DNA of 63,490 nucleotides, the filler included, from Lenisia limosa (lineage: Eukaryota > Protista > Breviatea): assembly GCA_001655205.1 (NCBI GenBank). It is 12 parts of 12 records of this genome, joined end to end, with 100 filler letters (N's around TTAATTAATTAA, not from the genome) between each part and the next. Parts side by side here need not be neighbours in the genome. Positions count along the whole stretch, not along the records: positions 50,290 to 59,911 come from LPNZ01003898.1; 11 more parts are not named here. The stretch is one strand, 5' to 3'. The notes beneath the pieces are model-generated. The model saw only the letters and a list, made by a program, of their open reading frames with translations, was not told where the DNA came from and did not search any database. Below are positions 1 to 63,490 of this stretch, piece after piece. Position 1 is the first letter of the stretch. Every line of letters starts with the position of its first letter. Both the position numbers and the translations under genes were made by a program.

Positions 1-16
1 CCCCCCCCCCCGTCAG

Positions 17-73
17 GCCTCCAACCTCTCCGGTGTGTCCTCAGACGATTCATCGGACGACGACTTCCTCTAA
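17..73 (+). CDS. Terminal exon of an upstream gene (ASNLSGVSSDDSSDDDFL*)
   Basis: C-tract and CAG acceptor at 14-16, open frame to TAA at 71-73, acidic tail. Confidence 0.5.
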   Translation, partial: ASNLSGVSSDDSSDDDFL

Positions 74-480
74 ACCCGTAACCCCTAAACCCGGTCGTGT
101 TTCTTTGACTAAATACAGTTCTTTCTTGTGCATTATTGAAGGTGAATTGGAACTTGTTCATGATGAATTGTATGCATCAGCAGTATAGCAACGTATCACG
201 GAATGACTGACTATGTTTACATTACTGCATTAGCATTACAGGCACATACCCACATACCAACTTTGAACGACTTTCACAGGTCTGTCACTGGGAACTAAAA
301 TCCGAGCCGGTGATTGTTTCAATGATTCACGATAATCAAAAGTAATCACCTTGTAAAAGAGGCGGGATTTTTTTTTTTNNNNNNNNNNNNNNNNNNNNNN
401 NNNNNNNNNNNNNNNNNNNNNNNNNNNNNNNNNNNNNNNNNNNNNNNNNNNNNNNNNNNNNNNNNNNNNNNNNNNNNNNN

Positions 481-2073
481 AGCAGCGGGCAAGTGAAGCA
501 GAAAAGAAACCACAGAGGCTACGGCTTAGAAGTTGCGAAGGTCGCTGTCGACGCCGTCTTTAAGGAGTGTGAGGCCAACGAAGCCAGTAACGGCAACTTT
601 AAGTGCACCGTGAGACAGGTTTGGAAGCAACTCGTCCAGGATGGCTATAATCTCCCCTGTTCCACGCTCTACGACATTTACCGACGCGTTTTGAAAGCTC
701 ATGCTGACAAGGATCAAGGCCTAGGTGAGTGAGTGTAATTTTCGGAATTAGAAATCTGATATCTCGTTTGCTAGTCTTCTTTGTCCTCAACAAAGAGGTG
801 TTTAGCATGGATATTTATATTATCACTCGTGAGGTCTTCCCTTTGATCTTGGTTTGAGTTCCCACCAGTTTTTGTCTTCTCATCTCTGATGATCCCGTTG
901 TCTATTATCTTATGGCTCTGTTTCCTATTTTGTTCTCGATTTTACCTCTGGAAATATAGTTATCTGCTTGAAGAACGTATTTCCATTTTGGCGGTCTTTT
1001 TGTTTTAGTTCTTTTAGAAATGGTTATTTGATTTGCTGTCCAAACCATTTCGTTTATAAGGGAGTTTGAACTTTGTACTATGACGCTAATAAGATATATT
1101 GATGATTGTACCACGCAAATAGGAGATGTGATGTGAATTTTCTTCATCAAAATTTCCTTTGTTTGATGTTTGTTTTGTTGTCATTAACCCTCTTGTGTTG
1201 TCAGCCAACAGAGTTGATTTGGTTTTTCTTGTTTCGTAAAATTTTCCAATTTTACCCCCCCCCCCACCAGAGACCAAGCCTGTCAGTCTCGGACGACCCA
1301 ATACATTCAGTGAAGAGGAGGAAGATGTGGGGGGGGGGGAGGAAGAGGGAGATATATGCAGTGACTGGGATAAGTCTTGACCGATTTGTTATGTAATTTC
1401 CCAAGGAAAATCAGTCAAGACTTATCCCGGTCACTGTATGTGTGTGTGGGGGTGTACAACCTCATGTTTTTATTGTTCATTATGTTTATCAACTTCCCAA
1501 TTTTGCCATCCTTCCAGGAGATACATATCATATAGAAATGTAACAAAAATAGACAATATCAAGCTGAAGACGACCACACCATCACGCTTACAAGAGATAT
1601 TGGAGTGTAGTATTATATTAATTCACCCAATCATTTACCTTACAACCATCTGTACACATCATCACGCGTATACGATATATTGGACTTTTGTTAATCCGCT
1701 GTTTAGGAGATAGTGACGGCATGCAAGGCTCAGAACGAGGCCAATTGGGACAATCCTTCAGTCTTGTCCGCTGTTGCTAAGGAGGTGAGGGAGGGGGGTA
1801 TTTGATGGGGTGTGTGTTGGGTGGAGAGCGGAGGTAAACGAGACAGCGAGAGAGAGGTAGTGCCCTGGGCGAGTAAAATTGGAAAATTTATGAGAAGAAG
1901 AAGAAAAAAAAGCCCAAATCAAGGGTGTATCGGTTAAGGCTTCTTAATTCTCCCCCCCNNNNNNNNNNNNNNNNNNNNNNNNNNNNNNNNNNNNNNNNNN
2001 NNNNNNNNNNNNNNNNNNNNNNNNNNNNNNNNNNNNNNNNNNNNNNNNNCGTGAAGGCGACACTCCAGCGATA
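481..2073 (+). CDS. Pogo/Tigger/CENP-B-type DNA-binding protein, N-terminal part (transposase-like, partial)
   Basis: Phase-compatible exons 481-724, 1271-1326, 1707-1784 and about 2050-2073. They give a psq-like HTH (VAKVAVDAVF...TVRQVWKQLVQDGYNLPCSTLYDIYRR) followed by a CENP-B/Tc5-like HTH start (GRPNTFSEEEEDEIVTACKAQ...VLSAVAKE). No DDE domain is visible before the scaffold ends. Confidence 0.6.
1150..1270 (+). repeat. Splice-site-anchored repeat family D, C-tract end at acceptor
   Basis: ...GTGTTGTCAGCCAACAGAGTTGATTTG...AAATTTTCCAATTTTAC(C)nACCAG. Confidence 0.8.
1359..1436. mobile_element. Tc1/pogo-like MITE family C copy
   Basis: CAGTGAC..GATAAGTCTTGACC...GTCAAGACTTATC..GTCACTG; right flank TA, left flank TG. 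Confidence 0.75.
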
Positions 2074-2189
2074 TGTAAGAGGGGTAGATATAATATGACA
2101 GAGATGAGAAAAAAAAAGGTTGTGGAGGGGGGTGTGGTAGGTGTACAGTGACCGTAATGCTTCGTGGATATCAAAGAGAGTATTATTTC

Positions 2190-2327
2190 TAGGACTCGCT
2201 GCAATTAATTATTTGAAGAAATTAATTGATAAAGTTTGAAATTATAGTGTTATCAATTGAGTTTCATTATAACATGTCGCACTTCAAATTTTTCAGTTGT
2301 TTTTTCAATTAATTGCACGGAGCCCTA
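2190..2327. mobile_element. MITE family B copy
   Basis: TIR ...AATTAATTGCACGGAGCCCTA; flanks ATTATTTC / ATTTTTTC. Confidence 0.8.
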
Positions 2328-2526
2328 ATTTTTTCTGTGCATAAACTAGAGTTCAATTCTCCAAATCACAACTACTATAAAAAGTAGTCTATTCATCGAT
2401 GTTAAGCAAATGTGATTGAAAAACTGCTTCGACAGATCCATTATTCCCCTCTCCCCTCTATTATTGACTCCTTTTTTTGTTTTGTTTATTTTGGTTCGTA
2501 ATTTCCTTTGTTTTACCCCCCCCCCT

Positions 2527-2613
2527 CCTGATGGGATGCGGTGCTGCAGAAGCAGGAGTGATGGGATGCGGTGCTGCAGAAGCTGGAGTGATGGGATGCG
2601 GTGCTGCAGAAGC
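2527..2613 (+). repeat. Three tandem copies (about 29 bp) of the family D head
   Basis: (GGAGTGATGGGATGCGGTGCTGCAGAAGC)x3. Confidence 0.85.
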
Positions 2614-2658
2614 TNNNNNNNNNNNNNNNNNNNNNNNNNNNNNNNNNNNNNNNNNNNN

Positions 2659-2670
2659 TTAATTAATTAA
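2659..2670. other. Artificial scaffold linker TTAATTAATTAA (first of 11)
   Basis: Identical 12-mer with stops in all six frames, flanked by 44 N each side, at 2659, 4441, 7122, 10553, 37387, 40332, 44289, 46385, 49009, 50234 and 59956. Confidence 0.98.
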
Positions 2671-3002
2671 NNNNNNNNNNNNNNNNNNNNNNNNNNNNNN
2701 NNNNNNNNNNNNNNGCGTAAAGGTACTAATCACGAACCGAATAATCTGAAACTCCAAACAAACAAAAAAACAAACCAAAAAACAAGCAATAAAAAACATG
2801 AGGGGGGAGGGGGTGATATTGGACAATTTATGATAATGATTAGGGGTAACGTAAATTAATAAAATACCACCCCCCAAAAAAACAGCTGGACATTGGGCAC
2901 ACGGGGGTTACTGAGAGTACGGGATGTATTCACATGGTAAATAGGGAAAATTCCAAAATAAAAATAAAAATAACGACAAATCTACCTCCCCCCCTTCCCA
3001 AC

Positions 3003-3971
3003 CAGTCATGAGACTTGCCATATGCGGAAGAACCTCAGGGTAAATAATCTCCAACGCCCGCTCAGGCTCGCGATCTGGACTGTGAAAAAAAAAGGGGGGG
3101 AATCAAAAGAAAAAGAAGAAAATGACAAATGCATGTTCCTCGAACGCTAACTCTTGTCATACTTTGTATTTATTTATACAATGACGAGAAGTCTTGACCG
3201 ATTGTCCTTGGGAAATCATAGTCGGTTGAGACTTATCTTGGTTACTGTATGTATACCCCCCCCCCCCANNNNNNNNNNNNNNNNNNNNNNNNNNNNNNNN
3301 NNNNNNNNNNNNNNNNNNNNNNNNNNNNNNNNNNNNNNNNNNNNNNNNNNNAGCTGAAGACATGCCCAATCGCCGTGTCAAGGGTCAGGTTGTTGGCGTT
3401 GTTACCGTTGTCCTCAATGGTCATCCTGGGAGGAAGGTAAATGAGACAATTTATGAAACTGGAGGGATCACTGGTCCAACATCTATCACCACAATCTAGG
3501 GTTTCACTTCGGTTCAAAAAGACGAAATATCTCGATATATCCTCGAATATTGTACCGGTCTTTTTCGAACCGAAGTGAAGCACCACCAGCACCCCCACCC
3601 CCACTGGTCCAATTTGGACAACAAAGCGTCAGGGCCCTTCATGTCAAAGGGCGCGGGAGGCATGGNNNNNNNNNNNNNNNNNNNNNNNNNNNNNNNNNNN
3701 NNNNNNNNNNNNNNNNNNNNNNNNNNNNNNNNNNACTTCCGACAATTTCCTGGCCGTAGTTGCCGACGCTGAAGTGGGGGTAAGAAAAGGAAACATTACT
3801 CATTTCAATTATTGTTTAGATTTTGTTTCAAATTTTGAAACTATGGGTATTAATTGCAATCGAGTCTCAATTGAAACTAGGATCATTAAGACCCGCATAC
3901 CTATGGGGGGCATTTGCGGATTCGCGGGGGAACGGCGGAGAGGAACTGAAGGGCTCTGAACCACGCCGGCG
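3003..3971 (-). CDS. Hypothetical protein, partial, multi-exon
   Basis: GT-AG-bounded GC-richer exons: PAWFRALQFLSAVPRESANAPI / VGNYGQEIVGS / MPPAPFDMKGPDALLSKLDQW / MTIEDNGNNANNLTLDTAIGHVFS / PDREPERALEIIYPEVLPHMASLMT. Family not recognised. Confidence 0.6.
3179..3247. mobile_element. MITE family C copy
   Basis: TA|CAATGAC...GTTACTG|TA. Confidence 0.7.
3497..3585. mobile_element. MITE family A copy
   Basis: TAGGGTTTCACTTCGGTTC...GAACCGAAGTGAAGCACCA, intronic. Confidence 0.75.
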
Positions 3972-4771
3972 CTGTTGCGTGGCGGGGGAGGGAGTCTGTT
4001 GCTGGGGAGTTAAACGAACGAAATTTCGATAATCACGAACTGATTAATCTGGAACTCCAAACAAACACAAAAACAAACACAAAAACAAAAAGGCAATAAC
4101 AAACATGAAAAATGGATAATTATGTGTTTGTGAGGGGGTTTTTTTTTTGAAAAAGAGAAATGATATTAACATAAAAAATCGAGGGAAGCAAATAAATACA
4201 TAGGGATACCATTAACACATTACCATACCTCCACGAGGGTGGGGGGTAAGGAGGAAATAACAAACACAAAAATAATAAATAATAGTTTGACACTCTTTCT
4301 TAAACTGTATACCCCGAATAAAGCTCCACTACCCCACATCATCATTCTTTTTTGAAGAACGGGAGTGTAAATGTATCGATAAATTTAGGAAGAAAANNNN
4401 NNNNNNNNNNNNNNNNNNNNNNNNNNNNNNNNNNNNNNNNTTAATTAATTAANNNNNNNNNNNNNNNNNNNNNNNNNNNNNNNNNNNNNNNNNNNNTGCA
4501 TCCTTTCACAATTGGACTATTTAAACAAAAACAAGCCCAAAATAAACCCTTTTGACATGAAACACACTGAAATTAAAAACTACAAAATAAACCAAGCCCA
4601 GCCCTGTCGCTTCTGCAAGGGGACACACGTATATATGTCTGAAATAACACGAAGAAGAAGTTAAAGCTCATGGTAATTTGTTTATGGTATCCCTATATAA
4701 ATTTTTGTTTCCCTTGATTTCAAATGTATATTTTTTCTAAAAAAAAAAGCTCATATCCCCTCCCCCCTCAC

Positions 4772-7024
4772 ATGCAGAGTTTTCGGTACTCCAGCTAAGG
4801 CATCCAGCCTGTGAAGCCACTCCACGCCTTTCTCCAAAGTAGCAGGAGACTGGCCAAAAACACTCGAAACCCTCTCAGTGTAGTCCTAAGATGGGTTACT
4901 TCAAATGAGGGGGTGAAATTGGAACATTTATTATTAAAGCCCAATTCAACTCTGTTGGCTTACAACACACGAGGGTTGATAACACACAAGGGTTGTTAAA
5001 AACAAAAAAAAAGCCCAGGCAAGTCGCTTCTGCAGCGCCGCATCCCATCACTCCACGTAGGTAATGATCATATGGCATATGGGAGGGCCGGGGGAGAGAG
5101 AGGGAACATCATTAAAACTCATATTACAATCCCCACATACCATTATAACTCCAATTAGCATCATGATTGTAGAGTGCACCGAATTGGACACCACCTGGGT
5201 CCATCTTGAGAGAGCAGGCTTCACCACTTCAATGACATCCTGGAGGTTGTGGGAGAAAATTTGAAAAATTTGAGAAACAAAAAAGCCCACAATCAAATAT
5301 TTTGGCTTTATTATAATGAGGGAGGAGGAGGGGTGGGGGGGGAGTGTNNNNNNNNNNNNNNNNNNNNNNNNNNNNNNNNNNNNNNNNNNNNNNNNNNNNN
5401 NNNNNNNNNNNNNNNNNNNNNNNNNNNNNNNNNNNNNNNNNNNNNNNNNNNNNNNTTCTGCAGCACCGCATCCCATTATTCGTAAATTAAAAACTATGTT
5501 GTACCATATGCTCAATATTCATTATTATGTCTTGAGCTAATATCGAGCTAACTTGACGTTAGGAAGCCCTAGGTAAATACCAACCCCCCAAACCTCGAAG
5601 GAGATTGAGTAAAATCCTAGGCGAGCAGTGGGTAGAATGGACTTGTACTTGAGGGTCATGTTAACCAGGTCAGCGATGAGCTGTCTCCCAACTGGTAAGT
5701 CAAAGGAGGATAGGGGGGGGGGGTAAATTGAAAAATTTATGAAACAAAAACAAACGCAAATCAACTCTGTTGGCTGCCAACACACAAGGGTTGTTAACAA
5801 CAAAACAAACACAGACCAGGCCAGTTGATTCCCATCACTTGAACATGCTGTACTATAAAACGATGAATAAAACGATGAATACTATAAAATGATGAATACT
5901 ATTGTTGCCCAAAGTAACAAATCTCTACACCTTCCACGGCATACCTCCCCCCCCCCTTTCAATCACAAACCTATGAAACAAAAATAAAATCACCTCCGTT
6001 ATGCACACAAAAATAACTCTGCGATGAAAAAACACAAAAATTATCTCTGTTATGAAACAAAAAAAAATGACACTTCCTCTCCCAACCTTTTTCAACTTGC
6101 ACAATTTCATCCCCTCCCTCCAACCATCTATTTAACACCATCACAGACAATCCCTGTATCACCTTCGACATCAGGAATTTCAGTCGAGGACGTGTAATAC
6201 AATCAAACACCATCACCACCACAGACACCCCCATCATCACCATTACACCGAAAGCTCAAAGTATGATTATACAATATGTCCAATATAATAGTAGATAACC
6301 TTCAACTTGCCATTTAACACTCCATCTCCACCACAGACAACCCCATCACCTTCGACATCCGGAATTTCAGTCTGGGCTGTGTAGTACAACCCGCTGTCCA
6401 ACTCAAAAGGCAGGTTTTGCCAGGATAACAGCGGGGTTAAACTCGTGTAAAATGCCTAGGTTAGGGAGGGTTAACTTGGAATATACATATGAAACAAAAA
6501 AAATCAACTCTTTTGGTAAGAGAGATAGAGGGGGGGGGGGGGTTATNNNNNNNNNNNNNNNNNNNNNNNNNNNNNNNNNNNNNNNNNNNNNNNNNNNNNN
6601 NNNNNNNNNNNNNNNNNNNNNNNNNNNNNNNNNNNNNNNNNNNNNNNNNNNNNNNNNNNNNNNNNNNNNNNNNNNNNNNNNNNNGTAAAATATCAATAAT
6701 TTTTGACGATTTGTCAAGCAATTTTGAATATTATCTAACCGAAGTGAATCCCTAAATTAAATAGAGTGGAACATAATCAGAAGATCCCCTTGGATTTATT
6801 TGTTTCTCTAATGTATTTCATATATTATTTCTCTTGTTTTAAAAAAAGATCAGTAATCCTAACTCGAAACAAGCAAACAATACCCCTTTTCATAACATCG
6901 AAGAAACCAGAGACCGTCCACCCACGCTCATTGTGCTCTCGAAGCAGCCGAACACTGCCAGGATATCTAGAGTGACAGCCTGAATTCGAGGGTCTTGGAG
7001 CGCCGTGGTGGAGGGAGGTGGGCA
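4772..7024 (-). CDS. Hypothetical protein, partial, multi-exon
   Basis: The four downstream exons splice in phase to AFYTSLTPLLSWQNLPFELDSGLYYTAQTEIPDVE-VGRQLIADLVNMTLKYKSILPTARLGFYSISFE-DVIEVVKPALSRWTQ-DYTERVSSVFGQSPATLEKGVEWLHRLDALAGVPKTLH. A further candidate exon lies near 6925-7024. Family not recognised. Confidence 0.65.
4896..5055 (-). repeat. Family D, full-length copy near acceptor
   Basis: Includes the GGAGTGATGGGATGCGGCGCTGCAGAAG head and the C-tract end. Confidence 0.8.
5712..5840 (-). repeat. Family D copy near acceptor
   Basis: Same core sequence. Confidence 0.75.
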
Positions 7025-8345
7025 CTGAGGGGGGGCGGGTAAAATTGGAAAATTTATGAAACAAAAAACGCCCAAAANNNNNNNNNNNNNNNNNNNNNNN
7101 NNNNNNNNNNNNNNNNNNNNNTTAATTAATTAANNNNNNNNNNNNNNNNNNNNNNNNNNNNNNNNNNNNNNNNNNNNAGTGTGGAGGGGTCGTACCTAGC
7201 TCGTTGCTTCTGCCCATTACAACAGGCAATCTTTCAAAAAGTTGAAATAATTGAATTAATTATTCTCAAATTATTCTCTTTAATACTCCATTTCCCCCCA
7301 CATCAGTTACGGTGGTGCCGAAGCCTGTGAATTGTCTTTGTACAGGTTTTGTTTCGTCATACTTCACGAGAAAAAGGGCTTGACTGGTACTGAGAGAATA
7401 ATGTGGGCGATAGAATTCGAGCTGAAATGGTACCAATTATAAAAATCATTTGGATTAACAAACGGAGGATTGTAACACAAGAATAGGACTCATGCGGAGA
7501 AGAAACTATATGAAGAAATGACCCGAAGAAGGTGATTTCCCACGGAAAATCGGTCAAAACTGATCCCGGTCACTCTATATATGCATATACTAGATAATAT
7601 ATATAATTATATCATACACTAGTATATTATTTTCTTATAAATTAAAGTTAAACTTGGAACACTTCTTAAGAACCTTGCGTAATGGACCAATATATTTGAA
7701 TTAGAGATATCATGAATATATCACATAGCTATACCGAAACACAAATCATATATTTAGAACTCCATTCAATTCATTGAAAATTTATTTTGAATTTTGAAGT
7801 GGGACACCTTCGATAAATCCTAAATCAATATTGTTACAAAAGATTGTCCAAAACGGACCAGATGAATCGGTCCGCTGATTAACCTTTTCAGATTTCATAG
7901 CCACTACCTCTCATAAACGACCTCATTCACCGCCTACATGTTGTATGAAGTTTCGACGTTCGTTTGCGTAAACGAAGTTGCTGTAGTGGTTAGAACCCCC
8001 TGATCTAATGACAACCAACTTGATGAAACGAAGAGGGAGCAGAGGAATGCGAAGAAATACCGCTGTAATCGGTTCATATTTAAATTAATTAGCAAATTAG
8101 TTGGGGTAGCAGCAGAAGAGGCTCTCACTGCGTCAAAAATGGCACGATTTCAAAACTATATAAATAGAGGTCATATATGATCTTTTATTTATCTTTTTTT
8201 CAGTAATGTCTCTATTTCTATCTAATATGCTGTTTCATGGATGATTTCATATACTTTTAAATTGGAGCCTGTGGTGTACAATATCTTTCCCTTTTAGCCA
8301 GAGCCAATGCAACCAAAGCCCTCTTGTGTTGATAAATAAGCCAAA

Positions 8346-9114
8346 ATGACAGAGAATCACACTGAAACACCCAAACCCCAGGAGAACGAAGAGTCCCCTC
8401 TCCCCGCCATGGATCAGGCTGTTTACGACGCTCTTTCAAAGCACAGCCCCCGATTCCAGAAGGTTAACAATGATTGCGGTGTAAGCTGGGAACCTTCTTC
8501 TCTGGAGATCAATTTTCCCACCCCGCTCTCATCTTCATCCCTGGATTTTCTTAGTTTGAGTTCTGGTATGTACTAGAGTATGTATAAAGAAGCGATAAGC
8601 AAGATGGATCCTTTTTTATTTTTATAGGAACTGATCAAGCAAGTTCAAAGTATCTGTGGCAAATCACCGGGTAGCCAAGGATGCATGGCTCTTTATGAGG
8701 TGAGGGGGCAATCACTGCTTGTGGCCGACAGAGAGTGAAGAGGGCTTACTTCAGAGTGTCACACAACTGCAGCAAATTAGATTAAATCTGCGAAATCTTG
8801 ATGCCAGCCGCTGCGAATACCTTGCAACAGTTGGGACGGCTACAGATCTGATCCTTTGAAGGGCCTGGATTGCCTACTCTGAAAGTGTCCGATTAAGCAT
8901 AATAAAAGCGTAGCTAGGGTAATGTATGAGAAAGCTGTTATATTTAAAAACAGTTCCAACGAGAGAAATTCGGACAGCCTCTTGCTGCTCTGAGGAACTG
9001 AAAAACATATTCAATAACCTAACAGAAAATGTTCGAATGTTACGCTCAGTCCATTTGTCCTGCTGAATACTCCTCCCTGATTTCCTGCATGATGAAGACT
9101 AGTGACCCTAAGCA
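8346..9114 (+). CDS. Twin CX9C (CHCH-like) small protein, 3' end lost in gap
   Basis: Exons 8346-8462, 8628-8699 and 9026-9114 give ...GCMALYEKMFECYAQSICPAEYSSLISCMMK, with two exact CX9C motifs. Confidence 0.65.
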
Positions 9115-12030
9115 GTGGGGAGGGCGGTTTGGANNNNNNNNNNNNNNNNNNNNNNNNNNNNNNNNNNNNNNNNNNNNNNNNNNNNNNNNNNNNNNNNNNN
9201 NNNNNNNNNNNNNNNNNNNNNNNNNNNNNNNNNNNNNNNNNNNNNNNTTATTAAAACATCAACCAAAATTGGAGGCGATAGTGATGTGATGCGATACAAC
9301 GAAAGCGACTGGCCTGGGCTGTGGTTTATTGTATTCAACCTTTGTGCGTTTCTCAAATGTGTAGCCCACATAATTGATGCTGGTGTTTTTATCTAGTTTT
9401 TGTCGTTTTAGCGTTGGTTGCAGGTGTTTGTTAAGTTGTTTTTGTTTTGTTGTTGTTTGAGTTTAGTACTTTTTATTCCTCATCTAAATATCCTTCGATT
9501 CACCCCGCCAACAGAGTTGATTTGGGCTTTNNNNNNNNNNNNNNNNNNNNNNNNNNNNNNNNNNNNNNNNNNNNNNNNNNNNNNNNNNNNNNNNNNNNNN
9601 NNNNNNNNNNNNNNNNNNNNNNNNNNNNNNNNNNNNNNNNNNNNNNNNNNNNNNNNNNNNNNNNNNNNNNNNNNNNNNNNNNNNNNNNNNNNNNNNNNNN
9701 NNNNNNNNNNNNNNNGGAATTTTCGAGGAATTCAGTCTTTATTCGAACCGAAGTGTGAAGCCCTCGAGAGGGGGGGTCATTGTTTCTGAAGTCTTGTTTC
9801 AAAAGAAAGTCTTTGAGAAAAGCTTCATTCTGATTCAGAAAATGAACGAAATTCTCGATAATTGTAAAACGTTTATTCACCGACTCTCTTTCATTGGAAG
9901 GAGCTATGAATGATTTATTACATTAGCATCAAGTTTGTCGTTTTTTGTGGGGGGTTTTCCTTACAGAGACTTCAAAAACTATACTCTAGTTTTCCTACCC
10001 CTGGATCTTTATGAACCTATTTCAATAGAGATTTCACTACAAAAAAACAACTAATAATCCAGATGACCACTATTTTGAAGGAAAATGACGTTGCCATGCC
10101 TCAGGCTCCTCCTATGGCAAAGTAGACAGTGTTGTAGGTTTTTATGGCGGAGTTGGATGTATTTTTAGATTTCTTCTCAGGGCTCCCCCTCGAAAATTGG
10201 ATTCAAACAAATCTCTTGTGGATGTCATATGCGTCTCAGTCATGATTGTAAGAGATCCTTGTTCACGGGGTGAAGTTGTAATATTTCATCTCATGACTAC
10301 TTTTTTTTTGTCTTAATTTGTTACCCCCTCACCTCCACTGGTTCGTAACTATTCCTTACATCCCTTCAATGAACAATTCCCTCCTCCTTTTTTTTTTTGC
10401 TAACTGGGGCAAGGTATGGTGGAAAAATTGACGGATTATTAATAATATCTCGATACTTCACAACATACCTCACCACAAATACAATAGAAACACATTAGGA
10501 TACACACANNNNNNNNNNNNNNNNNNNNNNNNNNNNNNNNNNNNNNNNNNNNTTAATTAATTAANNNNNNNNNNNNNNNNNNNNNNNNNNNNNNNNNNNN
10601 NNNNNNNNCAGCACCGCATCCCATCACTCCGTTTTATTATCTTAGGGCTGGGGAGAGGGTAGAGCTTTATTAATTAGGTAGTATGGATTTCTTTTGTCTG
10701 TTGTGTGTTTTTATCTCTCCTATGTGGGTGGGTCTATATACAATTCCTTTCAAAAATAGACACTGGATGTAAATATAAGGATTAAATACTTTCAGAGAAA
10801 CCGTCAATTCGCCTCCGACTTTGAAACTGATCGAACTGCCAAGGCTGCAATGGGCTTCCTCAAAGATCCGACAGAAAGATCCAACCTGGACATAACGAAT
10901 TTGTTCAGGTGATGCGCAAATTTATGCGGGGACCGAAGGGTGACGATAAGGTATGTTCATTTTGTAAATGAAGTTTTGATTCAGTATTTATGGACCATGA
11001 TACTCATTTTTCAGATATCTGCATTTAATACTGCCTTGTGCATATAGTCTACTAACAACAATATTTTTTTTTGGTTTTTTTAACAGCCATTATCTTGCTT
11101 GCCTTATTCTTTTTATAGTTCTATTCGACTACCATTTGCCGACATCCTGGAGCACCTGTCGGTAAAGCTCCCACAAGACCGCCAGGTCATCCTGAACCGA
11201 AGTGAATCCCATTTCAGCCATTGGCGACTTGGAGGCACCTTGGAGGTCTTGTCGGTTTATTGACATGCCTTGAAGAGTCAATAATCAAAGCCGAGATCGA
11301 AGGCACTCAGTAAGCGTAATTGTTGTACTTTATATGATATCCTTTTCTTGTAGACTTCGACCTGAATCTCCACAGAAAACTTGTGACATGGACATTGTGT
11401 TAACTGAGGGATTCTTCAAAGTTTGCTTATTGATAAGTTTTTTGACTAGAAATAATGATAAATAGGAGACGAAGTTTATAGTATGAAGGCACCTTTTTAT
11501 ATATTTGAAAATGTCATTATGTAGCTGATCTTTATATCCTGAAATCGTGCCATTCGAGAAGGCGATATCCGTTGATGAGATCAAGGACACTCACACTTTA
11601 ATTGGATGGACAGCAAAGAAATCGATACCAAAAGCTGCTGAACACCAAACGATAACAAAAGCTGCTGAATACCAAAGATAAAAAGGAAAAAATAGTACTG
11701 ACTTGTAATAGGTTGCAATAAAAGATCAAGGGAATAAAGAAACAACAAGAAAAGCAAACAGAAGAATATGGAAGAATTGATTCTAAGCTTCCCTCCTAAC
11801 ATAGACTACAACCCCCAAATATATTTATGATAGTAGTATAATATGTCATACTCATAGTCTACCATATGATATGAATCTAATTAACTACATAGTATATGAT
11901 GTATATATTAAATAGAGGTTCATTTTCGGTTCCAAAAGACGGATAAGTATCGACACTTATCGAGAATTTTTCGAGAGAGTTTAGTCTTTTTTGGAACCAA
12001 AAGAGCTCTAATATTAACCCCCCCCCCCAC

Positions 12031-14710
12031 ATGTGATGAGGCATTGACGTCCGCCCCATGTTCGATTAAAAGTTTAACACATTCCAAATGGCCAGTGCGC
12101 GCGGCTCTGACCAGAATGGGTGTGCCCTTTTGTGTTAATAGAATGGGGAGTGTTTCCTTATGTAAGAAACAAGACAGTTGTGGAAACTATTAAATGTGGG
12201 GGTGGTAGGGGTTAAAAGGAACAAGCAGATATTTAAATTAGCAATTAGATTCGTCATACGCTGTTATTGACAACTTCCGTGTCAGCTTCGTTGTCTAGTA
12301 GGAGACGTGCTATATGAGGGTGTCCAAATTCACAGGCAAAAACGAGGGCTGTTGATCCCTAAATAATTACATATTTCTAAGGCTCTATGCAATTAATTTG
12401 TTGAAGAGATTCGATGAAACAATTTGAAATGAATGTGTTTGAAATGGGGTTCCCATTATAATATATATACTACATGTATATACGTATCGAAACAAGACAG
12501 TTGTGGAAACTATGAAATTTTGGGGGTGGAATGGGTTAAAAGATAGATTAATATGAGAAATGCTATCTCTTCTGATATCCCAAGTTTGATACCCCTCCCC
12601 CCCACCTCTTCGTCCTTGCAATGGACATCAGCCCCGTTCATCATGAGGATTCTACAGGCCTCCAGATGACCTTCTAAGGCAGCTTCATGCAGAGCTGTAA
12701 GGCCCTCCACTCCACGTGTTCCCTGAAGGGTAAGAAGAGGAGGGGGGGGGGGGAGTAATGAGGTAAGGTTGAAAATATGACAATAAAAGAGATGTTATAT
12801 CATAATATGTAGCAAAATTGCAAAAAGGCATGAAAAAACGTGCATGTATAGCACTACTATCCTAGTATACCATACATATTATATGTATAATATATCATAA
12901 TAGAGTCGAGTGCATTTACTATCTCGAGAAGCCTCCCACCTCCCACCCCCCATCACGTTTACAAAGGATGCTAATTATAGTTAAATTCACCAATGATTTG
13001 CTTTCCAACTCCAACCTTTATCAGTTTCTTCCCGTCATCAACAGTGCTAAAGAAGGGTATGGCTCCCTATAAAGCAGGAATAAGAGGGGATTCTATCAGA
13101 AACTGGTAGGGCTTCACTTTGGTTCGAAAAGAGTCTGAATTTCTCGATAAATCCTCCAAAACTATCGATATTTTACGTCTTTTTCGAACCGAAGTGAAGC
13201 CCTTGAAAATGTAAACAACAATGTATCCCTAAATAGCGGAAATAAGAGGTTCTATATGACATAAACAAAAATGTAATTAAGAAAATCCATTCAACCACCA
13301 CCAACAAAAATGGTACTATTCACATCAGTGCCGGTTTCAAGATGATGAAGAATGCCTTCGACACTCCCAGCCAAAGCAGCTTCATGAAGGCTGCCAAACT
13401 GAAGCGTTAAAATATCGGCAGTTTACTTATCATTATGTTGTTTTATGATTTATAATCAAACCATTGGGTTTCACTTCGGTTCGAAAAAAGACAAAGTTTC
13501 TCAATAAATCCTCGAAAACTATCAATATTTCACTGGTCTTGTCTTTCTCGAACCGAAGAAATACATAATAGAAATAATCACATGGTTGTGATCCCCTCCC
13601 CCCCTCTCAGTGATGACCGCTGGTAATATTAGCTTTGCAATAGCTTGGGCTTCTCCACAGTCCCAAAAAAGACAGATTTTCTCGACGAATCCTCGATAAA
13701 TAACGATATTTTCACGGTTTTTTCGGACTGAAGGGAAGCCAATAGCTATTCCCCCATATTGTTTAATATTAGCTTTGTCATCAATATTCCCCCATATTGT
13801 TTAATATTTGCTTTGCCATATTACCCCACATTGACAGTGCTGTCCAAGTCGGTGCAACTTGAAGATCGGCTTGAAGTGACATCTGAACCAGGTCAATTAG
13901 TGCTGCTCCGAGTTCAACAACAGTTCGAAAATAAGGAAGAGTCAAAATACAAAAAGACAAAAAAAAGTATGTCAGGTGTTTGGATTTGTCGTCTATTACA
14001 AATCATAAAATCTGTGGGCAAAATTCAGCATAATACAAGAATCCGCCTTGAGAATCACCCCCCCCCCCCNNNNNNNNNNNNNNNNNNNNNNNNNNNNNNN
14101 NNNNNNNNNNNNNNNNNNNNNNNNNNNNNNNNNNNNNNNNNNNNNNNNNNNNNNNNNNNNNNNNNNNNNNNNNNNNNNNNNNNNNNNNNNNNNNAATAGT
14201 TTACCGGGTTTTTTCGAACCGAAGTAAAGCCCTTACACAAGCCCAGATTATCCGTCGCACCTTCCTTGTCAATTCGGATCTCTTTCCTCGCGGAACCGGC
14301 AAAGCTTTCATTGAGCCTCCAATCAGTGGTTTCTCCGGCCTCATTACTAAGAGGTCTTTTCAGTGGCGATTGTACCTGAGGGTCTACGGGAGTTATTTGT
14401 GGCTAACAAAGGAATATCAGACATTAACAAAATAACAATAAAATACATCATACAATCAACACACCCTCTTAATTGATTTCGCTCTACATGAAAATTTTAG
14501 AAATGGGTGAAGCCAAAGGCAACATTAAGCTAAGTTTATCCAACTCAAACGTTAACCGTTTGGAGGGTTCGCTAAAACAAGTATGATCTGACAAGTTCTA
14601 TTGTCCAGGGGGTAAATACAAGTCAACACGAAAAAACCCCTAATTTCTTATGCTACCCACTGTGTTTTCTCACCATTGCCATCCTGATGACTTGGGTCCG
14701 CTGGTGGCAT
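12031..14710 (-). CDS. Ankyrin-repeat protein (3' end uncertain)
   Basis: ATG at 14710. Exons encode FGSLHEAALAGSVEGILHHLETGTDVN, GLTALHEAALEGHLEACRILMMNGADVHCKD, GSTALVFACEFGHPHIARLLLDNEADTE and GTPILVRAARTGHLECVKLLIEHGADVN. Confidence 0.9.
13107..13204. mobile_element. MITE family A copy
   Basis: Full palindrome; flanks GAAACTGG / GAAAATGT (6 of 8 match). Confidence 0.8.
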
Positions 14711-14940
14711 CTCTTGTATCCCTTACACCTCCAAAAAAGGAACCATCACTGCCTAACACGTTGTCAACTCAGCTCTTCCCAAAACATGTGTATCAAAGCA
14801 TCCAAAAGCATAGGATGAGAAAGAGAAGCAGGAGAGGTAGTTGCAGCAAGAAGGAATAAAGAAGACCCGGGTCCTACTATTACAAAAAGGGTGCTATTTA
14901 TAGTGTTTTTTATACTGTTTGAAAAGCCTCTTTCCTTATC

Positions 14941-17900
14941 ATGGCTATTGGGGATAACTTTTATCATGATGATGATGGCTGCATCGATTGGATTAGCAAG
15001 TATTTTAGCGAATGTGTCATGACAGACCGAGAAGTGATCTCCTTTGGCGTTGGTCTACTCTCTGTTGGATCATGGATTGTTTCTCAGATGCCGTAAGGGG
15101 GATAGAATGCTGAAAAGAGCTCAGTTTTTAACGATGGTTCTGTTGCCTGTCGTTTTTACTTACCACCTTAGGCAAATATGGGAAAACTACCGTAAGAAAA
15201 ATGGTTCTTCGCTTTCAATGGGCTTCATTATCCAGTGGTGAGCAAAGATTCCTCTAAACATGCCTATCTCACCATTGAGAGTCCCCTTTAATCCGCCAAT
15301 TATTTCAAAATTGTACATGTAATGATATTCAATGGCCAATGTCTCTTCTTCATTTCCCTAACTCACTTCCACTAAATGTTGAGAACATTCTATGGGACAT
15401 TATTGTGCGTTATCTCTTGGCAAAGAATAACACCAGAATATTTGATAGTATTTTTGGAAAGATATTTATATTCACTTTTGGTTGAAATTATTTTTGGATT
15501 GGTACTTTTATTCCCTTTTTATTGTGAAAGTCTCATTTTCCTTGAGTTTGGAACTTGGTGTTTGTCAACATAGGGTGAGTAACAAAAAGTTAAACGAGAA
15601 TAGTGCATTGAGAGATTGCTTGGGGTAATGGGTTTTTTTTTTTTTTGATGGTATTGTGAGTGATGGTTTNNNNNNNNNNNNNNNNNNNNNNNNNNNNNNN
15701 NNNNCCTCCTCAAATATTGCTCTTGTGTAGTCTGTCTTTAGCTAGTAAAACCAGTAAACGTTTGAATCTGTCTCCCCTCAGTATAAATGTACTTTGAGGT
15801 GCAATAATTATTCAGGTTTGTTGGAGATTCGTTCAATCTTGCAGGAGCCTACCTTTGTCAACAGCTTGCTACACAGGTTGGTTCCGTGGCGATGAAATAC
15901 TTCAGAGAAATCCGTGGATACTGTTAACAGAGTGAAGCCTGGAACCTGTCGTTATAATAAGGGTTATATGGTCGAATGGAGATCACCTGAAAGACATCCT
16001 ACCATGGCATCCTTTATTAATATCGACTACATGCATCCCCTCAATTCAATTGTCATTACGTACACATTTTATGTCAGCATCACGCCTCTTTCTGTTAACT
16101 GCACCAGATCTACCTTGCATGGTTCTTTGTCCTTTCCATCATTGTACTGATCGGTCAAAACTACTACTACTTGGCGAGGCAGCGCCGTATCGATGCGAGG
16201 GCGTCTAAGGTCACAGAGAAGACCCCTATCATGGCGTGAGAGGATGGGTGTCACCTGTTGATTATGCGTATCATGCAATTTATCCTGCTGTTTCGCGTAT
16301 ATATAGCATTCATAAGCTTTTTATCGCGTATAACAAAGCGACTGGCCGGTGCTATGTTTAATTTGCTGTTTTTTTTTGTTTTTTTTTTCAACCCGTGGTT
16401 TTCTCAAATACTTTGCCAACAGAGTTGATGATGGAGGTTTGTTTTGTTAATTTTTAATGCCCCCCCCCCCCNNNNNNNNNNNNNNNNNNNNNNNNNNNNN
16501 NNNNNNNNNNNNNNNNNNNNNNNNNNNNNNNNNNNNNNNNNNNNNNNNNNNNNNNNNNNNNNNNNNNNNNNNNNNNNNNNNNNNNNNNNNNNNNNNNNNN
16601 NNNNNNNNNNNNNNNNNNNNNNNNNNNNNNNNNNNNNNNNNNNNNNNNNNNNNCTAATCACGAACCGAATAATCTACAACTCCAAGTAAAATTGGAAAAT
16701 TTATGGGGGGTGTATAATATCGATAATTTTCGAAGATTTATCGAGAAATTCATTCTTTTTTAATCGAAGTTAAGCCCTAGGGGTAATGTTCTCTCTTGGT
16801 GGAGAGAGGGTCTTGGGGCTCGGGGGTATCAGCGTCTGTAGTTTAAAAATAAACAGTGGTCTTGGGGCTCGGGGTAGGGAATGTATACATCGGTATTTGA
16901 TATTATGTACACTAATATTTATATTGAAGCTATTCTCTGACCCTCCCCTAGGAAAAAGAGGAAATGGATCGCAGTTCTTGGCAATTTGAGCTTGGACAAT
17001 TCCTTGGTTACATTTCCGCACTTATTTATATCAGCTCAAGGTTCCCCCAGATCAAATTAAATGTAGGAAAAGCCCAGTAATGGCAAATGGTTGGGTGACT
17101 TAATAGTATCACACCCGCAATGACTCTTATGGCGGTGTGAACGATTTTTTGTCTCAGGCTTGTAAAACCTCTTTTGAAATTTCTCGTTCACACACGATCA
17201 CAGCATACCGTTTCAATATTATCAAACAGTGGTTATCTTCATGATCCAGCGCCATACAGTGAGTGGGATAAGTCCTGACCGCTTTGCTATGATTTCCCAA
17301 GGAAAAGCGGTCAAGGCTTATCCCGGTCAGGATAATCTGTCAAAGATTTATCCCAGTCACTGTATGAAAATCCATCTGTCTTTGGTTGTTTATTTGTCAT
17401 CATCTTCGCACATGTTAACAGTATACCATTTCAATATTATATCAAAACAGTGGTTATCTTCATGCTCTAACGCTGTATGAAAATCCATCTTGATCGATTT
17501 TTTGTCATCTTCTGACTCTTTAGATCAAAAGGCAGTCTGTCCAGGGCCTTGCTGTTGGAATGTTCATTTTAGGCGTTTTAGGTGGGATACTCTCACATCT
17601 GATAATATCAAAACTTCTATAGGCCTGGTAATAATAGGAATGAGATAAAACACTCTATATTCTTATAAACTTTGATGGTGTGAATGGCCTCCGCTCATTG
17701 TCACAATTTTGATGTTCAATAGCTGAATATTCCACGTATCACCTTCACTACCTTTGCAGATGGCTTCGGCCAGATTATTCTTCCTTTTATCATGATATTC
17801 ATTAACTTTTCTATGCAATATGGTAACTTTTCTGCAACTTACTTTATTCTCTTAGGTAACTTCTTCTATGCAGCTTCCATCTTCATTTGGTCTCTCGAAA

Positions 17901-18177
17901 CAGACTACCTCATCCGTTCGGCCTCTTGGATTCTTGGATCCGTAGCGACCATGCTTCTTGACCTCTTCATCTTGATCCAAGTACGGGGGAAACGAAGGAA
18001 TTTCTATGAAGAGTGTTAGCACCTATTTTGCTATTGTTGAATCAGCCTATTAAACTTTCACGTTTTCTGTTCCTAATTCTGCAGTTTGTGTACTACACTC
18101 GCAAGAACAAGAAGAGGGGCTATGATCCCGCCACTGTCGTCATCAACAGCGATGATGATAAGGAGGACAAGGTGTAA
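14941..18177 (+). CDS. PQLC2: PQ-loop lysosomal/vacuolar cationic amino-acid transporter (PQLC2/Ypq-like)
   Basis: MAIG...GCIDWISKYFSECV...SWIVSQMPQIWENYRKKNGSSLSMGFIIQWFVGDSFNLAGA...LIYISSRFPQIKLNIKRQSVQGL...LGNFFYAASI...WILGSVATMLLDLFILIQFVYY; two PQ loops, TAA at 18175-18177. Confidence 0.92.
17257..17362. mobile_element. MITE family C copy
   Basis: TA|CAGTG...CACTG|TA. Confidence 0.8.
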
Positions 18178-18500
18178 TGGTTATGTGTTGTATGTATATG
18201 GAGGGTATTAGAGTATAGAAGTCTAATGCATGGGTCTTTGATTTCAGTTCAGCCATGGAGTGCTAATTACTGATATCTTTCATAACAAGCGAAGAAATAT
18301 CATAAGATACATTATCAAACAGAATACAATCTCCAATTTCGCTGCTACCTTGAATCAGGGAGTGTAACGTATGAGTGGCATATCATTTCAATTTTTTGCT
18401 TTAAAAAAACACATCTTTTCCTCTCTGAAAACCCCAAGTTTTTTTTTCCTGCGAGGTGGAAAAGTTAATTCCTAAATGATTTATCAAATCAACCTGTGAG

Positions 18501-20685
18501 TTAGAGTTCGACACCAGCATGCTCCTTAATAGCGACGGTGGCTGCAGAAAGGAAGTCGTCAAGTGTAGTGTTGTTGAGGACTGTGGCCTTGGCCATGTTC
18601 ATGGTCTGAAGGGTGACACACTATTAAACTTGATACATTCTCTGCTTTGCTTTATTTTTCCACCAATAATATTGATATTTATCGAAAGATTTATGGATAA
18701 ATTCAGCCATTTATTATTGGAGCCTCCACTATCATGAAGTCGTTTTATGTATCCTTTTCAATTTCAAAGCAGTTGTATGACTCCCCCTTACGGGTCTCAG
18801 ACGCTGTCCATGCTCTTGCTCGTTGTTCATTTCCCTCTCTTCGTCGCGGACAAAGTCTACAGAGTTAGACTGAAACAGGGACAAAGTCTACAGAGACTGA
18901 AGCAGGGACAAAGTCTACAGAGTAATACTGAAACAGGGAATAAAAAAGCCCAAACTACGGGCTTCCGCATCAACCGTCCATAAGCCCCTTCCACCCTCAA
19001 AAGATGCCGAATCTCCAACACGACCACGAGACTTCAGACGCTCGTAACGCAGCTAATGATGGTGTCAAAAGCAGTTGTATGAAGTCATATTGTATCTCCA
19101 ACGTATTTATCGTCCTAACAACAAAAACAACTTCGTTCTGTCTTGAGTTTCACTTCATTTCGAAAAAAAGACTGAACTTATCGGTAAATCCTTGAAAACT
19201 ATCGATATTTTACCAGTCTTTTACGAACCGAAGTGAAGCCCAAGCTCTGTCACAATCAATAATATTTCACTGTATTTTTGGGTCAAAGGAAAGCCCCAGA
19301 TGGCGCAAATGTTATGATTAAGCTGAGAACAAAAAAAATATGCAATAGGTATGAGAAATGTAAAAAAAAGAGGGGGGGGGGGGCTGCTCAAGTGAAAATT
19401 AGTCCTTATACCACCATCACAAAAACATGTCAAAACAATCGAAAAAAATATCCCTTTTTTGATGCATTATTCTTCCGTAAATTGAAAGAGAAGAATAAAA
19501 AAGCTTGACAAAGGTTTACCTTGTTGTCAGCATCAAAAGCAAAAAGACTGAAGCCTTCAAGGGTGGATAAAGCTTCAACTTCAGCAGGTTGTCTGGAGAG
19601 GGTGAAAACCTGGCTTGATCGAAGGACAAAAGAACATTAAAAGAGCGTAACTTGCGTGATTTAGATTTAGTTTATTAAAAGTAATTATTGTGATACGTGA
19701 CAAATCCTCTAACCGGAACCTGCTTTAAGAAATACAGAAAAAAAGAAGAAGACATTTATCGATATATAAACAATATAGAGAGAGTGGGTGGAAGTCCCCT
19801 AATTTCGTGGTTTATTGTAAGGATCGAAATGGCTCATAGGTACCAGATTTATCTCTGTAGTTTTATCTGAGAATTGGACTATTTCATCATACACTGACCG
19901 CGATAAGTCCTGATACGGATACTGAGCTTTATCTTTAGTCAATCGTGTCAGCCCCGGACAATAACGCCTCTCGGAATAAATAGTGCCAACCTGATGGAGT
20001 CAACAACAAAGTTCTGTGTAGGGTTCTCAAGAATGTGTTCCTTCATCTTGACGCCAAGAACACCAGCGCCTCCCTCTAATCATCATGAAAACGTGGCTCG
20101 GAGAACAATGACCCATGCTGTTCACCAGTCATTTTGGGAATAGCTAAGGGAGAGACCAAAAATGTAGAAGAAAAACGCCACCAAATGGAAACCAACCTTC
20201 ACGAAGCTTGTTGCCAGTGGCAAAGAGGGTGTCCCTGTCACAGTGAGAAGAAAGTGAAGCGTTGTTCAAATAGAATTGTCTCCAGACTAGCATCAATCCC
20301 CCCCCTCCCCTTATGTGTATAATCAATGGTAAAATGACACCTTTCACCCCACCTTGACTCAGTAAGTCCAAGACGAGCGATCTCCTTACTGAATTGTCAG
20401 ATATAGTTGTGCGATGATGGGAAAGAGACTGGTTTCCGAGTTAAAAAATCCTATAGTTAAACTGTACATTTTTCTTGAAAAGAAAAGAAAAGAAGAGGCG
20501 AAGGGGACTCAAAAAATGTACTATGAGGAATGCAAAATCTTTTTCCTTTGGAATTTGCCACAAATAGCATACCGAATCATGTTAGAAAGGGACATGAAGA
20601 CGAAACCCTTCTTTTCGAGGTGAGCACCGACAACTGACTTGCCGGAGGCGTTAGTGCCGCAAAGGCCAATAATCTTCTGAACCAT
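18501..20685 (-). CDS. Stand-alone P-loop kinase of the archaeal 'dephospho-CoA kinase'-annotated (UPF0200-like) / dCMP-deaminase N-terminal type, 190 aa, 8 exons
   Basis: Complete in-phase model: MVQKIIGLCGTNASGKS (Walker A)...SLSNMIR...GNKLREEGGAGVLG...VVDSIRQPAEVEAL...DADNKLRYERLKSRGRVGD...VLNNTTLDDF...EL*. Confidence 0.8.
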
Positions 20686-20991
20686 TCTTGTTGAAATCTT
20701 GACGAAATAGGATGGAAAGACTCAAAAACTTCTTTGATAAAGGGAATGGCGGCGACGCAATTTCAACTATATGTCCCCTATTGTCCCTTGATTGTCCCTA
20801 TCAAGTCCCTATTGTCCATGTGTATTAGTTTGCCCATCATTTATTATTAAATCAACCAGAAGTAGGGAAGTAGGTGGATTATGGTAATCTGTTTTTCGTT
20901 ATGTGCTCTCTGCAGAACCTCTCTTGTGCTCACCACTTTATTTTTATGTAGATATATCCGAAGTGTAGTGTATCGTGGTGACAAAATCCTG

Positions 20992-22800
20992 ATGAAGGTC
21001 TTCATTTTCCTGATTCTCCTTGCCCAGCTAGCCTTCTCTTTTGTTTTGGTAGGTGATCATTGACCTATCCCACTCTTGTGTATAATTTTGTAATAGGTAA
21101 TTTTATTGAAATAAAAGTATAAAGGCGTCTGTATATATTCGGATTCCTCTCCCTTTCTGTTTCAATTATAAAAAACAACTTTGGTCACGTTAGTAACCCC
21201 CTCACAACACCAATAGGTGTCATCAGGGGGAGAACAATCTGTGACAGTCGAGTCCCTTGTTGCAGTTGATCTCATAGCCGACCAGATCAACTCGCAGAAT
21301 ATCGTGGGTGGGGGGAGACAGGTTTGAAGAGAACTAATGGTGATATCCAATCTTTGATCTGACCACCTCATCCCATATGACACATTCCCGTCTCTTCTTA
21401 CACAATGTGTAGATTACAGTGAGTTACATTAGTAATGGCAAAAAAATTTTCCTTATAACTTGTTGCAAAAAGGTCTTATTCTCTGAAAAGTTTGTTTTGA
21501 AATATATTATATTTTTTGCACAGATTTATTTTAAACAATATTTATGACGAAAAACAAAAAAAAATACCACTTGTAGTACCATAAAAAATCAGTGCATCAA
21601 AACGCTGAAAATTTCTAGTACTTCAATTAACCTACCCCCTTGGTGGTAATGACAGCCGAAAAAACATCATGGTATTGCGTCAATCAGGTTTTTCATCTTT
21701 TGAGGTTTTCAAAACAAGCAGATTGCTGCTTTCTGATACAGAGGTGGATTTAACAAGAATCACGGTATTTGCCATCAAGTAGTAGGGCATGTTCAATTGG
21801 GGTAAGCTACAAAATGGATCAAAATTCACCTTATTTAGTGAACCCAAATTACCTGACATGTTTAAATTTGCTGAATGACAAAAATAAAATATTGTATGCC
21901 AAAAATACGAATTTCACACTTAAAAGACATATTTTGCGAAAAGTAATAAGGACAAACTTTTTGTCATTACTTATGTAACTCACTGTACAAGTGTATATGC
22001 AAAAAATAACGTATTTGTAATCTCTTCTTCAATTTATATCCCAACATATGACGAATTCTCATCTCTTCTTACACACAAGCCAGATACAACCTTATATTTG
22101 TTTTATTTCTCACTGCTGTATTATATTATATTTCGATATATGATACAGCTATATACTTAATATATATGTGTGTATATGATGTAACGTCTACCCCAATATA
22201 CAACGATATAACGTAGGCAGACTACATCAGACCTTGTGGCCACCGAGGCCGAGGTTGGCACCCTCAATGTCAAGTCCCTTCTAGTGGGGTGGGGGGTAGT
22301 TGAAGGAGAGAGGGGCGTAAAGTGAATATTTCAAGAGGACTGAGGCGCACTTGGACAATCATATTTCTTACACATTTACATTCTCGTATATTACATCATA
22401 TTAGAATGAGAATAGTACAAACGTCTAATTACCCGATTCAAGCAGCCACGGGCTCTGTACACCCCATCATTTTTTGGCATTGTCATCCTATATTTTCCGC
22501 TTGTTGGTGCCTAAACATAATTTTTTTTAGGTGGATGGTGCAACCTACGTTCCAAAGTTCAGAGGTGTGTTTAGTTCCAGCTGATCTATCAGCTTCACCT
22601 GATATTGCTCAATTGTTGGGAGAAACAGATATCATCCTATGATAAATGTGATGGTGGACGGCTTCAGCCTGATGCTTTTTCTGTCTCATTTCTATTGTAC
22701 GTGATATTGCAGTTCCTGTGCCTGGGGAGGACTATGTCGTCAAGCCATCGTTTGATGCCATCTCGGCACCACGAAATGGAGGGACACATAATATGACGGA
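20992..22800 (+). CDS. Putative secreted protein, partial model
   Basis: Signal-peptide-like exon MKVFIFLILLAQLAFSFVL followed by GT. Phase-compatible exons TTSDLVATEAEVGTLNVKSLL / VDGATYVPKFR / VPVPGEDYVVKPSFDAISAPRNGGTHNMTE. It may continue to about 24300. Confidence 0.4.
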
Positions 22801-24484
22801 AGTAAGAGGGGCGGATATCTGGGTTTGCTCTTGTTTTTTTGTATTCGAAGTTGATATTGTCGTGATCTTTCTGTCTTAAGAAGTAGGAATGTGGCTTGGT
22901 TGATATTTTGGAAATGGGAGGGAATGCAGTCTAAACAATGTTTTTTTTTTATTGCGCAGTTCTCTTTTATTATTATACAACTATCAATGTTGGAACGTAA
23001 CTTCCAGTGCTGTTGTTAATGTTCACGTGTTCAGCTTGGCTTACCCGTGCAAGCAACAGCGATGTATCTTTCCATTCATTGCTACAGTGGAAATGTCCCT
23101 TCCGCGACTAGTAGGCTTGAAATCTATTACTCTGTGAAAAAAAGTCATCATTGTTACACTAAGCTTTTCGCATTCTACCTATTTATGACAATAAAAATAT
23201 ATTGTTTCGATAAGTGTGAACCTAAGGTGCCTTATCTTGGCCCTCTTCGTCTGACTACACAGTTTTTGACTCTTACCTCTTTCCACAAGTAGTAAATATG
23301 ACCGCGTTGTTGAATATAGCAATGCTCCCAATTTCCCAGTAGGGTATAATAATGAACAAGAATAACATATGCAGGGACAAAGACGTTTCACACCGTTATG
23401 GACTCAGGCGTTTCTGCATCTTTTGTGAGGGATTTTGTCCTGGAGTAATGATAAGAGATTCAACCATTATATCTTTCCCCCATATTTTTTTTTTGAAAGT
23501 TGAGGTTTTATACTTAGCAAGGCCGCAGGGTTTAGTCATACAGTGCATGTTTCATCTCACCATTTAGCCTTACGTAATTAACACATACCCACAAGCTGCA
23601 GTAGCAAACTTACACAATTTTTTGTGGATCCCTGTTCAGGTGAGATTATTTTCTATGACTCACGATATAATAGCACACTAAGTATAGCATACGAATGAGG
23701 GTTGTCAGCTATATAGAGATACATGTATGTCAAGGCCGTCCACACCATCTCGCTGATAAGAATTGAATTATAGTATATAATATGATATATTAATTCACCC
23801 AATCATCTGCCTTGCAGCGCCTCCCCAGCATTTGATATAGTGAAGTACTTAAAGTGACCCAAATTATTTCACCTTTCCCAGAGCGACCGAACTCTGTATC
23901 ACACTGACTTTTCCCCCTCCACTGGCAACGGTAACTTACAATGCTATGTTGGCTGGGTAAAAAAAAATCACATTTGTGAATCTCAGATTTTAAGTGATGT
24001 TTACTAATATTCCGACATATTTTATAATTTTAGATCACCCTCCTTGGTTGGACTCTTTAACCTGTATCTCTTTGTAATTTATTTATTAGATCCCACATCA
24101 ATTTTTAAGAATAATTAGAGCACAGGACCACTTCTGACATTACCATCAGAGTGTATGGCCACATGTCAGATTTGCTGTTCTTGCGTTTTCTTCCAGTTTG
24201 CAAGTCATTATATATTATACATATTAAATAAGAGTCAAGAACAGTACTATGAAGACCAACTATCGCACAATCGGCTTCTGGGTCCACTACATGAAGTGAA
24301 AACAGTCCTGAAAACCCCTAGAGTCAACTTTGTTGTTAAACATGGCGAAATCACATCATTTGGATGATAATCAAGCCATATCCTGTCATACTATTTAACT
24401 TAAGGAAGGCATAACCCCCTCCACAAACCCTGTTAATATAGGCGTCAATGTCTTTGGAACCTATAAATGGTAAGGGGAATAAAT

Positions 24485-24597
24485 TAGGGCTCCATGCAAT
24501 TAATTAAATTTGACGTGTTGTAACCAGAACCTTTTCAGACACTTTAATGTCATGTTGTCAATTAATATCATTAAAAAATTAATTGCACGGAGCTCTG
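24485..24597. mobile_element. hAT-like MITE family B
   Basis: TIR TAGGGCTCCATGCAATTAATT; exact 8-bp TSD GAATAAAT. Confidence 0.85.
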
Positions 24598-24760
24598 GAA
24601 TAAATGATTGAGGTCAATAACACACAGCCTCGTGATTAGGGCTCACTTCGGTTCGAAAAATACTGATAAAATAACGATAATTTTCGAGGATTTATCGAGA
24701 AATTCAGTCTTTTTTTAAACCAAAGTGAAGCTCCCCTCGTGTTAACAAGTTTTCCCTTAC

Positions 24761-25938
24761 GGCTGTTAAAAGTGTCCTGGGGACTGGAGTGCATGGCTTT
24801 CTGAGCTGTTGGAACGGCATAGGCTTGGCGTGATGTTGAAACCCTAAACAAACGGTAAATCCCTGACCAAAGTTATCAAAAGAAGGTGGGGGTGGGGTAG
24901 CAATATCTTCTAAAGCCTTATTTTTTTGAGTTCAGTCGAAAAACTCCGTCTGAGTTCATTTTTAATGCACACACGTGTTAAGATTCTATGTATTACCCTC
25001 CACTTTCCAGCCCCCCCCCCTCATCCCACCATCTGTCAGTCCCCTCCAGGTCTGGGACCCGGGCCGATTTTGGAGCCGGCGGTTTGAAGTGACGTTGGAA
25101 GTCGAAGCAGGTGTTTCGAGTAGTTAAGGTTTCTGCAGCGGATTAGTTGCGATCATAGATAAGTATGTTATATAGTATACGTACAGTGACCGGATAAGTC
25201 TTGACCGATTTTCCTAGGGAAATCATAGAGCAAAGCGGTCAAGACTTATCCCCTAGTCACTGTATATATATATCATATGATATACATGCATATATTATGT
25301 ATATTGTATGTACTTGATATAGAGATGGGGTATGGATGTTATAGTATATAAATATCTCATAAATACACGTACGTATAATATATTATATTCAAAAATGGCC
25401 GGTGACACACCACACATGCTATATTAGCGTACAATATCATACAAGATAAATATTGTATGACGACGCCCCTTGAAATAAACCCACTTTTCATTGAATCCAC
25501 GTTTTGCTGCACTCCTGACGCCATGGTTAGGTGTTCAGTTGTCCATCTCTGGCTGCTCTGCCCATGTCATGGAGAGTGGAGGGTTATGAAACAATAACCC
25601 TGCGATATCCTCTATTGGGCCTGGGTTTGAATAACAAAAAACCCACCACCCCCAATCCGCAAACCGATGGCAGCGGAGTAACATGCATTACTGAGGATCT
25701 CTCTTCTTGCCAGTTTCCCTCCAATGAATGCGTATAGGTTCGGCCCCGAGTGTTGTTATTGTTGTTTAGATAGGACTTTCGCCCACCCCTACGATAAGAT
25801 CAGACAAAGCCAAGGGGGTAATCTCCGATAAGATCGACCTGAAACTTACATAGAGTATCTTGGTGCTCTAGAGCGCTGGGGAGAACGCGAAGGTGCTGTC
25901 TGTGTGCGACGAGGTGAAAGCGGGGACTCGTTTTCCAT
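24761..25938 (-). CDS. Hypothetical protein, partial
   Basis: ATG at 25938 (MENESPLSPRRTQTAPSRSPQR...) and exons ETLTTRNTCFDFQRHFKPPAPKSARVPDLEGTDRW / VSTSRQAYAVPTAQKAMHSSPQDTFNS. One internal junction is unresolved. Confidence 0.45.
25184..25262. mobile_element. MITE family C copy
   Basis: TA|CAGTGACC...GTCACTG|TA. Confidence 0.8.
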
Positions 25939-26559
25939 TATTGCCACTTATCGTCAATTTTTGGTTCTTCAATATATCTAGATATCTAAATGTTGAACAA
26001 TAAACTCAGAAGCTCAGAAGATAAAAAACAAACTACTTTTATAAGTGTTTATCAAGGGGTTGCGGCGAGGCGAGGTTGCGGATTCGTCCGCCTGTATTTC
26101 ACTTCTACCAGAGAGGAGGACCCGGCGGCGGATCGGGAAGTTGGTTGGCACAAAAAAATTGGCAGGAGCCCAATTTACTAATTTACTACCACACAATAAT
26201 AATATTAATAACAAAAAAAAAAAAAGAGCAAAAAAAAACAGAGCCACGCGAGCAACCCAACATATCACCATCATCGCCCACCTAGATAGGCATCTGACCC
26301 TGTCATAATGACGCAGGTATAATTGTGTGATGGTGGATTCAACCAATCTAAAATATTGAAGTGGGGGGGGGGGAGCTTGAATTGGCCGCCTCTGTTCTTC
26401 CAGATCTTTATATGATAGTTTTAAATGCTATGATATAGCCCAGTCAGGATTTGTATTAGCCTGACCTAAGAAGTGCAAACAATGATAACAATGATATATC
26501 GACCTGAATATCTTGTGATCGATTTGAGTGGTGTCAGTTTTGCAATTTACCATCAACAG

Positions 26560-29500
26560 CCCGCATCCCTGTCTTTTAATTGCTGGAGATTGACGCAATG
26601 GCTAAGCAGCACACGGGATGCTTCAGTGACTTCAGTACGATGGGGGATGCTTACATTTCAGGAGGATTAAATTTGAAAGACTTTCAACACAAGGTGTAAG
26701 GTTAAATGATAGACTTACAATACAGGAGTACTAGACTGATACTTAGGGCTTCACTTCAGTTCAAAAAAAGACCGAATTTTTTGATAAATCCTCGAAAACT
26801 ATCGATAATTTACCGATCTTTCAAACCGAAGTGAAGCACTACTTAAAAAACAAAGTGGTACTATCCCTGACGATACAGTGTCGGTGTCGGTGAATACGCC
26901 GTATGACTCCGCACGAAATGCCGAACTGAGTGAGAAGCATGCTGCAAAGCAAAAGGCCCTTGCCGGACCTTTCAAACCTACCAATGTCCAAAGTGCAAGG
27001 TAGGTGCTGCTTTCGGGTTCTTTTAGGGCTCCGTGCAATTAATTGAAAAATAATTGCAAAATTTGAAATGGGACGTAGTGTAATGAGAACCCCATTTCAG
27101 ACACTTTAATTTCTACTTTTGTCAATTAATTCCTTCAAAAATTAATTGCACGAAACCTTGGTTCTTTTACAGTCAAAATTGGCTCAACTTCCAAGCATTG
27201 TGGTTCATTTTATTGAAAATAGTAATGTTAGTGACAATTATTCTTGTACCATATATCCTGGTTTTTCTTGACCTCCTGTCACTTCATTGCTCACTTCACA
27301 GGAAAAGCATCTCCAGAGAAATACCGTATGCCCATGAACTATACAATGACAAGCACCCCCCACTTCGCCCTGATGACCCTGTATGTCGGAATGTAAGATG
27401 ACTTAGTTTTTTTTTTGTTTACGATCATAATATTATCATAAATACAGTATCACATGGCAAGGTCGAATATCACCTGGGATGCGGTGCTGNNNNNNNNNNN
27501 NNNNNNNNNNNNNNNNNNNNNNNNNNNNNNNNNNNNNNNNNNNNNNNCCTTATGACGTCCGCACCACCTGGCTTCTTCTCGGCTTACCCAGTATATCTGC
27601 CAACATCAGTCGCTCTTCCACTACCTGTTATCAAAACACTCGTTCGCCCACTGCCCGACGCGTCCAAGGTATAAGGAAGGTGTTAGAAGATGTAATTATC
27701 CACATTAATCCCGGATATCAGTATTATTTCTATATGTTTTTTATTTCTCATTTCTTTTTGAGTTAAATTGTTGTGAAGTTGACCGTAACATGAAAAAGAG
27801 ACAGTCACAGAAAATTGAATTAACGACAATAATTCGAATTAACGACATAGTTTAGGACCTCGAGCATATATGACTGTATACTACATATAATTACATGTAT
27901 GTAATTATGTATGTTTATCCTGACTGGTGTTTTGATGAAATTCAATTACAATGAAGCATTCAATACATAATCCCAGGACTTCGCTTAGGTGAGAAAAATA
28001 CAGATAAAATCGATAGTTTTCGAGATTCAGTCTTTTTTCGAACCGAAATGAAGCCCTCCTCGCCATTTCAAAAGCAGAATACATACAAATCGTAATTCAT
28101 GGTGAAATGTGTGACGACCGTCATTACAGAAGTCCCCACGCAGACCGATGACATCGAATGCACCCTCACACCCGCCAATCCCTCCTACTGGTGGGAGGAC
28201 TGCAAGAATAACTGAGTTGCCTAAATGGCCAACATTCTTTTGTTGACATAGGAGTTCAATTTCATATCTTCCACCATCATAAAAAATAGAATATCTATTT
28301 AATTATGTTCTTAAAACAAAGGGTATTAAATAGGTTATCTAATTTCAGCCGCCTTCTATTACATCGCATTCCACATTTCCCCGTAATACAACAGAGAAGT
28401 TTCGCCCACGAACAGCCCCATTACCACCTGTTCGTCCCCATAGCCCCAGAAACCCCTTTCCCCCGAGAGTCCCTTACTACAAAGTTTGGAAGAGTTCAGT
28501 AATCTTCTTTGAAATACTAGTATAATTAATGATATAAAATTATAGATAGCATATGTACTTCATAGTCATACATTTTATATCGATATATACTACTATGCAA
28601 TCCATATAATATGATACTATATGTGGACCCCTGACCGTTTTCAGGAAAGCGGTATTGAGCCAATTCCAGAAAAAAAGAGAACCTTCAAAGCTATCAACCC
28701 TTCCGACCCCCCAGGTAGAATGAATATGCTTGGAATATATCCCAGAATCCTGTAGAATTATATAACCAATCCTAGGGTTTCTGGCTGCTACTAAAGCGTC
28801 ACAATCACGCGCACGTGTTAGAGGATTTGCGTTGACGCCATCACCCCCACCAGTCACGCCAAAAAGACGCAAGCCAAGGTGAGGGGTAATTAATATACAA
28901 ATACAAATTAAAAGGAGGGGGGGGGGGGTGAACTTGTNNNNNNNNNNNNNNNNNNNNNNNNNNNNNNNNNNNNNNNNNNNNNNNNNNNNNNNNNNNNNNN
29001 NNNNNNNNNNNNNNNNNNNNCTTCTAACACCGAATTTACCTAGTATTATTCTCAAATTCAATATTTCAACGGGTTTTTGTCGGTTCGAAGTCCCAAGATT
29101 CTTAGTTGCTGTGCTTAAAGGGTTGTTAGTTAACACCGCAGTTCTCGGCACCATCTCTCCACTTTGCCTGCCCCAAAGAGGTCACCAGCTAAGTTGCCGG
29201 GAGGAACAAAACCCGTGCCGCCGCCTGGGTGGGTGGGGGGACTATTATGCGCCTTTTGATTACGATTGAATATTGTAAACACCCCTTGAGCTGTTATATG
29301 TATATAAATAGTAAAGCTCCGTGCAATTCATTTTTTGAGGAAATTAATGATAAAATTTGAAATTAAAAGTGTCTAAAATTGAGATTACATTACAATATGT
29401 CGCACTTCAAATTTTGCAATTATTTTTCAATTAATTGCACGGGGCTCTAATCAACATGTTGTTGGGAAGTAGTATTCCTTAAAAGCCATCGAAGGGAATA

Positions 29501-32500
29501 ATATGACGCCGCGTAGTGTTGGTGATGAAATATTCCTTGGAACTATTTCGCCCTTACAGTAGACTGGTGTTGAGTGGCTGGGGGAAATGTATGACACAAA
29601 ATTAAAACTACCCCAAATATCAACTTTACCACAAATATGATTACATTTCACCCTTACATTAGTTACATTTCAGGCGACGACCACTCACAGCTCCCACACG
29701 AAGCCGTAAATCCTCACTGGAAGGACAGAAATCTACTATCCAGCAAAACGAAGAAGCTACTTCCCGCAGGTCCCCCGTTTCCCCAATTCTGTCTCAGTCT
29801 TCTTCACCAAAAACCACCCCGGCCAGCTCCCCCCGAGATTTACCCGGAAGTTCCCCCCGAAGTTCCCCCCAATCATCAGACGGTGAATTTGAAAGCGACT
29901 CCGATCAGAGATCTATCTCGCAACGCAGTTTGTCGAACCACTCGTGTAATGAAAGTGACTACTTACCAAAACCGGAAGTGGGTTCTGCACCTTCGGATGA
30001 TGAATTTGAAAGTGATGGTTTTGACAGTAACAGTTCCGGTAGCAGCGAGCATGTTAGGCCAGAAGGGGGCAAAGAAGATAGTCGAGGTGATCGAAGAAAA
30101 CTGGAAGAAGAGGAAAGAGTAGGGGAGGAAAGGGAAAGAGTGAGAGTAGGGGAGGAAAGGGAAAGAATGAGAGAAGAAGAGGAAAGGGAAAGAGAAGAGG
30201 AGGAAAGGGAAAGAGTGAGAGAAGAAGATGGGAAAATGAGAGAAGAAGAGGAAAGAATGAGAGAAGAAGAGGAAAGAGAAAGAGAGGAAGAGGAAAAAGA
30301 AAGAGAAGAAGAGGAAAGTGGGAGAGAAAAAGAAGAAAGTGAAGAGAAAGAAGTTGGAAGAGAAGAGAGTTCTTTCCCAGCTTCAAATGCCTCTCCATCT
30401 TGTAGTGAAATAGAGGACCAATTTGAAAGCAAAGAAAGTGGCCAAGATGCTTTTGAGCAGGATGAATCTGAGACCCATTCCCCAAAGGAAAAGAGAAGGG
30501 AAGAAAGCCCTGTTGGTGATCGTAAAGAAAAAGACGAAGAGACAAAGGAAGAGGAGGAAGAGGAATTTGAAGATGACTATAATGAATCTGATAGGGAGTC
30601 AGACCTGTGGTCATCCCATGTGGATTTAGAAGAACAGGAAAGTGAAGACGACATAAAGGATGCGGAGGACAAAACATACCATGACAGAAAAGAGACCCTT
30701 GATGACAGGGTTCGAGGGTTGGCTCAAAAGGATGAAACTCTTTGCGACTCTGAAAACCTGGATGATCACGATTTATGGCAGATGGATGAGGGAAGAGGTG
30801 AGAAGAAAGAGGAAGTAATTGTGGAGAATGAAAGAGAAGATGGAAGAGAAGAAGTGGAAGAAGAGAAAAAAGAAGAAGATGGAAGAGAAGAAGAAGAAGA
30901 GACAAAAGAAGAAGAAGAAGAAGAAGAAGAAGAAGAGAAGGAAGAAGAAATAGCAGTGGAGTATAAAGAAAGAGAAGATGTTGAAGAAGAAAGAGAAGAG
31001 AAGGAAGACGAAATGATTAGAGACGAAATGGAAGAAGAAGACAGCGGTATAATGGAAGAAGAAGTGAATAAAAGAGAGGAAGAGGAGGAGGAAGAGGAAA
31101 TATTCGCAAGTCCCAGAGAAGAAGGGCAGGAAACGAATGAAGAAAGTGGTGAAAAAAATGGGGAGGAAGAGAATGAAGAAAGTGGCAAAGAAGAAGAGAA
31201 GGAAGAGAATGAAGAAAGTGGTGAAGAAGGAAGAGACGGGGAGGAAGAGCAAGAAGATGATCGCCATGATCCCTTCAGCTCTGTTGAGACCACCCATGAT
31301 GGCAATGAAAACACCGCGGCCCGGGCCTCTTCCGGAAGGCTCTCTCAAACCCCATCATTCTCATCAGAAGAGTCGGAAGAACCTATCCAACATACCGACG
31401 TTGCCTACCCTTTCACTCCTGATCAAAGTCCAGACGAACAACAAGATCAAAGCGTCACGGACGATTCCGATCAAGATATCGCCACAGCACTCGAAGCCCC
31501 TCAGCTAAACGAGCCACTTAGCCCTCAATCTCCACATTCCAGAGCCGATCACTCCCCTGTACCTTCCGCATCAGAATCCGGGCTAAACTCTCCGGAGGCC
31601 GCGATGACACTTCCAATTCCGCCGTTGACCGAAGAGAACGTCTCTCCCGCAAGCCATGAAATCGATCACGGGGCGGAAAGCGAAGGTTTGGAATCACACC
31701 GGTCCGGGTTGTTCCGGTCCCGCAGCCAACTGTCCATTTCTTCCCGGGATGATGAAAACACTGCGTCTGTTAGCCCATCCCCTGTCACTCGGGATAATAC
31801 GGCGCAGGAGTTCATTGACTTCGATGACGAATTAGGCAACTTGCCCAACGCAGAACCTTCCGAATTAGGAAACTTATCAAATGCAGAACTTTCCGAATTA
31901 GGCAACTCGGTTGAAGATCTGCCTGCAGAAGCTGTGTTGGAGAGTGATCTTCAGCCGGCAGAAATCACTGAAAATAATCTGTCACCCGAGTCATTTGAGA
32001 ACAACAGCGGGGAGGTGCTAGTAGATCACTCAGATCAAGAATCCCATGAACTCTCAGACCAGCTGTCTTCCCCCTCTCTCACCGGGGGCTTGGCTCTCCC
32101 AGAGGAACATAGTGGTGATGACAATTCGCCTTCTTCTTCTGATTCGCATTCGGATAATGAGACGGCACCCGTGCATAATGACGACAATCAACAAGCACTT
32201 CAGGAAGATGTTGCCTCAGATGGCTGGGAAAATGGCTCAGACCTCCCAGAAGACAGCAGTAATGATCTTTCTGACCTCAGCGGAAACGATGATGAAGGCA
32301 GCCCATCTGACGCGACAAGTCCCCTAGACGAGAACCAAGTGGGAGGATGGATACCTAGGGTTTCACTTCGGTTCGATAAAAGACCAGTAAATATCGACAG
32401 CTTTCGAGGATTTATCGAGAAATTCAGTCTTTTTTCAACCGAAGTGAAGCACTATTTATACACCCCTAATTATCTCCTCTTTTGGTGGTTATCTAATTAT

Positions 32501-33750
32501 GAACATTTCACTGGAGCCCACGTCTCAACATATCATTATAGTATGTAATATCTGAGACCACTTTTCTGGAGCTGTTCTTTATTAGCTATTTGGGGCTTTG
32601 CTCCTGTCTGAAAAACACCGGTAATAGTTTTTGAAGATTGTCTTCGAGAAACTTGGTCTTTTTTTTTGGACCGAAGGACCAGACTACAACCTTGTTATAT
32701 TTATCATTTCTAGACATACTGTCTACTGCCCAAGAGGGTTTTGTCAACAATAACCTCATCCTACCACCCAAGAAGGGCTGTTTTTAGCAGCTATAATAAC
32801 CCATCTCAGGATACCGCGTCTTTTGGTGACTCCATTTCTGCGGACGACACAAATGCCCATCGACACAGTCAAGACCACTCTATTGAAGGTGGGAGGGAGG
32901 AGGGGGTGCTATACCCTAAGAAAAGCACTTTGACATCACTTTGGCGCATTGACTTGGGATTCTTCTGAAAAGTTGGAATTCAACCCCATGTAATTTTATG
33001 AATATTGGATGAAATTTATGGGATTCCCAAATTATTCAAGGGAATCCCTAGTCAATGCGCTGTTCGGAGTTATTTGGAAAATGACTTCTACTTCAAGTTT
33101 AAGAGGTATAAACCAGAAGTGCACTGTTTTCTTTTGATTTACCCCATTTACCTGTCCAGACTACCAATACCCTGCAGTGCCAAGCCCTGACCCCATCGAT
33201 GAGCTTTACCGAAACGATGACCACTCCAGTGACAACAAAGAAACCGATAGTGACTCTCTTGACGGTATGAAGGGCCCCTTTTCTTCCCCAAAACTCACTG
33301 GCATGTTACAATTATTAGATTATACTTGACCGAAAGGATTAGTCGGACCCTCTCCTGACACTTTAGACCTGAACGAAAGGGACAAATCTGACGCACTCAA
33401 CAGCGACTCTGACCTGAGTCTTGGCGAACCTGGAGGACATTTGAGTGACTCTGATTTGAGCGTTGGAGATAAGGACCAAAAAGAGGACTCGTGGGGAGGG
33501 GTGTAAAAATAGCAATTACATACAATAAAAAAAACCCATAATCGACTCTGTTGACTTAACTGAAACACGGATTGAAAACAATAAAACAGCGTGGTTTCTA
33601 CCGCGGANNNNNNNNNNNNNNNNNNNNNNNNNNNNNNNNNNNNNNNNNNNNNNNNNNNNNNNNNNNNNNNNNNNNNNNNNNNNNNNNNNNNNNNNNNNNN
33701 NNNNNNNNNNNNACAATGACGATACTGATGACTCTGTTTTCTTCTGCTGA
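26560..33750 (+). CDS. Large low-complexity protein: basic Pro-rich N-region plus very long Glu/Asp/Ser-rich region (start uncertain; may be two genes)
   Basis: Phase-compatible exons from about 26857 (PYDSARNAELSEKHAAKQKALAGPFKP) through FLAATKASQSRAR, one exon of about 2.7 kb (29674-32339) and acidic exons ending NDDTDDSVFFC* (TGA 33748-33750). Confidence 0.7.
26744..26841. mobile_element. MITE family A copy
   Basis: Full palindrome, intronic. Confidence 0.8.
27024..27160. mobile_element. MITE family B copy
   Basis: Same TIR; exact flanking direct repeat (G)GTTCTTTT. Confidence 0.85.
29312..29449. mobile_element. MITE family B copy
   Basis: Same TIR and internal sequence. Confidence 0.75.
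32356..32454. mobile_element. MITE family A copy
   Basis: Full palindrome about 16 nt after the donor of the giant exon. Confidence 0.8.
33491..33600 (-). repeat. Family D copy, reverse to host gene, G-tract end at donor
   Basis: Intron begins GTGGGGAGGGGTGTAAAA...ATCGACTCTGTTGAC...ACACGGATTGAAAACAA. Confidence 0.6.
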
Positions 33751-34340
33751 TCTAATTCTTTTCTTTTCTTTTCTTTCTTAGTATTTGCAAATTGTTTCGT
33801 TTTTCTTTAATTTAAAATCTGAAATCCCCCTCTTGGAAAGTCGTTGGACCATAAAATAGTCAGTATCTGTCATAGTGATTGGTCCTGATATGTTAGGAGT
33901 AGGGAATGAAGTCATAACAAAACTCAAGCGCTGAGAGTCTGATCCCATAGAGGCTTCTCAGGCCGGCCAGTGACCATTGGGAAGGAGGTAGTAAGACGCA
34001 GGCGGGTTGAGGAGGGTATCGTTAAGATGTCCTCACTTTCTTCTGGTGTATAANNNNNNNNNNNNNNNNNNNNNNNNNNNNNNNNNNNNNNNNNNNNNNN
34101 NNNNNNNNNNNNNNNNNNNNNNNNNNNNNNNNNNNNNNNNNNNNNNNNNNNNNNNNNNNNNNNNNNNNNNNNNNNNNNNNNNNNNNNNNNNNNNNNNNNN
34201 NNTTGTGCGATATTGTAATGTTTCAAATTGTCAATTATTGTCTTTAACAAATTTAATTGCTCCCGTATATCTGGGTATTCAAAAAAAGCCTATATAAATA
34301 ATTTAAAACACAAAAACAGAAAACGAAATCTAATGTACAG

Positions 34341-37159
34341 TCAGAACAGCTTCTTGCCCAGGAGGTCTTCATCATCAATGACACTCTGAGCAAACCTGGG
34401 GGGGGGGGGTAAAATTGGAAAATTTATAACAAAAAAGCCCAAAATCAGCTTTGTTGGCTGACAACACACAAGGGTTGATAACAACANNNNNNNNNNNNNN
34501 NNNNNNNNNNNNNNNNNNNNNNNNNNNNNNNNNNNNNNNNNNNNNNNNNNNNNNNNNNNNNNNNNNNNNNNNNNNNNNNNNNNNNNNNNNNNNNNNNNNN
34601 NNNNNNNNNNNNNNNNNNNNNNNNNNNNNNNNNNNNNNNNNNNNNNNNNNNNNNNNNNNNNNNNNNNNNNNNNNNNNNNTTCCGGGGTGAACATGGGGGC
34701 ACTTGGGCTTTTTACTGGGGTAACTATCGGCGGCGACTCAACTGCCATGTTAGGGGGTGCTTTTAACAGGAAATTGATTGTGCCTTGTTCATCATGATCC
34801 CTAGATCTATGTCCTTTGCTCATTATAATCCCAAGATCTACAGCCCTTTGCTCAATCATAATCCCATATTTCACTTTGCTCATGATAATCCAAAGAATCA
34901 TAATCTTAGAATCCCTTTAAACCTCATCATAATCCCTAGATCTACAGCCCTTCTCATCATAATCCTAAGAATCACAACCCCCCCCCCCCCNNNNNNNNNN
35001 NNNNNNNNNNNNNNNNNNNNNNNNNNNNNNNNNNNNNNNNNNNNNNNNNNNNNNNNNNNNNNNNNNNNNNNNNNNNNNNNNNNNNNNNNNNNNNNNNNNN
35101 NNNNNNNNNNNNNNNNNNNNNNNNNNNNNNNNNAAACTGCTCCGGATCAAAATCAATAGAAATCTGGGGGCGGGGTGACGAGTGTAAAAAAATGGAAAAT
35201 ATATGGACAATATATGGACAATATATGACTATATAGTGTGTTATGAGATATGATATGCATGACTCCTGGGGTTTCATTTTCGAAAAAAGACTGAATTTCT
35301 CGGTAAATCCTCGCAAACAACCGAGATATATGTATATATCTGGACTTATTCAAACCAAAGTGAAACCCTTGGCACAAAGGTTTGAAAAAGTCCAGATTTA
35401 TATCGATAGTTTTCGAGGATTTATGAAGAAAGTCAGTCTTTTTTGGAAACCCCATCGACCCCCCCCCCCNNNNNNNNNNNNNNNNNNNNNNNNNNNNNNN
35501 NNNNNNNNNNNNNNNNNNNNNNNNNNNNNNNNNNNNNNNNNNNNNNNNNNNNNNNNNNNNNNNNNNNNNNNNNNNNNNNNNNNNNNNNNNNNNATGACAC
35601 CAGACCCGCTCGTTTCCAGCTTGCGCGTCATTTCTTCCCCAATCGCAGAGCCAACACTGGAAGACTCCCCCCACACTCTGTGATCTCTCGGATCTGGGAT
35701 GGCAGCGGTGGGAGCTTGGCTGTCCACTAAGACATTCACCATGAGATCCTCATAACTGGCCACGCGGGGCGGCTCGGATTCGCTGTCCTCGAGGGAGTCA
35801 ACCACGTGATAGGCGTCGACTATGCTTCCGCTGCTTCCGACGGCTGGAATGTTAACTTCGGAGTAACCTTCCGGTCCCGGCTGGCTTCTATCCGGACCCT
35901 GATATTCCGACTCCTCTAATTCGTCCAAAGGCTCCGGGGAATCCACGGGTTCTTCAAGGTCGGCAGCTTCACTTCTAATGATGTCGGATGAAATTTCGGC
36001 GTTGCTAGCCGACGGTACTTCATCTGAGTCGTCCAGTTCAATGTTCTGCGTTAGTTCGGCCGCAATCGGCTCATCATCGATTAGGGCCACGTCATCAAGA
36101 GATGACGAGAACTCATCCTTGATGTTGAGGGCTGAACGGTCTGCCGTCTGGGGGGGTAAGGAGATTGTATTGAATATAATAATAATAATAAACCCAAAAT
36201 AAACTCTGCTGGGGTAAAAATTGGAAAATTTATGAAACAAAAAAAAACCTCAAATCAACTCTGCTGGCTGACAACACACAAAGGTTGATAACAACAAANN
36301 NNNNNNNNNNNNNNNNNNNNNNNNNNNNNNNNNNNNNNNNNNNNNNNNNNNNNNNNNNNNNNNNNNNNNNNNNNNNNNNNNNAGGAATTGATGAAGAATA
36401 TTGGCGCAAAGCTACTAATCACGAACCGAATAATCTGAAACTCCAAACAAACAAAAAAAAAAATAATAACAAAAACAAGCAACAACAAACACGAGCAAGA
36501 AAAGTTACTTTGTTGGTTACTGGTATCGTAGCGATGAATTACAAATGTGCGCAAAGCTTAAAGTCGGGTCAGCAGATAAGGATATCCCCATCATGATGTG
36601 TCCAACTCCTTTTGTAAAGTGGATCCTAATACTATGGGACTATCTTCCATCACCTTGGAAACATATTACTACCATTGCTTTCCAAGCTCAATTCAAATTT
36701 TGCAATTATTTATTCAATTAATTGGATATCCCTATCATGATATGTCCAGCTGATCTCCTTCCAAGCTCACTTCAAAAGAATCATCACTGGTCAGAGAATC
36801 GGAAGCAATGACGTCATCGGCTCGGTCGTCGGAAGGGCCGGAAAGAATGTCGCCTTTCTCGGATTCATCAGAGGAATCCAGCTGATTTGCCTGGAAGGTA
36901 ATGAGACAAATGAGGAGATCTTTGATCTGAAGGTGTTTTTGTTATGTGAAATAATAATAAAAAGTGAGGAGATCAATCATCATGTCATGCTATTTGAATC
37001 TGGAAAAATTATGAACTAGCACCATGATAGTACCACCTTCATGACGCAAGTGCTTACAACCCCTACAATCTCTATCACAAATACAGTTATTTCCTCCCCA
37101 AGCCAAGAATGCTGACCCGTTAAATCCAACGTTTTTGGAGAGAAACGCGGAAGAAACGA
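34341..37159 (-). CDS. Acidic low-complexity hypothetical protein, partial
   Basis: Exons ANQLDSSDESEKGDILSGPSDD..., a long exon TADRSALNIKDEFSSSLDD... (about 35594-36149), PPNMAVESPP..., and FAQSVIDDEDLLGKKLF*. Confidence 0.6.
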
Positions 37160-37201
37160 CGGAACTGTCCCGCGGAAATATGGTAATTTGTTTATGGTAT
37201 C

Positions 37202-37301
37202 TAGGGCTTCACTTCAGTTCGAAAAAAGACGGAATATCTCGATAAATCCTCGAAAACTATCGATATTTTACCGATATTTTTCGAACCGAAGTAAAGCCCA
37301 A
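37202..37301. mobile_element. hAT-like MITE family A, best copy
   Basis: Near-palindrome TAGGGCTTCACTTC...GAAGTAAAGCCCAA flanked by ATGGTATC / GTGGTATC (7 of 8 match). Confidence 0.85.
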
Positions 37302-37442
37302 GTGGTATCCTATGTATTTATTTGTCTCCCAAGATTTCTAATNNNNNNNNNNNNNNNNNNNNNNNNNNNNNNNNNNNNNNNNNNNNTTAATTAATTAANN
37401 NNNNNNNNNNNNNNNNNNNNNNNNNNNNNNNNNNNNNNNNNN

Positions 37443-39350
37443 ACTTCCTCGCCCGACTCGAGGAGAACAGCTGCGGTTTTGATGAATATGAGTTATTGCT
37501 TTGATGAATATGAGTTATTGTTTTGATGAATGTGACTAACCCGTGGCTTAAATATCCCCGCACCAGTGGCCTTGTTATCGCCATCGGTCTTGAATCCGGT
37601 AATGCCGTTATTCATGATAAGATTGACGCCCGCCTTGCGAATGTGGTCGGCAACCATCCAGGCCATATCGTCGTCGAAGGGGGCTGTGCGGAGTAAAACG
37701 AGGAAAATTTCGATGAAGAATATTGGAGTAAAGATACCAATCACGGGAGTAAAAAAATTAGAAAATTTATGAAACAAAAAAAATCAACTCTGTTGGCTGA
37801 CAACACACGNNNNNNNNNNNNNNNNNNNNNNNNNNNNNNNNNNNNNNNNNNNNNNNNNNNNNNNNNNNNNNNNNNNNNNNNNNNNNNNNNNNNNNNNNNN
37901 NNNNNNNNNNNNNNNNNNNNNNNNNNNNNNNNNNNNNNNNNNNNNNNNNNNNNNNNNNNNNNNNNNNNNNNNNNNNNNNNNNNNNNNNNNNNNNNNNNNN
38001 NNNNNNNNNNNNNNNNNNNNNNNNNNNNNNNNNNNNNNNNNNNNNNNNNNNNNNNNNNNGCTTTGCGTTTTTTGAGGAAGGTTTAAAATTAAGGAGTGAA
38101 ATAAGGCTTAGAGGGGATATGTGGAGTGAGTCAAGGCCAAACCAACACTTCTCCGAGCCGCTTTTTAAAAGAAGACAATTACTAGCTTCGGTTCAAAAAA
38201 GAGACTGAATTTCTCGATAAATCCTCGAAAACTATCAATATTTTACCAGACTTTTTCGAACCGATGTGAAGCCCTAACAGCTACACCCATACGGACTATT
38301 AGAAATATCATTATTATACGGACATGAAAGGGATAGTGAGGGAGGGTGTATGAACGAAGAAGACAACTACCCCCCCATACGAACAACTTGGGGAAGCTTC
38401 TCAATGCAGGTGGTGTTCATCTTGAGGTCCATGAAGGCCTCCACGGCTTCCAATCCTGGAGTTGTCAGGGTTTATCTTATCTGCCTTTTTCAAGATTTAT
38501 TTATGTCAGGGTTAATTTATAGTTGTCATGGTTTTTTTATAGTTGCGTTGGATACATATCCCTGAAGAGATCTTGCTGACACCCCCCCCCACCAATAAAT
38601 CCGCCGCCAATGACAACGGCGTTCTTGCAGTCGTTCTTCTTAAGATAAGCCTTGACAGCGTCGGCATGAGGGACGGTCTTGAGACAGAACACGTTGTTGG
38701 CTGTGATCCCAGGGAGGCGGGGGACAATAGCGGAAGTTCCGGGAGCAAGAACGAGCTTGTCATAGCTTTCAACACCCTGGATTAATCACAGAATGCAGAA
38801 AAGGAGCAAGGGAGAAGAAGGAGACGAGGACAAGGCTCGGCTCAATTCTATGCGAGGTCCGAAATTCTTCCGCAAACCGATTTGCCGTCAGAAGAAGCCC
38901 ATTCCACTTGCTTGTTTGCACGGTCAATGCGAGTAACCTCGGTTTCAACACGAACGTTGACACGGTACATCGTCCAGAAATGTTCGGGGGTCATAAGGAA
39001 CATAGATTCGCGGTCCTAAAGAGAGTAAAAAAAATGGGAATGTGAGAAAAGTGAAACTTACGGTAATGGTCTCGCCAACGAACATGGGCAAGCCACCTAA
39101 ATCAAATTAGACTACGATAGCGAAATGGCCCCATCGCCCGAACGTCATCGAGGGCCAAGGAATAAGCTTCGGTACATTGCATCCATACAGTTAGCAAAAG
39201 AGACGTATGGGCCCTTCTCGAACATAATAATTTCAGCATTTTCATCAATGCGACGTGCCTTAGCGGCAGCAGAAGCACCTCCAGCAACACTGCAATATTA
39301 ATGAAGCCACACCATCTGTTTGCTTACCCTCCAACAATAAGAAGCTTCAT
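37443..39350 (-). CDS. cdr: CoA-disulfide reductase / NADH oxidase-persulfide reductase family flavoprotein, partial
   Basis: MKLLIVGGVAGGASAAAKARRIDENAEIIMFEKGPYVSFANCGLPMFVG...YDKLVLAPG...NAVVIGGGFIGLEAVE...PPFDDDMAWMVADHIRKAGV; FAD and NAD Rossmann motifs plus the SFANC redox cysteine. Confidence 0.9.
37476..37535. repeat. Minisatellite, 22-bp unit, about 2.5 copies
   Basis: TTTGATGAATATGAGTTATTG(C/T) inside a cdr intron. Confidence 0.8.
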
Positions 39351-40083
39351 ATCTCTTCCAAGTTTAGATAGTAATTTCTTCTTGAGTTTACAGTTTTTTA
39401 TTAAGGATATAACTCTGCAGGGTACAAATTTCTTTCTTCTGAAACAATATGAAAACTCTCTTTTGATGATAAGAAGGTGATAGTTCAAGTATTTCAACAT
39501 TTCTTTATTTAGGTTAAAGAATATAAGGAAAATGCCATAGTTAGGACAGTATGACTTCCACTTTTCGGGATCTTGGCAAGAACCTTGTCATTGCCCTGTC
39601 TGCAGTTTTGAAGGATCCCCATGATTCTCCTGGTATACAGGCTTATCGTTGCCGAGAAGACCATTTCTCTTACCACCCCAGATCGCCTCGTACAGCTGGC
39701 AAGCAAGATCGGTATAGCCTCAAAAGAGATCAGGTATGCTTGGAAACACTTCTGTTTGACTGTTTTGGTGGGGTTTGCCATTTTAATGAATGTAGAGATG
39801 CTGTCGCAGCGTCTCCCCCAAACCCAGCTCTCTCTGAGGTACAGTTTTTTCTTTCGTTGTCTTCTTCCCGTTCTTCTTAAACGTTTTTGACCCTTTAGGT
39901 GTCGGTTAAAATCTCCCAGAAATGCATAGCCATCATTAAACTTCGTAAGGGGTGCATTGGGTCATTAAACTTCGTAGCAGTGGGTTTATTTTGTAAAAAA
40001 AATTCGGGGCATTGTATTGTTTTTAGGAAAGCTACTTGTACAGGGTTGTAGAATTAATATGCTGGGGAGGCACACAGAAAGCT

Positions 40084-40225
40084 CACACCTGTCAAGAACT
40101 TTCATTAATGTTCCTCCACACCTGTCAAGAACTTTCATTAATGTTCCTCCACACCTGTCATAAATGTTCCTCCACACCTGTCAAGAACTTTCATAAATGT
40201 TCCTCCACACCTGTCAAGAACTTTT
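40084..40225. repeat. Minisatellite, unit about 33 bp
   Basis: TTCCTCCACACCTGTCAAGAACTTTCATTAATG repeated head to tail with internal deletions. Confidence 0.85.
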
Positions 40226-41978
40226 TCGGGCCTCTATCAGCTTCACCTTCCTCCCCCCCCCTGTTATGTTTTGTTGTTCTCAACCCTNNNNNNNNNNNNN
40301 NNNNNNNNNNNNNNNNNNNNNNNNNNNNNNNTTAATTAATTAANNNNNNNNNNNNNNNNNNNNNNNNNNNNNNNNNNNNNNNNNNNNAAACAATGAAAAC
40401 AATGAGGTGGCATTTTGTTTGTCAGCGACAGAGCATAAACATCAAATATAATTCAGTTGAATTAGTGTATAATACTTAGTGGTGTTATCCAGTTGAATTC
40501 CATACTAAAGTAATACTCCTCAATGAATATCCTCAAAACCTTTTGAAAAATGGTAACACAACAACTAGAGAATGTGGTCCTGTATATCCTACATTAAAAA
40601 AACTGATTATGGGCCTAGAATGCCCCTGCGATAAAGTGAAGACATTCTTGCACCATCAGATTTGATTTTTTCCACTCTTGAGTAACCTAGAGGCATGTAA
40701 GTAGAGAATACGAGACAAATTGGGCAAAAAATGAGCGTAAATTACCCATTAATGGGCGAAAATATGATAGAAGATGTTAATAAATCAAGTGAATTTGACT
40801 CTTACCTTATGTGCCATTCCAGAACGGTAAATGGGTTGTTGATGCAGCATATACTTTAATAAGACGTCTATTTCCTCCATTTACTCCATTAAAATGACTG
40901 AACAAGGAAAATTCTTGAAAAAACCGTGACAAAAGTTGACTTAAACACCTTTAAACCACTACAAAATGGACTTCAGATTCGAATTCTCCTTAAAAATCTG
41001 CGTTTCTATAGTGGGGCACTTNNNNNNNNNNACCGGCCGGGTTCGATTCTGATCAAAAGATATTTTTTTTGATTTTTTTATCTCCTCTTTTTTTTTTCTT
41101 TTTGCTCAAAATTTCTTTGTTTTGATGTTCTTAATAGTTTAGTACTCAAAACTGCCGAATTTTACACTAAAAAGGGTGTTATTGAAGCGATTTATGTCGA
41201 TTTTTGGCTTGTTCGCGGTTTTAATCATGTTCGCGGTTTTAAACACCAACCTATACTATAGGAAAATGTTCATATGGCTTGTTTTCAGATAGAGGAAAAT
41301 TCACAGATATGGACGGTGTGATATATATATTATTGTATGAAATCTCTATAAACTACACTGATAACACGCATTCAATATTGCCCTCCTACTTTCCTATGCG
41401 AGTAATTCTCGCTGAGGTAGAGAGCTAGGTGCGATTGAGACATACAAGATCCTGGGCTGGAATTGGTGAATGAAGAAATGAGAGTAAGGAGACCGTTGAG
41501 TAATACATTGGAACCGTTTTACAATAATGGGTACTATATTATACGAGCTTACCTTCGTAGCAGCCTCGTCGTACGGAATTGAACCCGAAAACAGTGACTT
41601 TAATTGACTCAGTGTCATTTGTTTCATACTGTATGATAAGCGAAACGAGGACAAAATGAACTCAGAGGGGTCTTGCATTTCCAACAAATATCTGCCTGCG
41701 GAGACTTAATGATTGTCACTAAAACAAAAATGAAAAAAGTGAATGAGCATAGTATATGATTTAGAATAGAATAATCACAATCTTATGCCTTTTTGGTTCA
41801 TTTTCGCAGGTGCATTTAACTTGAGGAGAGACATAGAAACGATCAATAAGTTGTATGATAACTGACATACAACAATTCTTAAAGAAACATTGATCCGTTT
41901 CAACAAATTTACGGAAACGGGATCCTCATACAGTTTCCTAAACTCTGAAAAAAATGCCTTTGGCCGACTGTGTCAATC

Positions 41979-42555
41979 TCATCCGGGTACAATGTCATTG
42001 TTCCCATTGGCATTCCTGTCCAGGTAATCGGTTGTAGTTAGTGTATTGCTGGACAAATGGGAAAACCAGGACTGGAAGCTGGTACACCTTTGGAATCTCG
42101 TATTTTGTCTTCGACGAAACAAACCAAGGAACCGATTTGCAGTCAGAAAAAGTCTTCTTGAACTCAAGTATGACATTGATCAGCTTCTCTATGTCCGGTT
42201 TGCCTACAAGCCCATACTATATAGGCAGCTCAGCCCAGGTGTTGAAAAGGCTGGTTGCCTTTTTCATGAATTCAGTTGCCCATAGAACTCTGAGGTCCTC
42301 GGCAGATGTTGTTGAACGCTGAGGGTTCCCAGCCTTCTTCAGGTCGGCAAACATTGCTTCTTTAACGGGAGGGAACATTTCGATAGCGACTCTGGCGATT
42401 TCGGCGAGAGACAACATTTGCCCATCTGGACCATTCACCTGGGTGTGCCGCAACGCCCCGTCATCAGTGCGTATGCTGAAGGGGACTGGTTCTTCTGTCG
42501 AAAATTTTGTGAAAGGAAAAGAGTCGGAGTGATTGAGAGGCACATCATCATTTGG
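41979..42555 (-). pseudogene. PD-(D/E)XK-like nuclease-domain ORF interrupted by an in-frame TAG
   Basis: Frame continues across the TAG at 42217-42219: ...TWAELPI*YGLVGKPDIEKLINVILEFKKTF... Confidence 0.4.
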
Positions 42556-44344
42556 GTCTGAGAAAGGAATAGAGCGAACGTCTTTATTTATTTTACGTTT
42601 CTGGTTTTTATTTTATCACAAGCGCCCTCAGTTTCATCATATACACTGTCCGTGGTAAATCTTGGCAGAAATGAATCAGATTTCCCTTCGGTAATTGTTA
42701 ATCCATCTGAAAAAGGAATAAGTTATTTGGCTTGCTTTTGATCACAGAAAACCATTCAGAATTTGAGACCATTATTTCAACTCGCATGAAAATTGATAAC
42801 CAAATCTCTCTGAATATACATGTATATCTGCTATACACGAAATCAACCCCAGTAACCATATATCGCAGTTTTTAAATGATAATTCGGAAAAAGATAAAAT
42901 TTGTAGAGTGGTTCCTATCATTACCTTTAAAATATGACAATTCGGTGCCTGATGTCAAAATGCAATAGTATCGCACATTTGATACGTCTCCAATGTAAGC
43001 TAGGGAGTGAAAAACAAAATGAGGTCAGGTACGTTTCCCCCACATGGCTGAACGGCATGCTCTGAATGTGCCAAAACTATCGCACAACCTCCTGGGGTAT
43101 AACACGTACATTTTGATGCACGGATACCTCTCGGTTGCCAATCACACCCAGTATGCTGGGTTTTGAGGGTAATAGAGAAATTCAATCGTTTTCTTTTTTG
43201 TTTTTGTCAATTTTACAAAAGCAAAAAGTAAATTTTACAAAAGGACTTCTTTTTTCTCTCAAGACATGTGGTTGTTTTTTGAGGATTTAAAGCAGATTGC
43301 GGTTGAGGAGAATTGTCATGGATATCCGAACATAAACTTTCGGTGACGTCATATTTTTTACAACATTTTACGAGACTTTAACTAAAATTTTGGCAATTGT
43401 TGTTCTCTTATCTCAATAACAAATACTTTTAATCCACTAAGTCTAAATCACGCAAGTTACGCTTGTTTATGGTTCTTTTTGTCCTTCGACCGAGCCAGGT
43501 TCTCCAACCGCAACCTGCTTTAAAATACTGAGAGGAAACGTTCTCCCTTTTCTGGAACATTTCAATAGAGGTTTAAAATAGAGATATTGCTTCGCCTCGT
43601 GCTTCACGGCTGACTCTTCCAACCAAGCGTATCAAAGCGAAGCAAGACCCAAGGGGATGCAGGGGCATTGATGGGATATGCGTTGCTATGACAACGTCCG
43701 GTTAAGTGGTCATTTGCTTTAAAATTTTACTCAGTTGTTTTCTTTTGCTATTGATCCTACCGCCATCAGTTCGAGACAGCTTATCTTCATCTTTTAGAAA
43801 AACACAACCATTCCTTCTCCAGGCAGTGCCTAGGCACAACAAAAAATCAACGGGGTTTGGAACAGCAACACAATCAACCATAACTTTTTCAAAACCTCTC
43901 ATTTTGGAAGTGTTTAACCACGTTCCACTTCTTGTGAGTCTCAAACTTGTCAAATCTAAGATGTAAACCCACTTTAAATCAACAAATTTCCTCGAAATAA
44001 AACAACACTTTATATACACTGAACGCGAAAGTCTTGGAACGACTTTGGGCTGATAGAACCTCTGGATTATTATATACTATATTGATATAGTATATAATAC
44101 TTTAGAGGTCTATCAGCCCAAAGCCGTACACACCACCACGTTTATACGAAATATTGGACTATAGTATTATATTTATTCACCCATCATTTACATTTAAATA
44201 TTGTGTACATAGCTTTCTGCGTGCCTCCTCATCATACCATATGTNNNNNNNNNNNNNNNNNNNNNNNNNNNNNNNNNNNNNNNNNNNNTTAATTAATTAA
44301 NNNNNNNNNNNNNNNNNNNNNNNNNNNNNNNNNNNNNNNNNNNN

Positions 44345-46306
44345 TTCGGGGGAGAAGAGTTTTGCCAAGTCATCGAGGTGCTGCAATGTCAGATGTATAA
44401 ATGAGAATAACACATTGTCAGATGTGTTCAAGAGAAAAATGGAGGTACAGAAGTAGGGCTTCCCTACAGTCCGAAAAATCTTATTTTTATTCACCCCAAT
44501 CATCTGCCTTACAACTCTGTTTTATAATTCAAAACAGTGACTGAGCCACCTTAATCAAACTCCTCCGAACCTTAGAAGCGGCCTTGGACAGTTCATTGCG
44601 GGTCTCGGTCAAACGACGGATGTACTAAAACATCGTGAAAAGGGCTTATTTTTATATCTTATGAATTGAAATGGTAACTTGTAATACTGGTTTCGGCTTG
44701 TTGTTATGAAGAGAAATGTTGAATTCGGCTTTTGATGAATGTTATGGAATCATTATTTTTTTTAAAAAAAGGGCTTTTTAGTTTATGAATTCAAAAGTTA
44801 GTTTCGGCTTCTTTTTTGATGTGTTGAACAGCAGATCCTCCCCTCCATACAGTGGATAAAAGTCCCTGGGTGATAGCCCCGCAAGACTGGAAGTTGTGTA
44901 GATCTCGAAGATGCTGTGGGGATGGTAAAACGGAAGGAAAATATGGTAAAACGGAAGGAAATTATGGGGTTAATGGAGGGGNNNNNNNNNNNNNNNNNNN
45001 NNNNNNNNNNNNNNNNNNNNNNNNNNNNNNNNNNNNNNNNNNNNNNNNNNNNNNNNNNNNNNNNNNNNNNNNNNNNNNNNNNNNNNNNNNNNNNNNCACC
45101 ATGGCAATCTGGATGAATTTGGCCATGATCTTGGCCCGATCTTTGGTCTTCTTGGCGTCTAGAATGGCCGAAATGGTCCAGTTCTGCACTGCGGTGGCGC
45201 GGGCAAGCATTTTGGCGATGCTGCTCTGCGGTTGCAGGAATTTGGAGGTAGGAATGTCGGAGAGGTCGAGGGCGGACAGCATTTTGTAGTCTTGGAGGCA
45301 CATTTGACGGGCGATCTGGGGGCGTGAAATGGATTTTTTTCACTCCACAAAAATAAACATAGCTATTTAAAAAAAGAATGACAATAATAATAAAAAAAAA
45401 ACATGACTAAATATTTTTACCGCACCTCGAGATCATCAACATCGTGGAAGGTGAGACGCGCGGCAGAGACTTTGGGGAGAATGGGGAGGGGAGCGGGGGT
45501 TCTGTGGCGGTTAGCGAGGATGGAGGGGAGGGTTTAAGCCTGGGTGACAGATTGGGCTTCACTTTGGTTCGAAAAAAAAGACTGATATTTTGATGGTCTT
45601 TTTCGGACCGTAGGTAAGCCCTATAATTATATACACCCCCACGAATCGCATGCCGGGAGCGGCTTCGGCTTGCCACCGTTCTTGGCCATAAACAGCACGG
45701 CCTGGACCTCCTGGGCATCCTCCACTCGCCCGTCGCCGGCAAGAATGTCTGGGGGGAGTAAATTTGAAAAATTTATGAAACACAAAAATAACACACGAGG
45801 GTTGATAACAACAAAACAAATCCCAGGCCACGCTTCTACAGCACCGAATCCCATCACTTGTTTTACTTGAATATATGATGGGAATCTCTGATTCCCGCAA
45901 CATTTCAGTACATAGCTGTATTTAGCTCATTTTGTACGACCTAGTTTTGGGTGTTTTGGGGCTAAATACAAGCCTGACGCTGTTTTAAAACGTTACGACT
46001 AGATTTAAGCTTTGCATTAAGAGATATTGGGGGAGGACAGAATATTTGACCTTTTTATGAAACAAAAAGTAATATATAGCAATGAGAAATACAAAATAAG
46101 GTTGCATCTGGCCGAAGCCGTCCACACTGTCACGCTTATAAGAGATATTGGATTATAGTATAGTATTAAATCACCCAATCATTATAATAAAGAGAAAACC
46201 AATCCCCTCACCGTCACAGAAGTGATCAATGGCATCAAAGACTGTGGGGTAGGCCTCAATCTGCTTGGAGTAGTCTGACAACCAGAGCTTGAGGACTTCA
46301 ATGACT
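44345..46306 (-). CDS. Ras guanine-nucleotide exchange factor (REM plus CDC25 domains), partial
   Basis: RVIEVLKLWLSDYS (REM); LTFHDVDDLEIARQMCLQDY...NWTISAIL...RAKIMAKFIQIAM-HLRDLHNFQSCGAITQGL-YIRRLTET...LAKLFSPE. Confidence 0.9.
45749..45860 (-). repeat. Family D copy at RasGEF acceptor
   Basis: Core plus head; C-tract directly before the acceptor CAG. Confidence 0.75.
46105..46185. repeat. Dispersed non-palindromic repeat family E
   Basis: GCCGTCCACAC...CACGCTTATAAGAGATATTGGATTATAG...TCACCCAATCAT; related copies at about 1575, 23735, 44125 and (reverse) 59412. Confidence 0.65.
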
Positions 46307-46460
46307 CTTGTGTGTCAGGGTGGTGGTGATGGTGATGTTGNNNNNNNNNNNNNNNNNNNNNNNNNNNNNNNNNNNNNNNNNNNNTTAATTAATTAANNNN
46401 NNNNNNNNNNNNNNNNNNNNNNNNNNNNNNNNNNNNNNNNATAACGTATAAACTGCCCAC

Positions 46461-48964
<2,504 letters not shown>

Positions 48965-49064
48965 NNNNNNNNNNNNNNNNNNNNNNNNNNNNNNNNNNNN
49001 NNNNNNNNTTAATTAATTAANNNNNNNNNNNNNNNNNNNNNNNNNNNNNNNNNNNNNNNNNNNN

Positions 49065-49162
49065 CGGGCACAACCCCTTCCTAACAACCAAACGGGCACA
49101 ACCCCTTCCTAACAACCAAACGGGCACACCCCCTTCCTAACAACCAAACGGGCACAACCCCT
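49065..49162. repeat. Minisatellite, 28-bp unit, about 3.5 copies
   Basis: CGGGCACAACCCCTTCCTAACAACCAAA. Confidence 0.85.
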
Positions 49163-49164
49163 AC

Positions 49165-50127
49165 AGCGAATAGCACAGCACCTGTTCGGGACCCGATGTC
49201 AAGAACCTAAAGGGTGAAGTATTTCACAAAAAACAACAATGAATAATCAAAACACACACACAAAAAAAAAAATAACACGGAAATTCCCATATGATAGATT
49301 TTTTGACATAGAGGGAAGATACCATTCTGATGTAAAGATATTTGCCCGTAGAAATTAATCAATGTTATGATAAGTTTAGATCCTCGATAGTAATATCCAC
49401 TCTCCCTAGGGCTTCACACCGATCCAGAAAATGGCGGAATGAGATATTCTAACGATCTTTTTTCGGACCTGAGTGAAGCCTTGATATTTGTACCCCCCCT
49501 CCAACCGTTTTGCCTTCCAGGTCTGGAAGAAGCTCTCTGAACAGGTACCTGAGCTGATCTCTCGACAGTGAGTGTGATACGTAATCTACTTGGTTATTTT
49601 CTTTGTTGATTAGGTGGTTATTGTCCTTTTTTATTGCATAAACATTCAAAATGTCACCATTCCCGGTATGTTTATTGTCCTGCTTTACTGCAGAGTTTCA
49701 GTCAAGTTTCACAAGCCTCGGTAAACCCTCCGCAAATACCATTTTCCTCAATTTTTTGCAATCATATCCTTTTAATGATTATCGATAAAAATTAGCAACA
49801 TACGTGAGCTCATCGAAGAAGGACATAAAATAACTAAGGCTTCACTTTGGTTCGGGAAATCATCGATAGTTTTCGAGGACTTATCGAGAAATCCAGTCTT
49901 TTTTCGAACCGAAGTGAAATCCTTAAAATAACATGTCCTAAAGACAACATAAAAGCAACTTTTGGCCAATCTGCTCAACACCCACTCATTTCCTGGCAAT
50001 TGTAGCTCTGACAGTCCATGCATCTAGCACGTCTTAACTTTCCTTCGTCAGCAAGCTTGTCGATATCCTCATCCTCATAGAGGAATCCGTCAACGCTGAT
50101 GGTGTTGTCCTTGTCGTATCCCTCAAA
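49165..50127 (-). CDS. Class I SAM-dependent methyltransferase with a CxxC-containing N-region, partial
   Basis: DNTISVDGFLYEDEDIDKLADEGKLRRARCMDCQS...YVSHSLSRDQLRYLFRELLPDLEGKT-VLDIGSRTGAVLFA (motif I). Confidence 0.75.
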
Positions 50128-50359
50128 CTGAAGGGGATGGTGGGGGTGAAAATTGGAAAAAAGAAACATTGGGGGGTGGGGGGGTTGGCNNNNNNNNNNN
50201 NNNNNNNNNNNNNNNNNNNNNNNNNNNNNNNNNTTAATTAATTAANNNNNNNNNNNNNNNNNNNNNNNNNNNNNNNNNNNNNNNNNNNNCTGACAACACA
50301 CAAGGTTGATGACCTTAAAGAACTATTGCATGGAAAGATACCACTGGATGATAGCGAAC

Positions 50360-51803
50360 CTCCTGGAGTGTTTCGTGGTTGCACTTTGAGCAAAGGTAGG
50401 ACTGGACAACAACCTGGGGTGTGAGGGAAGAATCATGGGTAACAGCTCTACAATTAATTCGTGAATTAAATGGATTTAGGTGAAAGTATCTGAAGTAGGC
50501 GAATGGAAACAGGAATTGAAAAAAGAAGCCAAAAATGGTACATCCCATTACCTTGGGCTTAACCTCCGAAATTCTAATGACAACACCTCGGACTTGCACC
50601 TAAAAAGTCAGTCTGATCTAAAGTGGAGGATTGTTAGGGTTTTTTTTTGTAAAACAACAAAACAAGTAGGATTTAAAGTGAATGTGTTTCAATCATTCAG
50701 TGGTTAAAAAAAAAAAAAAAAAANNNNNNNNNNNNNNNNNNNNNNNNNNNNNNNNNNNNNNNNNNNNNNNNNNNNNNNNNNNNNNNNNNNNNNNNNNNNN
50801 NNNNNNATTCTGGAATGCTCATCCACTTACAAGGTGTCCGACAGATGAAGAGGCAATTTGACGGAGAGGGAGGGGCTTAAGGTCGTTGCGCTGGAAGACA
50901 AGCTCACTGGCAGTTATTATGGATGATGATCAAAAACGGTTATGAAGAAAGGAGTTATTTTTCATTCCTCCTTTGTGTGAAAATCAACATTACAACCAAA
51001 GGTGCAGTTAAAAAGACAACTTGGGGTATTAATTACGGGTAGCTCATTACGCATATGGTTGACAATATTTCCGACATCATTATTTCTCACAAACTAATGT
51101 TATCCTTTACAACCTTGAAACAAAAGTATGTTTGAAAATATTACAGGAGTCTAGAATTATGATATACAAGGAGAACCCACTATCGACGGTGAAGGATGGC
51201 AGGAAGGGTAGGGGGCTGCTGGGCATTGGCGTTATTGTTCTGCTTCTGAGCATCTGCAACAACGTCCAAACGTGCTTGCTCGAAGTAGTCAAGATCATCA
51301 AGCTCAACTTCTCCCTACATGTTCAGCCAAATGAGCATAGAGACCGCATCCGGAACATGAATATATCAAGAAAGAAGATAGAGTGCTGTTCCCCTACCTC
51401 AGGAAGAGTCTCACCAAGCATCTTATCGATAACTTTGTAGAAAAGTCTGACGTACATTGCGCTGTTGGAGGCAATGTTTTGATAAAGGTCTTCATCATTT
51501 AGCTATAATAGAAGATGAGAAGAGTGTAACAAGCTCAGAGAGAAAACAAGGAAGAACGGTTATTCATGACAAACCTCCAAAATGTCGTCGAGGAGGATTG
51601 TGATGATTTTTTGTTTGCGTTCTTTCACATCCTTCTACAATTTGTCAGAAAAAGCTTCGGAATGAAGTAACTGCCTACCAGGATATCAAGGTATTTGTAT
51701 GATCCTCCTTCCTCAAACTCATTTAAGAAATTCTCGATCTTATCTGCCAAAAGTTAATGATATAATCCAAAAACAAACCGATCTCGCCTGAAAAGTCAGC
51801 CAT
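50360..51803 (-). CDS. MCM7: DNA replication licensing factor MCM7, N-terminal part
   Basis: ATG at 51803; ...PAILHRRYELVF...PLRQIASSSVGHLVQVRGVVIRISEVKPKVVVQSYLCSKCNHETLQE. Confidence 0.88.
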
Positions 51804-52087
51804 TGTGACTCTTTTGAACTACTCGCTTGACTGGACCTTTATATATAAACTAAGGCAAATATGTACAATATATAAATCTAGTTTTTAAAGGCTTAAAGTA
51901 GTGTTGGTTTGGGTTGTTTTTTTAATTGTCCAGTCAAATATTGATTACTTTTGATTAACTAGCTTTTCCACCACATTTATTAAAAGTAACCTTCCTCTTG
52001 CCCCTTCACTGGTTTAAGGCTTGTATATAATAGTTAACTCAAAACGGGGATCTTAGAGTAATCAGTTTTCTTTTGATGGCCAAAACT

Positions 52088-54345
52088 ATGGTCATCCAAT
52101 TTTTCTTATGGTTGATGTTTACGGGGCTCTGTGCCTCTCTGGATTTACAAACTGATAACACGGCGAAATTGAGTAGGGACTTGAGTTGGTGGTTTGGTTT
52201 AATCTTTTAGGGAGCGTTGAAGTCGCTGGAGATGCTGTGATCGCTGGTAATATTTTGACAGCTGATGGGACAGGCAGCTTCAATATTGCACGTAAGCCAA
52301 TTCGCAAAACTAAAAATATATGCAGTTCCCCCCGTTGGCTCCATCAGTGCGTGGGTTCCACCATCCCCTGAAGACGAACCCCCTGCAGGATGGGCCATAT
52401 GTGACGGATCGTTCATTTCAGACAGTGAAAGGTAAATTGCGGGGTTGACTTGCTTATTGGTGTTCAATCTGAAGCTCATCTCACTGATTAGCCCATTTTA
52501 CAAAACCTCTCTTCCGGACCTCCGTGATACCTTCATTATGGGAGCAACCAGCTCTGCTGATGTTGGACAAGAGGCTGGCTCTAAGTGAGTTGGCATGTGG
52601 TTCGCTTTTGCGATGATTTTGCTATTATCTTTGAGTATAAGTAATGTAAACCGGAACAGGGGTTTGGGGTGAGCTTTATTTAGTTTTTATTTGTTTTGGA
52701 TTTCAAGAAGTGACCACAAAAGACGTCAAACTATTATTTATAATCACAATGTTATAAAGGATGAATTATTTTGGGCCTTTTTAACATCCTTAGGCACCAC
52801 ACACATTCGATCACCCAGCCCGACCACACGCATGATGTCACACATAGCCATACTGTCTCCATGGACTTGGGAATGGCTGAGGGTCATAACCATTGGGTGG
52901 CTCGCTTCGGCTCTTATTGGTGTGTGGATTTACTTGATCCAGATTTATTGTGGATTTTATTTAGCTTGCTTTTGTGTTCTTTTGTTGTAATTAAGGGCGC
53001 AATTGATTTTTTTTATTTTATTAAAAATAGTTAAAAATTTTAAGTGAGCGATTGATAAAATTTGTTAAAATTATTTTGTACCAGTAGAGTATTACTTTAG
53101 ACATGGTCCACTAACGCAGAGAAGGCCTCGGGCCCAACACGGGCGACTCTTCTGAAGCCACTCTCAGAGAGACTTGATATGGTTGACAACATTAAGATCA
53201 AACTGTTTCGGGGAAACAATCTCAGCAACAGATTCTGCAATGGCAGGGATCTTTGAATTCTCTTCGGACTCCGCAAAAACATAACAGCAACCCTAGTTAC
53301 AACAGTAAAGACGGAGACAATGGCAAGAGACAACATAGTAAAATGTTGATGAAAGTGGATGCATTTAATTAAAAAAGTACAATAAAAATCAATCGCTCAC
53401 TAAAAATAAAAAAAATAAAAAAAAATTTAATTATTTTCATCTATTTTAATAAAAAATTTAAATCAATCGCGCCCTAATACTGTAATTATTTCACATTGTA
53501 GGTTCTTAGATAATGAACTTGGACAAGAGATTCAGACCACGACTGATGATGGTCGTGATGCTAGTGGATCGGTGGGAGAGGGTATATGACTAGGGCTTCC
53601 CTACGGTCACAAAAAAGACTGTATTTCTCGATAACTCCTCGAAAAATATTGATATTTTACCGGACTTTTTTCGGACCGCAGGGAAGCCCTCTATACTCCT
53701 CCTTGAATATGATATGCAATTTATATTACTTTTACATTGCAACCCCATGCGTTTAGAAGTGACAGCGTACCAATTCCACATTATTTATCATATAGCTATA
53801 TTATATGTATGATGTACATGTTTGCTTGCAGTATTGTGGGAGTTCATAGAAGTCATTTGATTATTTTGAAAGACATTGCACTGCTTTGTTGACCGCTTAG
53901 GGAGCATACCCCTTCAAAGTGAACGCTCCTGTAAACTTATATACTGAGTGGGTTCAGGGGTTTTTTTTTTTATTGCATATTTGGTTTGGAAATATTGCGT
54001 TCTTTCACACATTGTTTTTGTGTTATTTGATCAGGATGATAATTACCTCATTTTTCTTTTTTCTTTCCACAACCGTTTTTGTTTTTTATTCCTCATCTTT
54101 CTTACCAATAGTTTCAACGATGCGCATACCCATATGACGGAAATGGTTTCTACGTTCACTGGCGATTCATCCAACAGCCTCGGTGAACCTATCGAGTCCA
54201 ATGAGGTTTGGCTGCGCTGTAATCGCATCGATACAAGGATGGGGTCCTTATTACTTATTAACATATTCGTTTATTCTGATTCTGTACCTAGGCAAGCTCC
54301 AACCCGCCGAACCTTGCCGTTTACTTCATCATGAGAATCAAGTAA
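52088..54345 (+). CDS. Secreted phage tail-collar/tail-fibre-like protein, 251 aa, 9 exons
   Basis: Exons 52088-52172, 52211-52291, 52326-52431, 52492-52584, 52794-52919, 53502-53571, 53901-53947, 54112-54205 and 54292-54345 join in frame (756 nt). Hydrophobic N-terminus, PPVGSISAW...PAGWAICDG...LPDLRDTFIMG, five HxH motifs, C-terminal NPPNLAVYFIMRIK*. Confidence 0.85.
52993..53476. mobile_element. TIR element with internal GC-richer segment, in intron 5 of the tail-collar gene
   Basis: Imperfect inverted arms (AGGGCGC.ATTGATT...AGTGAGCGATTGAT) enclosing about 53090-53340. Confidence 0.6.
53591..53691. mobile_element. MITE family A copy (variant TIR)
   Basis: TAGGGCTTCCCTACGGTC...GACCGCAGGGAAGCCCTC; both arms vary together. 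Confidence 0.75.
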
Positions 54346-54509
54346 TTCCTCTCACGTGGCATTTTCTTATTTCGTTTTTAGTTCTTAGTTCCATGTAGTT
54401 TTTTTCTATAATCTAAATTGGTTGGTACTCTTAAGGCATGGACGAGCAGAAACGATTCACACACTCAATAATACTAATATATACAAATCTATTAAATCAA
54501 CACTAAACC

Positions 54510-56206
54510 TTAGATCTCGTCATCACTGTCCTCAAGGTCTCCGAAAATATCTTTTTCGGGGTAGTCGCCAACCTTCAGTGCGGCAGGACGGAGGAATGCA
54601 CCTGTAAAAGCATCAGACCTGAAATACGGTATTGCTATACTCACCGTATTTCATTTGGCAGGTGAAATAGCGCTCGCCCTTCACACTAAACGTGTTACAT
54701 GACCACACAAAAACACATTCTTATAAAACAGTAGAATTGAAGAATGCTGCAGAAGCGACTGACTCTCGTGTGTTGTCAGCGAACAGAGTTTATTGCTTTT
54801 TTTGTTGTTTAAATTTACCACCACCCCCAACCTTCCGTCATTCTTTCCTGCAGGCTCATCGAGCTGTACACCAATCCAGTAACCGTTGGAAAATCCAGTG
54901 CGACCTCAGGGAGTGAAATTGGAAAATTTATGAAACAAAAAAAAAATCCCAAATCAAATCTGTTGCTTGAGAACAACAAAAAGCCAAGGCTAGGGGGTCC
55001 AACAATCAAAGGGAAAGGGAAAATATATATGGATCTTGGGGACCTACCAATAAACTTGATAACGCCTCTACGTCCTTCCTTATCCTCACATCTTTGACCA
55101 ACTTGCATGGCTTCGGACTGCGACAATTAACATCACCAAAAATGGCAGAAGAATTTACACTACTTTCCTTCATGAGATAGAGCGGTGTAACAAATTCAGT
55201 CTTTGCCTTGTTGAGAGACTTAACATTGCCCACCTCCTCCTTGCCCTCATCAACGTTGTCAACAATAAGGCCTGCAGCCGCCTTCGCAGCATCGCGTTGT
55301 TGGATAAACTTACGAACCGTTCCTGGATTGTCATTAATTGTTGTTAAAAAGCGTTTTTTTTACTTACATGATCAAGAAAAAAGCAGATACTGCCGGTGGG
55401 GAGTATTTCACAAAAGCTTTTCAAATACCATGCTTTATAATTACCATGACCAACCTTCCATCTTGTCGTAGGTGTCATCTTCTATTTCGTACTTCTTGAC
55501 ACGAGTGGTGTCGGTGTACTCTGCGGTCTTCGCGGGGCAGAGATCGATAATCTATTTTGTGAAATACGAGTGTTTTGCAAAAATGAATTTCTTCAATAAG
55601 GAAGATTATCAGCATAAAATATGAATTCATGGAATAAATAAATAACAACTAAAAAAAGTTGTCTGTCCACAATTTAGATTAGCCTACATGAATTCTGTAT
55701 AAGTTCTGTGTACCGTACTGGCTCAATGTGGTGAGATCACCAAGGGTACGAGACACAACCTCTTCATCTATTGTGTAAAAGATAAGGACTTCTTTGAGCT
55801 TCTTTCCCGTCACTGCAACTGCCAGTTCAACAATCCAATACAGTTATGTTATTGTGATAGTTGTGATGTATTAGTGTAAATCAAAATTATTCAAGAAAAG
55901 AAGACAGTATTGTCATCATACATCGATGATTGTTATTTTCCTTTTATTCATTGCTGTTTTGTATCCACGCCCCTGATACTTTGGTTGTAGAGGATCAACT
56001 TCATATCATCTGGGCGAATAGCAACAATGGGGAAGAGCTTTTCCTTGAATGGTAAGCAGTTATAATATATTTTTTTTGGATAGTGAGGCGTCTCATCTTG
56101 CAAAGGCAGAGCAACTAACCTTGAGATCAATGATTTTCATGTCGTCAGGGAAACGACGCTCCAGGGCAACGCCGGCTCTTGAGTGAGAAATACGGAGATT
56201 AACCAT
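54510..56206 (-). CDS. TBCB: Tubulin-folding cofactor B (UBL plus CAP-Gly)
   Basis: MVNLRISHS...ERRFPDDMKIIDLKEKL...VKKYEIEDDTYDK...[24 protein letters not shown]...GAFLRP...DDEI*. Confidence 0.95.
54742..54985. repeat. Two inverted family D copies flanking TBCB exon 54832-54904
   Basis: + copy 54742-54831 ends at the donor; - copy 54909-54985 ends at the acceptor. Confidence 0.75.
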
Positions 56207-56333
56207 TTTACAGCTTTAATCGATGCCACAAGAGCGAGAGAGAAATTTGTTAGTGGTTATATAGCTGTAATCTTGGACCAGTATTTCGCTTTTACTGAAA
56301 AAATATGGCCTGTTCTTTCCCTTTTCCTTTAGT

Positions 56334-57375
56334 ATGTCAAGAAACTTAATAAAGAGTGGGAGAAGAAGAAAAAAGGCACTGAGAGCCCTGAAGAAAGTCA
56401 AAGAGGAAGCGAGACTGTGAGTCAGGGTCATAGTGTGCCTCAGCTTGTAATGCTGATCATTAATTTATCTTAGCTGATTGATATAATTAAGTTCCCGTTT
56501 TGAAATTCCAGTATTGAGTGTTATTTCTGTTAATCCTCATATTTCACATTTGCAGCCCAGGAACAAAAACAAGAAGGAAAAAGAAAGTGAGATCAGTAGT
56601 ACGACGGGGCTACGAGGAAGAATATGATGAGTATAAGGTTTGGAGTGGGTCTGTTCTTCCTACCAAAATTTGTCGTCAAATAATTGTTTTAGAAAATTGA
56701 AGATGATGAAGTGGAGCGTTTGATACAAGTGGCAGTTGAGGTCAGGCTTCAAGTACATTATCAAGAACATATACTCAGCTGAGATTGATAGTAATAACAC
56801 AACCATTTACAACAACGTCAATATATAATCATTATTGTAAAAGCCCCCCATAATTGAGAGCCCTTCTGATGCTGATTCAATACTGCAGTAATTGTGTAGA
56901 AGAATCGACAAGCGTGGGTTGATGCTGGCAATGATCCTGAATTATTTGAAGAAAGTTTTAAAAAAGACAGTGAGAGGGGGAGGGGGTAAAGATTCTAAGA
57001 ATATAATTTATATACAGGTAATTACTTCAGGAAGGTTCATTGTTGCGATACCCCCTGATATTTTTTAAATCTGCCTAATAATGACAGAAGCTCTGAAAAT
57101 ATATGTCCCATCGCATGATGAGCCCTTATTTTTGCGTAATATTAATGACCCAGGTTCTTCTGACGAAGAGGACAATGCCAGGACAGATTATCTAAAGGTA
57201 GGCGTTGGGTTACTGAACTTTTACATTTAAAATTTACGCAGTAATTCTTTTGTCATATTTTCGAGAACAGTCTCTCCTTTTCAAAAAAGCATCCTTTAAA
57301 AATACGTACGCATCGGGAGGAGCTGCCTTGGCTGAGGGCAGTGATGGCCGGCCGCTGGCGCTTTTGGTCCGCTGA
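56334..57375 (+). CDS. Hypothetical protein, 5 exons
   Basis: In-phase model MSRNLIKSGRRRKK...GYEEEYDEYK-KIEDDEVERLIQVAVE-KNRQAWVDAG...-ALKIYVPSHDEPLFLRN...-SLLFKK...LLVR*. Confidence 0.6.
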
Positions 57376-57859
57376 GTTCCGGCGTTTGGTATATGATATA
57401 TTAAACAGAAAAAGCAATCAGCGCTTTCTCATTTTGAAACAATGTCTTCAATAAAACCAACCACTTGTGTAATTTTTGATGACTCAGTTGTCAAGAAATT
57501 GACGGTCTTAATGAAAGCGTCCCGTTCAAATTATAATAGCATCCTTAACGTTTTGATGAATTCCAAAACAACTACATACAAATACATCATTTACAACTCA
57601 ACTATTATTATTTCGCAAGCTGTTGGAATAATGGCATTATTCCTGAAAGACATCACATACAATATAACTATACTATAATTTGAAACAAAAAGAACAATAC
57701 ATAGAGCCAAATTACCATGCTGACCTAAGGAGATGAGCAAGGGGAGCACAATATTTGAATGATAATGAGACAATAAAATTATAAAATCAATTAAGATTAT
57801 AAAATCAATTAAGATTATAGTTCATTAAGCTTATAGCAGAGAGTAAAGTTCGAGTAAAT

Positions 57860-59110
57860 ACAAAGAATGCTGAAATCATCATCAAAATCAGAAACTTGCA
57901 GCGATGATCTTTCCTTCAAAAAGCTCACAAGCTCATTATGACAAAAAAAAAGACAGCCAACCAGGACCCGAAAGACATCCGCATCGCCCTTATCCGTATG
58001 GACGGAGGCAAATGACCCATTGTGACAATATGTTAAATAACAAAAATGTGATTCAATGAGAAGTAGAATACTAGAGAGAAAAAAAAGAACAAAAAAAAAA
58101 CAATAACAAGTTTTTTTTTTAAACAATATAAAGTGAACTCTGGCAAAAAAAATTAGTAAACATACATCATCGATCTCCTCCAGGAAGAGCTCAACTAGAT
58201 CCCCAAGTTCCCCTTCGAAGTCGTCATTCGGGTCCAGAATAGCAACTGGTAAAGCGGTGGGCACAACGGTGACTGATCGTGATGGCGAGGCAATGGGCTT
58301 AAAGGCAGGGGGCAGCCCAAGCAACGACGCGACGGAGTTCACAGGAGGGCTGGCGTTCTCCAGTAATGTAGCAATCTAGCTGGAATTAGAAACGGAAAAA
58401 ATTTGAACAAATAAGAACAAAATACTTTGCAAAAACATCAGGATAGAGAGTTCTTACTTTACTGTTGACCTGCGACACTCCATACAGGTGGATTTGGCCA
58501 CCCCAAGCGTACATCCTCTGAGGTCTGGTTAAAAATGTCATCAAGGTTGAAGTCGCATGAGTGAACAGGTATGAGAATAGTTAGCAGCACTATTCATAAG
58601 TTTCAATCCCCCCCCCCCCCAAANNNNNNNNNNNNNNNNNNNNNNNNNNNNNNNNNNNNNNNNNNNNNNNNNNNNNNNNNGTAGAGGAGAAAGGTCCATA
58701 GTGCGGCTGGGAGTACCCGGAGAGAGAGCGAGGGCAAACGCTTTTTTTTAAAGGTTTCTTCGGGAACGTCAGGAGGTGGTTTCACCAGCTTACCTGGCAG
58801 CGACTTGGCCGATTACCGCCGTGAAGGTGGGGAGTCGCTGGGAATCATAAACATCCACTTGACTCAAAATATTCACTGATCACAAAAAGAACCGAGTTAG
58901 TTATGAGGCAAATATTACCAGGGATAACCGATTATTGGACTCAGGAGAACACATATGACAAAATAATGCGAAATAAAATCGAACATCAGCGGAACAAACT
59001 CAAATATCCTTCTCACCACGAAATAGTGAAGGAGGAGTTCTTGGGAAGGGGCCTTGGATCTGGGGATGGAGTCTCTAGGGAGTCCTCGCTGAAGAACAAC
59101 TGTTTCTGGG
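57860..59110 (-). CDS. Hypothetical protein, partial
   Basis: Exons VNILSQVDVYDSQRLPTFTAVIGQVAAR / GCTLGVAKSTCMECRRST / IATLLENASPP...LVELFLEEIDD; both ends uncertain. Confidence 0.45.
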
Positions 59111-62100
59111 GATATTCTCACGCTGCATATCGGTAGATGAAAAAGGACACTACGCATTGAAATAACCTTTCGATATTTTCAAATTGTATCGATTGAAGTA
59201 CATTCTTGCAGATTTGTCGGATTGATTCAGATGTTGATGAAGTTGTTTTTTGTTACCATCCATTCCTTTTCATGCTTACAGAACTGCGAAGCTTTTGGTC
59301 AGCCTATATTAGTGGACAATCTCAATGACTTCCTCTACAATGACTTGGGTTAGGAAAACTTTTGATTTACTGGAAAATTTAATTGAATTATTCTATTGAT
59401 CTATCAGTTATGGGATATTATTATGGTGTGGACGGCTTCGGCTAGATACAACCTTTTTTTTATTTATGTTATATATTATATCGATCGATGGAGTATTATT
59501 TCATAATAAAACTGCCCTGTCTGTTTTCCATTGATACATTTATTTTCCCCAAGTCTGCTCTTTCTTCTTTATTTTTGGTCTGATGAGCAGGGCTTGACGA
59601 GAGCGATAAGGCCTTACTGCATGATGATAAAATATGGAGCTCTGTGGTATGCAGGGATATAAATTCCCTGTCTTAAAAAACATATGGTAGTATATGATAT
59701 TATTAATTATGGGTGATCGACTTTTTGACTGTTAGCAAGCCCAAGTTGTACGTCTTGAATTGATATACTATACATACGGAATTCAGAGGAAGGGAATTCA
59801 TGAAGGAGGGTTACGATGGGAAACTATTCGAGGAGGAGGGTGTCTATTTCTGCATCTTCAACCACATCCCACCAGCATAGTCGCCCTTGGCATCTTCAAC
59901 CACATCCCACCNNNNNNNNNNNNNNNNNNNNNNNNNNNNNNNNNNNNNNNNNNNNTTAATTAATTAANNNNNNNNNNNNNNNNNNNNNNNNNNNNNNNNN
60001 NNNNNNNNNNNGGTATGAAACAAAAAAGAAGGAAAATCACCCTTCTGTAGAAGTGTCCCCACATTCCTCTCAACTTTTCATGTGCATTGAATATGGATAA
60101 TTTTTCGAGGATGTTTTGCCACTGCCTCCCTTGATCAGTTTGTCTTCCTAGTGCGCGACCTTTCTTTATTTGGTTTTTACTCATGGCTGTACCGTCGTTC
60201 AACTCTATTTCCCCTCCTATCCTCTTTACCCCTGTCAGACGCTCGCAAAGAGGCTGCACATCTCATCGGCGAGTTCAGCCGTGGAGCCGTGGCTGACGCC
60301 CTCAATACTGTCGCGCNNNNNNNNNNNNNNNNNNNNNNNNNNNNNNNNNNNNNNNNNNNNNNNNNNNNNNNNNNNNNNNNNNNNNNNNNNNNNNNNNNNN
60401 NNNNNNNNNNNNTATGATTTTTCCCTGAGGCAACCCAGCATTTTTTATTTTTGGATATGATATCGATACTTTCTTGTATGGTGAATCTAAATAAAAGCTG
60501 GTGCTCAGCACTACCAGCCACATTATTTCTAACGTGATTCGAAACACACAAATATAGTTTCTCAACCTGTACATATGATATACATATCATATACACTTAT
60601 ATAAACACCCGTTCTGAGGGATCATTTGCGTTAACATCAATTAATGGTGGTCTGCTTCTAGCCATTTTCTTTATATTGTAGTGTTTGACTATTTCCAGTT
60701 GAGGCTTCCACTCACTCTTTAGAACCAAGCTTATCAAATGTGAGGACCTCAACTTTTAGTAGTTTTGTTGTTCCTGTGCGCTTTTCAATTGTATATTGCT
60801 TTTTTCTTGTTAAATTTTCGAGGGGAAAGAAGACTGGGAAGGAAGAAAGGTACGTAATTGTAGCTCTGTGGTGATATCCTAAAAAAGGGTCCGGTACCTT
60901 TTCCGGTACCTTTTTCACAATTGCCACTTCACGAATTAACACTTGGTGCGACCTTTGGCCGAACTCAAGATAGGAAAGGAGAGGAAAATGCGGGACAATA
61001 AAACTCAAAATAAATTGAGTAAAAAAGAATAAAAAGCGAGTAAAAAAGGAATAAAACACAAATTGCAAGTAAAATGCAACAAATACAGAATAAAATGAGT
61101 AAATACGAGTAAAATGAGAGAAAACTGTGAAAACATAATGCAGAGAGCACATCTGGTTGAAGGGGAATGAAACCTGGACCCTTTTTGGGATTTCGAAAAG
61201 GGACGTTATTATTTTTAAAAAGTTCCCAAATATCATTTCTTTTTGCTTCCTTCTTCAAAAAGATATTTACATATGATATGGAATGTTGAGTACGGATTCA
61301 TGAAACACTTCATCTGGAATAATGAGGGGTAAAACCAGAAAATCCTTTGGAATATAATACTACTATTGAACATGAAGTCCAGTCAGTGGAATTTTTTTCC
61401 AGACTGCAAAACGTAACCACAAAACCCCAAATAATGAAACGAAGTCGAAGCTGTCTACTGTCGTGTTGAATCCTCGGTTTGAAGAAACCGTGTGTGCTGA
61501 ATGTGACAAGTGACAGGAATGTTGTCAAGCTGCTGAAGCGGCAGTCGCGTGGTGCTTGCGACTCCTAGCGACTTTTTGCGGCCGCGGAGATCCTATCAAT
61601 GGATGGTTTTCATGGTTTTTCATCTCGTGAGAAAAAGAGAATATGTTGTGAATATGTGATTATAATATAATAATATTATAATATGATGACTACGTGTAAA
61701 CGATGATAATGCTGAAATAGATTCACTCCCCCCCCCCCCNNNNNNNNNNNNNNNNNNNNNNNNNNNNNNNNNNNNNNNNNNNNNNNNNNNNNNNNNNNNN
61801 NNNNNNNNNNNNNNNNNNNNNNNNNNNNNNNNNNNNNNNNNNNNNNNNNNNNNNNNNNNNNNNNNNNNNNNNNNNNNNNNNNNNNNNNNNNNNNNNNNNN
61901 NNNNNNNNNNNNNNNNNNNNNNNNNNNNNNNNGTACATTTGAATCCTTGATGTTATACTTTAACACGGACCAGTTCTTGGCGAGCATTACACCAGCGGGC
62001 ATCTGGGCATCTCAGAGGCCAACCTTGGCCAGCCAGCCCCCATCAGTGTCCATCAGATCGTCAGCGCTGTAGAGGTGGGCCAAGGTCCAGACACTCTATG

Positions 62101-63490
62101 TGGAGAAGAAGTGACCCATGCAGGATCGAGTGCCAGCCTTATCGACAGCTGCTGATGAACGAGGGTCTTCATTTCCATGGTGGAAAAGTCTCAGGGTGAA
62201 GGTGTTTCTTCCCCTGCTTTTTGTCCTTGTGGTAGGCCGATCGAAGTCTTCTCACCCTCAGATCTACTTGATACTGCTTTACATCCTTGTCAATTCAATT
62301 GTGTCATCATCTTATGAAACTCTGGAGAAGGATAAATCAAAAACTACAATGAAAAGGTTTGTGGGAATTTTTTGTTGTCGAGTGAACAATATACACAAGC
62401 ATAGAGGTGGGAGCACACGCAAAGCTCAATAATGCCCTCACCTCTATAACATTTATAGTTACTATGAGAATTGTTCTTTTACCTTCGAAAGATGTACCAT
62501 TTGAATTATTAAAAAGTAAACCAAAGAAGGACATTTTCGTTTCCATCAATACATTCGATCTTGAGAAAAAATTCTTTATTTTAGGATTGACACAATCATT
62601 GCGTCTGAGGTCCCTTATTTTTGTTGTAATTACTGAGCTTTTCAATATTTATTGGGAGCTTTTTTTTTTTGATGCATCAGGTTATTGAACGTTGTGGGCA
62701 CTTCAGCAGTTGAATCGGTGGGCTACCAGGATTTTTAGGGCACAATCTTACTGAACTTTGTCATCGAGTCACCTTTTAGACTAGGTTGAATATTGTTGCA
62801 TCAGGAGGGGAGAAGGAATTGGCATTATTGGAGTCAGCTTCCGGGTATGTTTTGTTTTAGCTGCCTTTTAGTGCTGTTCACTCTTCTCACTACAAAGCTC
62901 ACCTGAACGGGCTTCGTTAAGAAGCAGCTTCTCGGGCTCATATGCGACCTACTACGGAGTGTCTGCCGTAGTATTCTACTCTTCCTCTGAGATATACCAC
63001 GTTGCTAAGTTGCCTGATATTGGTTGGCCAAAATCGTGGGTCTTCTAATCACACCAGCTTTCCCCGATTCTCTTACTATTGGCGAATATCCGGGGCTGAA
63101 TTTGGTGTCTTGTATCGGGAACTCCTCTGATGCAACAGTGTATCTTGAGCTCTTTGCACTTGGCCTCTATAGAGTGAGTCCTTCTTGTTTTGTTTGTATC
63201 TCTTGGAATTCTTAATTGACACCTTTAATTTGACAGGTTTCGGTGGCCCCTGTTGTTGACTCTTCAAACTCTGTTATTGGTGGTATTGCCTTCTTTTTGG
63301 GTTTTTCACCAAGTGTGTTCGTATGAGGGGCTTAAATAACCACCATCTCACAATTAAACAATATCATATCACTTTTTGGGGCATTTAAACACATGTGAAC
63401 TGTCATTTTCCACGCAGTGATATGATACCTCATATCCACTCGTGTGATAATTGACCGACAAGTCTCAATAATATATATAGTAATGAGAAA

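What the first reader, a model, noticed from the sequence alone, without database searches (positions are those of the whole stretch)
52088..54345. Secreted, intron-rich eukaryotic homologue of phage tail-collar/tail-fibre proteins
Seen: nine exons join in one frame to give 251 aa. The protein has a hydrophobic N-terminus, a tail-collar-like block (PVGSISAW...PAGWAICDG...LPDLRDTFIMG), five HxH motifs (HTH, HTH, HSH, HNH, HTH) and a C-terminal NPPNLAVYFIMRIK. Established: this layout matches phage tail-collar proteins (T4 gp12-like, PF07484) and bacterial 'microcystin-dependent'-type tail proteins; in T4 gp12/gp37, HxH pairs from three chains bind metal ions in trimeric receptor-binding fibres. 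Inference: a phage-, bacterium- or giant-virus-derived fibre domesticated as a secreted trimeric adhesin or lectin, perhaps for recognising bacterial prey or in an extrusome or coat. It sits between housekeeping genes MCM7 and TBCB on one scaffold, which argues against contamination. This is the strongest candidate for an undescribed system in the window.
Basis: partly seen in the sequence, partly recalled or inferred. Interest (0 to 1): 0.82.

Follow-up and report, generated by a model that had tools for sequence, protein, structure and literature searches.

The report
Eukaryotic secreted phage-tail-fibre-tip-like protein
A real, expressed, nine-exon eukaryotic gene encodes a small secreted protein whose whole mature part is homologous to a bacterial family related to the receptor-binding tip of phage T4's short tail fibre, so it is most likely an old gene transfer from bacteria, with its function still untested.

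Summary
This gives 251 aa, or 255 aa from an in-frame ATG 12 nt upstream.

The protein has a signal-peptide-like N-terminus, a short fibre "neck" motif, a tail-collar block, five HxH motifs and a C-terminal ...YFIMRIK strand.

Its closest relatives are an uncharacterised, widespread bacterial family ending ...LPPYVGLLKIIRIK:
- The best single hit scores 102 bits and aligns end to end.
- An HMM built from 30 bacterial members scores the spliced protein at 120 bits (E 3.5e-29).
- Family members align at full length with "microcystin-dependent protein"/Collar proteins (hhalign 99.85%).
- Family members match the gp12-like PHROG 1800 at 1e-13, and T4 gp12 itself over the collar block.
- The formal Pfam Collar threshold is not reached (12-20 bits against 24).

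Bacterial members lie in ordinary chromosomal contexts. Phage and giant-virus matches are weaker. No close relative of the eukaryotic protein was found in any collection.

Introns, transposon insertions in two introns, host-like GC and tight flanking by MCM and TBCB genes rule out contamination.

I read this as a bacterium-to-eukaryote transfer of a tail-fibre-tip domain. The secreted, trimeric, metal-stapled adhesin role is inferred, not shown. It is a new member of a known kind and of moderate interest.

The parts
52014..54417 (+). Transcribed unit: nine exons, eight GT..AG introns
   Evidence: One 902-nt polyA-RNA contig covers it without any differing letter.
52076..52172 (+). Exon 1 coding part.
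   Evidence: Translation and hydropathy: mean Kyte-Doolittle 1.6 over the first 19 residues. No SignalP run was possible.
52211..52291 (+). Exon 2: neck motif (VEVAGDAVIAGNILTADGTGSF) that precedes the collar
   Evidence: It aligns with the stretch just before the collar in long myxobacterial and Caulobacter family members and with the end of the bacterial N-terminal domain.
52326..52584 (+). Exons 3-4, separated by the 60-nt intron 52432-52491: tail-collar block from PVGSISAW to LPDLRDTFIMG
   Evidence: Pfam Collar scores 20.4 bits, E 5e-4, on exon 3 alone. tblastn hits only phage tail fibres. hhalign against the T4 gp12 collar gives 95.9%. Residues invariant in the family are kept.
52794..52919 (+). 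Exon 5: His-rich block with four HxH motifs (residues 124-155) and the H-x-H-W turn
   Evidence: Three of the four motifs sit in columns where 77-93% of 30 bacterial members have His.
53502..53947 (+). Exons 6 (53502-53571) and 7 (53901-53947): variable loop region with the family's GSG-x-YP motif
   Evidence: Aligned with P0048, P0031 and P0050. The joints are shown by RNA.
54112..54345 (+). Exons 8 (54112-54205) and 9 (54292-54345): the fifth HxH (residues 208-210) and the C-terminal strand NPPNLAVYFIMRIK, followed by TAA
   Evidence: The same end is seen in the bacterial family (...LPPYVGLLKIIRIK) and in T4 gp12 (...RPWNISLNYIIKVKE).
53003..53475 (.). Repeat with inverted ends inside intron 5; likely a transposon remnant
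   Evidence: Inverted repeats I2-I8. DNA word depth is 93-172 against a baseline of about 37. The 79-aa minus-strand ORF has no Pfam hit.
53592..53690 (.). MITE-like element inside intron 6, with 26-nt inverted ends
   Evidence: Inverted repeat I1 is 88% complementary. DNA word depth is 3235 against about 37.

Best explanation
Shown:
- This is a genuine nuclear gene of an intron-rich, compact eukaryotic genome, and it is transcribed and spliced.
- Its product is a signal-peptide-like leader plus about 195 residues. Those residues are homologous, end to end, to the C-terminal module of an uncharacterised bacterial protein family.
- That family belongs to the tail-collar / 'microcystin-dependent protein' / T4 gp12 fibre-tip superfamily.

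Inferred with good support:
- The gene came from a bacterium by horizontal transfer of the tip module, with a remnant of the neck.
- The transfer is old enough for the gene to have gained eight introns, two transposon insertions and host-like base composition.

Inferred from relatives only:
- After secretion, three chains assemble into a short fibre tip. The collar domains pack at the base.
- HxH pairs from the three chains coordinate metal ions along the axis, as in T4 gp12 and gp37.
- The C-terminal strand folds back to close the domain.
- The loops encoded by exons 6-8 form a surface that binds a carbohydrate or envelope ligand.
- The protein would then act as an extracellular adhesin or lectin. 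Its target (bacteria, a host, or the organism's own coat) is unknown.
For: Gene reality:
- A spliced polyA RNA contig covers all nine exons.
- The frame is intact and an in-frame stop lies upstream.

Eukaryotic residence:
- DNA contigs of run X1 run from exons 1-5 into the MCM gene and from exons 7-9 into TBCB, and the RNA bridges the middle.
- CDS GC is 0.49 and GC3 0.50, close to 0.45-0.47 in neighbouring exons. Intron GC is 0.34.
- Repeats lie inside introns 5 and 6.

Homology:
- P0048 scores 101.8 bits over TC 55-250, and P0031 scores 90.5 bits over TC 57-251.
- A bacterial-only HMM gives 120 bits, E 3.5e-29, covering HMM positions 3-183 of 183.
- hhalign against MDP/Collar proteins gives 99.85%, E 6.8e-31, at full length, and 95.9% against the gp12 collar.
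- The family profile hits PDB entries 1PDI and 1OCY, both gp12.
- Family members hit phrog_1800 'tail collar fiber protein' to its last residue at about 1e-13.
- The AF2 model of P0048:62-270 matches tail fibres in its first 18 PDB rows, with Z 5.8 for gp12, 5.7 for an eCIS fibre and 5.2 for the gp37 tip.
- In AFDB it matches 'Tail fiber / Phage tail collar domain' clusters down to E 7.7e-10.

Constraint: every residue that is near-invariant in 30 bacterial members is kept (P58, G60, P75, D82, G83, P92, L101, G120, P239, R249). Four of the five HxH motifs lie in columns that are His in 67-93% of members.

Bacterial rather than viral donor:
- Homologues lie among housekeeping genes in Desulfocarbo and in metagenome contigs.
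- The family is found in Myxococcota, Chloroflexota, KSB1, Planctomycetota, Bacteroidota and others.
- Phage and IMG/VR matches to the protein score at most 65 bits, against 80-102 bits for bacterial ones.
Against: - The spliced protein itself could not be given to Pfam, SignalP, structure prediction or the big protein searches, because it has no reference. Family-level structure evidence therefore comes from a bacterial relative only 31% identical to it.
- That model is mediocre (mean pLDDT 71, pTM 0.43). The PDB matches are weak (no Foldseek E <= 0.001; Z below 6).
- Pfam Collar is below its threshold.
- In the tree the protein sits on a long branch (1.63) with no resolved sister, so the donor lineage is unknown.
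- No orthologue or paralogue was found, so selection could not be measured.
- Trimer formation, metal binding, secretion and ligand are all untested.
- The function of the bacterial family is itself unknown.
Confidence: 0.6

Rival explanations
1. The donor was a virus (a phage, giant virus or virophage carrying a collar-type fibre) rather than a cellular bacterial gene.
For: - The superfamily is best known from phage tail fibres.
- IMG/VR holds 79 loci with relatives, including two giant-virus MAG contigs, L044 and L061.
- Virophage tail proteins with PF07484 are described in PMC12724248.
- The tree does not resolve the protein's sister.
Against: - Viral matches to the spliced protein reach at most 65 bits and mostly cover only the collar. 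Bacterial ones reach 80-102 bits and run end to end.
- Deposited phages give only 30% identity over half the domain.
- The ...IIRIK end and the neck motif are shared with cellular bacterial proteins in non-prophage contexts.
Confidence: 0.15
2. The protein keeps the fibre-tip fold but is not an adhesin for foreign cells. It could be a structural component of the organism's own wall, cyst or coat, a metal-binding protein, or, if the organism is a parasite, a secreted host-interaction factor.
For: - There is no functional data at all for this family.
- A secreted 'Phage Tail Collar Domain' protein is listed among candidate effectors of the parasite Plasmodiophora brassicae (PMC9530463).
- The protein has 11 histidines in 251 residues.
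Against: Every characterised relative of the fold is a receptor-binding fibre tip: gp12, gp37, C24 and eCIS fibres. Cellular bacteria are known to use such trimers as prey adhesins, as in the Bdellovibrio MAT fibres (PMC10769870).
Confidence: 0.25
3. It is bacterial contamination or a chimeric misassembly, not a eukaryotic gene.
For: The nearest relatives are all bacterial. The DNA run X1 may be the very data the window was assembled from, so it is not independent.
Against: - Eight spliceosomal GT..AG introns are removed in a polyA RNA contig from a separate library.
- Identity to any bacterial protein is only 31-35%.
- Base composition is host-like.
- Host repeats lie inside its introns.
- The gene is flanked within 100-260 nt by MCM and TBCB genes.
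Confidence: 0.02
4. It is an expressed but functionless relic of an old transfer.
For: The branch is long, no orthologues were found, and only a single RNA run is available.
Against: - The 251-codon frame is intact across nine exons.
- All family-invariant residues and four conserved HxH positions are kept.
- The N-terminus is signal-peptide-like, though it cannot be derived from the bacterial leaders, because the bacterial N-terminal domain is absent.
Confidence: 0.05

Closest known systems
Uncharacterised bacterial secreted proteins ending ...LPPYVGLLKIIRIK (e.g. P0048, P0031, P0050, P0036 of Desulfocarbo indianensis)
   Same: The order of elements is the same from neck to last residue: the collar block with the short SPF-x-G insert, G-x-GG, a series of HxH motifs, H-x-H-W, GSG-x-YP, a last HxH and the C-terminal strand. 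The HMM scores 120 bits.
   Different: - The bacterial proteins usually carry a 100-900-residue N-terminal domain or shaft that is absent here.
- Identity is only 31-35%.
- The eukaryotic C-terminus reads NLAVYFIMRIK where the family has YVGLLKIIRIK, so the near-invariant Lys is replaced by Phe.
- The eukaryotic gene has eight introns.
Phage T4 gp12 short tail fibre, receptor-binding domain (PDB 1OCY, 1H6W/5LYE, 1PDI)
   Same: - A collar block (IPVGAIMMW...LPDMRGLFVRG).
- An HxH motif. By established knowledge, His445 and His447 of the three chains bind Zn.
- A C-terminal ...LNYIIK strand.
- Supporting scores: hhalign 95.9%, profile E 0.006, VIA Z 5.8 spanning gp12 339-526.
   Different: - gp12 has a single HxH and a long N-terminal shaft, and it is a virion part.
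- Direct pairwise similarity is only 10 bits.
- The region between the collar and the C-terminus is not alignable by sequence.
'Microcystin-dependent protein' (MdpB-type) / Pfam PF07484 Collar proteins of bacteria
   Same: Full-length profile-profile match at 99.85%, E 6.8e-31. These proteins also combine collar, HxH repeats and ...PPYYALAYIMK.
   Different: They form a separate clade (99/98 support). The window protein and its family score below the PF07484 threshold and have a shortened collar insert.
T4 gp37 needle tip (2XGF), Bizionia prophage C24 (6OV6), cyanophage A-1(L) fibre (8KEC) and Photorhabdus eCIS fibre (8ON5)
   Same: These are the best structural matches of the family model. 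By established knowledge, gp37 uses HxH motifs to bind iron ions along the trimer axis.
   Different: Scores are weak (Foldseek E 4e-3 to 3e-2; Z 4-6). The comparison used a monomer model of a bacterial relative, not the window protein.
Bdellovibrio mosaic adhesive trimer (MAT) fibres (PMC10769870)
   Same: They are a precedent for cellular, non-phage use of tail-fibre-like trimers as surface adhesins that bind prey glycans. The N-terminal domain of family member P0008 weakly matches NCBIfam Bdello_MAT_N at 37 bits.
   Different: The match is below the cut-off of 60 bits and lies in a domain the eukaryotic protein lacks. The MAT tips that have been described are other folds.
Secreted 'Phage Tail Collar Domain' protein of Plasmodiophora brassicae (CEO97090.1, listed in PMC9530463); Sulcionema specki transcript P0068
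   Same: Both are eukaryotic proteins with a collar-type domain. The first is predicted to be secreted, and the second is a member of the same ...IIRIK-type clade.
   Different: P0068 groups with a different bacterial member (94/88) and has a Cys-rich N-terminal part, so the two may be independent transfers. Neither has a tested function.

Membership tests
Pfam PF07484 Collar (Phage Tail Collar Domain) | Score at or above the curated gathering threshold (24 bits) against the Pfam model | tested here: not met
   Exon 3 alone scores 20.4 bits, E 5e-4, on profile positions 6-26 of 57. Exon 4 alone gives no hit. The spliced domain could not be submitted because it has no reference. The nearest relatives score 12-19 bits or give no hit.
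Pfam PF07484 Collar (Phage Tail Collar Domain) | Homology to bona fide Collar/MDP proteins by profile-profile comparison | tested here: met
   hhalign of the family plus the window protein against 19 PF07484/MDP proteins gives 99.85%, E 6.8e-31, over columns 2-196 of 197.
T4 gp12-type receptor-binding fibre tip | Collar block followed by HxH and a C-terminal ...N-x-x-L-N-Y-I-I-K-type strand | tested here: met
   The motifs can be read directly. The collar gives 95.9% by hhalign. The family profile hits 1PDI and 1OCY at E 0.006-0.011. Family members match phrog_1800 to its last position.
T4 gp12-type receptor-binding fibre tip | Homotrimer with His side chains of three chains coordinating a metal on the axis | not testable with these tools
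   Only monomer prediction is offered, and only for referenced sequences. The histidines are conserved, but their geometry is unknown.
T4 gp12-type receptor-binding fibre tip | Part of a phage fibre: a long N-terminal shaft, with the gene in a virion module | tested here: not met
   Only about 30 residues lie between the signal peptide and the collar. The gene lies between MCM and TBCB in a eukaryotic genome.
Bacterial ...IIRIK family (unnamed) | End-to-end match to a profile built from bacterial members only | tested here: met
   120.1 bits, E 3.5e-29 at Z 5.8e9, covering HMM positions 3-183 of 183 and protein residues 57-251. In the tree it lies inside the clade separated from MDP at 99/98.
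Bacterial ...IIRIK family (unnamed) | N-terminal domain or shaft ahead of the tip | tested here: not met
   Absent. Only the neck motif remains.
Bdellovibrio MAT fibres (NCBIfam NF053851 Bdello_MAT_N) | MAT N-terminal domain | tested here: not met
   Only the bacterial relative P0008 matches, at 37 bits against a cut-off of 60. The window protein has no such region.

The most novel reading that the evidence does not exclude
A eukaryote has taken only the receptor-binding tip of a bacterial surface fibre, given it a signal peptide, and now secretes a free, metal-stapled trimeric lectin. It uses this lectin to recognise bacterial envelopes, for prey capture or defence, or a host surface. The same molecular device would then be re-used by phages, predatory bacteria and a eukaryote.
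Probability: 0.3. Interest if true: 0.65.

Novelty: new member of a known kind. Interest (0 to 1): 0.45.

Why it matters
Tail-fibre tips are among the best-understood devices for recognising bacterial surfaces. A eukaryotic gene that keeps the whole tip module and is expressed would show this device moving out of phages and bacteria into eukaryotic extracellular biology. This one has acquired eight introns and a signal-peptide-like leader.

The analysis also points to a large, unnamed bacterial family that sits just below the Pfam Collar threshold. That family occurs outside prophages in many phyla, including predatory myxobacteria and an amoeba endosymbiont's plasmid, and it is worth characterising in its own right.

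The finding is not unprecedented. Collar-domain proteins are already annotated in at least one other eukaryote, and nothing here shows a function.

Tried and rejected
**Searches with the spliced protein**
- The spliced 251-aa protein has no reference, so I did not type it into any tool. It exists only in a script file. As a result, Pfam, SignalP-like tools, structure prediction, the Atlas, exact look-ups and the large protein searches could not be run on the full protein. Exon pieces and bacterial relatives were used instead.
- Exons 3 and 4 could not be read through, because the intron begins with a stop.

**Searches that found nothing or too little**
- With the 56-aa ORF it found no close relative in IMG/VR or in JGI metagenomes.
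- phmmer of exon 3 against 1.84e9 representatives gave 11 hits. Four were low-complexity false hits (P0001, P0005, P0007, P0010). The rest seeded the family.
- Alignments with all exon pieces added (A1, A2, A5) misplaced the His-rich pieces and were not used as queries. A3, with exons 3, 4 and 9, was used.
- The window's own protein is not in the 5.8e9-protein collection.

**Leads checked and set aside**
- P0060 (251 aa, NCBI) looked like the window's protein by length, but it only matches the bacterial N-terminal domain.
- P0004 shares the PPNLA-x-YF ending, but it lies in a gene-dense prokaryotic or viral-type scaffold.

**Steps that failed or were unavailable**
- A4 was too diverse for the genome scan, so A6 was used.
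- The Atlas search on a TBCB exon gave nothing useful for identifying the organism.
- The organism is coded and was not identified.
Full report
**1. The observation**

I read 51900-54600 and translated all three forward frames. Eight of the nine exons could be joined by eye with canonical GT..AG sites. The remaining junctions (the end of exon 6 and exon 7) were settled by RNA.

A polyA RNA run of the same coded organism (X2) contains one 902-nt contig that lies on the window in nine blocks, with no differing letter and eight GT..AG joints. The exons are:
- 52014/52088-52172
- 52211-52291
- 52326-52431
- 52492-52584
- 52794-52919
- 53502-53571
- 53901-53947
- 54112-54205
- 54292-54345, with the UTR running to 54417

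All the quoted motifs and the five HxH motifs are present. The transcript also has an earlier in-frame ATG at 52076, preceded by an in-frame stop. The ORF is therefore complete at its 5' end and the product may be 255 aa, beginning MAKT. Either start gives a typical leader: a short polar head, about 14 hydrophobic residues, then ...CAS. That reading comes from sequence and hydropathy only, because no signal-peptide predictor was available.

**2. It is a resident eukaryotic gene**

- The introns are 34-582 nt long, with GC 0.34. The CDS has GC 0.49 and GC3 0.50. Neighbouring exons have GC 0.45-0.47.
- Intron 5 holds a roughly 470-nt element with inverted ends. Intron 6 holds a MITE-like element with 26-nt inverted ends. 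Both are repeated in the genome: word depth is 93-172 and 3235 respectively, against about 37.
- One DNA contig of run X1 runs from intron 5 leftwards about 1.5 kb beyond 51800. That takes it into the minus-strand gene with an MCM OB domain, whose best PDB matches are MCM7 chains (weak).
- Another X1 contig runs from intron 6 rightwards into the minus-strand gene with CAP-Gly and Ubiquitin_2 domains and a ...DEI end, which is the TBCB layout. The RNA contig bridges the repeat-broken middle.
- Spacers are about 260 nt to the MCM start and about 90 nt to the TBCB end.
- X1 may be the assembly's own data, so the independent support is the RNA.
- Contamination is excluded.

**3. What the protein is related to**

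The spliced protein has no reference, so I worked from exon pieces and then compared the spliced protein locally in scripts.

First leads from exon 3:
- Exon 3 alone gives Pfam Collar at 20.4 bits, E 5e-4. That is below the 24-bit threshold and covers half of the model.
- Against deposited phages it weakly hits 88 records; all 15 listed that carry an annotation are tail fibres, some annotated 'collar'.
- phmmer of exon 3 against 1.84e9 representatives returned 11 proteins. One was P0008, which shares the collar, the HxH series and the ...IIRIK end.
- Two further searches, with P0008 and with an alignment that included exons 3, 4 and 9, recovered a large family.

Scores for the spliced protein against this family:
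- P0048 scores 101.8 bits over residues 55-250, P0031 scores 90.5 bits over 57-251, and more than 30 others have E below 1e-3 at database scale.
- An HMM built from 30 bacterial members without the window protein scores it at 120 bits, E 3.5e-29, covering the whole model.

The alignment shows a shared order of elements:
- the neck;
- the collar with a short SPF-x-G insert;
- LPDLR-x-x-F-x-x-G;
- G-x-GG;
- the HxH series;
- H-x-H-W;
- GSG-x-YP;
- a final HxH;
- the C-terminal strand.

All residues that are near-invariant in the bacterial members are kept. Four of the five HxH motifs fall in columns that are His in 67-93% of members. Identity to the best relatives is 31-35%.

**4. Link to tail fibres**

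Sequence evidence:
- The family including the window protein aligns at full length with PF07484/'microcystin-dependent protein' sequences (hhalign 99.85%, E 6.8e-31). It aligns with T4 gp12 residues 330-527 over the collar block (95.9%).
- A family profile finds gp12 entries in the PDB at E 0.006-0.011.
- Family members match PHROG 1800 'tail collar fiber protein' up to its last position at about 1e-13, and several other tail-fibre PHROGs.
- gp12 itself shows the collar motif, one HxH (H-K-H) and a ...LNYIIKVKE end.

Structure evidence:
- An AF2 model of the closest relative (P0048:62-270, 40-row alignment) is confident in the collar and the last strand and poor in between (mean pLDDT 71).
- The first 18 of its 22 Foldseek PDB rows are tail-fibre or baseplate proteins: C24 of a Bizionia prophage, the T4 gp37 tip, cyanophage A-1(L), Pa223, gp12 and an eCIS fibre. 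None reaches E 0.001.
- VIA-align gives Z 5.8 for gp12, 5.7 for the eCIS fibre and 5.2 for gp37. These values are middling.
- In AFDB clusters the matches are significant and are named 'Tail fiber protein' or 'Phage tail collar domain-containing protein', down to E 7.7e-10.

Superfamily membership is therefore well supported, while formal PF07484 membership is not.

**5. Where it came from**

- Bacterial members lie among ordinary chromosomal genes.
- They occur in Myxococcota, Chloroflexota, KSB1, Planctomycetota, Bacteroidota, Desulfobacterota and Caulobacter, and on a plasmid of Candidatus Caedibacter acanthamoebae.
- Many have signal peptides and an N-terminal domain. In P0008 that domain weakly resembles the N-terminal domain of Bdellovibrio MAT fibres, which are surface trimers that bind prey glycans (PMC10769870).
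- Long myxobacterial members align with the window protein from residue about 28-41 onwards, which includes its neck motif.
- Viral relatives exist: 79 IMG/VR loci, two of them from giant-virus MAGs. They match the window protein less well, at 65 bits or below, against 80 bits (tblastn) for bacterial genome loci and 102 bits (phmmer) for the best bacterial protein. Deposited phages match the nearest bacterial relative only over the collar.
- In a maximum-likelihood tree the window protein falls inside the ...IIRIK clade, which is separated from the MDP group at 99/98. It sits on a long branch with no resolved sister.
- A Sulcionema specki (diplonemid) transcript groups elsewhere in the clade, at 94/88 with P0047.
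- A bacterial donor is the best reading, but the lineage is unknown. A viral intermediate is not excluded.
- No close relative of the window protein was found in any collection.

**6. Mechanism**

Shown: the gene is expressed, the frame is intact, and the fold-defining residues and histidines are conserved.

Inferred from characterised relatives, as established knowledge:
- gp12 binds Zn through His445 and His447 of its three chains.
- gp37 binds Fe ions through HxH motifs.
- Both are receptor-binding tips.

On that basis the protein would be a secreted homotrimer held together by axial metal sites, presenting variable loops (exons 6-8) to a surface ligand. What it binds, and why, is open.

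**7. Novelty and score**

This is a new eukaryotic member of a known superfamily, acquired by horizontal transfer. Collar-domain secreted proteins have been listed in Plasmodiophora brassicae (PMC9530463), and a diplonemid transcript belongs to the same clade, so the category is not new. The unnamed bacterial family is a useful by-product. Interest is moderate, at 0.45.

Noticed in passing
It is in a weaker context (T at -3) than the second ATG (A at -3). An in-frame stop lies at 52028-52033.
   Followed up: yes
window 53592-53690: A MITE-like element with 26-nt inverted ends lies in intron 6. DNA word depth is about 3235 against a baseline of about 37, so it is a very abundant repeat family in this genome.
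   Followed up: partly
window 53003-53475: A second repeat with inverted ends lies in intron 5 (depth 93-172). Its 79-aa minus-strand ORF (53097-53336) has no Pfam match. X1 contigs show variants and small indels here.
   Followed up: partly
window 51750-52014 and 54417-54510: Gene packing is very tight: about 260 nt between the divergent starts of the MCM gene and this gene, and about 90 nt between the convergent ends of this gene and TBCB. Introns as short as 34 and 38 nt occur.
   Followed up: partly
L020 3001-3564 (Candidatus Caedibacter acanthamoebae plasmid): A member of the same bacterial family is carried on a plasmid of an amoeba endosymbiont. This is a conceivable kind of route for bacterium-to-eukaryote transfer, but it is only a weak match to the window protein (31 bits by phmmer, 47 by tblastn).
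   Followed up: partly
P0068 (EukProt, Sulcionema specki): A diplonemid transcript combines a Cys-rich N-terminal part with the same tip module ending ...LLKLIRVL. It groups with bacterial P0047, not with the window protein. It may be an independent transfer, or contamination of that transcriptome.
   Followed up: partly
L044 and L061 (giant-virus MAG contigs in IMG/VR): Giant-virus MAGs encode collar-type proteins distantly related to the family (25-33% identity).
   Followed up: no
P0008 residues 27-157: The N-terminal domain of many bacterial family members weakly matches NCBIfam Bdello_MAT_N (37 bits, cut-off 60). This hints that the bacterial proteins are surface fibres akin to Bdellovibrio MAT adhesins.
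   Followed up: partly
L001 6697-9178 (Desulfocarbo indianensis): The family member is preceded, 42 nt upstream, by a 420-aa protein with no Pfam match and followed by a 71-aa ORF. A similar trio appears on a Logan contig (L002). This may be a small conserved operon.
   Followed up: no
window about 50720-50810 and 58640-58700: Runs of N (scaffold gaps) lie inside the piece, one within the MCM gene region.
   Followed up: no
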